Assembly (NCBI GenBank): GCA_050261115.1
Contig: JBLNCY010000052.1
Location: 1 to 54,137 of the forward strand
From: Methanocella sp.
GTDB taxonomy: Archaea > Thermoproteota > Bathyarchaeia > Bathyarchaeales > Bathycorpusculaceae
Direction of reading: 5' to 3'
Length of the DNA: 54,137 nt
Below are positions 1 to 54,137 of this stretch, in pieces (position 1 is the first letter of the stretch; each line of letters starts with the position of its first letter). Both the position numbers and the translations under genes were made by a program. The notes below the pieces were generated by a model. That model had not been told where the DNA came from. It saw only the letters and a list, made by a program, of their open reading frames with translations, and made no database searches.

Positions 1-630
1 CGCGGCGCCCCACACCTAATCAACCCCGAGCGCCTATGGCCTTCCTCGCAGTCAGTGCTGGGCTTTGTTAGCGAAGTTTTCGGCAAACCCGAACCAATAC
101 CCCAAGACCGCGTTATCCCAATGACTGAAGGCTCAATCGAGCTTGGCGACGGCGGCAAACTTACAGTAATCGAAACGCTAGGTCACGCTTCCCATCATCT
201 GAGCTTTCAGGAATCCTTTAACGGCGGCGTATTTCCAGGAGATGCAGCAGGAACTTATCTGGCAGCCTGTGATGTGGTTGTGCCCACAATTCCGCCGCCG
301 TTCTTTTTGGAGCCTGCGTTAGCTTCACTGGATAAACTCATCGCTTTGAATCCGACGGCACTCTACTTTACGCATTTCGGCAAGGCGGATGATCCTATTA
401 ATCGACTCAAAGCTTACAAAGAGCAACTCAAACTCTGGGCGCGGGTCGCAGAAGAGGGCGTCAGAGCTAACTTGAGCCTTGAAGAAATCCGCGACAACAT
501 CATCAGAACAGACCCTATCATGACCCAAGTATCTCCCTATGTTAAGGAGCACAGAATTTACCAGAAGACCGTTCTTGACAACTGTATCCGCGGCATAGTT
601 GGGTATGCTAAACAGAAAGTGGAGTCTTAG
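1..630 (+). CDS. MBL-fold metallo-hydrolase (5' truncated by window edge)
   Basis: Motifs ETLGHASHH, FPGDAAG and LYFTHFG; frame is open to the window start. Confidence 0.85.
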   Translation, partial: RGAPHLINPERLWPSSQSVLGFVSEVFGKPEPIPQDRVIPMTEGSIELGDGGKLTVIETLGHASHHLSFQESFNGGVFPGDAAGTYLAACDVVVPTIPPPFFLEPALASLDKLIALNPTALYFTHFGKADDPINRLKAYKEQLKLWARVAEEGVRANLSLEEIRDNIIRTDPIMTQVSPYVKEHRIYQKTVLDNCIRGIVGYAKQKVES

Positions 631-1919
631 GCTTCTGGGGTGGGTGCGTTCTTCTTGCGATTAAGGCGAGGTATGAATAGGTGAGGTAGAGGTATACGGA
701 AGGTTTTTCCATTCTTCCCTTCCTGAGCTATCAGAGTTGAGCCTATGGTTGCGATGACAGCGGTCGTTATTATAACGACGATGGCCATGCTGACAAACAA
801 GTCTGAGTAAGGCAAATTGTACTGTGCTGGGAGGGTGGCGAGTACTGCTGCAGCCAAGCCCCGTGTAAGCACCACAGTCATAATTCTTCTATCACTCTTC
901 ATGCTGCTATTGGCAGTTGTAACACACACGACGCCATATCGCGTACCTAGAAGAATAAATGACAGGAGTATTCCCGAAAGTAAAAAGTCCACACTTGAAA
1001 TCGAGGCTATGATTCCTAAGAAGACAAAGAAATATGTGCGAATAAGGAAAGCGATTTCTGCTCCAAAGCGTTTTAAGCCGTCTTCAACGCGGAGCGAGAT
1101 TTTCTCAGTCCTCTCGCTTAGGCGTTGTCCTAGGGACGTGAGAATGGTTTTTTCGTTTCCAAGAATTAAACCGAAAATCAAAGCACTCAAGGCTCCGCTA
1201 CCGCCTATACTTTCGGAACAAGCATAGCCCAGCATTACGATGCCTAAGGTAAGTATGTAGGAAAAGGACATGGTGGCGACTTTCTTGAGGGCAAATAGCC
1301 ATGCAAATCCCAAGGCTATGCCTAACAATATGCCGATTAAGAATTTGCCTACTATCCCAAAAAAGATTCCGCCGACGTTTGGTTGACCGGTAATGATGAT
1401 ATCAATTAGTGAGAGGCTGATGACGATTGCTAGGATGTCAGTGATTAAGCCCTCTAGGATCAGGGTGATGGCGCCTTTTTCGCTGATTTTAATCTTGGAA
1501 GTTAGGGCGATGACAACTATTGAGCTGCTCCCGCCGAATATGGTGCCGAGAAGTACCCCGTAAATTAGGGGGACATTGAATAGAAAGACTGTGAAGGCAG
1601 TGACGCTTATAACGCTGGAGATAAAACCTAAAACACCCAGCAAGATGCCTTTGGGGCTATTGGTAAGAATACTTTTTATATCTAGGTTCATGCCGCCGTC
1701 AAAGAGGATGTATGTTAAAGCTACGGCGGAAATAAACGGCGCAAACCCCTTTATGGTGGCTTGATCGAATATGCCCAGCAGGGGACCGCAGACTATGCCT
1801 ATGAATATTAGAATCAGCATGTCGGGTACGCCTGTTTTGTTGAAAAGATAGTTGGCTAAGAACCCTATTAGAACTATCAAACCACCCACAATAAGTGCTA
1901 CTGCGGTGAAATCAACCAA
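627..1919 (-). CDS. Cation:proton antiporter (CPA1/NhaP-like)
   Basis: About 12-13 hydrophobic helices; ILFDGG, LEGLITD and RGLAAAVLA motifs; TTG start. Confidence 0.88.
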   Translation of the reverse strand: MVDFTAVALIVGGLIVLIGFLANYLFNKTGVPDMLILIFIGIVCGPLLGIFDQATIKGFAPFISAVALTYILFDGGMNLDIKSILTNSPKGILLGVLGFISSVISVTAFTVFLFNVPLIYGVLLGTIFGGSSSIVVIALTSKIKISEKGAITLILEGLITDILAIVISLSLIDIIITGQPNVGGIFFGIVGKFLIGILLGIALGFAWLFALKKVATMSFSYILTLGIVMLGYACSESIGGSGALSALIFGLILGNEKTILTSLGQRLSERTEKISLRVEDGLKRFGAEIAFLIRTYFFVFLGIIASISSVDFLLSGILLSFILLGTRYGVVCVTTANSSMKSDRRIMTVVLTRGLAAAVLATLPAQYNLPYSDLFVSMAIVVIITTAVIATIGSTLIAQEGKNGKTFRIPLPHLFIPRLNRKKNAPTPEA

Positions 1920-2060
1920 GAGATATCCAGTTTTGGATTAATACGCTGTGCCTTTTAGATTTTTCCTAACTTTCGGCCATAAACTAAACAGCCCACCATA
2001 GAATAACCCAGAAACAACATTTTATTAAGTCCACCACCTTTTCTTTTGCGGTGAAAGATT

Positions 2061-3542
2061 TTGGGCGAAAACGATAGCCGAACCCCACCCGAAGCAGTTC
2101 CATTAGAGAAAATTAACGATTACATGTGGCGAATTCCCATTTACAAGCCAGCGATGAAAGTTCCAGGAATGATCTTTGCAAACCAAACATTGCTGGATAA
2201 AATGAAAACCGACCGCACACTTTGGCAATGCAGCAACGTAGCCCAACTGCCAGGCATATACAAACACGCCGTCACCTTACCCGACGGTCACGAAGGCTAC
2301 GGGTTCCCCATCGGTGGCGTCGCAGCAACGGATGCGGAAACCGGCGTCATTAGCCCCGGCGGAGTGGGTTATGACATTAACTGTGGAGTCCGCTTGCTAC
2401 AAACTAACCTCTCAGAGCAGGACATAAGACCCAAACTGGGCACGTTGGCTGAAACTATCTTCCGTAATGTGCCTTCAGGCTTAGGTAGCAGGCGTAAAGA
2501 CTTCAGCATCTCAAACCGTGACCTAGACACCTTAGTCGTGGAAGGCGTACAGTGGCTCATAGACCGAGGGTTAGGCTGGGCAGAAGACGCCAAGCACTGC
2601 GAAGAGAACGGCCACATGAAAAACGCTAACCCCGCCAAAGTCTCACAAACAGCCAAAAGCCGGGGACTCAGCCAAATCGGCACCCTAGGCAGCGGCAACC
2701 ACTTCCTTGAAATCCAAAAAGTAGACAAAATCTTTGACTCCAAAACCGCCAAAACCTTCGGATTAACACACGAAGGCCAAGTCACAGTCATGATTCACTG
2801 CGGCAGCCGCGGCTACGGACACCAAGCATGCAGCGACTACCTCCGCGTTATGGAGCATGCAACCCAAAAATACAAGATAAGCCTACCAGACCGCGAATTA
2901 GCCTGTGCACCCGGCAACAGCCCCGAAGCCCAAGACTACATACAGGCCATGGCATGCGCAGTCAACTATGCTTTCATCAACCGGCAAGCCATTATGCATT
3001 GGGTCCGCCAGAGCTTCCAACAGGTCTACGGGCAAGACCCAGAGAAATTCGGGTTAAAACTTGTCTACGACGTCGCCCACAACATCGCTAAACTCGAAAC
3101 CCATGACGTCGGTGACGGAATGAAAAAGCAAGTTTGGGTACATCGCAAAGGCGCAACCAGAGCGTTCCCAGCCGGCCACCCAGATGTACCCGACGACTAC
3201 CGAAGCCAAGGCCAACCCGTCCTCATCCCGGGCAGCATGGGCACAAGCAGCTGGGTACTTGTAGGCACACAGAAAGCCATGGAACTCACTTTTGGCTCAA
3301 CCGCCCATGGAGCGGGCCGCATGATGAGCCGCGCAGCCGCCAAACGACAATTCTGGGGCGGAGACATCAAAACAGCACTCGAAAAACGTGGCATCTCCGT
3401 GCGGGCAGCCAGCGCATCCGTGCTTGCCGAGGAAGCCGACCCCGCATACAAGAATGTAGATATAGTTGCAGAAGTCAGCCACCAACTCGGCATAGCCACC
3501 AAGGTAGCGAGGTTAACGCCCTTAGCCGTCGTAAAAGGCTAA
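2061..3542 (+). CDS. rtcB: tRNA-splicing ligase RtcB
   Basis: LPDGHEGYGFPIGG, VGYDINCG, GTLGSGNHFLE, HRKGATRA, STAHGAGR. Confidence 0.97.
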   Translation: MGENDSRTPPEAVPLEKINDYMWRIPIYKPAMKVPGMIFANQTLLDKMKTDRTLWQCSNVAQLPGIYKHAVTLPDGHEGYGFPIGGVAATDAETGVISPGGVGYDINCGVRLLQTNLSEQDIRPKLGTLAETIFRNVPSGLGSRRKDFSISNRDLDTLVVEGVQWLIDRGLGWAEDAKHCEENGHMKNANPAKVSQTAKSRGLSQIGTLGSGNHFLEIQKVDKIFDSKTAKTFGLTHEGQVTVMIHCGSRGYGHQACSDYLRVMEHATQKYKISLPDRELACAPGNSPEAQDYIQAMACAVNYAFINRQAIMHWVRQSFQQVYGQDPEKFGLKLVYDVAHNIAKLETHDVGDGMKKQVWVHRKGATRAFPAGHPDVPDDYRSQGQPVLIPGSMGTSSWVLVGTQKAMELTFGSTAHGAGRMMSRAAAKRQFWGGDIKTALEKRGISVRAASASVLAEEADPAYKNVDIVAEVSHQLGIATKVARLTPLAVVKG

Positions 3543-3643
3543 CCACCCCCAGTTTTTTCTGGGCTGAAATCGTTTTTGCACTGAAAAATTTAATATTCCT
3601 AGAAAAAGAGTTCTATTTTGAGCATTTTCACTGTGATGCTATC

Positions 3644-4291
3644 TTGAAGGATGAATGCGGCATCTGCCAAAGAGTTATGCAAACCACCTACATGCGACAG
3701 TGCACACGTTGCAAGAAGCTGTTTTGCCGTGACTGCATGACCCCCGACGTAGCAACAGGCGACCCCACTGCCATGCTGTGCCTGCACTGTGCAAGACGCA
3801 TCGTCTCACCCAAGCAGACTTCGCCTTGGATGGGCCTTGAGAGCCATCTCAAGTTCCGCGCCGCCTTCACCGATCTTGTGACCCTAAAATTCGCCCGCAT
3901 TGACGGCTTAATCGGCACCAACCTACCCATGGCCGCCTACCGTGACCCGCTCTACTGGAGCAACAACTCCTCAAGCACACACGCAAAAGCCTGGCTAAAC
4001 GCTGGCTGGGAAGTCCAAGACATCAACTTCAAAGAAGGCGCCGTTACCTTCAAAAAAGTCCGCCAACTCCCCAAAAAACGCAAAAAGAAAACCCCCGAAA
4101 TCACCCAGCCCTTCACCCCTGTTCGCGTACGTCCTCTGCGCTCGTCAAAGCCGCCCTCAAACACCAAAGTCTCCAAACTCTATGCCCGCATCAAAAACCT
4201 CGAGCGCCAACGCCAATCCCCCCAGCCGCTAAGGGGCCTAAAAGGTAGACCCCACTCACGAAGCAGACTTACCGATAACAAACCACAATAA
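3644..4291 (+). CDS. Hypothetical protein: N-terminal 8-Cys Zn finger, central DUF7662-like domain, basic tail
   Basis: TTG at 3644 after a GTGA SD-like motif; four CxxC pairs; VTLKFARIDGLIG..LP..A....YWSN...HAKAWLNAGW segment; Lys/Arg-rich C-terminus. Confidence 0.7.
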   Translation: MKDECGICQRVMQTTYMRQCTRCKKLFCRDCMTPDVATGDPTAMLCLHCARRIVSPKQTSPWMGLESHLKFRAAFTDLVTLKFARIDGLIGTNLPMAAYRDPLYWSNNSSSTHAKAWLNAGWEVQDINFKEGAVTFKKVRQLPKKRKKKTPEITQPFTPVRVRPLRSSKPPSNTKVSKLYARIKNLERQRQSPQPLRGLKGRPHSRSRLTDNKPQ

Positions 4292-4538
4292 CCCCCATGC
4301 GAAATAAAGAAGCAGAACTCTGCCAAAAACCGTCCTTAACCAACCAATCGAAAACGTTCACACCTAACTTAGAACCGTCCTGGAAAAGAGGGACTGCAAG
4401 GTTGCCTCCGAATCGGCGCCTAGGGGTCTTGTAGCTTAGCAGGGTTCGCTTTGGGGACTTTCGCCGGCAACAGCCAAAAAGACGGTCCATTATACTTTTG
4501 AGCCGCAAGAGGACAAAACGGTTGTTTCTTACCAGACA

Positions 4539-4849
4539 ATGCTTGCTTCGATTGGAGAAACATCGCTAATCGGCTGAGTTATAGCCTTTGGCCTCGCCGG
4601 CGTATGCATCCGGATGGCGCTTAACCTAACCCAATTCATGATAGGCGGCAGCGCAGGCTTCTGGAGCTGGATAATAACCTCATATGGGGCCGGCGTTTTC
4701 AAGCCGAAGAAGCCTTTGTTAATCTCTCATGGGACTTAGCGGTATTCCTCGCCGTTATCATAGCCTTGGAAGCCGCAATCTATTACAGTTGCGGCCATAA
4801 CATCGACAGCTATGCTCATCAGGCAGTCGCTGAAGTGGCTAGTCACTGA
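4539..4849 (+). pseudogene. Possible decayed membrane-protein gene
   Basis: ATG 4539 MLASIGETSLIG, TGA at 4575, then VIAFGLAGVCIRMALNLTQFMIGGSAGFWSWII; a shifted frame continues AEEAFVNLSWDLAVFLAVIIALEAAIYY to TGA 4847-4849. Confidence 0.4.
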
Positions 4850-5900
4850 TTTGTTTCCCACATTTGCTGCAGTAGGACGCATAGCTTTTGTTTTGGACAC
4901 CGCAAAAGATGCAGTATTTTTGGTCTCCGCCATCAGTCAAAGTGGAATCCGTCTGAGAGACAGGTGCCGTGTCTGGCAGCGTTTGGTGGACGTGGGGGCG
5001 CCTAACAGACCAAATCGCCAACGCAAACGATCCTGCAATGGCAAAGATAATCAGGATTGAGGTAAGCGGGTTCTGTTCGACTAGGTTAAAAGATAGCGGC
5101 ATGGGTGTTTGAGCAGTTATATCTTCGTTGCCCGAGGTAGGTGTGGGGGTGGCTGAGCCAATCAGAGCCTGTTTAGTGGGGGTTGGGGCAGCGGTGTAGG
5201 TTACGATGGTTTTGGGGATGTACTGTCGGCTTTCGTCAATGGGGTAAACGTATGCACTTTTCCCTATGTATTCGAGGGGTGTCTGCCCGATTTTGAAGTT
5301 GTCTCCTGTGGTTTCACAATAGTAGTAGGTGCGGTTGGAGCCTTCAGGGTACTCCCAGTAGGTGCCGCTAATTCCATTACCGAGGATGCCGACGGCATAG
5401 TGGTTGGTGGGGTTGAAGTAAACAGTGTCATAACCCATGATTAGCGTGATTGAGGCAAACAAGATGGAGGTGTCTTCGCAGTCGCCGCCATCGTCGACTA
5501 AGGTTTCGATGGGGAAGCGGGGGTACTCGTTGTAGCCTGCGGTGACGTTGTCAGAGGTGTAGGGGAGGCTTTGTACGAAGGCTAAAACGAAGCTAACTTT
5601 GTCATAGGAGCCGTAGCCCAGTTCGTTTGTGGTCTGGTTTAGTTTGTCGGCTAGCATCTTGATGTAGTAGTCTTGGGTGGTGGTGAGGTAACCGTAGCCG
5701 CTTGGACCGTCGCGGGTGCGGGCATTGATGGGGACCGATTTGTAGGCGTCATAGAGGGCGGTGGGTATGCTTAGGTTCCAGTTCCAGTGTTTGCCGTCAT
5801 AGTCCCAACTGAAGGTTTTATCGATGTAGTCGGTGCTCTGGGCGCTGGCGGGTTGTGGGGCAAGTATGGGTGTGGTTAATAGAGAAATTAGAAGTAACAT
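4839..5900 (-). CDS. Secreted, membrane-anchored transglutaminase-like cysteine protease with C-terminal Zn ribbon
   Basis: Signal peptide; FVQSLPY..D, PIETLVDDGGDCED (catalytic Cys), HYAVG, YCETTG; P/T linker, TM helix, CxxC...CxxC; start may be CTG at 5930. Confidence 0.8.
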   Translation of the reverse strand: MLLLISLLTTPILAPQPASAQSTDYIDKTFSWDYDGKHWNWNLSIPTALYDAYKSVPINARTRDGPSGYGYLTTTQDYYIKMLADKLNQTTNELGYGSYDKVSFVLAFVQSLPYTSDNVTAGYNEYPRFPIETLVDDGGDCEDTSILFASITLIMGYDTVYFNPTNHYAVGILGNGISGTYWEYPEGSNRTYYYCETTGDNFKIGQTPLEYIGKSAYVYPIDESRQYIPKTIVTYTAAPTPTKQALIGSATPTPTSGNEDITAQTPMPLSFNLVEQNPLTSILIIFAIAGSFALAIWSVRRPHVHQTLPDTAPVSQTDSTLTDGGDQKYCIFCGVQNKSYASYCSKCGKQISD

Positions 5901-6122
5901 GATGGAAAGGTGGATAGTTTTATGCTTCAGTTATGGCCTACTCCTTTTAGCCTCTTTTTGGTACACTAATTATGACATTCACCATATGTTGAATTGCCTT
6001 TTATGGATTACTCCAAGGACAAGCAAGCCAACCCAAACACCGAACCGAGCAGAATCCAAAACGCCCGACGGGGTCTCCAGCACGGGCTACAGTGGCTCTG
6101 CCTGAAGTGAAGGAGGAAAGGG

Positions 6123-6458
6123 TTACTTTGGAGGCTGCTTTATGATGCCGTAGCTTTGCTTCTTCCAAGCATCCCGGAACTTGTTATAGTAATCCACACC
6201 CTGAAAAACAGGCGCATACGCAAGCTCCCATTCTAAACCACATTTACAGACAGCATAAGCCTTCTTGTTTTTGGTGTCAACATACATTTGGAGAAGTTCT
6301 TTGCGGCATTTGGGGCAGTAGTAGGGTCCGTTGACCATCTGTTTAGCATCTTTGGTTAGGATTTTCATCTTGCTGGCGGCGACTTTGTGAAGGTCTTTTT
6401 TGGGTTTAGCAGCGGCAGCTTCCTTTGTGGTCTTGGCGGGTGTCTTATCTGCACTCAT
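6123..6458 (-). CDS. elf1: Elf1-like transcription elongation factor (Zn ribbon)
   Basis: Lys-rich N-terminus, YCPKC...AYAVCKCGLE....PVFQGVDYYNKFRD resembles the archaeal Elf1 pattern. Confidence 0.6.
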   Translation of the reverse strand: MSADKTPAKTTKEAAAAKPKKDLHKVAASKMKILTKDAKQMVNGPYYCPKCRKELLQMYVDTKNKKAYAVCKCGLEWELAYAPVFQGVDYYNKFRDAWKKQSYGIIKQPPK

Positions 6459-6582
6459 CAATATCACAACAGCATTATTTCAGATAAAGATATACTATTC
6501 CATTCTAAACACAGAAATATCCACGTAAAACAGAACCTCATGTCTGTGGGGTTGTTGGTCTCTGTGCTGGTTTGGTAGCCAG

Positions 6583-6598
6583 ATAACCTTAAATTTAT
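6583..6598 (+). promoter_or_regulatory. Candidate BRE/TATA promoter of tRNA-Gly
   Basis: AACCTTAAATTTAT about 25-35 nt upstream of the tRNA 5' end. Confidence 0.45.
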
Positions 6599-6621
6599 CA
6601 GAGCAGATGGACTATTCCAGC

Positions 6622-6700
6622 GCGGCCGTCGTCTAGTCTGGTTTAGGACTTTAGCCTTCCAAGCTAATGATCCCGGGTTCAAATCCCGGCGACCGCACCA
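6622..6700 (+). tRNA. tRNA-Gly(TCC), CCA encoded, no intron
   Basis: Anticodon arm TTAGC-CT-TCC-AA-GCTAA; T arm CCGGG-TTCAAAT-CCCGG; 3' ACCA; C5:A68 mismatch in acceptor stem. Confidence 0.96.
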
Positions 6701-6868
6701 ATCACCTTTCTTAATTATAATTTCCTGACGCCCACTCAACTCTCATTGCCAAGCGGATGCAGTAATCATTGTTTCCTAGCCTAACCTGAGAATACAAAAT
6801 CCCCTTGTAACGATTAAATGTTATATACCCACTACCATAATTGAATTCCTTAGGGTTATGCATACGAC

Positions 6869-8023
6869 GTGAATTCAAAATTAAAAGCTGCTTTGGTTCT
6901 CTTGTTGAGTTTGTCTGTCGCAGCTTCCGCATTTTTCGTTGACAGCTACCTTAGCAGCCCAAGGTCAAGCAGAGAGTTCTATGTTGGAGTCGAGTACGCA
7001 TATGCGGATGACGCGGCCCAGCTTAAAGCGCTTGTCGATAAGGTTGCATCTTATACTAACCTCTTTGTAATAGGCTCACTTGGAATCTCCTTTAACCGCT
7101 CAGCACTCGATGAATCCTGCGACTACATAACCCAATCGGGCCTGAGTTTTATTGTGTTATTCACCGGCATTGACCAGTACACCGATTGGCCAAGCACTTA
7201 TAGAATCACAGATTGGATGGTTGAGGCCCAGCGCAGATACGGCGACAAGTTCCTCGGTATCTACAAAATCGACGAACCGGGCGGCAATCAAATCTACAAC
7301 AGCCCCTCACAAATAATAAACGATACCACCACCTACGCACAAACAGCCCAAAACTATGTCGGCAACCTCTCAATCATGACCAACTATTACTACAACTACA
7401 CGCCCCGATTGTACACGGCAGACTTTGCATTAAGCTGGTTTGACTATAAAGCAAACTACACAACCATACTAGGTGAGTTTGTAGGCAACGCGAGTGAAAA
7501 CCAGGTCATCGCATTAAACCGCGGGGCAGCTACAGCATTTAACCGAGATTGGGGAGTAATCATCAACTGGAAATACAATCAGCCGCCACATTATCTTGAG
7601 AGCGGCGCTGAACTCTATGATGATTTGGCGTTAGCGTATAGTGCAGGCGCAAAGTATGGCGTCGTGTTTAGTTATCCCAATCTTACAGGTACTTGTTATG
7701 GTATTCTGGAGGAGGAGCATTTTTTGGCGCTTGAGCGGTTTTGGACCACTATGCAAACCAGCCCCAGGAGTTTTGGGGAAAACCGTGCTGAGGTCGCCTA
7801 TGTTGTGCCTGCAGATTACGGGTTTGGGTTCGGAAGCATTGATGACCGCATCTGGGGGCTGTTCCCAAGCGACTCCTTATCAGCAAAAGTCTATGGAGAC
7901 GTAGAAGCACTTACCAACCGTTACGGCGCAAAGGTAGATGTGCTCTTAGATGAGCCTGAAGTAATTGCACCGCTGCTGGGAGATTATCGTCAGGTTTTCT
8001 ATTGGAATCAAACGCTAACTTAA
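6869..8023 (+). CDS. Secreted or membrane-anchored hypothetical protein (possible glycoside-hydrolase-like TIM barrel)
   Basis: N-terminal hydrophobic helix; aromatic-rich; KFLGIYKIDEPGG motif; several NxS/T sequons. Confidence 0.65.
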   Translation: MNSKLKAALVLLLSLSVAASAFFVDSYLSSPRSSREFYVGVEYAYADDAAQLKALVDKVASYTNLFVIGSLGISFNRSALDESCDYITQSGLSFIVLFTGIDQYTDWPSTYRITDWMVEAQRRYGDKFLGIYKIDEPGGNQIYNSPSQIINDTTTYAQTAQNYVGNLSIMTNYYYNYTPRLYTADFALSWFDYKANYTTILGEFVGNASENQVIALNRGAATAFNRDWGVIINWKYNQPPHYLESGAELYDDLALAYSAGAKYGVVFSYPNLTGTCYGILEEEHFLALERFWTTMQTSPRSFGENRAEVAYVVPADYGFGFGSIDDRIWGLFPSDSLSAKVYGDVEALTNRYGAKVDVLLDEPEVIAPLLGDYRQVFYWNQTLT

Positions 8024-8136
8024 AGGGGAATTCCTAAAAATGCGGCGGATAACGTTTGCGGCAGCAATAGTGCAGGTGCGTATAAGCGAAAAAGTGAAAA
8101 GCACCCATCGACATAACACAGCATAAGGTGACCTAA

Positions 8137-8337
8137 ATGAGTGAACAAGTAAACATGGCTACAATTCAACTAAATGGCGACAAACAGAACTTCATAATCG
8201 AGAAGAAAGACTTCAAAACAGGCAGCCGAGGATACTACGGCACAGGAAAAATGGTCGCGGGCGGAAAAAAATACCAGATAAGCATCCAAGTGGTCGAAAT
8301 CGGCTCAAAACCCAAGCCGGAAGAAAAGAAAAAATAA
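8137..8337 (+). CDS. Small basic beta-rich hypothetical protein
   Basis: GGTGA SD upstream, T-run after the stop; KDFKTGSRGYYGTGK...YQISIQVVEIGSK. Confidence 0.75.
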   Translation: MSEQVNMATIQLNGDKQNFIIEKKDFKTGSRGYYGTGKMVAGGKKYQISIQVVEIGSKPKPEEKKK

Positions 8338-8343
8338 TTTTTT

Positions 8344-8868
8344 TTATTGCATAACTGTCGCTTTAGCGATTATAACATCTTTTAGTGGTCTATCCGTCGA
8401 GTTGGTACGTACCCTGCCGATGGCGTCCACTACATCCATGCCGGCAATCACTTTCCCGAACTGTGGATGCTTACTGTCCAAATAATTGTTGTCCACCAAG
8501 TTTATGAAGAACTGGCTACTGCCCGTGTTGGGGCCAGCGTTCGCCATCGCGATGGTTCCGCGGTCGTTAAAGTTCTTCTTGGTGAATTCGTCTTTTATGT
8601 CGGGGATTGAGGGGTCGCCGTAGCCTGTGCCGGTGGGGTCTCCGCCTTGGATCATGAACTGTTTAATTACACGGTGGAATATGGTGCCATCGTAGGTTCC
8701 CTTCTTGACTAGGTCTAGGAAGTTGCCGGTTGTTATGGGCATGTCTGTTCTGAGTTGAAGGGTGATGTCGCCCATGTTGGTGTGAAGAAGCACTTTGGCT
8801 CCGTTACTGTAGGGGTCTGATGCCTGTTGGGGTTGGGTTGATTTCTTTTCGGCCATAAGTTTCGCCAA
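8344..8868 (-). CDS. Cyclophilin-type peptidyl-prolyl isomerase (cytoplasmic)
   Basis: FHRVIKQFMIQGGDPTGTG, AMANAGPNTGSSQFFIN, LDSKHPQFG; start may be 8856. Confidence 0.95.
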   Translation of the reverse strand: MAKLMAEKKSTQPQQASDPYSNGAKVLLHTNMGDITLQLRTDMPITTGNFLDLVKKGTYDGTIFHRVIKQFMIQGGDPTGTGYGDPSIPDIKDEFTKKNFNDRGTIAMANAGPNTGSSQFFINLVDNNYLDSKHPQFGKVIAGMDVVDAIGRVRTNSTDRPLKDVIIAKATVMQ

Positions 8869-8951
8869 TCATACCAATGGGTGGAGTGATTTATGCCTAT
8901 TGCAAAAACAGCGATTTGACGTATATGTCGTGGGTTAGAAAAGGGTGGGGG

Positions 8952-9659
8952 TTAGATGTTTAGGACTTTGGCGCTGATTATGGTGACTTCTTCTAGTGGG
9001 GCATCGTTTGCGTTTGTGGGAACTTTGGATATGTCCATGACGGTATCTTGGCCGAAGATGATTTTGCCAAACGAGACGTAGGATGTGTCGAAAGTGGAGT
9101 ATCGGTAGGTATTGTCTGCTACGTTTATGAAGAATTGGCTGCTTCCACTATTGGGGGCGCCCGTGTTAGCCATGGCTATTGTCATGTTGGAGTTGCGGTT
9201 AGTATCAGTGAATTCATCAGGTATAGTGGAAACTGATGAACCATCAGCGGGGATACCGCCCTGAATCATAAAGCCACTTATTACACGGTGGAAAGTGCTT
9301 CCGTTGTAGACTCCCCGATTAACTAAATCGATAAAGTTACCCGTAGTTATGGGCATGTCGTTTCTCAGTGAAACTGTAAAGTTACCCTTAGTGGTATGGA
9401 AGAACACAAACGTAGAGTTCTCGTAAGGATCAGTCGAGGATGGAATCGGCGTCGGCGAAGCGGAAGGATCGTTTGTGCCGCCGTTCCCTAGACTTAACAC
9501 GACGATCGCGGCTATTACGACAACTACTGCTGCGATGACACCTATAGAGATATAGAGTGAGCGGTTAGAGTTGTGTTTCTTGTGGCGCTTTGGAGGCTTG
9601 GGTGTTTGCTGTGACTGTTTTTGCTGTTTTACTTTCTGCCTTAATTTTCTTGGAGCCAT
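8952..9659 (-). CDS. Cyclophilin-type PPIase with basic N-terminus and membrane anchor
   Basis: FHRVISGFMIQGG, AMANTGAPNSGSSQFFIN; TM helix near residues 35-57; S/P/T linker. Confidence 0.9.
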   Translation of the reverse strand: MAPRKLRQKVKQQKQSQQTPKPPKRHKKHNSNRSLYISIGVIAAVVVVIAAIVVLSLGNGGTNDPSASPTPIPSSTDPYENSTFVFFHTTKGNFTVSLRNDMPITTGNFIDLVNRGVYNGSTFHRVISGFMIQGGIPADGSSVSTIPDEFTDTNRNSNMTIAMANTGAPNSGSSQFFINVADNTYRYSTFDTSYVSFGKIIFGQDTVMDISKVPTNANDAPLEEVTIISAKVLNI

Positions 9660-9791
9660 GTCTGTAGAGACAACTGCTCGTCATATAAGATTTTTGCCAA
9701 ATGCCTAATAAAAACCCGAAATCTGCAACCACAACCCATAAGGGGGCTTTTGAGATGCAACAGATATGGACTTATCAGCCCAGGACGGTTG

Positions 9792-10604
9792 CTAAGCTAT
9801 TTTCCTGTAAAGTAACGTCAAGAGGAAAAATAGCACTAAGACAAACACAATCAAGCCCGCCGTCACGATATTGAACACTGCGGAGAAAACAATACCCAGC
9901 ACTGTACTTACTACGCTAAAGCCGACTACCGCAAACAGAGTCTTTCTAAAGGAGAGATTTAACTTCAAAGCCGATAGTCCCGGTATAACAAGCAAGGCAA
10001 CAACAAGAATGGTGCCGATCACTTTTATGGATAAAACAATCGTAAACGCCACCAACAAATCAAAGAGGATCGATAGCTGTCTTGTGGGTATGCCCATTAT
10101 TCTGGAGTCATCCTCGTCAAATATCATTGAGAGCAACTCACGCCTAAAGATGCTGATAAACACTACGACGCTAACGCCCAAGATTGAGACTAATGCTAAG
10201 TCTGTTGTGTCGATGGTTAGAATTGAGCCGAAAAGGTAACTAAATAGCTCCACATTAAATCCGCCGGCTAAACTAATGACGATCAACCCGGTTGAGAAGC
10301 CTAGGGCCACCATGATTGCAATTGCAGAATCGGAGGTTGCAATCTTTCTTCGCCGCATGTATGAAATAGCAAAAACCGCCAGCACTGAAACCAACAGAGC
10401 CGTTAACAAAGGATAAACACCCAGCAGCAGCCCCAATGCTATGCCACCAAAGGCTGTATGTGCAAGGCCATCCCCGATCATTGCTTCTTTCTTTAAGATT
10501 AAGAATAAGCCTACTAAACCGCATGCTACGGCAGCGATTACTCCGCCGATTAGGGCGTTTTGGAAGAACTGGTAGCTGAATAGGTCGATTACGTTAATGC
10601 TCAT
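9792..10604 (-). CDS. znuB: Zn/Mn ABC transporter permease
   Basis: GDGLAHTAFGG, SYLFGSIL, multi-TM; overlaps the ATPase stop. Confidence 0.9.
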   Translation of the reverse strand: MSINVIDLFSYQFFQNALIGGVIAAVACGLVGLFLILKKEAMIGDGLAHTAFGGIALGLLLGVYPLLTALLVSVLAVFAISYMRRRKIATSDSAIAIMVALGFSTGLIVISLAGGFNVELFSYLFGSILTIDTTDLALVSILGVSVVVFISIFRRELLSMIFDEDDSRIMGIPTRQLSILFDLLVAFTIVLSIKVIGTILVVALLVIPGLSALKLNLSFRKTLFAVVGFSVVSTVLGIVFSAVFNIVTAGLIVFVLVLFFLLTLLYRKIA

Positions 10605-11379
10605 GTGGGAATGACCCTCTGCATTCATGTTGGTGGAATACGAAGTGGAAGTGGTCGCCGTATGCACGCTTGAGTAGTGTGTTGGTATCTAAGTCCTCGG
10701 TTATTTCAGCGACTTCTACTTTCCTGTTGACGCATAGGACTTTTGACATTCGACAGAATACCGATGCCAAGTCGTGGGTGACAATTAGGATAGTGGTTTG
10801 GCGTTCAGTGTTTAAGTCACTTAGTTTTTTGTAGAAACGTTCCTGTGCAACCGAGTCCACACCCACGATAGGTTCATCAAGAAAAATCAACTCAGGCTTG
10901 CGCGCCAGTGCTTTGGCGACAAACACACGCTGCTTCTGTCCACCTGATAACTGTCCAATCCGTCGGTATGCAACATCGCTTAGCCCCATGAACTCTATGC
11001 TCTCATCTACTGCAGCCCAATCCTGCTGCTTAAGCATCCGTCCGATGTTGCCTTTTCTTAAACAGCCCAGTGAAACAAGCTCTCGAACCGTCAGGGGGAA
11101 TTGACTTTCAAAGCTTGTTGCGCTCTGGGAAATGTAAGCTATTTTTTCCCAAGCGGTAAATTTTGCAATGTCAACGCCGAACAATATGATTTGACCGCTT
11201 GCTATGGGCAAAAAGTTTAGAATCGCGTTTAGAAGGGTGGTTTTTCCGCCACCGTTAGGGCCAACAATCCCGACGTAGTCGCCTCGGTTTATTTTGAAGT
11301 CAGCGTTTTCTATTACCGCTTCTCCGTTGCGATTAACTGTAAGGTTTTTTACTTCTAAAATGGGAGAAACTTGAGCCAT
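10594..11379 (-). CDS. znuC: Zn/Mn ABC transporter ATPase
   Basis: GPNGGGKTT, LSGGQKQR, LDEP; His/Cys-rich C-terminus. Confidence 0.92.
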   Translation of the reverse strand: MAQVSPILEVKNLTVNRNGEAVIENADFKINRGDYVGIVGPNGGGKTTLLNAILNFLPIASGQIILFGVDIAKFTAWEKIAYISQSATSFESQFPLTVRELVSLGCLRKGNIGRMLKQQDWAAVDESIEFMGLSDVAYRRIGQLSGGQKQRVFVAKALARKPELIFLDEPIVGVDSVAQERFYKKLSDLNTERQTTILIVTHDLASVFCRMSKVLCVNRKVEVAEITEDLDTNTLLKRAYGDHFHFVFHQHECRGSFPHEH

Positions 11380-11434
11380 AGGGGAACATTCCGCTTTTTA
11401 CAGTTTAACCTCTCGTGCTTATTTACTTAGCCCT

Positions 11435-12388
11435 CTACGTTGTTACTCCTAAACCGACCTTTAGGTTAGATAGGTTGGAATGCATCTGCTCCAGATAATT
11501 AAGACCATCCCTTTGGCCCAGCATCAAATACAAATCCAGCACCGATACCGGCTGCCCTGTTTTGGCTTCAACTTCGGTTTTGAGGGCCTGCACATACTCC
11601 CTTGAGTACACAGGATCAACATATACCACGTAGGTCTGATATGCAACCATCTCGTCAACCAAATTGGCGATTGTTGCTGCACTGGGCTGCTCATCTGCGG
11701 ACAACCCCAGAACGCCATGCTGCTCAAAATCGTAACGCGACGCCAAGTACCCAAATGCCTCATGCGCCACAAATACCACAGTTTTGGTTTTTTGTGAAAG
11801 ACTTTCGGTGTACTCATTGTCAAGTGCGGTAAGTTGCTCTGAGAGGGTTTGCCATCTTTGGGTATAATAGTCTTGGTGTGCGGGGTCTGCTTGAACTATG
11901 GCGTTGTAGATTTTTTCTGCCTGTAATTTTGCCATGTAGGGGCTAACCCATGTGTGAGGGTCATATGGAACCTGCGCTTCGCCCTCTTCATGTTCCATCG
12001 ATTGCTGATTAGCGACAAGTTGTAGGCCATCGGTTGCCTCAACCACTATTCGGCTCTTTGCGGTTGAGAGGGCAGGTAGAATGTCCGATTCCATCCAGTG
12101 ATCGGCGCTGGCGCCGTTATAGATGATTATGTCGGCTTCTTCGGTGGCCACTATGTGTGATGCTGAGGGATCCCAGGTGTGTATCTCGGTGTTATCGGGA
12201 ACCAACTGCGTTACCGTTATGTGTTCTCCGCCGATTTGTTCGCTAAGGTAAGCCAGGGGATAAAATGTGGCGACTATTTTGATTTTGCCAGTGGGGGCAG
12301 GGTTTGTTATGGTGAGGGCTACTACGGTTATGGTGATGACTATTGTGAGGGTTACGGTTAGTAGCAGGAGTTTTTGTTTATTGTTCAT
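11435..12388 (-). CDS. znuA: Zn/Mn ABC transporter substrate-binding protein
   Basis: N-terminal TM; ATFYPL, EIHTWDP, YDPHTWVSP, HEAFGYL. Confidence 0.92.
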   Translation of the reverse strand: MNNKQKLLLLTVTLTIVITITVVALTITNPAPTGKIKIVATFYPLAYLSEQIGGEHITVTQLVPDNTEIHTWDPSASHIVATEEADIIIYNGASADHWMESDILPALSTAKSRIVVEATDGLQLVANQQSMEHEEGEAQVPYDPHTWVSPYMAKLQAEKIYNAIVQADPAHQDYYTQRWQTLSEQLTALDNEYTESLSQKTKTVVFVAHEAFGYLASRYDFEQHGVLGLSADEQPSAATIANLVDEMVAYQTYVVYVDPVYSREYVQALKTEVEAKTGQPVSVLDLYLMLGQRDGLNYLEQMHSNLSNLKVGLGVTT

Positions 12389-12438
12389 ATGGGAAATTCT
12401 AAAGCGGGTGCTATTAAATATTTCCAGAACCTTAATAA

Positions 12439-12467
12439 TTATAACGAAAAAACTACATAAGTAATAA
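12439..12467. promoter_or_regulatory. Candidate NikR-type operator TTATAAC-N15-GTAATAA
   Basis: Inverted repeat with one mismatch and 15-nt spacer in the divergent znuA/nikR intergenic region; geometry like NikR operators. Confidence 0.4.
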
Positions 12468-12510
12468 TAAAAGTTAATAACAATAGCTCCCAACCTTAAC
12501 AAGATAAAGA

Positions 12511-12906
12511 ATGGCAATAATAAGCCTATCAGTCCCAGACAGCCTAATCAAAAAAATAGACGAAAAAATAGCCGAAAAAGGATACGCCAGCCGCTCTGAA
12601 ATAGCACGACAAGCCCTAAGACTCTACCTATCCGAGAACATAAAAATCAACGAAATTGATGGAGAAGCCGCAGCCACCATAACAGTAATCTACAAAGAAA
12701 ACGCGGATAGACGAAAACTGACCGAAAGCCAGCATCTATTCAGCGGATTAGTCTCCACTTTTCTACATGCCCATATTCAAGAAGGCTACTGCTTAGAGGT
12801 AATCATCCTAAAAGGGCAAGCATTCCTAATAGAAAAGTTCCTTGACGCCCTAAAAAGAAATGAGGATATTATTCAGATGAAGGTTTCAATCCTAAACCAG
12901 AAATAA
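12511..12906 (+). CDS. nikR: NikR-family ribbon-helix-helix metalloregulator
   Basis: RHH N-terminus (GYASRSEIARQAL); metal ligands QH...FLHAH....CLE. Confidence 0.85.
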   Translation: MAIISLSVPDSLIKKIDEKIAEKGYASRSEIARQALRLYLSENIKINEIDGEAAATITVIYKENADRRKLTESQHLFSGLVSTFLHAHIQEGYCLEVIILKGQAFLIEKFLDALKRNEDIIQMKVSILNQK

Positions 12907-13037
12907 AGAAAAGACAGCTTTGGTGGGGGTTGACGCTATGGTTTGTTTTCAATGTATGGGTTGAACCCATGGTTGACTCTTTATACGGGAGGGAGTCTAT
13001 ACGAGAGCAAGAGGGCCCAGTTAGGTCTTCGAGCATC

Positions 13038-13829
13038 TTAACTCGAAGTTTTAACATCCTTCTGCAAAAGCAACTCACAGACCTTATCAATCGCCTTAAC
13101 AGCCTCAATGTCCTTGTTCTTGAGGGGCGTTATGCCAGCCATGTCGGAATCAATGATTCCTTGGTCCCAGGGCACAGTCGCCAACAACTCTATGCCGTTC
13201 TGTTTAGCGAAGGTTTCAATTGCTTCTTTTTGGTTATCGTTCATGACTCTGTTGCCAACAAGATAGAGCTGTTTCATGCCTGCAGCAGCCGCCAGGTCAT
13301 GGATGTGTTTGGCGATTTCTAGCGATTTCATGTTAGAGTCCCCAACAATCAACAGGGCATCCACCTGCTTTGCTGTGCCTCGCCCTATATGCTCCACGCC
13401 GGCTTCAAGGTCCATAACTACAGCCTCGTTTGCATCCACAACCAGATGCCGCAGCAAAGCGCGGATGACAGCGGTAGGGGCACACATGCAGCCGGCACCC
13501 ATGGAATGAACCGTGCCCATGACTATCAGGTTGGGCCCAAGCGGAGTGGAAACCGCAAAGTCACGCACGATGTCGTCTACTCGGAAGTTCAAATTATAGA
13601 TGTGTGAATAGCCTGTGCTTGTTTTTGATTCTACGAGTTGTTTATTGTCTGATATGGGTATGATTTTTCGGGTTTCCTCGGTTGTTAACCCCAGTGTTAG
13701 GCCCAAGTTAGGGGAGGAATCTGCGTCTATGGCTATGGTTTTTAGTCCCCGTTGGGAGAATCCGTGGGCTAGGCCGCCGGCGATGAGGGTTTTGCCGACG
13801 CCGCCTTTACCGGCAACAGCTATTTTCAT
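13038..13829 (-). CDS. cooC: CooC/AcsF-type nickel-insertion ATPase
   Basis: GKGGVGKT, IDADSSPNL, GAGCMC (CxC), DLEAGVEHIGRG. Confidence 0.9.
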   Translation of the reverse strand: MKIAVAGKGGVGKTLIAGGLAHGFSQRGLKTIAIDADSSPNLGLTLGLTTEETRKIIPISDNKQLVESKTSTGYSHIYNLNFRVDDIVRDFAVSTPLGPNLIVMGTVHSMGAGCMCAPTAVIRALLRHLVVDANEAVVMDLEAGVEHIGRGTAKQVDALLIVGDSNMKSLEIAKHIHDLAAAAGMKQLYLVGNRVMNDNQKEAIETFAKQNGIELLATVPWDQGIIDSDMAGITPLKNKDIEAVKAIDKVCELLLQKDVKTSS

Positions 13830-13956
13830 AAGTATCACAATCAATCATACAACTTGCGGGATAGGGTTAATTTAGATTTCTCGTTTGCGGATGTTTTCTT
13901 ATCGATGTTATGTCAAATAGGTTGTTAGTTTTTTTGGTGCATTCTGTTCAATTTCT

Positions 13957-14022
13957 ATTAATCAACCACATATTAACTTAGGTTAAATAAAAGTTTAATA
14001 ATTCCTCGGTTGGTTGAATAAT
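13957..14022. promoter_or_regulatory. Inverted repeats upstream of cbiMNQ
   Basis: ATTAATCAACCA (13957-13968) and TGGTTGAATAAT (14011-14022), one mismatch; inner TTAAC-TTAG-GTTAA (13973-13986). Confidence 0.35.
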
Positions 14023-14033
14023 CGGTAAAAACT

Positions 14034-15815
14034 TTGCACATAATGGAAGGCTTCCTCCCACACCCATGGTGGGAAATATGGTGGGCACTAACAATCCCAA
14101 TGGTAGCCTACGGAATTTATCAACTAGCCAAAACCTCAAAAAAAAACCCCGAATCAAAACCGCTGCTAGCACTCATGGGCGCATTCATATTCGTAGTTTC
14201 TGCTCTCAAATTACCCTCAGTATTCGGAAGCAGCAGCCACCCTACAGGATCAGGATTAGCCGCCACCGTCTTCGGTCCCGCCATCGCCTCAGTTCTATCC
14301 ATGATCGCGCTGATCTTCCAAGCCACCCTACTATCACACGGCGGCATAACAACACTAGGCGCCAACGTTTTCTCTATGGGCATAATAGGACCAGCCATCG
14401 GGTTCATAACTTGGATGATATGCAGGAAGGCCCGTATACCTACTCTTGCAGGGGTTTTCCTCGCAGTAGCCCTAAGCGACATATCCACCTACGTAACTAC
14501 ATCGGTTCAGTTGGCGTTGGCTTTTCCAACCACTGGGTTTGTTCAGGCATTTCTACAATTCGCAACCATATTTGCAGTAACACAAATCCCCCTAGCAATA
14601 ACTGAAGGGATCTTGGCAGTTTTCATCTTCGAGTTCCTGTTAAAATACAAAGGCCAGATTCTATCCGCCCTCAAAGTCATACGCTCTCCGATTGCGGGGG
14701 CATCTGAAAGACAGTTCCAGCTAAAAAAGAAGCACTATGCAATCTTGATTGCAGTATTGCTGACTCTTTTCATAACACCCTTAATCTTTATTTCCACAGA
14801 CATGGCGGGAACAGACGACCTTGCAGAGGAAATCATATCCATGACAGGTTATCAGCCATGGTTTGACCCTGTATTGACGTTGCCTGAAGAATTTGAAACC
14901 CCACTGTTTGCGCTACAAGCCCTCATAGGTGCATCAATAATCACATACTTTGTTTTACGGACCCGACGCAGAGATTCTTCACGCCCTGGCAAACGTAAAC
15001 CCCGTCACAGTCAAGATGAAGGACACAGCAACCTTTCAGGCCACATAGACAGCTACGCCCATACTAACAGTCTTGCCAAAAACAGCCCCACCACTAAAAT
15101 CTTATTTGCGCTCTCCATGCTTGTGCTAAGCGTCCTGTCCCCGTCACCAGTTGTTCCCCTAACAATGTTTATAGTCGCTGTGGTGCTGTTAATTGGGGTA
15201 GCCCAAATTCCTGGCCGATTCATTCTTGACTTGCTAACTTATCCGCTTGCTTTTGCAGGGGTTAGCTGTGTTTTCATAGCGCTGTTTTTCGGCTATGGGG
15301 CCACCCTTGCACAGGTGACTTTTCCATGGTTCACCTGGACAGTTTATGGTAACGGCATAACCTTGGCAGTCGCAACTTTTTTCCGTGTACTTGGCGCGAT
15401 ATCAGCCATGTTTCTGCTTGTCCTAACGACTTCCATGACGGATCTGTTCATAAGTCTGCGAAAAGCCCACATGCCCAAAGTGTTGATTGAAATCAGCTTA
15501 CTGGTCTACCGCTATATTTTCGTGTTTATGGAGGTCGCCGCAAGAATGACCACAGCGCAGAAATTGCGACTCGGACAGACAAGTTGGCTGAGGCGCATTC
15601 GTTCTACTTCATTGATTGCGGTTAATCTCTTCATACGGACCATGGAGCAGGGGGAGCGGACGTTCGTGGCGATGAACGCCCGTGGCTATGACGGCAATAT
15701 CCGTTTGTTGGATGATCAGCCTAAACCCAGCAGGCTAGCAATCGCTGGAATTGTTGTATTCAACATCCTGTTCGCATTAGTTGCGTTAAATATAATTCAG
15801 ATTTGGAGTTTGTAA
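14034..15815 (+). CDS. cbiM: Fused ECF Co/Ni transporter CbiM-CbiN-CbiQ
   Basis: MHIMEGFLP start and SSHPTG/HGGITTLGAN (CbiM); GTDDLAEE...YQPWF...LFALQA (CbiN); IDSYAH..L...YRYIF...MNARGY (CbiQ); one ORF. Confidence 0.9.
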   Translation: MHIMEGFLPHPWWEIWWALTIPMVAYGIYQLAKTSKKNPESKPLLALMGAFIFVVSALKLPSVFGSSSHPTGSGLAATVFGPAIASVLSMIALIFQATLLSHGGITTLGANVFSMGIIGPAIGFITWMICRKARIPTLAGVFLAVALSDISTYVTTSVQLALAFPTTGFVQAFLQFATIFAVTQIPLAITEGILAVFIFEFLLKYKGQILSALKVIRSPIAGASERQFQLKKKHYAILIAVLLTLFITPLIFISTDMAGTDDLAEEIISMTGYQPWFDPVLTLPEEFETPLFALQALIGASIITYFVLRTRRRDSSRPGKRKPRHSQDEGHSNLSGHIDSYAHTNSLAKNSPTTKILFALSMLVLSVLSPSPVVPLTMFIVAVVLLIGVAQIPGRFILDLLTYPLAFAGVSCVFIALFFGYGATLAQVTFPWFTWTVYGNGITLAVATFFRVLGAISAMFLLVLTTSMTDLFISLRKAHMPKVLIEISLLVYRYIFVFMEVAARMTTAQKLRLGQTSWLRRIRSTSLIAVNLFIRTMEQGERTFVAMNARGYDGNIRLLDDQPKPSRLAIAGIVVFNILFALVALNIIQIWSL

Positions 15816-15818
15816 GCT

Positions 15819-16679
15819 ATGCTATTTAGAATTGAAAACTTAACGCATGAATACTCTGATGGAACCGTCGCATTAGACAATGTATCAATCTGCTTTGATA
15901 GAGGCGAAAGAATCGCCCTACTTGGCACTAACGGTTCGGGCAAAACAACCTTACTAAACCACCTCAACGGCATCCTAAAACCTACCACGGGCACTGTGTA
16001 CTTTGAAGACAAACCCATATCATATGACGCCAAGTCCCTTCTGAATCTCCGAAAGAGAGTGGGGTTTGTTTTTCAGGACCCAAATGACCAATTGTTTGCT
16101 TCCACAGTGAAGCAGGATGTGGCGTTTGGACCGCTGAATCTGGGATACACGCCTGAACACGTCAAACAGTTAGTCAATGAAGCGCTTGCTACGGTTGGCA
16201 TGGCCGAGTTTGCGGATAAGCCGCCTCATTTCTTAAGCGGTGGCCAAAAGAAGCGGGTGGCGCTTGCAGGAGTTTTAGCTATGCAGCCTGAAGTTATCAT
16301 AATGGATGAACCCACCTCAAGCCTTGATCCCATGGCTACAAGTGATATCCTGCATTTGCTGCTTAGGCTCAACAAGGAGCGGGGAATTACGCTGTTGCTG
16401 GCCACTCATGACGTGGATTTGGTTCCCTTGTTTGCAGAAAGACTCTGCATCCTAGACAGAGGAAAAGTGGTCTCGGAGGGCACTCCCAAAGCAAGTTTCT
16501 CGAATGCTGATTTAATTAGAAAAATTAGGTTGCGTTCTCCACGCATAGCCCACCTCTTTGAGGTTCTAAAAAAAGAAGACAAGCTCCCCATCGGCCCTGA
16601 ACTACCTCTTACCATCAGCGAGGCAAGAAAAGAAATCCTGCGGCTAATAGCTCAAGCTGAAGAGACCAAAAAGAGCTAA
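15819..16679 (+). CDS. cbiO: ECF transporter ATPase CbiO
   Basis: GTNGSGKT, FQDPNDQLF, DVAFGPLN, LSGGQKKR. Confidence 0.93.
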   Translation: MLFRIENLTHEYSDGTVALDNVSICFDRGERIALLGTNGSGKTTLLNHLNGILKPTTGTVYFEDKPISYDAKSLLNLRKRVGFVFQDPNDQLFASTVKQDVAFGPLNLGYTPEHVKQLVNEALATVGMAEFADKPPHFLSGGQKKRVALAGVLAMQPEVIIMDEPTSSLDPMATSDILHLLLRLNKERGITLLLATHDVDLVPLFAERLCILDRGKVVSEGTPKASFSNADLIRKIRLRSPRIAHLFEVLKKEDKLPIGPELPLTISEARKEILRLIAQAEETKKS

Positions 16680-16858
16680 AACAAGCTTTATGATGCTTGC
16701 CATAGACCCCTGCCCTTATATATACTACAAACGACCTTGTTCTAGTGACTGCAACTTATTCTGCAAGCATAGTTACAATGAACGATTCTTTGCTTGAAAA
16801 TGGAATAACAAGTTTCAAATACCAGCCTTATAACATAAAACGAGGTGCAAAATTAATA

Positions 16859-17938
16859 ATGACTAACGGTAACGATTACTTCAGCAAGAAACTTGAACCA
16901 ATCAAGGTCACCAAGCAAAAACCGATCTCACAGCTACTAAAAGAAATGAGCAGAACCGCGTATCAAGGCCGCAAGCTAGGCGAAGCCGTTGATGTCTGGG
17001 AAAACATGATCCGCGAAAAAGACACCGTGATTGCATTGGGTTTTGCGGGTTCCATGTCAACCGCGGGGCAATGGACAGTCATTAACTGGCTCATCGAGAA
17101 CCGGTTCATCGATGTGTTGGTTTCTACAGGCGCTAACGTCTCTGAGGACATTGTGGATGCTATGGGTCTTGGATACTACCAAGGCAGCCATATGGTCGAC
17201 GACGCACAACTCCTAAATGATGACATAAACAGGTATTATGACGTATTCGGCAAGGAAACTGACTACCGCAAGATGGAAGATTTAGTCACAGAATACGTTA
17301 TGACATGCGACCAGAATTACATGTACACCTCCGCAGAGTTTCTCCATGGACTTGGCCAATTCTTAGGCAAGAGAAATATTCCAGCCATAACAGCAGTTGC
17401 CGCAGCTAACGGCGTACCCATCTTCAGCCCAGCCATGGTTGACAGCGCCTATGGCGAAACCTTCCTGCTCGCCAAAAACAAAGGCCACAAAGTCCACGTC
17501 GACAGCGTAAAAGAATTCGACCAATTCGTTCAGATCGGTACAAAAACCAAAGAAGTAGGTGTCGTCTACATAGGCGGCGGCGTACCAAAAGACCTAACTC
17601 AACTCATCGCCATCAGCGTCTCTCCAATGACAGAAGACCAAGGCGTTCAAGGCAGACAGGGCGGCTTAAGAAAGAGTCTCCAGGAATACTACTACCCACA
17701 CAAATACGCCATCCAAATCACAACCGACAGCCCACAATGGGGCGGACTGAGCGGATGCACACTTGAGGAAGCAATATCTTGGGGTAAAATTAACAGCCAA
17801 TCCGGTACCCGTGCAGTCTGCTACTGTGACGCAACAATTGCATTGCCACTCATATGCCATGCACTAGCCGAACGCGTAACAGAGAAACGCAAAGGCCCAG
17901 ACATGAGCTGGATCTTCCAAGACATGCCAAAGGCGTAA
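16859..17938 (+). CDS. Deoxyhypusine synthase-like protein (possible homospermidine synthase)
   Basis: GAGGTG SD; STGANVSED, GGGVPKD, QITTDSPQWGGLSGCTLEEAISWGK with the catalytic Lys. Confidence 0.85.
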   Translation: MTNGNDYFSKKLEPIKVTKQKPISQLLKEMSRTAYQGRKLGEAVDVWENMIREKDTVIALGFAGSMSTAGQWTVINWLIENRFIDVLVSTGANVSEDIVDAMGLGYYQGSHMVDDAQLLNDDINRYYDVFGKETDYRKMEDLVTEYVMTCDQNYMYTSAEFLHGLGQFLGKRNIPAITAVAAANGVPIFSPAMVDSAYGETFLLAKNKGHKVHVDSVKEFDQFVQIGTKTKEVGVVYIGGGVPKDLTQLIAISVSPMTEDQGVQGRQGGLRKSLQEYYYPHKYAIQITTDSPQWGGLSGCTLEEAISWGKINSQSGTRAVCYCDATIALPLICHALAERVTEKRKGPDMSWIFQDMPKA

Positions 17939-18011
17939 AGACGCCTCTTTTCTTCTTTTATTAGTTATATCTATGAATTGCCACTGACAAAAATAAAAGG
18001 CAAAGAAAAAA

Positions 18012-18989
18012 CTAAGGTTTCTTGTTATCCTTTTTTGCTAGGCGACTTATCAGGGCGCTTGTCATTACGGGCAGAACCATCGTCGCGTCGCCTTCGATCA
18101 TTATGCGTTTGGCTTTCTCATTGATTTTACCCCATGATACTGCTTCTCTGGGTCGGGCGCCGCTTAAGCTGCCATCCCATTCATCCGCCGTGGTTATGTA
18201 GATGACGTAGTCGAGGCCGTCTTTGAATTGGTTCCACCAAATCGTGTGGTGCTTAGATATGCCTCCGCCGACAATTAACGCACCGCTTTTTTTGGCGTCG
18301 AAAACAAGGTTGTTTAGGTATTCTTCGTCTTTTAGAATGTTTAGGCGAAAGTCTTTGTGATCTTGGCTAAAGTACCAGAGCTGGTATCCTACTGAGCCAT
18401 CAGTTGGGCCGGGTACGATGATGGGGATGTCGTTTTTGGCTGCCCAGTATGCGATGCTAGTTTCGTCACAGCAGCGTAAACCGATTTCACGGTTTAACTC
18501 CATTGTTGAGAACTCTTTTTTACCGTTTCTGTAGAGTTCCTCAAGCATCGGCAGGATTTTCTTCTCGATGACTACGCCATAACTGTCGTTTGGAACCAAG
18601 ACGTTTCCGAGGCGGTTAACTCCTTCATGGTACAGCTTACTATCGCTCATGATAAAGCTGCCCTTATAGTAGTCTCGGCTGCATCTTGCAACATCATGGT
18701 CAAGGGTGCCGCATGTGGTAATTATGACGTCAACTAGTTTGCGTTTGACTAGTTCACGGATGACGCCTCGGGTGCCTGTGGCGATGATGTCAGCTGTGAA
18801 ACTGAGGAATTTGACGCATTTTTTATCCTTAATCATGGCTTCCATGATGTTAACGCCTGTGGCAAGCTTGCCAGCTGTGAAACCCCACGCTAGCTCCATT
18901 TGCCTAACCAGCTCGTCAACCGTCATGTTTTCTGTGAATTCATAGTCCTTTACTGGGATTTTATGTGATTGATGTGGCGCTTTAGGCAT
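18012..18989 (-). CDS. dys: Deoxyhypusine synthase (canonical archaeal type)
   Basis: GVNRLGNV, TDGSVG, GGGISKHH, DGSLSGARPREAVSWGK. Confidence 0.92.
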   Translation of the reverse strand: MPKAPHQSHKIPVKDYEFTENMTVDELVRQMELAWGFTAGKLATGVNIMEAMIKDKKCVKFLSFTADIIATGTRGVIRELVKRKLVDVIITTCGTLDHDVARCSRDYYKGSFIMSDSKLYHEGVNRLGNVLVPNDSYGVVIEKKILPMLEELYRNGKKEFSTMELNREIGLRCCDETSIAYWAAKNDIPIIVPGPTDGSVGYQLWYFSQDHKDFRLNILKDEEYLNNLVFDAKKSGALIVGGGISKHHTIWWNQFKDGLDYVIYITTADEWDGSLSGARPREAVSWGKINEKAKRIMIEGDATMVLPVMTSALISRLAKKDNKKP

Positions 18990-19059
18990 AAACTTAGACT
19001 CCGTACTGCAAAGGTAAAACATGAATCAAGATAAATAGGTGTCGAAAAAGGAGGGGGCA

Positions 19060-19938
19060 CTAATTTGCGAGGTAGGTGATTATGCGTTTGTATATGTCGG
19101 GGTCCATTTGGTCTTCGTAGCCTGCGTAGATGCTGGGGTTATCGTTAACTTCGACGACGACATATTCGCCGTTGACCTCTTTAATGTCCACACCATACAG
19201 ACCCTTGCCGACGACACTGCACGCTTTCAAAGCAACCTCACGCAGCTTCGGGGGCATATCCGTTTTGTGGATGGATTCGGTTTTGCCCCAAATCACCGTA
19301 GGTTTCCCACGGAGTTTAGCGCCATGCTTCCATTTACCCTTCGGAATCAGGTACTTGCAGACGTAGAGGATTTCGTTGCCCAAGACTCCGACACGCCAGT
19401 CAAATCCTGTCGGAGTGAACTTTTGAATCGCTAAGACAGCGGATTTTTTGAAGAAGCGTTTGGAGATTTCGCGGAAGCTGGTTTCACAGGCGGCTTTTTC
19501 GACATAGCGGCTAAAGCTCGTGTAGGGTGCTTTGATGACGACTGGTTTTCCGAGGGTTTGGAAGATGTCGTTGATTTTTTTGTGGTGCAAGTCATCTTTG
19601 CTCAGGAATACTGTTGGGATGCGGGGAACATTGTATTTCTCGAACAGGGCGTATTGATGGATTTTGTTGGCGCAGATCTTGATGGATTGGGGATCATCGA
19701 TTACTCGTAGGCCATACTCGTAGGCGGTTTTAGAGACTATGTATGCGGTGAATAGCGGATCAGTGGTTGCCCGAATGAAGACAGCATCATAGTTGGGGAT
19801 GTCGGCAATGTTCTCGCGGAATAAGAAGCTAAACTTGTTCCCCGAGTCCTCTGCGGCTTTCCTAAAGTTCTGCAGAGCGCCTTCCTCGCGAGGGTCAGTA
19901 AAATTATATTTTTCAACAAAACATGCGATTTTAGACAC
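19060..19938 (-). CDS. RimK-family ATP-grasp (alpha-L-glutamate ligase-like)
   Basis: DAVFIR, PVVIKAP..SFS, FDWRVGVL, GLYGVDIKE...EVNDNPS. Confidence 0.88.
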   Translation of the reverse strand: MSKIACFVEKYNFTDPREEGALQNFRKAAEDSGNKFSFLFRENIADIPNYDAVFIRATTDPLFTAYIVSKTAYEYGLRVIDDPQSIKICANKIHQYALFEKYNVPRIPTVFLSKDDLHHKKINDIFQTLGKPVVIKAPYTSFSRYVEKAACETSFREISKRFFKKSAVLAIQKFTPTGFDWRVGVLGNEILYVCKYLIPKGKWKHGAKLRGKPTVIWGKTESIHKTDMPPKLREVALKACSVVGKGLYGVDIKEVNGEYVVVEVNDNPSIYAGYEDQMDPDIYKRIITYLAN

Positions 19939-20623
19939 TTAAGTGATCTTCCTGCTGAGAAATCAGCAAAATCTCTCTCGAGATTACGTCTTTATCAGCG
20001 TTTGACAGTTCGGTTTCCTTCAAGGGTTCAAGGCCACACAGGAATGCATTATCCTCGGCTTTCTGAATATGGAGCTTACAGAGGGGAATCTTGAAGAGTT
20101 CATAAACCCTCTGCGATAGGCTGCTTATTTGGCTATCAGCGTCTGCTTTGCCAAAGACAGATTTCACGGTGTGGATTTCGCCTTTGAGGGGCTGGGCGCA
20201 TACCGCAAACTTATAGTTCATGCCAAGGCTCTTCAACGCCCGATACAGTGCACTCTTGTTTTTAGCGATCTGGTAGCCCTCGTAGATAAAGGGGTTAACA
20301 GCAAACACCACCGCGGGGAACCCTACTTCTTCAACAATTTTTTTCACGTTATCGGTGACGACGAAGGGTATGGTGGGGATTTTTGCTCGCTTAGCGCGTA
20401 GCAGCAGAATCGGGATTCGGCTAGAGTCAATAATGTTCTCCGAGGTGGGTATGACGTTACTCCCGAGGACTTCAGCATGCAAAGAAACGTAGTAGCCTGT
20501 TTTTAGGTAGCGGTAATCGTTGGTTAGGTTGAGGGTGAAGTCTTTTTTAGAAGATTCGAGGAACGCTGAGGGAGTCAGCGCATGTAAACTATCAGATAGG
20601 CCGATGCTTGAGACAACCAGCAC
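19931..20623 (-). CDS. RLAN-domain protein (RimK-like ATP-grasp N-terminal) with degenerate grasp region
   Basis: LNLTNDYRYLKTGYYVSLHAE matches the RLAN pattern; overlaps the RimK start. Confidence 0.8.
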   Translation of the reverse strand: MLVVSSIGLSDSLHALTPSAFLESSKKDFTLNLTNDYRYLKTGYYVSLHAEVLGSNVIPTSENIIDSSRIPILLLRAKRAKIPTIPFVVTDNVKKIVEEVGFPAVVFAVNPFIYEGYQIAKNKSALYRALKSLGMNYKFAVCAQPLKGEIHTVKSVFGKADADSQISSLSQRVYELFKIPLCKLHIQKAEDNAFLCGLEPLKETELSNADKDVISREILLISQQEDHLSV

Positions 20624-20872
20624 CCATAGGACACCAGAGTAATGAGAAGGCTCACTGAGAGGGGGTATTTAAAATTAGCGATAAAACAAGCTGCAACCGA
20701 TATCAACATTCACCGAAAAAAGCCCCAATAGAGCATAAAACGGAATTTAGGGATGATATCGGGGCCCTTTATTTCCAGCAGCATACGCTATGAATTATAA
20801 CGCGCCTTCCAGTCAGCTATGTTTAAAAATTCAAGCCCCACTAGCTGTATCCAGCATAGTACAGAAGTGAAT

Positions 20873-22060
20873 TTGACGTATAAGCCGCTTGAAGTCCTAG
20901 GACCGGAACATGAGTACGCACTTGTAGACAGGGATTTATCGCCGTTGCCGATAAGTGACAAAGTCATCAAAGGCTACTGCGGCAAAATGGTTAACTTTAT
21001 CGAGTTCCCCGGGTTTAGCTTCGGCAAAGAGATGCAGCTGCACGTCATGGAAATTAAGGCTAACACGCCGTTTAAGTCGCCATGCGAATTTGAGGAGACC
21101 ATGCAGGATGCCGTTTCCACTCTCAACGGCATCGTGGAGCGGTATGGTGCGTGTCTGCTGGGTACTGGCATGCATCCCCTGCTAAAACTCGCCGACACCT
21201 CCGTCTGGCCACATCACCATCGTCGCATCTATCAGGCATACGGCAAAATATTCGATTTACAGCGGCATGGTTGGCTAAATATACAGAGCTTCCATCTAAA
21301 CCTACCCTACCAAACAAGCAAATACGCCGCCCAAATCCACAACCAACTCGCCAACCTCTGTACCTACCTGCCGGCAATAGCGGCTTCTTCGCCCATCTTT
21401 GAAGGAAAAGAAGGCTCAGACGTAGATAATCGCCTGCGGTTCTATAAGGAGAATCAGCGTGAGGTGCCCTCGGTTGCCGGTGAAGTTATCCCCGACTACA
21501 TTGGTTCGCTTGCGGATTATAGTCGGGATGTGATTGGGCACTACTCCGCTGATCTGGCGGCGGCGGGCGCAGATAAAGTGTTGCTAGGTAGGGAGTGGGT
21601 TAACTCTAGAGGCGTGATTGTCCGCTTTGATCGTCGTGCGTTGGAGGTGCGGGTTATGGATGAGCAGGAATGCGTCAAGGCCGATGTTTCTTTAGCATGT
21701 TTTGTTCGCGCTGCGCTTCGGGGCTTGCTGGCTTCAGATGCAGCGTTGGCGTCGCATGAGGTTCTAGTTAAGGATTTTAATGCGGTTATTAGGGATGGGT
21801 TAGACGCGCAGGTCCTAAGTCCGCATGGGGCAACCGCCCGTGAAGTCTGCAGGCATTACCTCAAACTTGCGTACGAAAACGCAGATGTCGAGGAGAAAAA
21901 GTATCTGCCCCTGGTGTCCCATCGAGTGGAGGAAGGCAGCCTGTCTGAGTTGATCAAAACACGGGTGCAAAAGCGTGCGGAGAAGACAGTTTTCCATGAA
22001 GCAGTACGCGATGTCTATTCAACCCTTATTAAGTGCCTCTGCCTCAATGAACCGTTCTAA
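20873..22060 (+). CDS. Glutamate-cysteine ligase family 2 (GCS2) carboxylate-amine ligase
   Basis: GPEHEYALVD, KEMQLHVMEIK, GTGMHP, QSFHLNL, AASSP, RFDRRALEVRVMD. Confidence 0.88.
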   Translation: MTYKPLEVLGPEHEYALVDRDLSPLPISDKVIKGYCGKMVNFIEFPGFSFGKEMQLHVMEIKANTPFKSPCEFEETMQDAVSTLNGIVERYGACLLGTGMHPLLKLADTSVWPHHHRRIYQAYGKIFDLQRHGWLNIQSFHLNLPYQTSKYAAQIHNQLANLCTYLPAIAASSPIFEGKEGSDVDNRLRFYKENQREVPSVAGEVIPDYIGSLADYSRDVIGHYSADLAAAGADKVLLGREWVNSRGVIVRFDRRALEVRVMDEQECVKADVSLACFVRAALRGLLASDAALASHEVLVKDFNAVIRDGLDAQVLSPHGATAREVCRHYLKLAYENADVEEKKYLPLVSHRVEEGSLSELIKTRVQKRAEKTVFHEAVRDVYSTLIKCLCLNEPF

Positions 22061-22069
22061 GGTACCGTA

Positions 22070-22618
22070 ATGTCCGAAGATAACAACCATGGAAAAACCT
22101 ACTCCTATGACGTCTGCAGCCAGTGTAAAATAATCTGCTGCCAAGACGCCAAACCACCGCTAAGTAGCAACCGAAAACAAATCATAACCAGCCACCTAAA
22201 AGAGCACCAGCTAGAAGCGGAGAACCCCCTTACCGAAGGAGACGGTTACAGTTTCCCATCACTAGACAAAGAAGGCATCTGCGTCTTTAACGATCGCCAA
22301 ACCAAACGCTGTATGGTACACCCAGTTAAGCCTGAGACCTGCGTTGCGGGCCCCATAACGTTTGACATCAACTTCCGCACGGGTATGGTGGAGTTCTACC
22401 TCAAAAAGAGGAACATCTGCGAATACGCGGGCATACTCTTTGAGGATAAACCAGCCTTAAAACAGCACTTCTTAGTCGCCAGAGAAAAAATCATAGAATT
22501 AATCAAGCAGTTAAGCGCAGACGAGCTCCGAGCAATATGCAAAATTGAGGAGCCAGACACCTTCAAGTACTGCCAAGAGCCCCTGCCGCCTGAAGTAGCC
22601 CAAAAGCTGGACCTATAA
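22070..22618 (+). CDS. YkgJ-family Cys-cluster (Fe-S/Zn) protein
   Basis: CxxCxxxCC...CVF.....CMVHPVKPETC..GP; 9 nt downstream of GCS2. Confidence 0.85.
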   Translation: MSEDNNHGKTYSYDVCSQCKIICCQDAKPPLSSNRKQIITSHLKEHQLEAENPLTEGDGYSFPSLDKEGICVFNDRQTKRCMVHPVKPETCVAGPITFDINFRTGMVEFYLKKRNICEYAGILFEDKPALKQHFLVAREKIIELIKQLSADELRAICKIEEPDTFKYCQEPLPPEVAQKLDL

Positions 22619-22942
22619 AAATCCGGCGTCTTTGAGCTTTAGGGCGACTGCGATGTTGCCTTTGAACTGGATTTTCCCAGTAAAGAAGGCGTTTTCTGCA
22701 CTCAACTTTTCATTAACCATGTCTAGGAAGTCGTTGTAATTCATCTTTAGCGTCAAAGATGCCGCGGGATCGGTTCCTTCTTTAACGGTTAATTTCTTGT
22801 CTTTTATGGTTACTGCCCAGTCGCCGCCTTGGGGACCAGCGACGTGGATTTGTGCGGTTACGTCTATGCCTTCCGCTTTTTCGGGCTTAAATCGTGCGGG
22901 TAGGATGGTGTTGAAGAATTCTTGGGGGGTTTGTGCTTGCAT
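22613..22942 (-). CDS. SCP2 sterol/lipid-binding domain protein
   Basis: GGDWAVTI...AFFTGKIQFKGNIAVALKL pattern. Confidence 0.85.
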   Translation of the reverse strand: MQAQTPQEFFNTILPARFKPEKAEGIDVTAQIHVAGPQGGDWAVTIKDKKLTVKEGTDPAASLTLKMNYNDFLDMVNEKLSAENAFFTGKIQFKGNIAVALKLKDAGFL

Positions 22943-22991
22943 CCTTTTTCCAACTCTATGATAGAACCTTACTTGTTTGGGGCTTTTGAAC

Positions 22992-23741
22992 TTACCTAAA
23001 GAGGTCTTTTTCTTTGAGGCGAATCAGCTGGGTAGTTTGGGTTTCGTCTGCAGTGTAATTGTAGCCTCGCACGATAGCTGCAGGAACACCTTCATCGGCT
23101 TGTCCCATAACCAACTCAGCGGCAGAAGCTAATTCGTCGGCTATGGCGGTTTGTTTGATTCGAAGGGTGTAACCAAACAAGTCCTTCTCGCCCCTCCGGT
23201 CCCTTATAGGCTTGAAACCAGCATAGCCAATAGCTATGTTGATTTCACCGTTCCGAAAAGGTCGACCATGAGTGTCAGATACAATGACTGCAACTTCCAA
23301 GACGTCCGCGTTGCGCATGATTTCTTGGCGGATAAATGCAGCTGAACCGTTGGGATCTTTTGGTAGGGGCACTACATTGCGTTCGCCGGCGACGTTTGAG
23401 CGGTCTACACCTGCGTTGGCGCTGACACAACCATTACGACTCTCGGTTATAATGCTGTTCTGCCCGACTCGGACGATTTCTCTGGTCTCCTGCAAGATAA
23501 CTTCGACTAGCGCGGGGTCTTTGTTGGTTTGTTTGGCTAACTCGATGGCACGTTGAGAGGGCTTGACCTCGTCGAGGTTAATGATGTTTCCCTCAGCCTT
23601 TGACACCACCACATGGGTGACTACGATCACGTCGTGTAGCTGGATGGGTGTGCCCTGTTTTTTTGCAGCGTCTGTGATCATTTTACCCAGGTTATCGCCG
23701 GGTTGTATGAGCGGCAATCCAGTTATGGGAAGGATCTGCAC
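22992..23741 (-). CDS. cofE: Coenzyme F420-0:L-glutamate ligase
   Basis: GLPLIQPGD, VVSKAEG, ANAGVDRSN, SDTHGRPFR, DLFG, ADELASAA; exact start uncertain. Confidence 0.93.
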   Translation of the reverse strand: MQILPITGLPLIQPGDNLGKMITDAAKKQGTPIQLHDVIVVTHVVVSKAEGNIINLDEVKPSQRAIELAKQTNKDPALVEVILQETREIVRVGQNSIITESRNGCVSANAGVDRSNVAGERNVVPLPKDPNGSAAFIRQEIMRNADVLEVAVIVSDTHGRPFRNGEINIAIGYAGFKPIRDRRGEKDLFGYTLRIKQTAIADELASAAELVMGQADEGVPAAIVRGYNYTADETQTTQLIRLKEKDLFR

Positions 23742-23882
23742 GGTGTTCGTAGTTAGCTCTCCTAAACATCCCTGACTGCACAGGCACTTAAGTTTTATTC
23801 TTAGTGCTGCGTGGCGTCGACTGATATGCCAAGCTTTTAATAACATTGCCAGCGAGTATTTGCATTATCCGAAGGTAAATGC

Positions 23883-24440
23883 TTGCAGTCATTAAACGGA
23901 ATTTTACCCAAAGGATACCTAAAACCGCTAGCCGCGTTGGTGCTGGTGGTTTGTGTGTTCGTGGGTCTCTTTTTTGGGTTACAATTAACCATTCGAGTCG
24001 TGCAGAGCGGTAGCATGTGCATCTCTTATGGAAGAGATTGTGACGGCCTGTTGTCGCTTAACCACACGTTCAGCGGCACCCTCCATAAAGGCGACCTTAT
24101 CATTGTACAGCACGTTGACGCCCATACCCTAAGTACAAACTACCCCAATAGCGACATAATAGTCTACAAAAAACCAAGTAATCTCTCGGACACGCCTATC
24201 GTGCACCGCATCGTTACAAGCTACCAGAAGAACGACCTTCTGTATTTTGAGACGAAGGGCGATGGCAATGACGATAAATGGCCGCAAGTACCTCCTGAGA
24301 GCCAGTATGATTCTAGGCACTTCTGGAGTACAGGGGAGGGGGTTCCTGAGGATTTAGTGGAGGGTAAAGTGGTTCTACGTGTGCCTTATTTGGGGTGGAT
24401 TACGCTTATCTTGAAGGGTATTTTCGGTGATTACCCTTAG
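23883..24440 (+). CDS. Archaeal signal peptidase I (Sec11-like); frame continues past TAG to 24533
   Basis: TM, VVQSGSM (catalytic Ser), GD, IVHRIV (His), TKGD.N, GKV...PYLGW. Confidence 0.85.
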   Translation: MQSLNGILPKGYLKPLAALVLVVCVFVGLFFGLQLTIRVVQSGSMCISYGRDCDGLLSLNHTFSGTLHKGDLIIVQHVDAHTLSTNYPNSDIIVYKKPSNLSDTPIVHRIVTSYQKNDLLYFETKGDGNDDKWPQVPPESQYDSRHFWSTGEGVPEDLVEGKVVLRVPYLGWITLILKGIFGDYP

Positions 24441-24573
24441 GTTTTGCCGTTACTGTTTTGTGTTATAATTCTGTTGATAGTTGCCCAATTTGTGATGCCA
24501 GTTCTTAAACGTAAGGATAAATCAGCTACCTAGAGGGTTTAGCTGAAAAGTTTGGGTGTTTAAAAGATTGGGG

Positions 24574-24589
24574 GAGACCCGAAGGTCTC
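24574..24589 (-). terminator. GAGACC-TTCG-GGTCTC hairpin (cUUCGg tetraloop) after the MetF-like gene
   Basis: Perfect 6-bp stem 9 nt past the stop, followed on the minus strand by CCCCAATCTTTT. Confidence 0.6.
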
Positions 24590-24598
24590 GATTGGGGC

Positions 24599-25327
24599 TT
24601 ATTGTGTACGGAACTTTTGGAGTTTCTGCAGCATTATTTTGTCGCCTTCGGCGTCGCCTGCGCATGTTGCGATGATGCCGTCAACTAGGCCGACAAGTCT
24701 TGCTGCTTTCTCTTCAACAGTATCCATGGTGGCTGTTACTGGCCAACCGATGACTTTCACGATTTCCTTGTTCTTCTCTGTTCCGACAAGGAAGTATGCG
24801 AAGAGTGGCTTGCCCATCTTTTTGCATTCAGCCGAAACTGCTTTGAGTTGCTCGAATGAGTCATCGTTTAGTCTCATGAAGTAAACGAAGTCCCATGGTT
24901 CCTTGGCACGTTTAATTGCATCTTCAACTGAGGACCTTGCACTGAGTAAGCAGCCGAGTTTTAGGTTCTTAGTCTTTACATCATTGCGTATGAAGTCACG
25001 TGCAGCTTCGGATGATGGAAGCATCTTGATTGGTTCGCCATAGTGTGGCTTGTCACCCATGGTCACTGCTAAGCCGTCTAAGCCAACGATGTCGGATGCA
25101 AGTGCCAAGCCTCCGACTTCAACTGGGCCTTTGTAGTGTAATATGAAGATTGGGCAGACATATTTGTCTGGGTACTTGTTTTTCAGCAGGCAGCTAACAA
25201 CGACGCCGCTTGGCGCTGGGAAACCGGCAGCGCTGTCAGTTACGTTCCATCCATCAACTAGGTCTTTTAGTTCTTCTGCAAGCTTGAAGAATTTACGTGT
25301 TGGTACAAACTCGTTTAGGATTTTCAT
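24599..25327 (-). CDS. Divergent methylenetetrahydrofolate reductase (MetF)-like flavoprotein
   Basis: N-terminal EFVP, DGWNVTDS, AVTMGDKP resemble MTHFR barrel motifs; the usual H-x-T-C-R-D is replaced by IFILHYK. Confidence 0.55.
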   Translation of the reverse strand: MKILNEFVPTRKFFKLAEELKDLVDGWNVTDSAAGFPAPSGVVVSCLLKNKYPDKYVCPIFILHYKGPVEVGGLALASDIVGLDGLAVTMGDKPHYGEPIKMLPSSEAARDFIRNDVKTKNLKLGCLLSARSSVEDAIKRAKEPWDFVYFMRLNDDSFEQLKAVSAECKKMGKPLFAYFLVGTEKNKEIVKVIGWPVTATMDTVEEKAARLVGLVDGIIATCAGDAEGDKIMLQKLQKFRTQ

Positions 25328-25445
25328 GGAGGTTCCATCTCAGCTAAAGAGGGGAGCCTTTTGGGTTAAAAAATCTTTTGCATGTAAGAGGTTTTTCCAG
25401 TCGATAGGATACATGCCAACTCATCAACTGCTACAAGCAGGCCGA

Positions 25446-26300
25446 TTAAGGTTTTTCTGTTGCGTTAAAGCTCTTTTGAGCGCCCTCTTTCTTAAATTTG
25501 ACTAATTTCTCGATTTCCCGCCTATTAACCCCATCTCTTGTAAACGTGGCGCCACAAAGTAGACGCTCTCCAGCAGGTGAACGCACTATAACTGTCGAGT
25601 ACCCCTCGGACGCTCCGACAGAACCCACCGACACATCAGCCAAAGCAGCAACAAAATCTTCACAAAACCGACATGCATCCTCGGATGCGTCGGATAAGTC
25701 TTTTACACTGCAACTTACCGCTTTGCCTTTGACGGTTACTGTGAATTTGCCCTGGCGAACCTGCATTCTTTCTGCGCAAGTTAGGTCAACCCCTAGCCGT
25801 TTCTGTATTTCCTCTTTAAGCTTAACAGGGTTGAAAGCCTCAAAACAGAACAAACCAATAACAGTAATCTGACAGTCCTTGCCGACGGTTTGCTGGATGA
25901 TTCTGGCCGCTTTGGTTTCACAGGGAGTACAGACAATGGCAATCCGCTGCTTTCCTTGATTGATGAGTTCACGGAGCTTTTTTGTTACGTTGACCTTAAG
26001 GTAGCTTGTGCCCTTAGCCGACGCCAGAACATCCTCAGCGCTTAGGGCAACCACTGCCTCAGCCATATAACCCTGTGTCCGCCTAACAACGACCGCTGCG
26101 TCAAACAAGCCCTCCCTAAAACCCTTAACCAGAAGCGAAGTAACTACGCCGCCATCTTGCCCCGCAACCTCACCTTTTGCCGAGAACAAGTCACAGAAAA
26201 CGCCCAAGGCCGCGTCTTTTTGCCCTGAGAGAAAACGTTGCTCTAACTTCTCTTGCTCTTGTGCCCTGAATGCTTGAACTTTTTCGGCGTGATTCACCAT
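25446..26300 (-). CDS. FrhB/FdhB-family F420-binding subunit
   Basis: GQDGGVVTSLL, VCTPCE, IGLFCFEAF, CRFCEDF..LADVSVGSVG. Confidence 0.9.
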   Translation of the reverse strand: MVNHAEKVQAFRAQEQEKLEQRFLSGQKDAALGVFCDLFSAKGEVAGQDGGVVTSLLVKGFREGLFDAAVVVRRTQGYMAEAVVALSAEDVLASAKGTSYLKVNVTKKLRELINQGKQRIAIVCTPCETKAARIIQQTVGKDCQITVIGLFCFEAFNPVKLKEEIQKRLGVDLTCAERMQVRQGKFTVTVKGKAVSCSVKDLSDASEDACRFCEDFVAALADVSVGSVGASEGYSTVIVRSPAGERLLCGATFTRDGVNRREIEKLVKFKKEGAQKSFNATEKP

Positions 26301-26395
26301 TTTAGAACTATCCGCTCTAATAACAGCATAGCAAACCTTGAACAAATAAAGCTTTAAACAAACACTCACAGTTTGCTAACCAGTAAGGTGCCCAT

Positions 26396-26884
26396 ATGGA
26401 AAAGGACAGTGCCGCACAACGCCAAATTAAATACAGACATGGCGACCAAGCCATACTGGACGAGATTAAAGACCTGTGGGAAGCACTCAACCTCTACCAT
26501 TGCGAACGTTCAGCTAATTTTAAGCATCACTATAGGGGGATGACTTTTGAGAAACGTAAAGCCGCCCTGCTGAGGAAAGCGGAGGGTGGAGAGATGCGTG
26601 TGGACATTGCTCTTGACGAAGGTACCGGAAAAAGCGTAGGTTACGTTGTTAGTACTGTGAACTGTGATAATGTGGGGGAAATCCAATCGGTTTATGTTGA
26701 TGCAGCTTGCCGCCGTTTGGGAATCGGCACGGTTCTGATGCGTCACACCTTGGAGTGGATGGATGAGAAGGCTGCGTCAGAAAAGGTCGTGGAGGTATCG
26801 GTTGGTAATGAGGCTGTGTGGGCGTTTTATGGGCGCTTTGGATTTAAGCCCCGGCTAACGTTACTTAAGCAAATAAAAGAATAG
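26396..26884 (+). CDS. GNAT-family N-acetyltransferase
   Basis: SVYVD..CRRLGIGTVLM, GNE....FY..FGF. Confidence 0.9.
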   Translation: MEKDSAAQRQIKYRHGDQAILDEIKDLWEALNLYHCERSANFKHHYRGMTFEKRKAALLRKAEGGEMRVDIALDEGTGKSVGYVVSTVNCDNVGEIQSVYVDAACRRLGIGTVLMRHTLEWMDEKAASEKVVEVSVGNEAVWAFYGRFGFKPRLTLLKQIKE

Positions 26885-26984
26885 CCTGCTTAAGCGAGTA
26901 TAAAAAAGCAGACTATCCCCCTTCAAGCCCGAGTTAAACCTGTGTTTGACTCGTATATAAGGGAGGGGATAGATGAAGGGAAAG

Positions 26985-28928
26985 CTACATTCTTTCTGGC
27001 GCAGTAACACCTAGAAGGTTTAGGGCATTTCGCATGACGGTTTGGATGGCTTTGGTTAAGGCGAGGCGTGCATCGGAGAGTTCAGGGTTATCTGCCTTCA
27101 GAACGGGGTAGGCGTTGTAGAAGGTGTTGAATTTATCCGCTAAGGCGTTGGCGTAGTCGGCTATCATGGCGGGTTTTAGGTACTCGGTGGCTTCGATGAA
27201 CATGTCGGGGAATCCCGCGAGGCTCAAGATAAGCTCTTTTTCTAGTTTCTCGACAAGTAGGCTCAGGCTGCTGTTTTGGGGTTCCCGTGCAGCTTTACGC
27301 AGGATACTGCAAGCCCGCGCATGAGTATACTGCACATAAGGGGCACTGTTAGTCTCAAAATTAAGCACTCGCTCCCAAGTAAACACCACAGGCTTACCAG
27401 GATCAACATCGATGAGTGCATAGCGGACCGCGCCTAGCCCAACGAAGTTGGCGATGTCACGCTTTTCCTCCTCGCTGAGCATGGGTGAGCGTTTAGAGAC
27501 TTCCTCGTAAGCGCGCTTAACCGCTTCATCAAGCACCTCATCAAAAGTGATGTAGTGCCCACGCCGACTACTCATCTTGTAGCCTGGCAAGGTAACAAGG
27601 TTATAGGCGAAGTGAACAAGATTATCCGCCTCTTTAGTGTAGCCTAACGCGTAGAGTGCAAGCTTGAGTTGCAACTGGGCCAAAGATTGCTCCATACCGA
27701 TGACGTTGATGACTTTCTGGGCTTGCTTGAATTTCCATATCGTGTAAGCGATGTCGCGGGTTGTGTAGAGGGTGGTTCCATCGCCCCGTACCAGCGTCAA
27801 TGGAGGGACCTCGGTGTTGCTGCTTAACCCAAGTTTACCCTTAAGATCAAGCATTCTGGCAGCTTTGTCAGCGTCGAATTGCAGTACGCCCTTCTCGTTT
27901 AGGATAAACGGTGTTGCCTCAAGCTTAGAGAGTACCTCGCTGACCTGGGGGGTCCAGACAAAGTCGCTTTCCCAATCCCACGAGTCATAGTTGACGCCGA
28001 CACGCTGCATTGTAGCGCGAAAACCGTCTAGGCAGAGGTTGCTGACTTCACGGATTAACTCTTTAGCGTTAGGTTGCCCGTCCTCGTAGGCGCGGTTTAA
28101 TCGGCTGATCTCGCCTTCAGGATCCTCATCTGAGCTGATTTCTTTGAGTAAGGTGTCGAATAGTTCGGGGTATTTCTCTCTGAGTTCCGCTGAGATGGAG
28201 ACCCATTCGTCGAGTTCCCTGTTTGCTTTTGCTAATTCCTCAGGGTTTTCAGCGTTCTTGCTTTGGAGTTTTTTGAGTCGGTTAATCTCGACAATGCAGC
28301 AGGTAACCGTGTAAATCTTACCCACAAAGTGATCCGCCTTCTCGGTTGGTTTAGGCTTGCCGAGCTTTGCGTATCCATAGGCTACGACGCTGGATTGGCG
28401 CCCAACATCATCAATATAGTAGTGCCGGGACACATCGTGGCCTCTTAGTTGGAGGATGCGGGCTAAGGTATCGCCGATGGTTGGGTTGCGCGCTTGCCCA
28501 ATATGGATGGGGTGAAGGGGATTGACGCTGGTGTGTTCTACGATTATTTTTTTCGGTTCAGCGGTTTTTATGTAGCCGTAGCTTTGGTCTAGTTGCTTAA
28601 TAGAGTTAAAGGTTAGAGCGCTAAATTTAGAGAAGTCAACATAGAAGTTGATGTATCCTGCGCCTGCAGGCTCCACCTTCTCGATCAAGTTAAACTCCGA
28701 CTTGTCAATTGCGTCCACGATACGTTTGGCTAAGTCGAGGGGTTTTTGCTTTAGTTGCTTAGCTAATTCAAAACACATTGAAGTGGAGAGTTGGCCATAT
28801 TCGATGTTGGGGGTTTTCCTTAGCACTATGGCGGGTTTTTGGGTGTCTGGGAGGGTTTTCTCCATTGCGGCTGCTAATGCGTTTTGGCATTCCTCTCTGA
28901 ACAGCTCATAGGGGTTTTGTGCAATCAT
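26985..28928 (-). CDS. argS: Arginyl-tRNA synthetase
   Basis: VEHTSVNP..PIHIGQARN, DGTTLYTTRDIAY, KMSSRRG, PYVQYTHAR. Confidence 0.97.
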   Translation of the reverse strand: MIAQNPYELFREECQNALAAAMEKTLPDTQKPAIVLRKTPNIEYGQLSTSMCFELAKQLKQKPLDLAKRIVDAIDKSEFNLIEKVEPAGAGYINFYVDFSKFSALTFNSIKQLDQSYGYIKTAEPKKIIVEHTSVNPLHPIHIGQARNPTIGDTLARILQLRGHDVSRHYYIDDVGRQSSVVAYGYAKLGKPKPTEKADHFVGKIYTVTCCIVEINRLKKLQSKNAENPEELAKANRELDEWVSISAELREKYPELFDTLLKEISSDEDPEGEISRLNRAYEDGQPNAKELIREVSNLCLDGFRATMQRVGVNYDSWDWESDFVWTPQVSEVLSKLEATPFILNEKGVLQFDADKAARMLDLKGKLGLSSNTEVPPLTLVRGDGTTLYTTRDIAYTIWKFKQAQKVINVIGMEQSLAQLQLKLALYALGYTKEADNLVHFAYNLVTLPGYKMSSRRGHYITFDEVLDEAVKRAYEEVSKRSPMLSEEEKRDIANFVGLGAVRYALIDVDPGKPVVFTWERVLNFETNSAPYVQYTHARACSILRKAAREPQNSSLSLLVEKLEKELILSLAGFPDMFIEATEYLKPAMIADYANALADKFNTFYNAYPVLKADNPELSDARLALTKAIQTVMRNALNLLGVTAPERM

Positions 28929-29025
28929 TAGATTCTGCGCTCCAAGATTAGTTACTAAAATAACGTTAGCAGGGTTATATTTTAAATGCGATGGCAGTGC
29001 AATAATACATTGGATGCAGTAAGCG

Positions 29026-29874
29026 ATGAATACGAAGATAGTCTATTCAGAAAGATGTTTAGGCTATGGCACATGGCACATCGAGGGCCCCCAAAGAGTG
29101 AAAATTGCACACGACATTTTAGCAGAGAAAGGCTATAGTTTTGTAACGCCAACCGTCGCCACCGAAGATGAAGCGTTGTCTGTCCATGACATGGAGTACC
29201 TATGGAACCTCAAAAAAGGTTTAGTAGAAGACGGCGACACCCCCGCATATGATAACATCATCGAAATCGCCCTGCTCTCAGCGGGTGCAGCGATAACGGC
29301 GTCAAAAATCGGGGGCTTCTCGTTGACTCGCCCCCCGGGACACCACTGTGGCAGATACGGAGCGGCTCTGGGCGTCTACACCAGGGGGTTTTGCTATCTA
29401 AATAACGTCGCCATTGCCGTGAAAGAGTCGGGTAAGAAAACGTTGATTTTAGACATCGACGGCCATCACGGTAACGGTACGCAGGAAATATATCTCTGCG
29501 ACCCCCAAGTTACCTATGTTTCGGTTCATCAGTCACCCAACTACCCCGGAACAGGAGGCGCCTCAGAAGCCAACTGCATCAACTTCGCTTTGCAGCCCAA
29601 CGTGGGTAGCGTTGCCTATTTTGAGACGCTCGATAAGGCGCTTAGCTGCATCAACCCAGGGGATTATGAGCAGATGGCGGTCTCCGCGGGGTTTGACACG
29701 CATAGCTGCGATTTAGCCTCGTTGGGGCTTGTTACAGAGGACTACTATCAAATCGGGAAACGAATCGCCAAGATGGGTTTACCGACCTTTTTTGTACTGG
29801 AAGGCGGCTACAATGGACAAAACGTTGGGTTAGATATAGATAGTTTCTTGAGGGGTTACGAAGAAAACCGTTAA
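29026..29874 (+). CDS. Histone deacetylase/AcuC-family amidohydrolase
   Basis: RPPGHH, GFCYLNN, DIDGHHGNGTQ, SAGFD, LEGGY. Confidence 0.93.
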   Translation: MNTKIVYSERCLGYGTWHIEGPQRVKIAHDILAEKGYSFVTPTVATEDEALSVHDMEYLWNLKKGLVEDGDTPAYDNIIEIALLSAGAAITASKIGGFSLTRPPGHHCGRYGAALGVYTRGFCYLNNVAIAVKESGKKTLILDIDGHHGNGTQEIYLCDPQVTYVSVHQSPNYPGTGGASEANCINFALQPNVGSVAYFETLDKALSCINPGDYEQMAVSAGFDTHSCDLASLGLVTEDYYQIGKRIAKMGLPTFFVLEGGYNGQNVGLDIDSFLRGYEENR

Positions 29875-29898
29875 CCCCAAAAAATGGACTAGTGATGT

Positions 29899-30534
29899 TT
29901 AGTCTGTTTGTTGTTCAGCGGCTTTTTTGGCTGCGGCGCGTTTGTTTATGGTGTCGATTTTTTCTGCGATGCGTTCGCTGCGTTGCTCTGCGGCGGTGAT
30001 TAGGGGTTTCCAGTCTTTGCGTTTGACGACTTGGGCTAGGTGCTCGGTTTGTTCGGGTAATTTGGCGAGTGCCTCGTTGAAGAATTTGTCTGCTGCCTCG
30101 TCGCTGTCTACCGTGTCGAGGGCTTCCTCGGGGCAGGCTTGGATGCATTGGGGTTCGCCTTGGCAGAGGTTGCATGCGATGGCTTTGCCGGTTTCAGCGT
30201 TTATGGCTATACCGCCGTGTGGGCAGGCTTGGACGCACCAGTCGCAGCCTTTGCATTTCTTCTCGTCAATGATTAGTAGGCTGTTAACTTCGCTTTGTGT
30301 GATGGCGCGTTCTGGGCATGCTTTTACGCATCTGGCGTCATGGCAGCCGCGGCAGGTTAGGGCGAAGTTGAATACTGGTGCCATACGGACTACGCGGATT
30401 CTGCTACGAATGGGGTTCCAGTTGTTTACTTCACCTTTATCAGATGAGCAGGCATATTCACAGATTCCGCAGCCGATACATTTGCTGGGGTCCACTGCGA
30501 CGAATTTTCTGGGTAATGTTTTAGCGGACGACAT
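29899..30534 (-). CDS. 4Fe-4S dicluster electron-transfer protein (DmsB/CooF-like) with helical tail
   Basis: Four Cys clusters: CIGCGICEYAC, CRGC..ARCVKACP, CKGCDWCVQACP, CNLC...PQCIQACP. Confidence 0.88.
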   Translation of the reverse strand: MSSAKTLPRKFVAVDPSKCIGCGICEYACSSDKGEVNNWNPIRSRIRVVRMAPVFNFALTCRGCHDARCVKACPERAITQSEVNSLLIIDEKKCKGCDWCVQACPHGGIAINAETGKAIACNLCQGEPQCIQACPEEALDTVDSDEAADKFFNEALAKLPEQTEHLAQVVKRKDWKPLITAAEQRSERIAEKIDTINKRAAAKKAAEQQTD

Positions 30535-31097
30535 GTTTGGCCAACCTTTGATGTTAAAGTATCACTGTGCATCATTTGCTTTTATGCCTTACCCAAGAAA
30601 AACAATTTTTCACCCACCTAAGCACGTTAAAACAATAATTTCGATTTAACGCTTGGTAATTTGATACTTGCCAGGGTGTTTTATTGCTATTCAATAGACC
30701 CCCTGCTCAAGAAGAAAGAGTAAATTTTGAATTAGAAAAGTATGGGGACATCATAAATTGGCCATTGATCAATCAGACAAACTCAGTTTAAGCCAATTAT
30801 ACGAAAAGATTGGAGATGAAGAACTAAAACGAATCGATGTTGGGACAGCTTTAATCAAGCCCTCTCTTTGTGCTCTAATTTGCCACTGCAATTCTAAACC
30901 AATGCCAAGTACTAACCGTAACTGCGGATTCTATGCTAGCCAGCTACATATAACTGATTGTCAACTCACTAAAACACGGAGAAACCGTCACCCATAAGCC
31001 AAATCGCATAGGCGCCACCTTACGCCATATCATCGAGGATATAACTTGGTGTCAGAGACTTAATTACAAGTCAGCCTAAACACAGTGCGGTGAGAAT

Positions 31098-31308
31098 ATG
31101 TTCAGCAAGATAGAATTAGAATACCTTAGAACCCTCGAAAGTTCAATGCAGCTTACGCGCGGGTGCTGTGTCACCACATAAAACGCTAAAAGTGCTCAAC
31201 TGCGCGAGGCGCTATTGTTGCTTCAGGGTAACGGAATAAGTTGTAACGGCGTTACGGAATATTGTAACGCTAATCAGAGCACAAATCAAGCTCTAAATAG
31301 TAAAATGA
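31098..31308 (+). pseudogene. Frameshifted ORF reading into the tRNA-Arg antisense strand; candidate integrase N-fragment or element scar
   Basis: GGTGA SD plus ATG; segments MFSKIELEYLR / KFNAAYARVL..HIK / AKSAQLREALLLLQGNGISCNGVTEYCN...MAGPLGFEPR lie in three frames. Confidence 0.45.
31228..31270. repeat. Imperfect tandem repeat containing palindrome GCGTTAC-GGAATATT-GTAACGC
   Basis: GTAACGGAATAAGTTGTAACGGC followed by GTTACGGAATATTGTAACGC. Confidence 0.7.
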
Positions 31309-31387
31309 TGGCGGGCCCGCTGGGATTTGAACCCAGGACCTCCAGCTCCGCAGGCTGGTGTCATAATCCGTACTAGACGACAGGCCC
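31309..31387 (-). tRNA. tRNA-Arg(GCG), CCA encoded, no intron
   Basis: Acceptor GGGCCTG/CGGGCCC-G-CCA; anticodon arm CCAGC-CT-GCG-GA-GCTGG; T arm CTGGG-TTCAAAT-CCCAG. Confidence 0.96.
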
Positions 31388-31520
31388 ACATTTTTGCACC
31401 CCAAAACCGTAGGGCAGAATAGTAAATACCGAGCTTAAACTTAAGATTAGTGGTGCCAAAAGCCACGATATAGTATTTTAGGGAACGTTCTCTGGATTCT
31501 CCCAAAAAGGGAAGGGAGGT

Positions 31521-33143
31521 TTAGGGTTCTTTTTTGCCGCTTAGTACCCGCTCAAGCGCCGCTAACACGTTATCTTTGCCCATAGCTAACACGTAGGGGC
31601 CGAGCCTTGGGCCTTGAGGTGCACCAAGAAGGATTTGGTAGAATATTTTGAAGAGTGCGGCTGGTTTTAGGCCGTTGTCTTTGGCGGAGGTGAAGATGGC
31701 GTTTTGGATGGCGTCGGCGTCGGTTTCGGTTTTTAGTTTCTCGATGAATTCAGCGATTGCTTTGCGTTCGGTGACTGAGAGTTCAATTGTGGATTCTTTG
31801 ATTTCCTCGAAATCCTGGGTCCAGTTTAGGGCGTACTGTATGCGCTGCTGCAAGCCTTCGTCGAGTGCTTGACCTTTTTGGAGGTAGCCGTAGGTTTGCA
31901 GTTTTTCAGCGACGTAGTCGTTGATGGAGTCTTTGGGCGCCATCTTGACTAGGAAAGCCATAAGGTTGTAGGGCACATGGATGCCAGGTTTTGTGGGCGG
32001 CTTCATGACATAGCAGTACCGGAAGAGGCCCTTGAGACGTATGGCTTCTTTTTCGCCAACCTGCTTTTTCCCAAAGTAAACGTCTTCTAGGTAGTCCAAC
32101 TCGTTCATGTAGGAGGGTATATCGGAGACATCCAGCGACCGCGTTCCCACAAAACGCTTAAGCATCAACAGCAACAGCGACTGAGGGGACCCATATCGGA
32201 ACCAGACTTGTGGCGTAAACACGTTACCCGCCGACTTGCTGATTTTTTTCCCGCCCTTATCAAGAAACATCTCATACATGGCATGGCTAGGCGGCTCAAA
32301 CTCCAGCACTTCCCGGCAGATGCGGTCGTTTATGCGAACAGAGTCCGCGATGTCTTTGCCGTAGGCTTCAAACCGTATGTCGAGTGCACGCCATCGCGCG
32401 GCAAATTCGCTTTTCCAGGTAAGTTTGCCTTGTCCGCTTTTGATGTCTACTTCGCCTTCATGTCCGCAGCCAGGGATGAGTTTGCCGCGGATTTCCAGCC
32501 CCTCGCATTTGTAGGTGACTTTGTCGGTTTTTGGGTCAAATTTGTAGGCGCGGGTGGTATAGAGGTGGCCGCATTTCTCGCAGACCGCAAAGAAGGGCAG
32601 GACTTCGCTGTAGGTTTCCTGTCCAACTTCTTCTTTGATGATTTCACCGACTTTTTTGGCATTAGTTAAGATTGTGCGGATTTCGTTTAGGAGGAGGCCT
32701 TTGTCGTAGGCGTCCTTGGCGCTATAGTACTTGTATTCGATGCCGCACTTATCGAGCGCTTCTAGGAGGAGACTGCTCATGTGTTTGCCGTAGCTTTCAT
32801 GGCAGCCGAAGGGGTCGGGGATGGTGGAAACGGAGTAGCCAAGGTATTTTTCGAGTTTCTGCGCCATATCTGAAGGTAGCCCAGCGGGGACTTTTCGGAG
32901 GCCGTCTTTGTCGTCGCAGAAGGCTACAAGCTCCGAGTTGCAATCCATCTCTCTGAGTGCCAAGGTGACTGCATAGCTGCGGCTGGCATCACCCAAGCTT
33001 CCAATATGCGGGAAACCGCTGGCGCCCAAACCCATTTCTGTTCGGATTTTACTTGTGTCCCGCTTTAGTGACTGTTCACGTTCGATGACTTTCTTGGCCA
33101 TCATGTCATACCATGTGCCGTGACCGATGATTTCTTCAGACAT
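31521..33143 (-). CDS. lysS: Class I lysyl-tRNA synthetase
   Basis: GASGFPHIGS, DDKDGLRKVP, IPDPFG, EAYGKD, KISKSAGN, GPRLG. Confidence 0.96.
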   Translation of the reverse strand: MSEEIIGHGTWYDMMAKKVIEREQSLKRDTSKIRTEMGLGASGFPHIGSLGDASRSYAVTLALREMDCNSELVAFCDDKDGLRKVPAGLPSDMAQKLEKYLGYSVSTIPDPFGCHESYGKHMSSLLLEALDKCGIEYKYYSAKDAYDKGLLLNEIRTILTNAKKVGEIIKEEVGQETYSEVLPFFAVCEKCGHLYTTRAYKFDPKTDKVTYKCEGLEIRGKLIPGCGHEGEVDIKSGQGKLTWKSEFAARWRALDIRFEAYGKDIADSVRINDRICREVLEFEPPSHAMYEMFLDKGGKKISKSAGNVFTPQVWFRYGSPQSLLLLMLKRFVGTRSLDVSDIPSYMNELDYLEDVYFGKKQVGEKEAIRLKGLFRYCYVMKPPTKPGIHVPYNLMAFLVKMAPKDSINDYVAEKLQTYGYLQKGQALDEGLQQRIQYALNWTQDFEEIKESTIELSVTERKAIAEFIEKLKTETDADAIQNAIFTSAKDNGLKPAALFKIFYQILLGAPQGPRLGPYVLAMGKDNVLAALERVLSGKKEP

Positions 33144-33247
33144 CAACTTTTCCTTCTGCACAACTTCTACTGCGGAGCTATAGAAAAATGTTTAGAACCC
33201 CACAAGGCGATTGGGGTCACCTCGCATGCTATTGAGGAAGCAGCAGT

Positions 33248-35596
33248 TTAAGGCGTCTTTTGCTTGAATAGCCAGATTTTCCTTGACATCCAATACAGCA
33301 AGCTACCTATAGCAAAGGCAAACGCAGGGTAGACGGGGAGGATGTAGTAGGGCATCTTTGTCTGCGCAACCGTGAACACAGCAAAAACCACGGCGACCCA
33401 GGTGACGATTAAGGCGTCGCTTTTGGAACGTTTAAGGGCCCAATAAGCTGATAAGCCCAGGCCAAAGGGCAAAAGCGCCATCCATAGCGGGTTCTCGTTT
33501 GTGGCTAAGTAGTTGAAGTAGAACAGGATGTCTCCTTGGTGGCCCTCGATTGGATTGACTACCCGCTCAAAGGTGGAGTAGGTGAAATAGTAGCCCCAAA
33601 ACTCCGAGCCAAAGTTAACATGCATCACAATTAGGTAGGGAGCAACCACCACAAGCGCCATTGTCAAAAACAGCAGAAACCGCCTGGTGAAGAGGGGTTT
33701 AAAACTTTTCGCTGTCAGTACGAGATATAAGCCTGCTATGGCGGGGATCAGTAGCGCTTCGGTCTGTTTAGTCATCAAAGCTAAACCAAAGAATACCCCG
33801 CCTAAACCAGCATATGCCAGGACGTTTTTGGCTTGGGGGGCGGATTTTTTGCTCAGCAACAGGAAGTAGAGGCTAGCCAGCATAAAGAATAGCAGCGGCA
33901 CATCGGTCATGTAGCGAGTTGCAAACGTGACAAACATCACGCAGGTTGCCAAAACCACAACCGATAGCACCCCCACAGCGCGATTGTAGAGCAGTTTTCC
34001 CAGATGATACATCATAGCAAGGGATAATCCACCAAAGATTACGCTCCAGAAGCGAGCGGCAAAGTTGGTTGCGCCAAAAACTTGGTAAGCAACCGACACC
34101 AGCCACATGGTTAACGGCGGTTTACCAATCCACAGTGAGACCACGCCAAAGTTCCAGGGAGTCAGGTAGTCGCCTGTTTTTAGCATGTGAAATGACCATT
34201 GGGCGTAGGTTTGCTCATCAGCAGGCCACATCGGAGCATTATCCAAGTTGACAAACAGCAGCGCCGAGCAAGCCAGAATTACTATGACAACTAGCAGGTC
34301 GAGGTGCGCCTTGTACCATGGCTGCTTTGGGGTTTGGACGTTTAGGGGTTTTTCTTTGCGTTTATGCAAAACGTAAGCCGCCGGCACAACAGAGGCAAAC
34401 ACCGCAAAAAGAGCCACGTCTAAGATGATGGTGGATAGCGCCCAAGAATCCAGGGCTAGCAGCGGGGGGTTGTCGGCGGTGGCGTTGAGGAGAGTTAGCG
34501 CGTAGACTTTGCGGTCGCTGGAGCCAATGTAGAGGGTGTTGTTGGCAATCGAGGGCGAGGAGTTCACGGCTTCTTCGGTAGCAAAGCTCCATTTGACGGC
34601 CCCTGTGTAGGCGTCAAGACAGTAGACATTGCAGTCCTGGGAGCCAACATAGAGGTTGCCATCTGCAACGGCGGGTGAAGAGCAAATCCAAAAGCCCGTG
34701 GCAGTGCACCAGACTAGACTGCCAGCGATGGCATCGAGGCAGTATACGTTGTTGTCTTCCGAAGCCACATAGACATAGCCATAAGCGGCGGCTGGTGAGG
34801 AAACGATGAAGCCATGGGTGACATGCCGCCAGTTTTCTGTGCCAGTGTGGGCGTTGAAGCTGTAGAGGGCGCCGTCGGTTGAGCCAATGTACACCGAGCC
34901 GTTGTAGGTGGCGGGAGAGTTGCTGCCGCTTGATGTGAAAGCATGCCAGACCAGCTCTAGGGTGCTTGCGTTTAGGGCGTAGAGGTAGTATTCTGAGCTA
35001 AAATACAGCAATCCTTCGGCGTAGGCTGGTGCGGAGTTGATGGTGCCGACCGCTTGGAAAAAAGACAGCACCGTTCCAGAGGAAGCTTCTAAGCAGTAGA
35101 GGCGGGCGTTTGAAGAACCCACATAAATGTAGTCGCCAAGAACCAGGGGCGATGACCAGAGGGCGCCATTAAGGTTAGTTTCCCAGACAAGTCTGCCAGT
35201 ATCAGCCTCTATGCATGAGAAGTTGCCTTTGCTTGAGCTTACATAGAGATGCCCGTCGCTTACGGCAGGCGTTGAGAAACTGCCACCGACATCGCCGAAG
35301 TATTGCCACATTATGTTTCCGCTTGTCGCATTTAGGCAGTAGAGGTATCCGTCTCCCCCACCCACATATACGTAGTCCCCTGTAACTATTGGAGAGGACC
35401 ACACAGACGCGCCTGTCTGGAAGGTCCACAAGAGCTGGGCAGAATCGGTTGCATCGCCGATGTGGGTGGAGCCTGAACGTGCGATGTCATGTTGGAACAT
35501 CGGCCAGTCATTTGGGGCGGCTTGGACTAAACTGCAGGTCTGCGATATAGTAAGCAGCAGGAGTAGGATTATTAGCAAGCTATTGCGCCGTCTCAT
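33248..35596 (-). CDS. Fusion: secreted PQQ-like (BamB-type) beta-propeller plus ArnT/GT39-type (GT-C) glycosyltransferase
   Basis: Signal peptide, WPMFQHD, about 8 SSP...YVGS.D..YCL.A..G...W repeats; then multi-TM with DEQTYA, GDYLTP, KPPL, ARF, D.PL, KMPYYILP. Confidence 0.87.
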   Translation of the reverse strand: MRRRNSLLIILLLLLTISQTCSLVQAAPNDWPMFQHDIARSGSTHIGDATDSAQLLWTFQTGASVWSSPIVTGDYVYVGGGDGYLYCLNATSGNIMWQYFGDVGGSFSTPAVSDGHLYVSSSKGNFSCIEADTGRLVWETNLNGALWSSPLVLGDYIYVGSSNARLYCLEASSGTVLSFFQAVGTINSAPAYAEGLLYFSSEYYLYALNASTLELVWHAFTSSGSNSPATYNGSVYIGSTDGALYSFNAHTGTENWRHVTHGFIVSSPAAAYGYVYVASEDNNVYCLDAIAGSLVWCTATGFWICSSPAVADGNLYVGSQDCNVYCLDAYTGAVKWSFATEEAVNSSPSIANNTLYIGSSDRKVYALTLLNATADNPPLLALDSWALSTIILDVALFAVFASVVPAAYVLHKRKEKPLNVQTPKQPWYKAHLDLLVVIVILACSALLFVNLDNAPMWPADEQTYAQWSFHMLKTGDYLTPWNFGVVSLWIGKPPLTMWLVSVAYQVFGATNFAARFWSVIFGGLSLAMMYHLGKLLYNRAVGVLSVVVLATCVMFVTFATRYMTDVPLLFFMLASLYFLLLSKKSAPQAKNVLAYAGLGGVFFGLALMTKQTEALLIPAIAGLYLVLTAKSFKPLFTRRFLLFLTMALVVVAPYLIVMHVNFGSEFWGYYFTYSTFERVVNPIEGHQGDILFYFNYLATNENPLWMALLPFGLGLSAYWALKRSKSDALIVTWVAVVFAVFTVAQTKMPYYILPVYPAFAFAIGSLLYWMSRKIWLFKQKTP

Positions 35597-35681
35597 CTGG
35601 TACCCGTACCATAAGGGATAGCCTAATGCTAATTTAAATTATGGGAACCAACAGACAGAAAACAAAAAGAGAAAGAAAGGG

Positions 35682-36023
35682 CTATTTGCGCCTCAGCGCA
35701 GCGGTGATTGCTAAACCCGCAACAACCAATAGCACCACTATCAGCGAGTAGAGCCAGTTGATGCTAAATAGCATCCAAGCGCCACCCACCGCAATTGCAA
35801 CTAACCCAAGCGCTACAGTACTAAAGGGGCTGCGTTCATACTTTACTGGTTTGCCCATTCTTATGGCGCCCAACACGAGGAACCATAATCCATTGAGTAA
35901 GATTACTACCGGCACAATCAATGGCCAATCAATCAACCCTGCAACATAGAGCAATACTGCAACGACTATGGTGATGAAGAAGACGCCGACGGTTAGCAGC
36001 GTCCGACTGTTTCCATCACTCAT
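35682..36023 (-). CDS. Small 4-TM membrane protein
   Basis: Four hydrophobic segments; GGAGA SD; 14 nt downstream of the SPFH gene. Confidence 0.8.
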   Translation of the reverse strand: MSDGNSRTLLTVGVFFITIVVAVLLYVAGLIDWPLIVPVVILLNGLWFLVLGAIRMGKPVKYERSPFSTVALGLVAIAVGGAWMLFSINWLYSLIVVLLVVAGLAITAALRRK

Positions 36024-36037
36024 GGCGTCTGTCTCCC

Positions 36038-37018
36038 CTATTGGATTTTTTGTCCACATTCAGGGCAGAATTTGCTGTTGGCAGGGATAGATTTGCCGCA
36101 GTTGGGACAGGTCATTGTGTTCTGCGAGGGGGGGGTTAGGTTGGTTCCGCAGTTGGGGCAGAATTTGCTGGTGGCAGGTACTTTTTCGCCGCATTTGGGG
36201 CAGATGACTAGCGCTGCTGCGGGTGCTGCTTGGGGTGCGCCTTGCTGATTCATAATCTGTGGAATTAGGACCATGCCTGCGCCGAGGGCGCCTGAGCCGC
36301 CTCCGCCTTGACCCAGGCTCTCTGCTGCACTTTTCACCGTCTCCATGCGAAGTACGTCGCCTGCGGGGGTGTTACCGGTTTTTAGCCAGAAGAGGCGTTC
36401 ACGGTACTCGGGGGTGGTATCGATGCCTTCGAATCTCAGGTCGGTTAATTCGATACCGACACGTTTGAAGTAGTCGATTAGGGTGTTTTTGACGATGATG
36501 CTGGTCTCGTTTAGGCGTGTGAATACTGTTACTAGGTCGTAGTGGCTGAGTTCGTTAATAATTTTCTCGTTGAGGAAACCGCGGAGGAAATCGTTTACGC
36601 CCTGGGTGGTGAAGACTTTCTGTCCACCAACGACTTCGTTGACAAACAATGAAGCGTCAGCAATTTTGAACCAGAATTGCCCATAAACCTGCAAGGGGGC
36701 TAGCTCGGTGGTTTGTGCACGGGTACCCCATTTGCCTGCAAAGATTTTTGTGCTGATAAAGAGCACTGTTGCAGTGAAGGGTTTGTTGCTTCCAAAACCG
36801 GCCAACCGCGTCAGCAAGCCCGTTAGCAGAGGCAGGTTTAGGGTGGTTAGGGTGTGGCGTCCGGGGCCGAAAACGTCGTAAGCTTTGCCGTCTCGGAAGA
36901 ACACGGCCATCTCGTATTCTTTAACAATTAGTTGTGCGCCCCAGGTTATGTTGTTTTCTGGGTGACGATAAACTATGTCTTCAGGACCCACGTTCGTCCA
37001 TTCAAGTACTTGTGGCAT
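36038..37018 (-). CDS. SPFH/band-7 domain protein (YdjI-like) with C-terminal double Zn ribbons
   Basis: IVYRHP..NI..GAQLIVKEYEMAVFFRDGK..D.FGPGRHTL.T.NLP, KWGT; four CPxCG motifs. Confidence 0.88.
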   Translation of the reverse strand: MPQVLEWTNVGPEDIVYRHPENNITWGAQLIVKEYEMAVFFRDGKAYDVFGPGRHTLTTLNLPLLTGLLTRLAGFGSNKPFTATVLFISTKIFAGKWGTRAQTTELAPLQVYGQFWFKIADASLFVNEVVGGQKVFTTQGVNDFLRGFLNEKIINELSHYDLVTVFTRLNETSIIVKNTLIDYFKRVGIELTDLRFEGIDTTPEYRERLFWLKTGNTPAGDVLRMETVKSAAESLGQGGGGSGALGAGMVLIPQIMNQQGAPQAAPAAALVICPKCGEKVPATSKFCPNCGTNLTPPSQNTMTCPNCGKSIPANSKFCPECGQKIQ

Positions 37019-37557
37019 TATGCATTCACTCCCATGATGACTTCTTGGCGTTTATCAAACGCGTCTTCTAGCATGTCGAATTTGTCTGTGACACCTTGAA
37101 TTTTATCCTTAAGGCCCATGTAGTCGCCGCTTGCCAGTTGGGCCTTGAATGCCTCAATAGAGTCTGTTAAGGCGGTGACTTGCTCGATGAGTTGGTTATC
37201 GTAGGTGATCATGCGGTCAAGGTTCTCTTCTTTGATTTTGACGGCGTCAAAGAAGCCTGAGTAACCATAGGATGCGTGATTAACTTTTGAGCTGATGCGA
37301 TCAATTTTTGCGACAAGGCGGTCTATGTCGGGCAACACGTCTAAGTATCGTTTGTCAGCTAATTTCTGAGAGATGAGCCTAACGTTATCTTTACCTTTGG
37401 ATAGTTTGAGGTAGAGATGATTACGGAGTAGCTTGTCGGATTCACGGCGCAACTCTTTTTCTTTGTAACCGCGAAAACCGGGCAGCGCAGCGGCTATGCG
37501 CTCAGAAAGCCTCATTTGGCTTTTCGCTTGGGCATAAACATCTTTATTCTCACTCAT
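37018..37557 (-). CDS. Conserved-looking all-helical hypothetical protein
   Basis: LPGFRGYKEKELRRESDK and ASYGYSGFFDAVKI motifs; stop overlaps the SPFH start. Confidence 0.75.
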   Translation of the reverse strand: MSENKDVYAQAKSQMRLSERIAAALPGFRGYKEKELRRESDKLLRNHLYLKLSKGKDNVRLISQKLADKRYLDVLPDIDRLVAKIDRISSKVNHASYGYSGFFDAVKIKEENLDRMITYDNQLIEQVTALTDSIEAFKAQLASGDYMGLKDKIQGVTDKFDMLEDAFDKRQEVIMGVNA

Positions 37558-37615
37558 CTTGGATTCCTCGACTTCGCAATCCGTTATTAAAAAGACGCTT
37601 GCTATTAAATATTGG

Positions 37616-38359
37616 CTAGAATTTGTTGCTGGGTATGTCACCCTTAAGCGTCATGCCTTTAACGCCGTCAATTATCATCTGGTAGCTTTTACCCTTATAC
37701 TCATAGCGTATAAACCATACGGGCGCATGCAAATACAACATCTGCTGAGGCTCAACCGCGGTTGTAGCTTCAACAACCCGGTCAACGTCAGACTGGAGCA
37801 AAAAACGATGATGAGAATCTATCTGCTGACGCGCCAGCTCTACAGCCTGCTCTTTCTCAACTTCGCTGTTAAGAAGCTTCGCAAAACTCTCTATCTTGCG
37901 AAAATCATAGGGGATCTTGCCCTCCAAAGGCACATCATAGGCTTTCGTGGGGAAGTCACTAGCTTGCCTTGCTAAGACCAGCCAGTTGTATTTCTTTTTG
38001 ATTTCGCCTTCCTTGACTATAGGGGGTGAGATGCGCTCAAAAATCCCCTTATAGCGTGTGGAAGCCTCACAGTTGACAACCCAAAAAGGAAGATACATCA
38101 GGGTTTTCTCGGTTATCTTGCTTTTCTTGGCCAAGTCGGAGGGCTTCATGAAGCCGCTTCGCATCCAGTCCCTGACGCGGTTCTCCATCGCTTCGGGGCT
38201 AAAGCTGTTTAGCAGAAGAGAATGTTGAAAGGAGAAGGCTTTTCCTGTTTGGATGACAGTTGTGAAGCCACAGTACTTGCAGGTAGCCACGATTTCCCCA
38301 GGTTTGAACTCCACGGGGGCACCGCAATGCGAGCACTTGATGTTTTCTGCAACTGCCAT
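37616..38359 (-). CDS. Zn-ribbon protein, YdjG-like
   Basis: CSHCGAPVEF.PG...ATCKYCG, W...GFMKPSD, YLPFW, APVWFIRYEYKGK.Y...IDG..G. Confidence 0.75.
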   Translation of the reverse strand: MAVAENIKCSHCGAPVEFKPGEIVATCKYCGFTTVIQTGKAFSFQHSLLLNSFSPEAMENRVRDWMRSGFMKPSDLAKKSKITEKTLMYLPFWVVNCEASTRYKGIFERISPPIVKEGEIKKKYNWLVLARQASDFPTKAYDVPLEGKIPYDFRKIESFAKLLNSEVEKEQAVELARQQIDSHHRFLLQSDVDRVVEATTAVEPQQMLYLHAPVWFIRYEYKGKSYQMIIDGVKGMTLKGDIPSNKF

Positions 38360-38366
38360 ACTTAGT

Positions 38367-39752
38367 TTATTCCTTTAGGAGTTTTTCTCTCTTTAGGATT
38401 TCCCGAGCAACTATAACGCCGCTAGCAGACGCCTGAATAAGGCCACGAGTGACACCTGCACCATCACCTATGGTGAACATGTTATTGATTTTGGTTTCCA
38501 GCGCCGTGTTCAGCTGCAGATGGCTACTGTAGAATTTCACCTCAACACCATACAGCAAAGTTTCAGGTGAAGCAACGCCCGGCGCGATTTTGTCGAGGGC
38601 TTCTAGCATTTCTCGTATGTCGGTTAGGTAGCGATAGGGTAGCACGAAGCTGAGGTCACCGGGTGTAGCGTTCTTTAGCGAGGGGACCAGGACGCTATGG
38701 GCTATTCGCTCAGGTGTACTACGCCGACCATGCATCAAGTCGCCTAGGCGTTGGACCATGACTCCGCCGCTAAGCAGGTTACTTAGGCGCGCGATGTATT
38801 TTCCGTATGCGATTGGCTCTTTGAATGGCTCGGTAAATTGTGTACTGACTAGTATGGCGAAATTGGTGTTGAGGGTCTTGGTTTCTGCGTGGCTGCCACC
38901 GTTAACGGTTAAGACGCCGTCGTAGGATTCGGTGGTGACTTCGCCGTGGGGTGAAACACAAAACGTCCGAACTTGGTCGTCGAATGATCGTGAGAAATAG
39001 ATTAGTTTGGGCTCGTAGAGAACTTTGGTGAGTTTCTCGGTGACCGCCGCAAGCAGTTCAACGCGGACGCCGATGTCAACGGGGTTGTTGACCGTTTTTA
39101 AGCCGCGAATCTGCGCCTCGGTTTGGAGCCATTCTGCGCCGCCTCTGCCAGGGGCGATGATGACATATTTGGCCATGATCTTTTCTCCGGCGACGGTTTC
39201 TACGCCCTGGATGGTTTGGTTGTTGATGATTAGGCCTTTGACTTCGGTTTTGGGCATGAACGTGATTTTGCTGTCTAGGTAGTGGCGCATTTCTTTTAGG
39301 ACTTCAAGGCATCGGTCGGTACCCATGTGACGGACTTCTTGCTTGATTAGTTTGAGACCGACTAGGGAGGCTTGGCGAGCGATTTCGTCGATTTCTTCGT
39401 TGCTTCCGCCAAAAACTTCTTTGCTGGCGCCAAAACGGATGTAGATGTCGTCGCAGTATTTGACGAGGCTTTCTAATTCATTGGTGGAGACGTACTGGTT
39501 TAGCCAGCCGCCTACTTCGGTTGATAGAGTGAGTTTGCCGTCGCTGTAAGCGCCTGCTCCACCCCAGCCGTTGAGTACGTTGCATGGTTCGCAATGTACG
39601 CAGTCAAAGCCTCGTTGGGAGGGGCATTTGCGTTTGTTTATGTCTTCGCCTCGGTCGATGACGAGAACGTTTAGGTTGGATTTTTCAGTTAGTTCTAGTG
39701 CTGAGAAGATGCCTGCGGGGCCTGCGCCCACGATGATTACGTCATATTTCAA
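38367..39752 (-). CDS. NAD(P)/FAD-dependent oxidoreductase with N-terminal Cys cluster
   Basis: GAGPAG, GWGGAGAYSDGKL, RTFC, GDGAGVTRG; CP......CVHCEPC. Confidence 0.88.
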   Translation of the reverse strand: MKYDVIIVGAGPAGIFSALELTEKSNLNVLVIDRGEDINKRKCPSQRGFDCVHCEPCNVLNGWGGAGAYSDGKLTLSTEVGGWLNQYVSTNELESLVKYCDDIYIRFGASKEVFGGSNEEIDEIARQASLVGLKLIKQEVRHMGTDRCLEVLKEMRHYLDSKITFMPKTEVKGLIINNQTIQGVETVAGEKIMAKYVIIAPGRGGAEWLQTEAQIRGLKTVNNPVDIGVRVELLAAVTEKLTKVLYEPKLIYFSRSFDDQVRTFCVSPHGEVTTESYDGVLTVNGGSHAETKTLNTNFAILVSTQFTEPFKEPIAYGKYIARLSNLLSGGVMVQRLGDLMHGRRSTPERIAHSVLVPSLKNATPGDLSFVLPYRYLTDIREMLEALDKIAPGVASPETLLYGVEVKFYSSHLQLNTALETKINNMFTIGDGAGVTRGLIQASASGVIVAREILKREKLLKE

Positions 39753-39843
39753 AGGATAACGCTCCCTCTGGAACCCAGAAGTAATTGCAACAGGTAGGAT
39801 ATATTTGTTAGTGCCCGAATGCTTGGATGAGGCAGGTTGAACA

Positions 39844-39866
39844 TAGATATGTTTGAGATATATCTA
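39844..39866. promoter_or_regulatory. Candidate PadR operator TAGATAT-N9-ATATCTA (overlaps palindrome AGATATATCT)
   Basis: Perfect 7-bp inverted repeat in the divergent intergenic region upstream of padR. Confidence 0.5.
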
Positions 39867-39904
39867 AATAGCATTTAATGCATATCCATCTCAGCTGATT
39901 AAGG

Positions 39905-40360
39905 ATGCCAAAAGAAACCCAAACCGAAGGCCTAAACGAACTCCTAAGCGACTTCAGCCGCTTCTATATAGTCACCATACTCTATGAAGGCCCCCAACAC
40001 GGCTACAGCATCATGAGCCAATTCAGAAAACGCATCAAAAAAGAAATCAGCCCAAGCCTCGTCTACCCCTTCCTTGAGCAGCTAGAAGACAAAGGCTACG
40101 TTAATCACACACTCCAACCCATCGGCGACAAAGTAAAAAAAGTCTTCACCCTAACAGATGAAGGCCGGGAACTCTGCAGCTGCCTCTTTAAACGCTTTGC
40201 CAGCCTTGTCTCCATTGCCATTGAACCCAGCCTATCAGTCTGCGCCCACTGCGGCTGCAAAGTCTACGAAGGAACCTACAAAGAAGTCATCGATGGCAAA
40301 GAAATGGCGTTTTGCTGCATGCACTGCGCAGCATCATACAAGCAAAACAAATGCCCCTAA
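39905..40360 (+). CDS. PadR-family regulator with C-terminal TRASH-like metal-binding domain
   Basis: GPQHGYSI, SPSLVYPFL..LE..G, KVFTLTDEG; CAHCGC...FCCMHC. Confidence 0.88.
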   Translation: MPKETQTEGLNELLSDFSRFYIVTILYEGPQHGYSIMSQFRKRIKKEISPSLVYPFLEQLEDKGYVNHTLQPIGDKVKKVFTLTDEGRELCSCLFKRFASLVSIAIEPSLSVCAHCGCKVYEGTYKEVIDGKEMAFCCMHCAASYKQNKCP

Positions 40361-40539
40361 CGCCTCTGCTCGATAATTCGGCTCAGGCTTTTTCAGCTAA
40401 CTATTTGAAAAACAGGAAAAGTCGCTGAGGACTATAGATAAAACATGTATACCCCATTAGAGCTAGCTTCAAAAATGTTAGACATGGATGGCACAGATAT
40501 TCAAGGAAAGAAAGTAGAAGTGGTCTGATATACTCAGAA

Positions 40540-40818
40540 TTAGTCTTTTATGGCTTCTATGAAGCTCATAACGTTCCAGAGCTTAACCCGCGTGTAAGGC
40601 GGCATGTTGGGGTCCTGCAGAATCTCATCCAGCAAGGCAACAGCATTAGAAGCTTTTACGGCAGCGGTATATTCAGTGCTCTGTAACGCGTTCATGGCAT
40701 CTTTTGCGGATCGGCGAATGTTGCGGGGTGTCGTGCTATCTTCTGAAACCTCGCTAAGCACCTGTAACGCTTGCTTAATCTTAGCTTCATACTCTTCAGT
40801 TTTCTTTTTCCGAACCAT
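40540..40818 (-). CDS. UPF0147 family protein
   Basis: DSTTPRNIRR...DPNMPPYTR. Confidence 0.88.
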   Translation of the reverse strand: MVRKKKTEEYEAKIKQALQVLSEVSEDSTTPRNIRRSAKDAMNALQSTEYTAAVKASNAVALLDEILQDPNMPPYTRVKLWNVMSFIEAIKD

Positions 40819-40893
40819 GATTAGTTCCCCTGCACTGCAAAATGCAGTAGTCAAGTTATATATTTATTGATATGTATTTACTTTGGGGTCCAT

Positions 40894-41268
40894 ATGCAAC
40901 AAGACAAGGAAAGCATCAAACGAATGGCTGAACTGCTACGACAAGGCGCCACCCTAACTGATCGCTCGTGCCCAAACTGCAATTCGCCGCTCTTCCGCCT
41001 ACGAGACGCCACGTTATGGTGTGCAAAGGACGAGAAAAAGGTCATTGTAGTAAAAGAAGGCCAAGAGATACCCCAAGAAGCCCAACCGCAGGCGCCTAAG
41101 GCATCAAACGCAGCCTACGACAAACTAGAAGCAACCCTTATGGCAAAAATCGCTCACCTCGAAGCAAAAATCGAAAAAACCGAGGATGTAGATGAACTCC
41201 AAAAATTAACCGTGGCCCTAAGCGAGTTGCTAAACAGTGTGGATAAAATTAAACGTATGAAGGCTTGA
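40894..41268 (+). CDS. UPF0148 / autoantigen-p27-like Zn-finger protein
   Basis: MAELLRQGATL...CPNCNSPLF...WC; coiled-coil C-terminus; divergent from UPF0147. Confidence 0.85.
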   Translation: MQQDKESIKRMAELLRQGATLTDRSCPNCNSPLFRLRDATLWCAKDEKKVIVVKEGQEIPQEAQPQAPKASNAAYDKLEATLMAKIAHLEAKIEKTEDVDELQKLTVALSELLNSVDKIKRMKA

Positions 41269-41786
41269 ATCCCCGCTTGCCTCTTGGAGTCTACACCGGT
41301 TTTCCCGAAAACATTCACTACTTCATAGAGTACCAAGTGTTTTCCTCTACCCGTCAGCTTCAGCAAAAGCTCCTCAAATTCCTAGGCGAGATTAATCGCA
41401 AGGAGATGGTTTTTGAGCAAATATCCATTCCCACCATACCAGGTGGCGTTGTAATTTTTGAATACGGGTTAGCAGAGGATGCGGGCTTTAATTATCTTAG
41501 CGAGGAAGAAGTTAAGCGAGCGCTTGGGTTGGTGGAGAATGGACGTGTGGGGAGGCTGGATTTCTTCTGTTCTATCCGTTACTATAAGGATACAGGGGAT
41601 AAGAGGGTGGCGCTGAAATTTGATTACTATATGTTGCGCGCCGTATTCAGGAAGGGAGAAGTTGAGGTGCGTGTTTTTCATGAGCGGGGGCCGCGTTATT
41701 TGTCTCCTGAAGATTTGGTCGGGTTTATAGTTGACAACCTTAACCGTGAGTCACAGAAAACGATTCTGAGAGAAATAAACGCTTAA
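41265..41786 (+). CDS. Hypothetical protein
   Basis: 173-aa ORF; TTG start overlaps the upstream stop. Confidence 0.7.
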   Translation: MNPRLPLGVYTGFPENIHYFIEYQVFSSTRQLQQKLLKFLGEINRKEMVFEQISIPTIPGGVVIFEYGLAEDAGFNYLSEEEVKRALGLVENGRVGRLDFFCSIRYYKDTGDKRVALKFDYYMLRAVFRKGEVEVRVFHERGPRYLSPEDLVGFIVDNLNRESQKTILREINA

Positions 41787-41865
41787 GCGGCGCTATAGCG
41801 TTGGATCGGTTGCTTGTGTTAGTTTCCGAAAGTTATATATAGAGAATGCCTTAGGAAGACCCTAC

Positions 41866-42825
41866 ATGTTACCTATCGAAGTATCAGAACTTAGAAAGAA
41901 CTATGGCAGCCTAAAAGCGGTAGATGGCATATCCTTTACCGTCAAGCCTGGAGAAGTCTTTGGGCTCTTAGGACCCAACGGTGCAGGTAAAACCACCACT
42001 ATCGAAATACTTGAGGGCTTGCGTGAACGCAACGGCGGAGACGTAAAAGTCTTTGGCTTAGATCCCTGGAAAAAGGGCTTTGAGGTGCACCAAAAAATAG
42101 GTGTAATTCCCCAAGAATTCACGTTCATAGAAAAAACTACACCCAAAGAAGCCATCCTCTACTATGCTGCGCTGTTTAACGTAAAGTGCGATCCTGACCA
42201 AATCCTAAGAGATGTCCTGCTAGATGAGAAGGAGAAAACCTTCTTTGAGGACCTCTCAGGCGGACAAAAGCGTAAAACGGGCTTAGCGCTTTCCCTGGTG
42301 AACTCTCCTGAGCTTTTGTTTCTTGACGAACCCACCACTGGACTTGACCCCAACGCTAGGCGGGCAGTGTGGGAAGTTATCCGCGGATTAAAAGCAAAAG
42401 GCAAAACAATCATTCTAACCACTCACTATCTTGACGAGGCACAGCAACTCAGTGACCGCGTAGCCATTATGGACCATGGAAAAATCGTTGCTATGGGAAC
42501 CACAGAAGAAATCATAAAGCAGCATGGCTCCGGCGAGCGTCTTGAAATTCACGGCAGCCAAAAACTCGCTGATTACATCAAAGCAAACACAGAGCTACAG
42601 GTTGACTATGACACCGCTAGGGGCGTGATCACAATTCCCCTCAAAAAGAAGATCGATGCCTTAGCCGCGTTGGCAGCTGCTGAACAATCAGGTCTTGAGT
42701 GGGGCGACATTCAAACTCGCCAAGACAGCTTGGATGATGTTTTCATAAAGCTTGTCACTGAACCCGTAGGTGAGCAGGGCGAGGTTACGGTGGAGAAGAA
42801 ACCAAAGAAACGGGGGCTATTCTAA
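41866..42825 (+). CDS. ABC-2 type exporter ATPase
   Basis: GPNGAGKTT, LSGGQKRK, LDEPTTGLDP, TTHYLDEA. Confidence 0.95.
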   Translation: MLPIEVSELRKNYGSLKAVDGISFTVKPGEVFGLLGPNGAGKTTTIEILEGLRERNGGDVKVFGLDPWKKGFEVHQKIGVIPQEFTFIEKTTPKEAILYYAALFNVKCDPDQILRDVLLDEKEKTFFEDLSGGQKRKTGLALSLVNSPELLFLDEPTTGLDPNARRAVWEVIRGLKAKGKTIILTTHYLDEAQQLSDRVAIMDHGKIVAMGTTEEIIKQHGSGERLEIHGSQKLADYIKANTELQVDYDTARGVITIPLKKKIDALAALAAAEQSGLEWGDIQTRQDSLDDVFIKLVTEPVGEQGEVTVEKKPKKRGLF

Positions 42826-43940
42826 TGATTAGTGGAAGAAGAATATTTGCAGACTTTAAGGTGTTTAGCCGTGGATACATACGAAACAAGTTTGGTTTGT
42901 TCTTCGGCTTAGTTTTCCCGGTTATTTTGATTCTGATTTTCGGCGCCATCTTCTCGGGCGGAAGCTCTGGAACCATAACGATGTATGCACAGAATAGAGA
43001 TGCTGGTGCAGATTTTGGCGCAGGGAACTTTAACGTTTCAGATGCTTATTTGGAAGCCATCAACTCAACAGGAACGCTACGTGTCGTAACCATCAACAAT
43101 TCAGAGGACTTTAGAGATTACCTCTCTAAGAACTCAATAGAGAATGGGTTGATTATCCCTGAGGACTTTACGTTAAATTATGCTATGCAACAACCCGTAA
43201 ACGTCACTGTCTTCACTAATCCGTCAGGGAGCACAGGCGGAACTGTTCTTACAATTATCAGTGCCATAAACACTCACTTTAACCTCCAAGCATTCAATGG
43301 CACACAGATAATAACGACAGCCCAAGAGACCGTGGGTTCACAAGAGAGCTACATTGACTTTCTGGTTCCAGGCTTAATCGGCTTTGCCATCCTGGTTAAC
43401 CCGATGTTTTCATTAGTCGAGATTTCCTCTAACTACAAGAAGAACAAGCTCTTCAAGCAGCTATCGTTGACGCCGCTTTCAAAAATGGAATGGCTTATCG
43501 CGAAGATACTCTTCTACATCGTGCTCTCTGCGACGTCTTTTGTTCTAATGGCCACCGTGGGCATACTGCTGTTTAATGCAAACATAACCCTCACAGTCTG
43601 GCTCATACCCTTCCTGATTGTGGGGCCTTTGCTGTTTGCATCACTTGGTATGCTAGTCGGCACTGTAACAAAGAACCCCGAGACGGCGGGAGTCATCGGA
43701 AACATTGTAACTTTCCCGATGATGTTCCTCTCAGGCACATTCTTCCCCATAGCCTTCATGCCCGAGTACCTGCAAACGATAGCGCATGTTCTGCCCCTCT
43801 TCTACGTAGTTGAGGGCTTAAACAACATAATGGTTTACCAGAACTATACTGGGGCTTTGATTGATATTGCAGTGGTAACTGTCATTGCGGTTGTGATTTT
43901 TGTTTTGGCAGTGAAGCTGTTTAAGTGGCGTGAAGACTAG
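42825..43940 (+). CDS. ABC-2 type exporter permease
   Basis: TM, large extracellular loop, YIDFLVPG, PMMFLSGTFFP. Confidence 0.92.
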   Translation: MISGRRIFADFKVFSRGYIRNKFGLFFGLVFPVILILIFGAIFSGGSSGTITMYAQNRDAGADFGAGNFNVSDAYLEAINSTGTLRVVTINNSEDFRDYLSKNSIENGLIIPEDFTLNYAMQQPVNVTVFTNPSGSTGGTVLTIISAINTHFNLQAFNGTQIITTAQETVGSQESYIDFLVPGLIGFAILVNPMFSLVEISSNYKKNKLFKQLSLTPLSKMEWLIAKILFYIVLSATSFVLMATVGILLFNANITLTVWLIPFLIVGPLLFASLGMLVGTVTKNPETAGVIGNIVTFPMMFLSGTFFPIAFMPEYLQTIAHVLPLFYVVEGLNNIMVYQNYTGALIDIAVVTVIAVVIFVLAVKLFKWRED

Positions 43941-44069
43941 CCACCAATCTATCCTCTTTTTGTTTTTCTTTTTTATTTTGGTTTTCTGCAGAGGGGTTAG
44001 GTAGCAGTAGCCAGCGGTATGCAAGAACTTGAGGCTTAATTGTTTTATGACAAAAAAGAAAGGAGAGGT

Positions 44070-44858
44070 TTACCGGCGTCTAGAGGCGTAAACTCCAAAC
44101 CCGATCAAAATCACGATAATAACCACAACTAAGGCGATGATTATCCACATCTCGTTTGATAATCCAGCCATTGAACCACCGGTGTTATTTGATGTTGGAG
44201 TCGGGGTGGGTTGGTCTAAGCTGCCTATGGGAGTGAAGACTGCTTGGTAGCGGTATGTGTCGCCGTATCCATGATTAACGTTATAGGGGTTGTCTGTGGG
44301 GGTCCAGTTGATTGGCTCGGTCCCGTGAGGGGTTGGGTTGCCACATATGGTCCAGTGGGAGAATTCCCAGCCTTCGTCAGGCATCGCGACTAGGTTTAGG
44401 TTTTCAGCGTTTTCCAAAGCATAGGTTCCAGGGGCAGGGCTAGTAGTTCCTCCGGCTGAGGGTAAGATGATTACAATTGCAGCGCTTGCTAGGTCGGTTG
44501 GGGAAGGGCGTCCGGGTACTGGTGCGGGAATTGTGAAGACAGGGGTGATGGTGTAGGTTACGTCGCCGGTTACTGTGAAGGTTAAGGGGTTGCTGGTTGG
44601 GGTAGTGTCACCTGACCCATCGCTTGGGGAGACTACCCAGTTTAGAAATGCATATTCCGAGTCTGGAACAGCGGTTATGGTGACTTCGGTTCCGTCTGGG
44701 TAGGTGGTGGTCCCTGTGATGTCTGTTGTTCCACCTGTTTGGCTATTGACGATTACTGTTGCGGTGTCTTGAGCGTTTACCGATACAAGGCAAGTTGCGA
44801 CTACAAAAAATAGAATTAAACTAAAAGAAAGGGCCGACAATTTTTGTTTTTTTGGCAA
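44070..44858 (-). CDS. Secreted, C-terminally anchored protein with two InlB-B/Listeria-Bacteroides-like repeats
   Basis: Signal peptide; two GGTT...GT...TA.PD..Y/W.F..W...PVF/AVF units; PT linker, TM, RRR. Confidence 0.75.
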   Translation of the reverse strand: MPKKQKLSALSFSLILFFVVATCLVSVNAQDTATVIVNSQTGGTTDITGTTTYPDGTEVTITAVPDSEYAFLNWVVSPSDGSGDTTPTSNPLTFTVTGDVTYTITPVFTIPAPVPGRPSPTDLASAAIVIILPSAGGTTSPAPGTYALENAENLNLVAMPDEGWEFSHWTICGNPTPHGTEPINWTPTDNPYNVNHGYGDTYRYQAVFTPIGSLDQPTPTPTSNNTGGSMAGLSNEMWIIIALVVVIIVILIGFGVYASRRR

Positions 44859-44919
44859 TGTTAAAAATCTCCTTATCCTTGCTTGCTAGATATTCAAGGT
44901 GTTTTATGAAAGCTTGTGA

Positions 44920-44958
44920 CTGTATAGATACAGCTACACCAAGTTAACCGTCGGTTAA
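44920..44958. promoter_or_regulatory. Two palindromes, CTGTAT-AG-ATACAG and TTAACCG-T-CGGTTAA
   Basis: Perfect inverted repeats at 44920-44933 and 44944-44958, upstream of the surface-protein gene. Confidence 0.45.
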
Positions 44959-44979
44959 ACTGTAACGGTAACCGAAAAA

Positions 44980-45309
44980 TCAGCGGGGAGACCAGGAACT
45001 TATACACTTCACATTATCAAATCCATACCTCAAAATCAAGGGGTCGGCAAAATTTGGAACCAACGCATCATTAATCCCGCCGCACACCACGGTATCACCC
45101 ACCCGATAAACAATCCCTATAGAAGTCAAGTCTTTAAGCTTAGCATACTTACCCCAGATTTCCCAGTAATCAGACCCATGGCGACCAGGCTGGAGTACCC
45201 ATGTGTATTCGTCGCCGGGATGTTGACCCATAGTTGCGTTAGCTGCACAAACGGTTTCGCCTACAACTTTGGGGTCGTCGGATGTTTTAACATAGAAGTA
45301 GATGGTCAT
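44980..45309 (-). CDS. Hypothetical protein
   Basis: 109-aa ATG ORF co-oriented after hemK; no recognised motif. Confidence 0.65.
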   Translation of the reverse strand: MTIYFYVKTSDDPKVVGETVCAANATMGQHPGDEYTWVLQPGRHGSDYWEIWGKYAKLKDLTSIGIVYRVGDTVVCGGINDALVPNFADPLILRYGFDNVKCISSWSPR

Positions 45310-45344
45310 AAAAACGCCAAGATAGATAGGTGGCTGGAGGCTTT

Positions 45345-45962
45345 TTAGGCTTCTGTTTTAGCCTCGATTAGCGTTAGGGTTTCAAAGAAGGGCAACTGCT
45401 GAGTAGCTACTACTGTGGCGTTTAGACCGCATGCTTGGAAGGCTTGCAGAGTCTGCTCTACACCCGTCAAGGTAGACTGCATAAGAAGCACCCTACCAGG
45501 CATCTTAAGGTAAGCACCAACCTGAGCGATAAAACGGTTCACAACCACTCGGCCATCTGCACCGCCAGCCCAAGACCGCCCAATCCACGACTCCTCCTCA
45601 CCCGCCTCCGACGGCAAATAGGGCGCGTTAAACAACACTAAATCAAACTTTACGCCGCTGCTAAAGGCGCTAAATAGGTCGCTTTGCAAAAAATCCACAT
45701 TGTTAACGCCATTGAGTTTAGCATTCATTTTGGCACAGCGTACGGCATAGGGGTTCAAGTCCACAGCAAGAACACGCCTAGCCTTTAGGGCTGCGGTAAC
45801 GGCAAGAATTCCCGAGCCAGTGCCTAAATCAAGCACTACCTCATCGCGCCGTACCTTAAGGTTCTGGGAAAATAGGAAACTATCCTCCGCTGGCTCATAC
45901 ACATCATCACAAACATCAAAAATTAAGCCCTCAAAGTGGACGCGTTTAGTGGGACAGGGCAT
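45345..45962 (-). CDS. hemK: HemK2/PrmC-family (release factor Gln) methyltransferase
   Basis: VYEPAEDS, LDLGTGSG, FNAPYLP, WAGGADGR. Confidence 0.9.
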   Translation of the reverse strand: MPCPTKRVHFEGLIFDVCDDVYEPAEDSFLFSQNLKVRRDEVVLDLGTGSGILAVTAALKARRVLAVDLNPYAVRCAKMNAKLNGVNNVDFLQSDLFSAFSSGVKFDLVLFNAPYLPSEAGEEESWIGRSWAGGADGRVVVNRFIAQVGAYLKMPGRVLLMQSTLTGVEQTLQAFQACGLNATVVATQQLPFFETLTLIEAKTEA

Positions 45963-46764
45963 TTGCGATGGCTCCAAAATCTTTCGGTGATAATTCACGG
46001 GGGCGTTTTTGGCTGAAGGGGAAGCTACTGGCGAGTTTTTCTGCTTCTTGTTTGCCAAGTTTTTGGGCGCTGCGTATATAGGGTGCGAGAGCTTTGGCGA
46101 GTTTTTTGTTGCGTTGGGTAAATAGCCACTTAGTTAAGTGCAAAAAGGCGGCTGCATCTTTTACTTGGAAGGCTGGGGTTGCCCATGGTTTGATGCTAAC
46201 GATTATGGAGTCGACTTCGGGGGGCGGATAAAACATGTCTTTAGGTACTGGGTCAAGCAGTTTGGCTTCAGCCTGCTGTGCTAAGACAACGGTTAACCAG
46301 CCATACTCTTCACTGCCAACTTTTGCAACCAGTCGCTCAGCAAACTCCCTCTGAACAATCAAAACAGCACAATCAATTTTTCGGTTAAGCAGCCAAAGCA
46401 CAAGTTGACTTGAAAGATAATAGGGGGGCGCTGCAACAGACTTGTTAAACGGGGGCAACTCAACCCTCAACACATCACCCTTCACAACCGTTACATTGTC
46501 AGTGCCACGGAAGGTTTTACTAAGAACCTCAGTTAACTGTGGGTCCTTCTCGACAGCAACTACACCCCGACAATTTTCGGATAGGAACCGTGTTAGAAGA
46601 CCAAATCCGGCGCCGGCATCCAAAACCACGTCTGATTCGCCCAAATCGGCGTATTCAGCTAGTTTAGGGTAGTAAGCGGGTTGGATCATAAAATTTTGGC
46701 CCAGCAGCTTGTTGGGGCTTATGTTGTGAGCCTTTAGCAGCTGCTGGATTTGCTCAAGACTCAT
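45946..46764 (-). CDS. rsmA: 16S rRNA m6(2)A dimethyltransferase (KsgA/Dim1)
   Basis: LGQNF, GAGFGLLT, VEKD, QREFAERL, FYPPPEVDS, RPRELS. Confidence 0.93.
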   Translation of the reverse strand: MSLEQIQQLLKAHNISPNKLLGQNFMIQPAYYPKLAEYADLGESDVVLDAGAGFGLLTRFLSENCRGVVAVEKDPQLTEVLSKTFRGTDNVTVVKGDVLRVELPPFNKSVAAPPYYLSSQLVLWLLNRKIDCAVLIVQREFAERLVAKVGSEEYGWLTVVLAQQAEAKLLDPVPKDMFYPPPEVDSIIVSIKPWATPAFQVKDAAAFLHLTKWLFTQRNKKLAKALAPYIRSAQKLGKQEAEKLASSFPFSQKRPRELSPKDFGAIANALSH

Positions 46765-46774
46765 CGCAGGGGGC

Positions 46775-47341
46775 CTATTGTGCGCGGGTGAAGAGACGAT
46801 ATTTGCTGTCGCCCTCGAGCTCTTCTAGAACCCGTTTTGTGATTAGCTTTACTGGGTTGGGTAGCTCGGTGCGTTTCTGCAAATCCTCAAAGGATTCGAA
46901 GGGTTTGCGTTGGCGTTCATTGATTACTTGCCACATATACTTCTTTCCGATGCCTGGCACCAACTCTAAAGCGTGCATACGAGGTGTTATGGCACGTGCG
47001 GTATTGAAGAAATTAACAAACCACGCCTCCCGGCTCTCAACGATTTTGTTGACTACGCTGGGTAATTCGGATTTAGCGGCGGCTGTGAGCTCCTCAAAAC
47101 CTATGCGGCCGATGATGTAGGTTACTTCGCTTCGGCTGTCTTTACCGACATAAACCTTGTCGCCAGGTTTCAGCACGAGGTCTTCACGTACCAAAGCCTC
47201 AAGTAATGTAAAGAATTCTTCGCCGACACATTGAATTAATGCACCTGCACGGTAGCCAGCGCGTCCAGTGGGACGAGTCCCGGGTTTGCCATGAGGCAGA
47301 AAGTCTAGTACGTAAGCGTTCTCTTCATACCGTTTTTCCAT
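46775..47341 (-). CDS. DUF655 family putative nucleic-acid-binding protein
   Basis: AYVLDFLPHG, FFTLLE, HALELVPGIGKK; conserved operon position. Confidence 0.92.
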   Translation of the reverse strand: MEKRYEENAYVLDFLPHGKPGTRPTGRAGYRAGALIQCVGEEFFTLLEALVREDLVLKPGDKVYVGKDSRSEVTYIIGRIGFEELTAAAKSELPSVVNKIVESREAWFVNFFNTARAITPRMHALELVPGIGKKYMWQVINERQRKPFESFEDLQKRTELPNPVKLITKRVLEELEGDSKYRLFTRAQ

Positions 47342-47405
47342 AACTGTCACTCTCGTGTACCTAGTGTATGCTACTTACTGCTTTAAAATACTTAGCCATC
47401 TAGTG

Positions 47406-47744
47406 CTATTTTAGCAGTCTGTTCTCGTTGAGGATTTCGACGATTTGCGACAGTTTCTGGGCTTCGATAATCTTTTTTCCGCCGGCTAGGAAAACGCGTA
47501 GTTCATCTACGGTTTCCGGCATGCAGTTAATGATCTGTACTGCTTCAGATTCATCGAGCTCGAATTCTTTTACAAGTTTTTGCAAGAGTTCTTCAGCTTT
47601 TTCAGGTTCCGCTTTGCTGAATTTGCTTACGTAGTCGAGTGTGCGACGTTGGAATTGATCAAGGTTTTCTTCTCCGATGGTTTCTAGTATCTTTTTAACT
47701 TGCGGCAGTGTTAGGCGACTTTCGCTTACTTCTCTCTTGCTCAT
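47406..47744 (-). CDS. rpo4: RNA polymerase subunit Rpo4 (RpoF)
   Basis: QRRTLDYVSKFSK, AVQIINCMPETVDELR; lies between rpl21e and DUF655. Confidence 0.92.
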   Translation of the reverse strand: MSKREVSESRLTLPQVKKILETIGEENLDQFQRRTLDYVSKFSKAEPEKAEELLQKLVKEFELDESEAVQIINCMPETVDELRVFLAGGKKIIEAQKLSQIVEILNENRLLK

Positions 47745-47755
47745 CTTGTATCAAC

Positions 47756-48052
47756 CTAAGTTCCTGTGTATGGCTCTAAGTGTTCTGAGCGGACAATTAT
47801 GGTTTTAAGCGCTTCACCCTGAGGAACACTAACGACATATGCCCTGCCCCGTTTCTCGATGATATGGCCTACTTTGCCATGGAAACGTTTGTGAGGCATA
47901 CTCTTCTGTACGCTAGAATCCATCTTTATGATGACTTCATTGCCGGCCTCATATTCATGAAGTAACTTGCTAATTCTTGGTTTACCCTTCGCACGAGTTG
48001 GCTTTGTTAGCAAACTGCGAGTGCCAGAGTAGTAGCCTTTTGAACCTTTCAT
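47756..48052 (-). CDS. rpl21e: 50S ribosomal protein eL21
   Basis: SKGY..GTR, MPHKRFHGKVG, IIVRSEHL. Confidence 0.96.
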   Translation of the reverse strand: MKGSKGYYSGTRSLLTKPTRAKGKPRISKLLHEYEAGNEVIIKMDSSVQKSMPHKRFHGKVGHIIEKRGRAYVVSVPQGEALKTIIVRSEHLEPYTGT

Positions 48053-48064
48053 CCAATTTTCACC

Positions 48065-49402
48065 TTATTCCATTATTACATTGAGAACGTCAAGCTTAAG
48101 CGTCTTCGCTGGGTTACCGAGCAAAGCCGACACGTTGGGCACTGTACGTCCTTCATCTCCAGACACCAATTCTTTCACGTAAAGCCCTCCCTGACACTTG
48201 ATATAGAGGAGAGCTTTCTTAAGCGTCACCTTCTTAACTTCAAGCTTATATATGTACCTTTCTCGCACAATATCAGCTCGACGATGCACCACACGCAAAG
48301 GTGTCCGCTGCCGAACCATAGCGCCTGTAAGTTTTTCTTCTAACATGCGGAGCTGATCATCGGTAACGCCGTTTTGGAATTCAGCTAAGAGGCGATATTC
48401 TTTTTTGGCGTTCTCGCCCTTCTTGAGGTGCCGCACGTCATCTTTGCCTGCAAAATGCAACTCAGACACCTCGACCTTGCCGACGCCTTCTGCGTTTATG
48501 GCTTGCTCAATCTGCTTTAGGTCAATGGAGCGCTTTTTGGGCTGGGCTATCTCCACAATGAAGGGGCGGCCAGATCCAAGCATGCGGACATCGATGTCTT
48601 CTCTGCCAGAGGCATGGAAAAACGATTCCGCCCCGCCAGTAGCCTCCAGAAGCGGCTTGGAAGTATGCGCTTCCACGGAATCGGGGTAGAGTTTACCTGC
48701 GCCGCCACATTTGGGGCAACCTCGCCCGCGGCAGCGGTTGCACCACCACTCAGATTGGGGAATGTCACGGACAAGTTTACGGTATCTACCGCCGACAAAT
48801 AAGGGGTTAACTTGGAGGCGTACTGTTTCCTCGAATGGATTAATCACGGGGACTATGTCGGGTTTTAGGTACTCGGCTTCTTTGGCGGCGGCTTTTGCGA
48901 TGGCTTTGCCGTAGACTCGGCCGAATTCATGGCGAATGCTTTCCCCGTGCGCTATGCCGTTTGTGCCTTTGAATTCGTCTTCGCGTTCCTCCACCGCTAG
49001 TGGTAATTCGATGCCGACAAGAAAAGAGCTGTATTCATAGTCTTTGAGGACATCAAGTGCCTTCTGGACGATGATGTCTGTTTGGTTGAATTTATCCTCG
49101 CAGAGGTAACATTTAGCTTCCCCTTCAGCTTTTGGCAGAGACTTTTTGAGGTGTTTTAGGGTCTCTTCTGCAGCTTTAGAAAAGCCATTAACGGATAACA
49201 CTTCTAGGCGGTTTATGCCTTCGGGGGCGGTTTTTTCTTCTAATGCCAAGGCGTTCGCCTGCAGGGTCAGGGCGGTTTTTAGTGCTTGGCCGCGTACGTT
49301 GTTTTCCATGGCGTAGCCTAAAAGCGCAAATTGCCTACCCAAACAGTGATCGCAAAGTGGATATTTGATGAGTAACTCGTAAGCCTTCGCAAGAACGTCC
49401 AT
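48065..49402 (-). CDS. pus10: tRNA pseudouridine(54/55) synthase Pus10
   Basis: LCDHCLGR, GRYRKLVR.IPQ, ASGREDIDVRMLGSGRPF, GGLYVKEL. Confidence 0.95.
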   Translation of the reverse strand: MDVLAKAYELLIKYPLCDHCLGRQFALLGYAMENNVRGQALKTALTLQANALALEEKTAPEGINRLEVLSVNGFSKAAEETLKHLKKSLPKAEGEAKCYLCEDKFNQTDIIVQKALDVLKDYEYSSFLVGIELPLAVEEREDEFKGTNGIAHGESIRHEFGRVYGKAIAKAAAKEAEYLKPDIVPVINPFEETVRLQVNPLFVGGRYRKLVRDIPQSEWWCNRCRGRGCPKCGGAGKLYPDSVEAHTSKPLLEATGGAESFFHASGREDIDVRMLGSGRPFIVEIAQPKKRSIDLKQIEQAINAEGVGKVEVSELHFAGKDDVRHLKKGENAKKEYRLLAEFQNGVTDDQLRMLEEKLTGAMVRQRTPLRVVHRRADIVRERYIYKLEVKKVTLKKALLYIKCQGGLYVKELVSGDEGRTVPNVSALLGNPAKTLKLDVLNVIME

Positions 49403-49413
49403 GTCAGATTAAC

Positions 49414-50766
49414 CTACTGTCCAAATCCCATCGGGAACATGCCTTTGCCGCCGCCTAACCCGAAGGGCAACTTCTTTTTGCGTTTGAACATCTTTAGCAT
49501 CTTTTTCATCATAAAGTACTGCTTGACTAATTCCTTGACTTCCTTCTCACTGGTTCCTGAACCGCGGGCGATGCGTCTTGCACGGTTGGAGTTTAGCAGT
49601 TTAGGGTTCTCTTTCTCTTCAGTCGTCATGGATTGTATGATAACCTGCCAAGTATCCAGTCGCCCCTCGGCGGTGCTTAGCATCTCGTCAGGAATGTTGG
49701 AGCCTGACATACCCGGAAGCATCTTCATAACCTTACTAAACGGCCCCATATTCTTAACCGCAGCAAACTGCTCATACATATCTGTCAACGTAAAGTTGCC
49801 ACTCATGATTTCCTTAGCTTTCTTGGGCGGCACCTTAACTTCGGCTTCATGCACCTTCTCCAGCAAGGTTTCAAGATCACCCATACCAAGCAGGCGACCT
49901 ACGAAGCGTGAAGGCACAAAGGCTTCTATGTCTTCAACTTTTTCGCCTGTGCCGATGAATTTGATGGGTGCCCCTGTGGCTGCGACGGCTGAGAGTGCGC
50001 CTCCTCCGCGGCTTGAGCCGTCTAGTTTCGTGACAATGATAGCGCCGATTGGGGTGGCTTCATGGAAGGTTTTTGCCTGAAGAAGCGCCTGCTGACCGAT
50101 GGTGCCATCGATAACCATGATGATTTCGTCGGGATGAATGCCTTTTTCGATGTCTTTCATTTCTTTGATAAGGTCTTTTTCCTCTTTATGGCGACCGGCC
50201 GTGTCAACGATTATTAGGTCACGGTCTTGGAATACTTTGAAGCCCTCCTTGGCAACTTTCACGGGGTCTTTGGCTTTGGCATCGCCGAAGATGGGGACGT
50301 TAATGCGATTGGATAGCTGCTGAAGCTGGGCATATGCGCCTGGGCGGAAGGTGTCAGCGGCAATTAAGCCGACTCTTAAGCCGCGTTTCTGGAAGTACCG
50401 TGCCAATTTCGCGGCGTGGGTAGTTTTGCCTGAGCCCTGGATGCCGACTAGCATGATGGTTTTTCTTTTGCCAGGCTCGATTTTTAGCGGGACGGGTTTG
50501 TCGCCTATGAATTTGGTGAGTTCCTCATAAACCACTTTGATAACGTGTTCCCGTCTGGAGACGCCGGGGGGGACTTTTTCTTTTAGGGCTCGCTCTTCGA
50601 TGTTTTTGCTGATTTGGAGCACTAGCTGTACGTTTACGTCTGCTTGTAGAAGCGCCCGCTGTATGTCGCGGACTAGTTCTTTAACGGCTGCTTCATCGAC
50701 TACGCCGGCTTTGAATAGTTTTTTTATGGCGTCTGTCAACGAAGAACCTAACTTGTCTAGTGCCAT
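49414..50766 (-). CDS. srp54: Signal recognition particle protein SRP54
   Basis: GIQGSGKTT, DTAGRH, TKLDG, RLLGMGD, Met-rich M domain with RIARGSG. Confidence 0.98.
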   Translation of the reverse strand: MALDKLGSSLTDAIKKLFKAGVVDEAAVKELVRDIQRALLQADVNVQLVLQISKNIEERALKEKVPPGVSRREHVIKVVYEELTKFIGDKPVPLKIEPGKRKTIMLVGIQGSGKTTHAAKLARYFQKRGLRVGLIAADTFRPGAYAQLQQLSNRINVPIFGDAKAKDPVKVAKEGFKVFQDRDLIIVDTAGRHKEEKDLIKEMKDIEKGIHPDEIIMVIDGTIGQQALLQAKTFHEATPIGAIIVTKLDGSSRGGGALSAVAATGAPIKFIGTGEKVEDIEAFVPSRFVGRLLGMGDLETLLEKVHEAEVKVPPKKAKEIMSGNFTLTDMYEQFAAVKNMGPFSKVMKMLPGMSGSNIPDEMLSTAEGRLDTWQVIIQSMTTEEKENPKLLNSNRARRIARGSGTSEKEVKELVKQYFMMKKMLKMFKRKKKLPFGLGGGKGMFPMGFGQ

Positions 50767-51014
50767 CCTGGGTCTCCAGTCCTATCAATCTATTGTCGCT
50801 TTAGATAAAGATTACACAGCCAAACTATGTGTATTGCCTAAACTGCGGGGTTTTGCGCCGGTTTATGTGAAGCCTCAGGTAAATATTTCCCCATTTAAGC
50901 ATTCTTCACAATTCAGACGGCTCTTCATGCATCATTGGCTTCAGCAAAGAAGGCGCCATGCTAGAAAATAAACCTTGACAACACCGAACAAGTTTTAATG
51001 CTGATAAATCGGGT

Positions 51015-51054
51015 TAAAAGAAAAAGTAAAGGGGGATTGAGTTGGCGCTCAATC
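51015..51054 (-). terminator. Hairpin GATTGAG-N6-CTCAATC followed by T-rich tract
   Basis: Stem at 51035-51054 directly after the stop of the large surface-protein gene, then CCCCTTTACTTTTTCTTTT on the minus strand. Confidence 0.65.
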
Positions 51055-53700
51055 TTAGGGTTTTTTTCTCAGGACAAGCACTATTGCTGCTGCGGCTAGG
51101 AAGATGGCGACGATTATGCCGATGATGGCTGGGATGAAGTATTGGTCAGCTGCAGATGGTGCTGGTGTTGGGATGGGTGTTGCGGTCGCGGCGGGTTCAT
51201 CGACGTATATGCTGGTTGCAGCGTATGAGCCATAATAGGAGCCTGAGCCTTGGAATGTTGCCACGACTGTGTATGTGCCGGGTACTTCGGGGGTGAACGG
51301 TAACCTGAATGTACCGTAGGCGTCGCTTGTTGCGGTGCCGACTACGACATAGTTGCCGTTTGGATCAAGCACGCTAAGAACAACTGGAACGCCTGTGGCG
51401 TTGGTTGGCCGCTCCTGCTTCATGTAGACGTACTCCATCCATTCTGCTTGGCTTTCGTCAGAGACTGCTGGGACACCTGAGGGAAAGCGTGCTGCTAACT
51501 CTGTTGATTTTGTGCCTACAGAGATGTCGGTGACTGTGCCTTCCAGTAGGACTTTTTCGCCGTGGTATGAGACTTTGGGTGAGGCTGTTACGGTGGTTTG
51601 GCTTGGGCCTTTAGCTATTGCGTAGAGTTGGTTGTCGTAGTAGTTGTAGTAGACTAAGGTTCCGTCTGCTAAGATGGAGGTTGACAGACCCTGCCCGCCT
51701 GTTTGGCCAGCCCAAGATAGCATCTTGTAGATTTCTTCACCGGATGTTGCGTTGATGCAGTATATGCTGTAGCCTTTGTAGAGTGGACTGTTAGGTGAGT
51801 GCTCGTTGTTGAATGCGTAGACTTTGCCGTCGCAGATTGCCGCGATGAAGGTTGGCATTAGACCCCAACCTGTGTCAACGCCGCTGCTTGTGTTGTTGTA
51901 GGTCCAGAGTAGGTTGCCTGTGGCTGTGTCGATGCATTGGATTTCTCCACCGAAGCCTTGGGTGTAGAGGTTTCCGTATGCGGTGACGCATCTTTGGCCT
52001 GCGCCTGAGCCGCTGCTGAAGAACTGCATTGGGCGCGTGGGTATGTTAGTTGTCCAGAGGGCGTTTCCGTTCTCTAGGCTGTAGCCTTGGTATTGCATGT
52101 CTTCGGCGGTGGTTGTTGTCCAGACACGGTTTACTGGGTCTAGTGGACCGAGGTTTAGTGTCATGTTGCTTGATGGTGCATTGAAGGATTTCTTCCAGAT
52201 TAGGCTGCCTTTGTTGTTGTCGGCTAGGCTTAGTGTCCATACTTGGTAGGGATTAACGGTGCCTCTCATGGAGAGAACGCCTGGAGCTATTGAGGGTGTG
52301 GTTCCAAGGAGTATATCGCCCGGTAATACATACTGTATTGTTGGGTTCTGTGTTCTTAGGCTACCGGTTAGGTCTGCGGTGATGCTGACGTTCCATGAGT
52401 ATGCGGTGCTTGCGTTGATTACTTTGCCGACTGGTCTGAACTGTAGGTAGTTAGTGCCTGTTCCGGGTGCGCCTGCTTGGACTCCGGTTCCGGGGGGTAC
52501 GCCTTCTGCGGCTGTCCAGTTCCAGAGTGCTAGCCAACCGGATTTGGCTGTGGTGTTGTAGTTGAGTATGTATTTTACGATTTCACCGTTTTGTGTGTAT
52601 GCGATTGTGCCTGTGGAGGGTACATCGGTGAGGTTGAATAGCCATTTGCCAGTCAATGCGTCATAAGCAATCCAAGTATTTCCTACTGCTTGCCATAGGT
52701 AACCGTTTGGAATGGTACCGTGCTGGTTTGGTGACTCATAAGTGTAGAGTTGAGCGAAAGTCGGGTTGATGTTGTCGTTAGTCCATATGATTTCGCCTGT
52801 GCGTAGGTCTCTGCATGTGTATGCGCCGCCACCTGTTGCTGTTGTGCTGACTTGGTCGCTTAATGGAGCTTTGTAGTATAGTCGGCCGTTTATGATGAGT
52901 GCGTTTTGGAATCTGCCTTCGTATGAGCCGCCTGAGTAGAAGGTTGCACCGTCTATGAAGGTGTTTATCCCTCCGACGACACCGCCATCTTCAAATGGGG
53001 TTGTCCATACGATGTGGGGACTGTCTGGTCCTACTCCACCTTGTTGCCATAAGTTCAAACCAGGTTGCTGGAATGAGCCTAGGTAGTTGCTGCTAGCTGC
53101 TGTATATGAACTGCCGCTGCCCAGCCAATGTGATCCTATTACAAACCAGTTTGAGTCTTCTCCATAGATGGGTCTTGTCCAGTATTCAGATGGTAGGGGC
53201 GAGTCTGGGATGTGGGGGACGGGTTCTTCTTGCACGGTTAGGGTTGCTGTTGCGTTGGTGCCTAAGAATATAACGCCGGTGTATGCGTTGTTAGCCATGT
53301 AGGTTGCGGGTGAGGACCATGTGTAGTTTTGGCTTGGATATTCAAAGAAGAAGGTGTAGGTTCCGACTTGATCTGGGGTGAACGCTGATGACTGGACGCC
53401 AGTGGTGTCTGGGACAACTGCCCATGATTGTGTTGTTACTTTGCCGTCGGGTGCAGTTATAGTGAGTTTGTAGTTGTGTCTTCGGATGTCGTTTGCTTCA
53501 GACGAGCCTGGCAGAGGAACATCGACCATCATGGCGATATAGGTGGTTTGGCCTATGCCTACAGGGTTAGGTTCCACGATGAGGTATGCGAAGGATTGCA
53601 TTTCGCCTGATTTCTGCGCATTTGCGGGAGCAGTTGCTGCTGCTATGGATATAAATAGAACAGCAGCTAGCAAAATAGTCGCGAATTTTTTGTTTTGCAT
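51055..53700 (-). CDS. Large secreted, C-terminally anchored surface protein with PQQ-like beta-propeller repeats and Ig-like domains
   Basis: Signal peptide; PNPVGIGQ N-domain; repeated DxxTGxxxW; P/T linker, TM, RKKP. Confidence 0.85.
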   Translation of the reverse strand: MQNKKFATILLAAVLFISIAAATAPANAQKSGEMQSFAYLIVEPNPVGIGQTTYIAMMVDVPLPGSSEANDIRRHNYKLTITAPDGKVTTQSWAVVPDTTGVQSSAFTPDQVGTYTFFFEYPSQNYTWSSPATYMANNAYTGVIFLGTNATATLTVQEEPVPHIPDSPLPSEYWTRPIYGEDSNWFVIGSHWLGSGSSYTAASSNYLGSFQQPGLNLWQQGGVGPDSPHIVWTTPFEDGGVVGGINTFIDGATFYSGGSYEGRFQNALIINGRLYYKAPLSDQVSTTATGGGAYTCRDLRTGEIIWTNDNINPTFAQLYTYESPNQHGTIPNGYLWQAVGNTWIAYDALTGKWLFNLTDVPSTGTIAYTQNGEIVKYILNYNTTAKSGWLALWNWTAAEGVPPGTGVQAGAPGTGTNYLQFRPVGKVINASTAYSWNVSITADLTGSLRTQNPTIQYVLPGDILLGTTPSIAPGVLSMRGTVNPYQVWTLSLADNNKGSLIWKKSFNAPSSNMTLNLGPLDPVNRVWTTTTAEDMQYQGYSLENGNALWTTNIPTRPMQFFSSGSGAGQRCVTAYGNLYTQGFGGEIQCIDTATGNLLWTYNNTSSGVDTGWGLMPTFIAAICDGKVYAFNNEHSPNSPLYKGYSIYCINATSGEEIYKMLSWAGQTGGQGLSTSILADGTLVYYNYYDNQLYAIAKGPSQTTVTASPKVSYHGEKVLLEGTVTDISVGTKSTELAARFPSGVPAVSDESQAEWMEYVYMKQERPTNATGVPVVLSVLDPNGNYVVVGTATSDAYGTFRLPFTPEVPGTYTVVATFQGSGSYYGSYAATSIYVDEPAATATPIPTPAPSAADQYFIPAIIGIIVAIFLAAAAIVLVLRKKP

Positions 53701-53871
53701 TTTTTCTTTCTCCTGTTGTAAATGTGGTACGTTTTTTTCCAGAAATAAATAAGACTGACTCTCTTTATGTGAACACAAAATTTTTTAAAATCACAATGTT
53801 AATTAAACAACTGATCACAAAAAATATAACAGATTAATATAAAAAAGCCTAAGTAGTATTAGTGAAATCAG

Positions 53872-54137
53872 TTGCACAAGTCAAAACCCAGCGCCAAGGG
53901 GCAAAAACCGAAAAAAGCCACTATAAAGCGTCGACCACGCAGAAGCAAAATCCAAATTTACGGAGACCTTCTGCGCATAATCGACGCCCACACCAACGCT
54001 GAAAAAATTGTGCTAAACCACATTCAAGTTCAGATCGATGTGCCGTTTGACCGGTTGAAAAAGTATCTTTCCGAGTTACGCGCACTAGATTTTATAGAAA
54101 AGGGAAAAACGCTAAAAGTAACTAACAAAGGCAAAGA
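53872..54137 (+). CDS. Winged-helix transcription regulator (3' truncated)
   Basis: Own translation from TTG 53872: ...RRSKIQIYGDLL...VPFDRLKKYLSELRALDFI...KVTNKGK; not in the ORF track because no stop falls in the window. Confidence 0.8.
   Translation, partial: MHKSKPSAKGQKPKKATIKRRPRRSKIQIYGDLLRIIDAHTNAEKIVLNHIQVQIDVPFDRLKKYLSELRALDFIEKGKTLKVTNKGK

Follow-up and report, generated by a model that had tools for sequence, protein, structure and literature searches.

In Bacillus subtilis, the pspA-ydjGHI operon has been renamed pspA-samGHI (PMC8581546, PMC13713150, PMC11237479). According to the accounts of this system, YdjI is held at the membrane by YdjG and YdjH and itself both recruits and regulates partners (PMC8581546, PMC13713150). 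In archaea, the adaptin/ESCRT loci of the Methanosarcina type are described as encoding an SPFH protein with a coiled coil and a zinc ribbon (PMC11188069). We found that the stretch of DNA analysed here (54,137 nucleotides, hereafter the window) carries what appears from sequence comparison to be a membrane-scaffold system without PspA, related in archaeal form to YdjG/YdjI of Bacillus. Its core module consists of a zinc-ribbon protein (ZNR), a helical protein (HEL), an SPFH protein and a 4-TM protein (TM4), in that order. The first-pass annotation knew of no characterised archaeal example, which holds within the literature searched.

The core genes follow an FAD oxidoreductase gene, all five being on the minus strand, and a PadR gene diverges from the array (Table 1). 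The spacings read off the sequence are 7 nt (FAD/ZNR), 58 nt (ZNR/HEL), a one-base overlap, TAATG, by which HEL is translationally coupled to SPFH, and 14 nt (SPFH/TM4). The five co-oriented genes with these gaps, the divergent PadR and a repeat between them had been reported before, and each item was located; the earlier observation is thus confirmed, and its interpretation is supported in part. Metatranscriptome contigs from four runs (four studies) span the HEL/SPFH junction in 4/4 runs, FAD/ZNR in three, and ZNR/HEL and SPFH/TM4 in one run each, although such RNA-library contigs do not prove single transcripts and DNA carry-over is possible. A candidate promoter of the array is an A/T-rich element, of which variants like GCATATATTTGTTAGTG occur at the matching place in most intergenic regions compared, and a T-rich tract past TM4 is a candidate archaeal terminator. 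A hydropathy scan detected no transmembrane segment in the FAD, ZNR, HEL, SPFH or PadR proteins.

Table 1. Features of the gene array and of the divergent regulator, in positions of the window.
Feature	Position	Strand	Remarks
T-rich tract	35651..35680	-	Immediately past the TM4 stop codon; read off the sequence; candidate terminator
TM4, 113 aa from ATG	35682..36023	-	Hydropathy scan; conserved KYERSxFST loop
SPFH protein, 326 aa, YdjI-type, soluble	36038..37018	-	Band_7_1, linker and C-terminal double zinc ribbon
HEL, 179 aa from ATG, four-helix	37018..37557	-	No Pfam family
ZNR, 247 aa, soluble, YdjG-type	37616..38359	-	One N-terminal zinc ribbon and YdjG-type central domain
FAD oxidoreductase, 461 aa, TTG start	38367..39752	-	First gene of the array; VP0956/FAD-depend_C family
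A/T-rich element, candidate array promoter	39797..39813	-	Plus-strand sequence GGATATATTTGTTAGTG; 45-60 nt ahead of the FAD start
Inverted repeat TAGATAT-N9-ATATCTA	39844..39866		Once in the 2.15-Mb genome
Palindrome AGATATATCT, core GATATATC	39856..39865		Shortly before the TATA-like box of PadR
TATA-like CATTTAAT	39872..39879	+	PadR start codon follows after 33 nt
PadR-family regulator, TRASH-type Cys/His tail	39905..40360	+	PF03551, E 3e-15

The SPFH protein carries a Band_7_1 domain (PF13421, 108.6 bits, cut-off 24, E 4e-31) separated by a low-complexity linker from zinc ribbons matched by the Pfam families DZR and Zn_Ribbon_1. Its profile aligned at 98.6% (hhalign) with the SPFH protein of an SPFH-ZnR-TPM trio of Enterococcus gallinarum (plasmid record NZ_CP116511.1 of Bacilli, locus L120). 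These matches bear out the earlier reading of a YdjI-type protein with a double zinc ribbon. ZNR aligned with the zinc-ribbon protein encoded between the SPFH and TPM genes of the same trio (97.4%, E 1.5e-11, 231 columns) and with a two-ribbon transmembrane protein encoded beside an SPFH gene in Paracoccus (98.7%, E 1.5e-16). The homology to YdjG/YdjI is based on these relatives from Enterococcus and Paracoccus, together with Pfam membership, not on the B. subtilis proteins themselves. The proposed YdjG likeness of ZNR is therefore sustained as homology, but the first ribbon and the transmembrane anchor of YdjG-type proteins are absent. The best fold matches of ZNR were the C-terminal domain of YpeB, CD1622 and YpmB (Z 5.8-6.2), the YpeB/PepSY-type match being weak (Z 6.2 over 67 aligned residues) and under the caution line of the tool at Z 8. 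TM4 has hydrophobic stretches at residues 5-57, 66-92 and 84-113, read, as before, as four putative transmembrane helices, and it is presumed to be a membrane anchor. Its profile matched that of a 4-TM gene beside a type-B module (99.2%). TM4 belongs to no Pfam family and lacks the TPM domain; to say that it replaces YdjH is thus an analogy.

The HEL-SPFH dyad is the invariant part of the module. The SPFH gene starts no more than 60 nt past HEL in 76/76 judged Bathyarchaeia loci. A sample of 201 genomes from across the phylum gave HEL in 107 genomes, Band_7_1 in 117 and the two together in 102; of the 112 HEL matches in this sample, 86 are followed on the same strand by an SPFH gene at a distance of at most 300 nt, and nine more have one 300-3000 nt downstream. 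In a divergent HEL clade (80 metagenome loci), the SPFH gene is adjacent in 47 of the 65 judged loci; it is on the same strand but 0.8-2.3 kb downstream in a further 13 loci, 12 of which carry a gene for a ZnR-TM-Toastrack protein in between. Toastrack is described as a partner domain of the Psp system (PMC11237479). Furthermore, ZNR is adjacent in 45/71 judged loci and TM4 follows SPFH in 54/70, although all these conservation counts overstate independence because the relatives counted are kin. The arrangement ZNR-HEL-SPFH-TM4 is syntenic across the order.

HEL is predicted to be purely helical (structure model, pLDDT 87), as had been noted. Four helices form a compact bundle in the model, with a Gly/aromatic loop that is conserved, and there is no long hairpin; the conserved motifs are IPGFxGYxxKExRRExDKLLR and YGYxGFFDAVK. 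NCBIfam LIMLP_15305 matches HEL at E 2e-17, under the family cut-off, and 1189 clusters (50% identity) match at E<=1e-3. HEL is an undescribed protein of a large family that lacks a Pfam entry and occurs in archaea and bacteria. It is probably not a homologue of PspA or ESCRT-III: when 87 HEL sequences were compared as a profile with that of archaeal PspA, the hhalign probability was 0.6%, the PspA and Snf7 Pfam models matched none of the 87 members, PspA, Vipp1 and ESCRT-III were all missing from the PDB profile search, and fold searches returned only generic helical bundles, none above the background of the tool for helical proteins.

These results bear on the possibility, raised in the first-pass annotation, that HEL is a functional stand-in for PspA, that is, a membrane-remodelling or sealing effector recruited by the SPFH scaffold to damaged membrane. 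HEL is all-helical and always beside an SPFH gene, and it is common in the phylum sample, where PspA (PF04012) occurs in just 2/201 genomes. The genome studied here, 95% complete, gave no PF04012 match, in line with the earlier statement that PspA is absent from the locus. In addition, PspA foci in B. subtilis are reported to need YdjI (PMC8581546). However, neither homology nor fold likeness to PspA was found, and the compact bundle has no long hairpin; that HEL replaces PspA is thus a positional guess only. Moreover, ESCRT-III function could come from four weak Snf7-like genes elsewhere in the genome. We consider this role of HEL unlikely.

A second alternative takes the five genes as one metal/redox envelope-stress operon, controlled by PadR-TRASH through the intergenic repeat, with the FAD oxidoreductase as an integral redox part. 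The oxidoreductase matched the Pfam families FAD-depend_C (PF21688, 40.2 bits, cut-off 27), GIDA and Pyr_redox_2, and PDB 3nlc (E 3e-24); the VP0956/FAD-depend_C family is uncharacterised. Its Cys43, 51, 54 and 57 (cluster Cx7CxxCxxC) as well as Cys148 and 265 are invariant in 49/49 homologues, consistent with the Cys-cluster enzyme first proposed. The CxxCxC...CCxxC tail ascribed to PadR was also located: Ta0938 and TRASH_HVO_1752_C match the protein at E about 1e-3, under their cut-offs, and C113, H115, C116, C118, C137, C138, H140 and C141 are invariant in 31/31 distinct homologues. Besides these invariant clusters, the tight spacing of the genes, the contigs spanning FAD/ZNR and the divergent arrangement, retained in 28/65 judged loci, speak for a single operon, as does the position of the FAD gene, which immediately precedes ZNR in 45/68 judged loci and HEL in four more that have no ZNR. 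Given the 7-nt spacing and the persistence before HEL in these four loci, the FAD enzyme could be a functional part rather than an add-on. On the other hand, these same frequencies (45/68 and 28/65) do not fit FAD and PadR as core parts, and in loci from other families of the order (L018-L022, L029), as in the most distant loci, neither was found beside the module. Both are lineage-level add-ons to the SPFH module; FAD is the clade-level first gene of the array, outside the widespread core, and may be co-expressed with it.

The regulatory elements also point away from common control. The inverted repeat is present as described, but its left arm is not conserved, and the conserved element is the palindrome AGATATATCT, a candidate PadR operator. 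Its core GATATATC was found in 28/31 distinct PadR upstream regions (the 10-mer in 20/31), although the genome contains the 10-mer twice where 2.8 copies are expected, which is no rarer than by chance. A CATTTAWW box lies upstream of PadR in 28/31 distinct sequences and follows the core at a near-constant offset in 25 of the 28 core-bearing regions; TATA-like CATTTAAT is the putative PadR promoter. The palindrome adjoins this box and keeps its place beside PadR even where an ORF-bearing region of 495-566 nt parts PadR from FAD (L013/L036, L030, L058, L060), whereas the promoter element on the FAD side has no copy of GATATATC. Furthermore, the only HMA-domain P-type ATPase gene of the genome is preceded by a similar word, AATATATC, with a CATTTAWW box some 12 nt further on, and is followed by a gene for a small TRASH-type protein; this points to a copper regulon elsewhere. 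The single metal/redox operon is therefore quite improbable. Most likely, PadR-TRASH is a metal sensor, probably for copper, that represses its own promoter via the palindrome GATATATC, and as a metal regulator it is probably separate from the array. Archaeal copper regulators with a TRASH domain (CopR/CopT type) combine a DNA-binding domain with a Cys-rich tail, CX2C-X20-CX3C, and have a palindromic site at the TATA box. PadR-TRASH shares this combination and the palindrome at the TATA-like box, but its DNA-binding domain is PadR instead of Lrp/HTH, and the TRASH Pfam models match it below cut-off. A literature search for 'TRASH domain' together with 'PadR' found no paper.

A role of the array in anti-phage defence or another conflict, built on an SPFH scaffold, is very improbable: one bacterial HEL-SPFH metagenome locus adjoins a phage-type lysozyme gene, one Butyrivibrio plasmid SPFH gene lies amid restriction and toxin-antitoxin genes, and PspA has reportedly been linked to CBASS regulation in one paper, but none of the six proteins matched a PADLOC family, and the module is single-copy in the genome, with housekeeping neighbours (LysRS, UPF0147, p27-like) in a synteny that is stable across genera, unlike defence islands.

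Taken together, the evidence favours, as the probable explanation, a PspA-independent SPFH membrane-scaffold module of the YdjI/YdjG type with HEL as its constant partner and with FAD and PadR outside the core. In such a module, by analogy with B. subtilis, the SPFH protein would oligomerise under the membrane, TM4 would provide the anchor missing from this YdjG homologue, and the zinc-ribbon proteins would mediate assembly. HEL would be an obligate binding partner of the SPFH protein, either regulator or client. On the same analogy, the module probably has a part in maintaining the membrane or in sensing stress.

The Methanosarcina-type loci share with this module an archaeal zinc-ribbon SPFH protein in a membrane-remodelling context, but they have Vps4, ESCRT and adaptin-like genes, none of which lies at this locus, and HEL goes unmentioned in the available part of their account (PMC11188069). 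The Paracoccus cluster (locus L119, a proteobacterial cluster of the order TelA - DUF2927 - SPFH - zinc-ribbon protein) also places a Band_7_1 SPFH gene beside that of a YdjG-type protein, the latter following directly in Paracoccus. It differs in the presence of TelA, in the two ribbons and transmembrane anchor of the zinc-ribbon partner, and in an SPFH protein that ends in a GYF_2 domain without zinc ribbons; a profile search found no HEL there. The Enterococcus trio, akin in both its SPFH and zinc-ribbon profiles, differs by a TPM protein of the YdjH type and by an N-terminal ribbon of the TFIIB type. Compared with the B. subtilis pspA-ydjGHI operon as described in the sources cited above, the archaeal locus lacks PspA in operon and genome, has a 4-TM protein of another family instead of the TPM-domain YdjH, a YdjG homologue with one ribbon and no transmembrane segment, an extra constant helical partner, HEL, and a different gene order. 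Common to both are an SPFH protein that is soluble, has a Band_7_1 domain and carries a low-complexity linker and a C-terminal zinc ribbon, a zinc-ribbon protein with a YdjG-type central domain, and a small membrane protein encoded in the operon.

The six genes proposed by the first-pass annotation were all recovered by gene calling and Pfam searches, arranged as it had claimed: five co-oriented genes, named here FAD (flavin-dependent oxidoreductase), ZNR (zinc-ribbon protein), HEL (helical protein), SPFH and TM4 (membrane protein), faced by a divergent PadR gene. The spacings of 7, 58, -1 (TAATG) and 14 nt, read from the sequence itself, also match. The module is single-copy in its own genome. 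A hydropathy scan of the six proteins confined hydrophobic stretches to TM4, and we read these as four transmembrane helices. Between positions 35000 and 41500 no Rfam family reached its gathering score, and no PADLOC family matched any of the six proteins. The names borne by close homologues place the source organism in Bathyarchaeia. The array is flanked by housekeeping neighbours in stable synteny with it: a LysRS-like gene downstream and, beyond PadR, genes for UPF0147 and a p27-like zinc-ribbon protein. The spacer between ZNR and HEL contains the A/T-rich, TATA-like words AATATTTAATAG and CTTTTTAATAAC, and GAGG precedes the HEL start codon; judged from these words, a putative internal promoter for HEL-SPFH-TM4 is possible in this spacer.

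Features of the gene array and its surroundings in the window
Feature	Coordinates	Strand	Description
LysRS-like gene	31521-33161	minus	housekeeping neighbour, downstream
Glycosyltransferase-type gene	33248-35596	minus	782 aa; signal/TM segment, PQQ-type beta-propeller, PMT_2 dolichyl-phosphate-mannose glycosyltransferase membrane domain
TM4 membrane protein	35682-36023	minus	113 aa; without Pfam family
SPFH protein	36038-37018	minus	326 aa; Band_7_1 (108.6 bits) and double zinc ribbon
HEL, helical protein	37018-37557	minus	179 aa; without Pfam family
ZNR-HEL spacer	37558-37615	minus	58 nt; TATA-like words
ZNR, zinc-ribbon protein	37616-38359	minus	247 aa; weak Pfam ribbon matches only
FAD protein	38367-39752	minus	461 aa; Pfam FAD-depend_C, GIDA, Pyr_redox_2
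TAGATAT-N9-ATATCTA repeat	39844-39866		found by sequence search
Conserved palindrome	39856-39865		core GATATATC
PadR gene	39905-40360	plus	151 aa; Pfam PadR; facing the array
UPF0147 gene	40540-40854	minus	beyond PadR
p27-like zinc-ribbon protein gene	40867-41268	plus	beyond PadR

The synteny of ZNR-HEL-SPFH-TM4 expected in relatives was upheld: in 18 stretches from relatives it is shared by several families of the order; FAD and PadR occur in the closer relatives only. The contribution of each gene was evaluated in 80 further loci of the Bathyarchaeia type, the best 80 of a profile search of genome contigs with a 13-row HEL alignment, with no named bacterial genome among them, counting only loci with enough flanking DNA to be judged. 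SPFH started within 60 nt after HEL in all 76 judged loci, and TM4 followed SPFH in 54 of 70. ZNR lay immediately upstream of HEL in 45 of 71 and farther upstream in seven more. FAD was found immediately upstream of ZNR in 45 of 68, with four additional loci in which it directly preceded HEL without ZNR, and PadR was divergent from FAD in 28 of 65. The farthest loci among these best 80 (HEL identity below 48%) retained HEL-SPFH alone.

An evenly drawn sample of 201 genomes of the phylum gave a similar picture. HEL was detected in 107 genomes and the SPFH domain Band_7_1 in 117, both being present in 102; the 15 genomes with SPFH only mostly gave weak partial matches. For 86 of the 112 HEL matches, an SPFH match followed on the same strand within 300 nt; for nine more it lay 300-3000 nt downstream, and for seven it was near but otherwise arranged. 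Ten matches had no SPFH on their contig, several of them at contig ends. These phylum counts are not independent because the sampled genomes are kin; despite this kinship, the HEL-SPFH dyad is clearly the conserved unit. The flavoenzyme and the PadR-TRASH protein, which had been described together with the module, are clade-level neighbours of it.

HEL itself had been proposed to replace PspA, a claim that had operon position alone behind it. Pfam assigned no family, PspA_IM30 and Snf7 included, to the window protein or to 87 diverse relatives. Comparison of the HEL profile with that of PspA, from the sole two of the 201 phylum genomes that carry it, gave an hhalign probability of 0.6%. A profile search of the PDB listed no PspA or Snf7-type proteins, and a sequence search gave chance-level matches only. 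The protein was modelled with confidence as a four-helix bundle (pLDDT 87, pTM 0.78), for which Foldseek returned no match at E≤0.001; a wide search with Foldseek and VIA-align yielded designed or generic helical bundles, the best (Z 12.2, a designed repeat protein) falling within the helical background of the tool. Neither the profiles nor the domain and PDB searches connect the two; HEL is therefore not a detectable PspA relative, and a replacement of PspA by HEL is improbable. The claim that the locus lacks PspA held, as none was found in the genome of origin, which is 95% complete; four weak Snf7-like genes are present elsewhere in that genome.

HEL belongs to a large family, counting 3603 proteins when clustered at 90% and 1189 clusters when the identity is set to 50%; its named members come from Bathyarchaeia, Nitrososphaeria/Aigarchaeota, Armatimonadota and Eremiobacterota. 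Two motifs, IPGFxGYxxKExRRExDKLLR and YGYxGFFDAVK, are nearly invariant. NCBIfam LIMLP_15305 (NF047596, named from Leptospira) was matched over model positions 38-173 of 175, scoring 63.4 bits (E = 2e-17) where the cut-off is 210. This score is significant and below the cut-off, and HEL is therefore a relative and not an equivalog member. A literature search for LIMLP_15305 by name returned one table entry, and no description of the HEL-SPFH pairing was found in the literature searched. The HEL profile had no match on the bacterial plasmid loci L117-L119. Rare fusions of HEL (P0238 and P0154) carry a C-terminal DUF4178 in one protein and an N-terminal zinc ribbon in the other.

The genes accompanying the dyad vary among lineages. 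In a divergent HEL clade from metagenomes, 47 of the 65 judged loci had SPFH adjacent, and in 13 more it lay 0.8-2.3 kb downstream; in 12 of these 13, the intervening gene encodes a zinc ribbon, a transmembrane segment and a Toastrack domain (DUF4097), the latter described as a Psp-partner domain in PMC11237479. Such a gene separates HEL from a triple-ribbon SPFH gene in L126 (3980-6913), L132-L134, L139, L141, L142, L144, L147, L149, L163 and L197, and is present in two copies in L132. A second subtype within Bathyarchaeia (type B) consists of a long protein with an arrestin_N/Spo0M-like domain, a ribbon and a YdjG-type domain, and a divergent HEL and a triple-ribbon SPFH come after it; the TM4 family also occurs beside it (profile match 99.2%). 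Examples are L024:3659-5059 (minus strand), L025:4328-5611 (plus) and L023:8150-8749 (plus), the last with a separate, divergent arrestin_N and ribbon protein upstream. In a genome of the same genus as the window (L026:2148-6114), FAD and ZNR are retained and a type-B HEL-SPFH pair, with a 440-aa protein upstream that combines an ATP-cone and a zinc ribbon at its C-terminus, stands on the opposite strand instead of HEL-SPFH-TM4, which looks like a module swap. Some distant loci encode a 115-129-aa protein with an N-terminal transmembrane hairpin and a C-terminal zinc ribbon, located after SPFH in L100 (7555-7902) and after TM4 in L097 (7866-8255). The recurring theme is HEL-SPFH together with interchangeable zinc-ribbon membrane or sensor proteins.

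The stretch was found in 24 listed runs (18 studies), of which 23 are recorded as RNA; most are anaerobic-digester and sludge metatranscriptomes. In contigs from four RNA runs, each of a different study, the HEL/SPFH junction was bridged in all four runs, FAD/ZNR in three, and ZNR/HEL and SPFH/TM4 in one each; bridging contigs cannot prove single transcripts, DNA carry-over being possible. Positions 39763-39911 were uncovered by the contigs listed for these runs. Contigs started at 39912-39920 in four studies, and one FAD contig stopped at 39762, followed by adapter letters; such ends, seen in RNA runs alone, are no evidence of where transcripts start or stop.

The FAD protein has a conserved place at the head of the array within the clade; in other lineages it was not found next to the module. 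It matched PF21688 (FAD-depend_C) with 40.2 bits (cut-off 27) and PDB chain 3nlc_A of the uncharacterised VP0956 family (E = 2.9e-24), and its cysteine cluster Cx7CxxCxxC is invariant in 49/49 homologues.

The winged-helix domain of PadR passed its cut-off of 27 bits with a score of 56.5, and PadR chains of the PDB were matched (E = 5e-6). Its tail contains eight Cys/His residues invariant in 31/31 sequences, C113-X2-C116-X20-C137-X3-C141 being conserved in all 31. The TRASH consensus is CX2C-X19-22-CX3C, and on this basis we take the spacing of the tail to be TRASH-like; the TRASH-type Pfam models Ta0938 and TRASH_HVO_1752_C gave 20.1 and 19.1 bits (cut-offs 27). The intergenic repeat described at first pass is indeed present, but the conserved element is a different one, the palindrome core GATATATC, which lies upstream of PadR in 28 of 31 distinct sequences and is followed at a near-constant offset by a CATTTAWW box (25/28). 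The palindrome keeps beside PadR where the region between PadR and FAD is extended to 495-566 nt with an extra ORF. Four relatives show this extension (L013:9726-10237, L030:4304-4798, L058:3244-3808 and L060:3241-3806), the small ORF being on the FAD strand. PadR-TRASH and GATATATC are a candidate regulator-operator pair. We lean towards reading PadR-TRASH as a putative self-regulated copper or metal sensor that would be no more than a neighbour of the SPFH array.

GATATATC shows no enrichment in its own genome, occurring 20 times where about 40 copies are expected. The sole P-type ATPase with HMA domains in this genome, CopA-like and with two such domains, is followed by an 88-aa TRASH/YHS-like protein (contig C31:64976-67800). 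Upstream of the ATPase there is AATATATC, a one-mismatch copy of GATATATC, and about 12 nt further on a CATTTATA box, a layout resembling the operator-TATA arrangement of PadR. By our own estimate a one-mismatch copy arises by chance in 500 nt roughly one time in five, and this site is therefore a lead only.

The relation of the remaining proteins to the Ydj system was evaluated with proteins from Enterococcus and Paracoccus plasmid records as stand-ins for those of Bacillus subtilis. According to PMC8581546 and PMC13713150, YdjI is recruited by the membrane proteins YdjG and YdjH and is required for PspA foci; PMC11237479 describes YdjG as having a YpeB-related domain and a transmembrane segment besides two zinc ribbons, and YdjH as carrying a TPM domain. 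The SPFH protein of the window has the traits of the YdjI type: no membrane anchor (zero transmembrane segments in the hydropathy scan), a low-complexity linker and C-terminal zinc ribbons (DZR and Zn_Ribbon_1, residues 271-324), whose eight cysteines are invariant in 33 sequences. The gathering cut-off of Band_7_1 (PF13421) is 24 bits, and this model also gave matches in the B. subtilis and Sulfolobus acidocaldarius control genomes. The SPFH profile matched the Enterococcus SPFH protein, ribbons included, with a probability of 98.6%; a sequence search of the PDB gave nothing at E≤0.01.

The proposed likeness of ZNR to YdjG stood for the central domain and failed for the pair of ribbons and the membrane anchor. 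A profile of 28 ZNR sequences matched the Enterococcus zinc-ribbon protein (hhalign 97.4%, E = 1.5e-11, 231 columns) and the Paracoccus one (98.7%, E = 1.5e-16, 239 columns). Unlike YdjG/SamG, which has two N-terminal ribbons, ZNR has a single CxxC...CxxC ribbon (C9, C12, C27, C30). In the alignments it pairs with the second ribbon of the bacterial stand-ins. No C-terminal transmembrane anchor was found (maximal 19-residue hydropathy 0.67), whereas the Paracoccus relative has a transmembrane segment at residues 373-400. The top three fold matches of the ZNR model (pLDDT 83) in a wide search were the YpeB C-terminal domain (Z 6.2), CD1622 (Z 5.9) and YpmB (Z 5.8), weak and below the Z 8 caution line of the tool; a YpeB-related fold is the one named for YdjG in PMC11237479. 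Sequence search of the PDB gave chance-level matches only, and the ESM Atlas returned Bathyarchaeota clusters, then matches below 0.9 that are mere leads. Given the profile matches to SPFH-linked zinc-ribbon proteins, the single ribbon and the lack of a transmembrane segment, ZNR is of the YdjG type and has lost both the first ribbon and the membrane anchor. TM4 had been placed as the counterpart of YdjH (YdjH/SamH); the Enterococcus trio carries a TPM_phosphatase (PF04536) protein, whereas Pfam found this domain neither in TM4 nor in the other five proteins of the window. TM4 is a separate family without a TPM domain.

The locus is thus a YdjG/YdjI-type module without PspA, as first proposed, and its defining extra is a new helical protein, more likely a partner than a PspA substitute; FAD and PadR do not belong to its core. 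What the window itself contributes is the soluble, one-ribbon form of YdjG and the two clade-level neighbours. In a broader reading, which we regard as tentative and rather doubtful, HEL and the YdjI-type SPFH protein would form an ancient archaeal-bacterial pair for membrane maintenance without PspA. HEL would be a putative dedicated partner of the SPFH cage (gatekeeper or client), to which lineages would add YdjG-type, ZnR-TM-Toastrack, arrestin-like zinc-ribbon or 4-TM proteins as sensors or anchors; here, a putative Fe-S/FAD oxidoreductase would couple membrane surveillance to redox chemistry.

To our knowledge, work on YdjI/SamI-type SPFH proteins has been confined to B. subtilis, where they were read as PspA adaptors. 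In this archaeal phylum the Band_7_1 scaffold is common and PspA almost absent (117 versus 2 of 201 genomes), and the constant neighbour of the scaffold is a family without a Pfam entry. The link to PspA may be a feature special to Firmicutes, in which case the scaffold's general partner has yet to be studied. The Paracoccus record encodes TelA, DUF2927, SPFH and a zinc-ribbon protein with two ribbons and one transmembrane segment. The Enterococcus gallinarum record encodes SPFH (Band_7_1 and DZR), a zinc-ribbon protein (TFIIB-type ribbon) and a TPM protein in a row, that is, the Ydj parts minus PspA.
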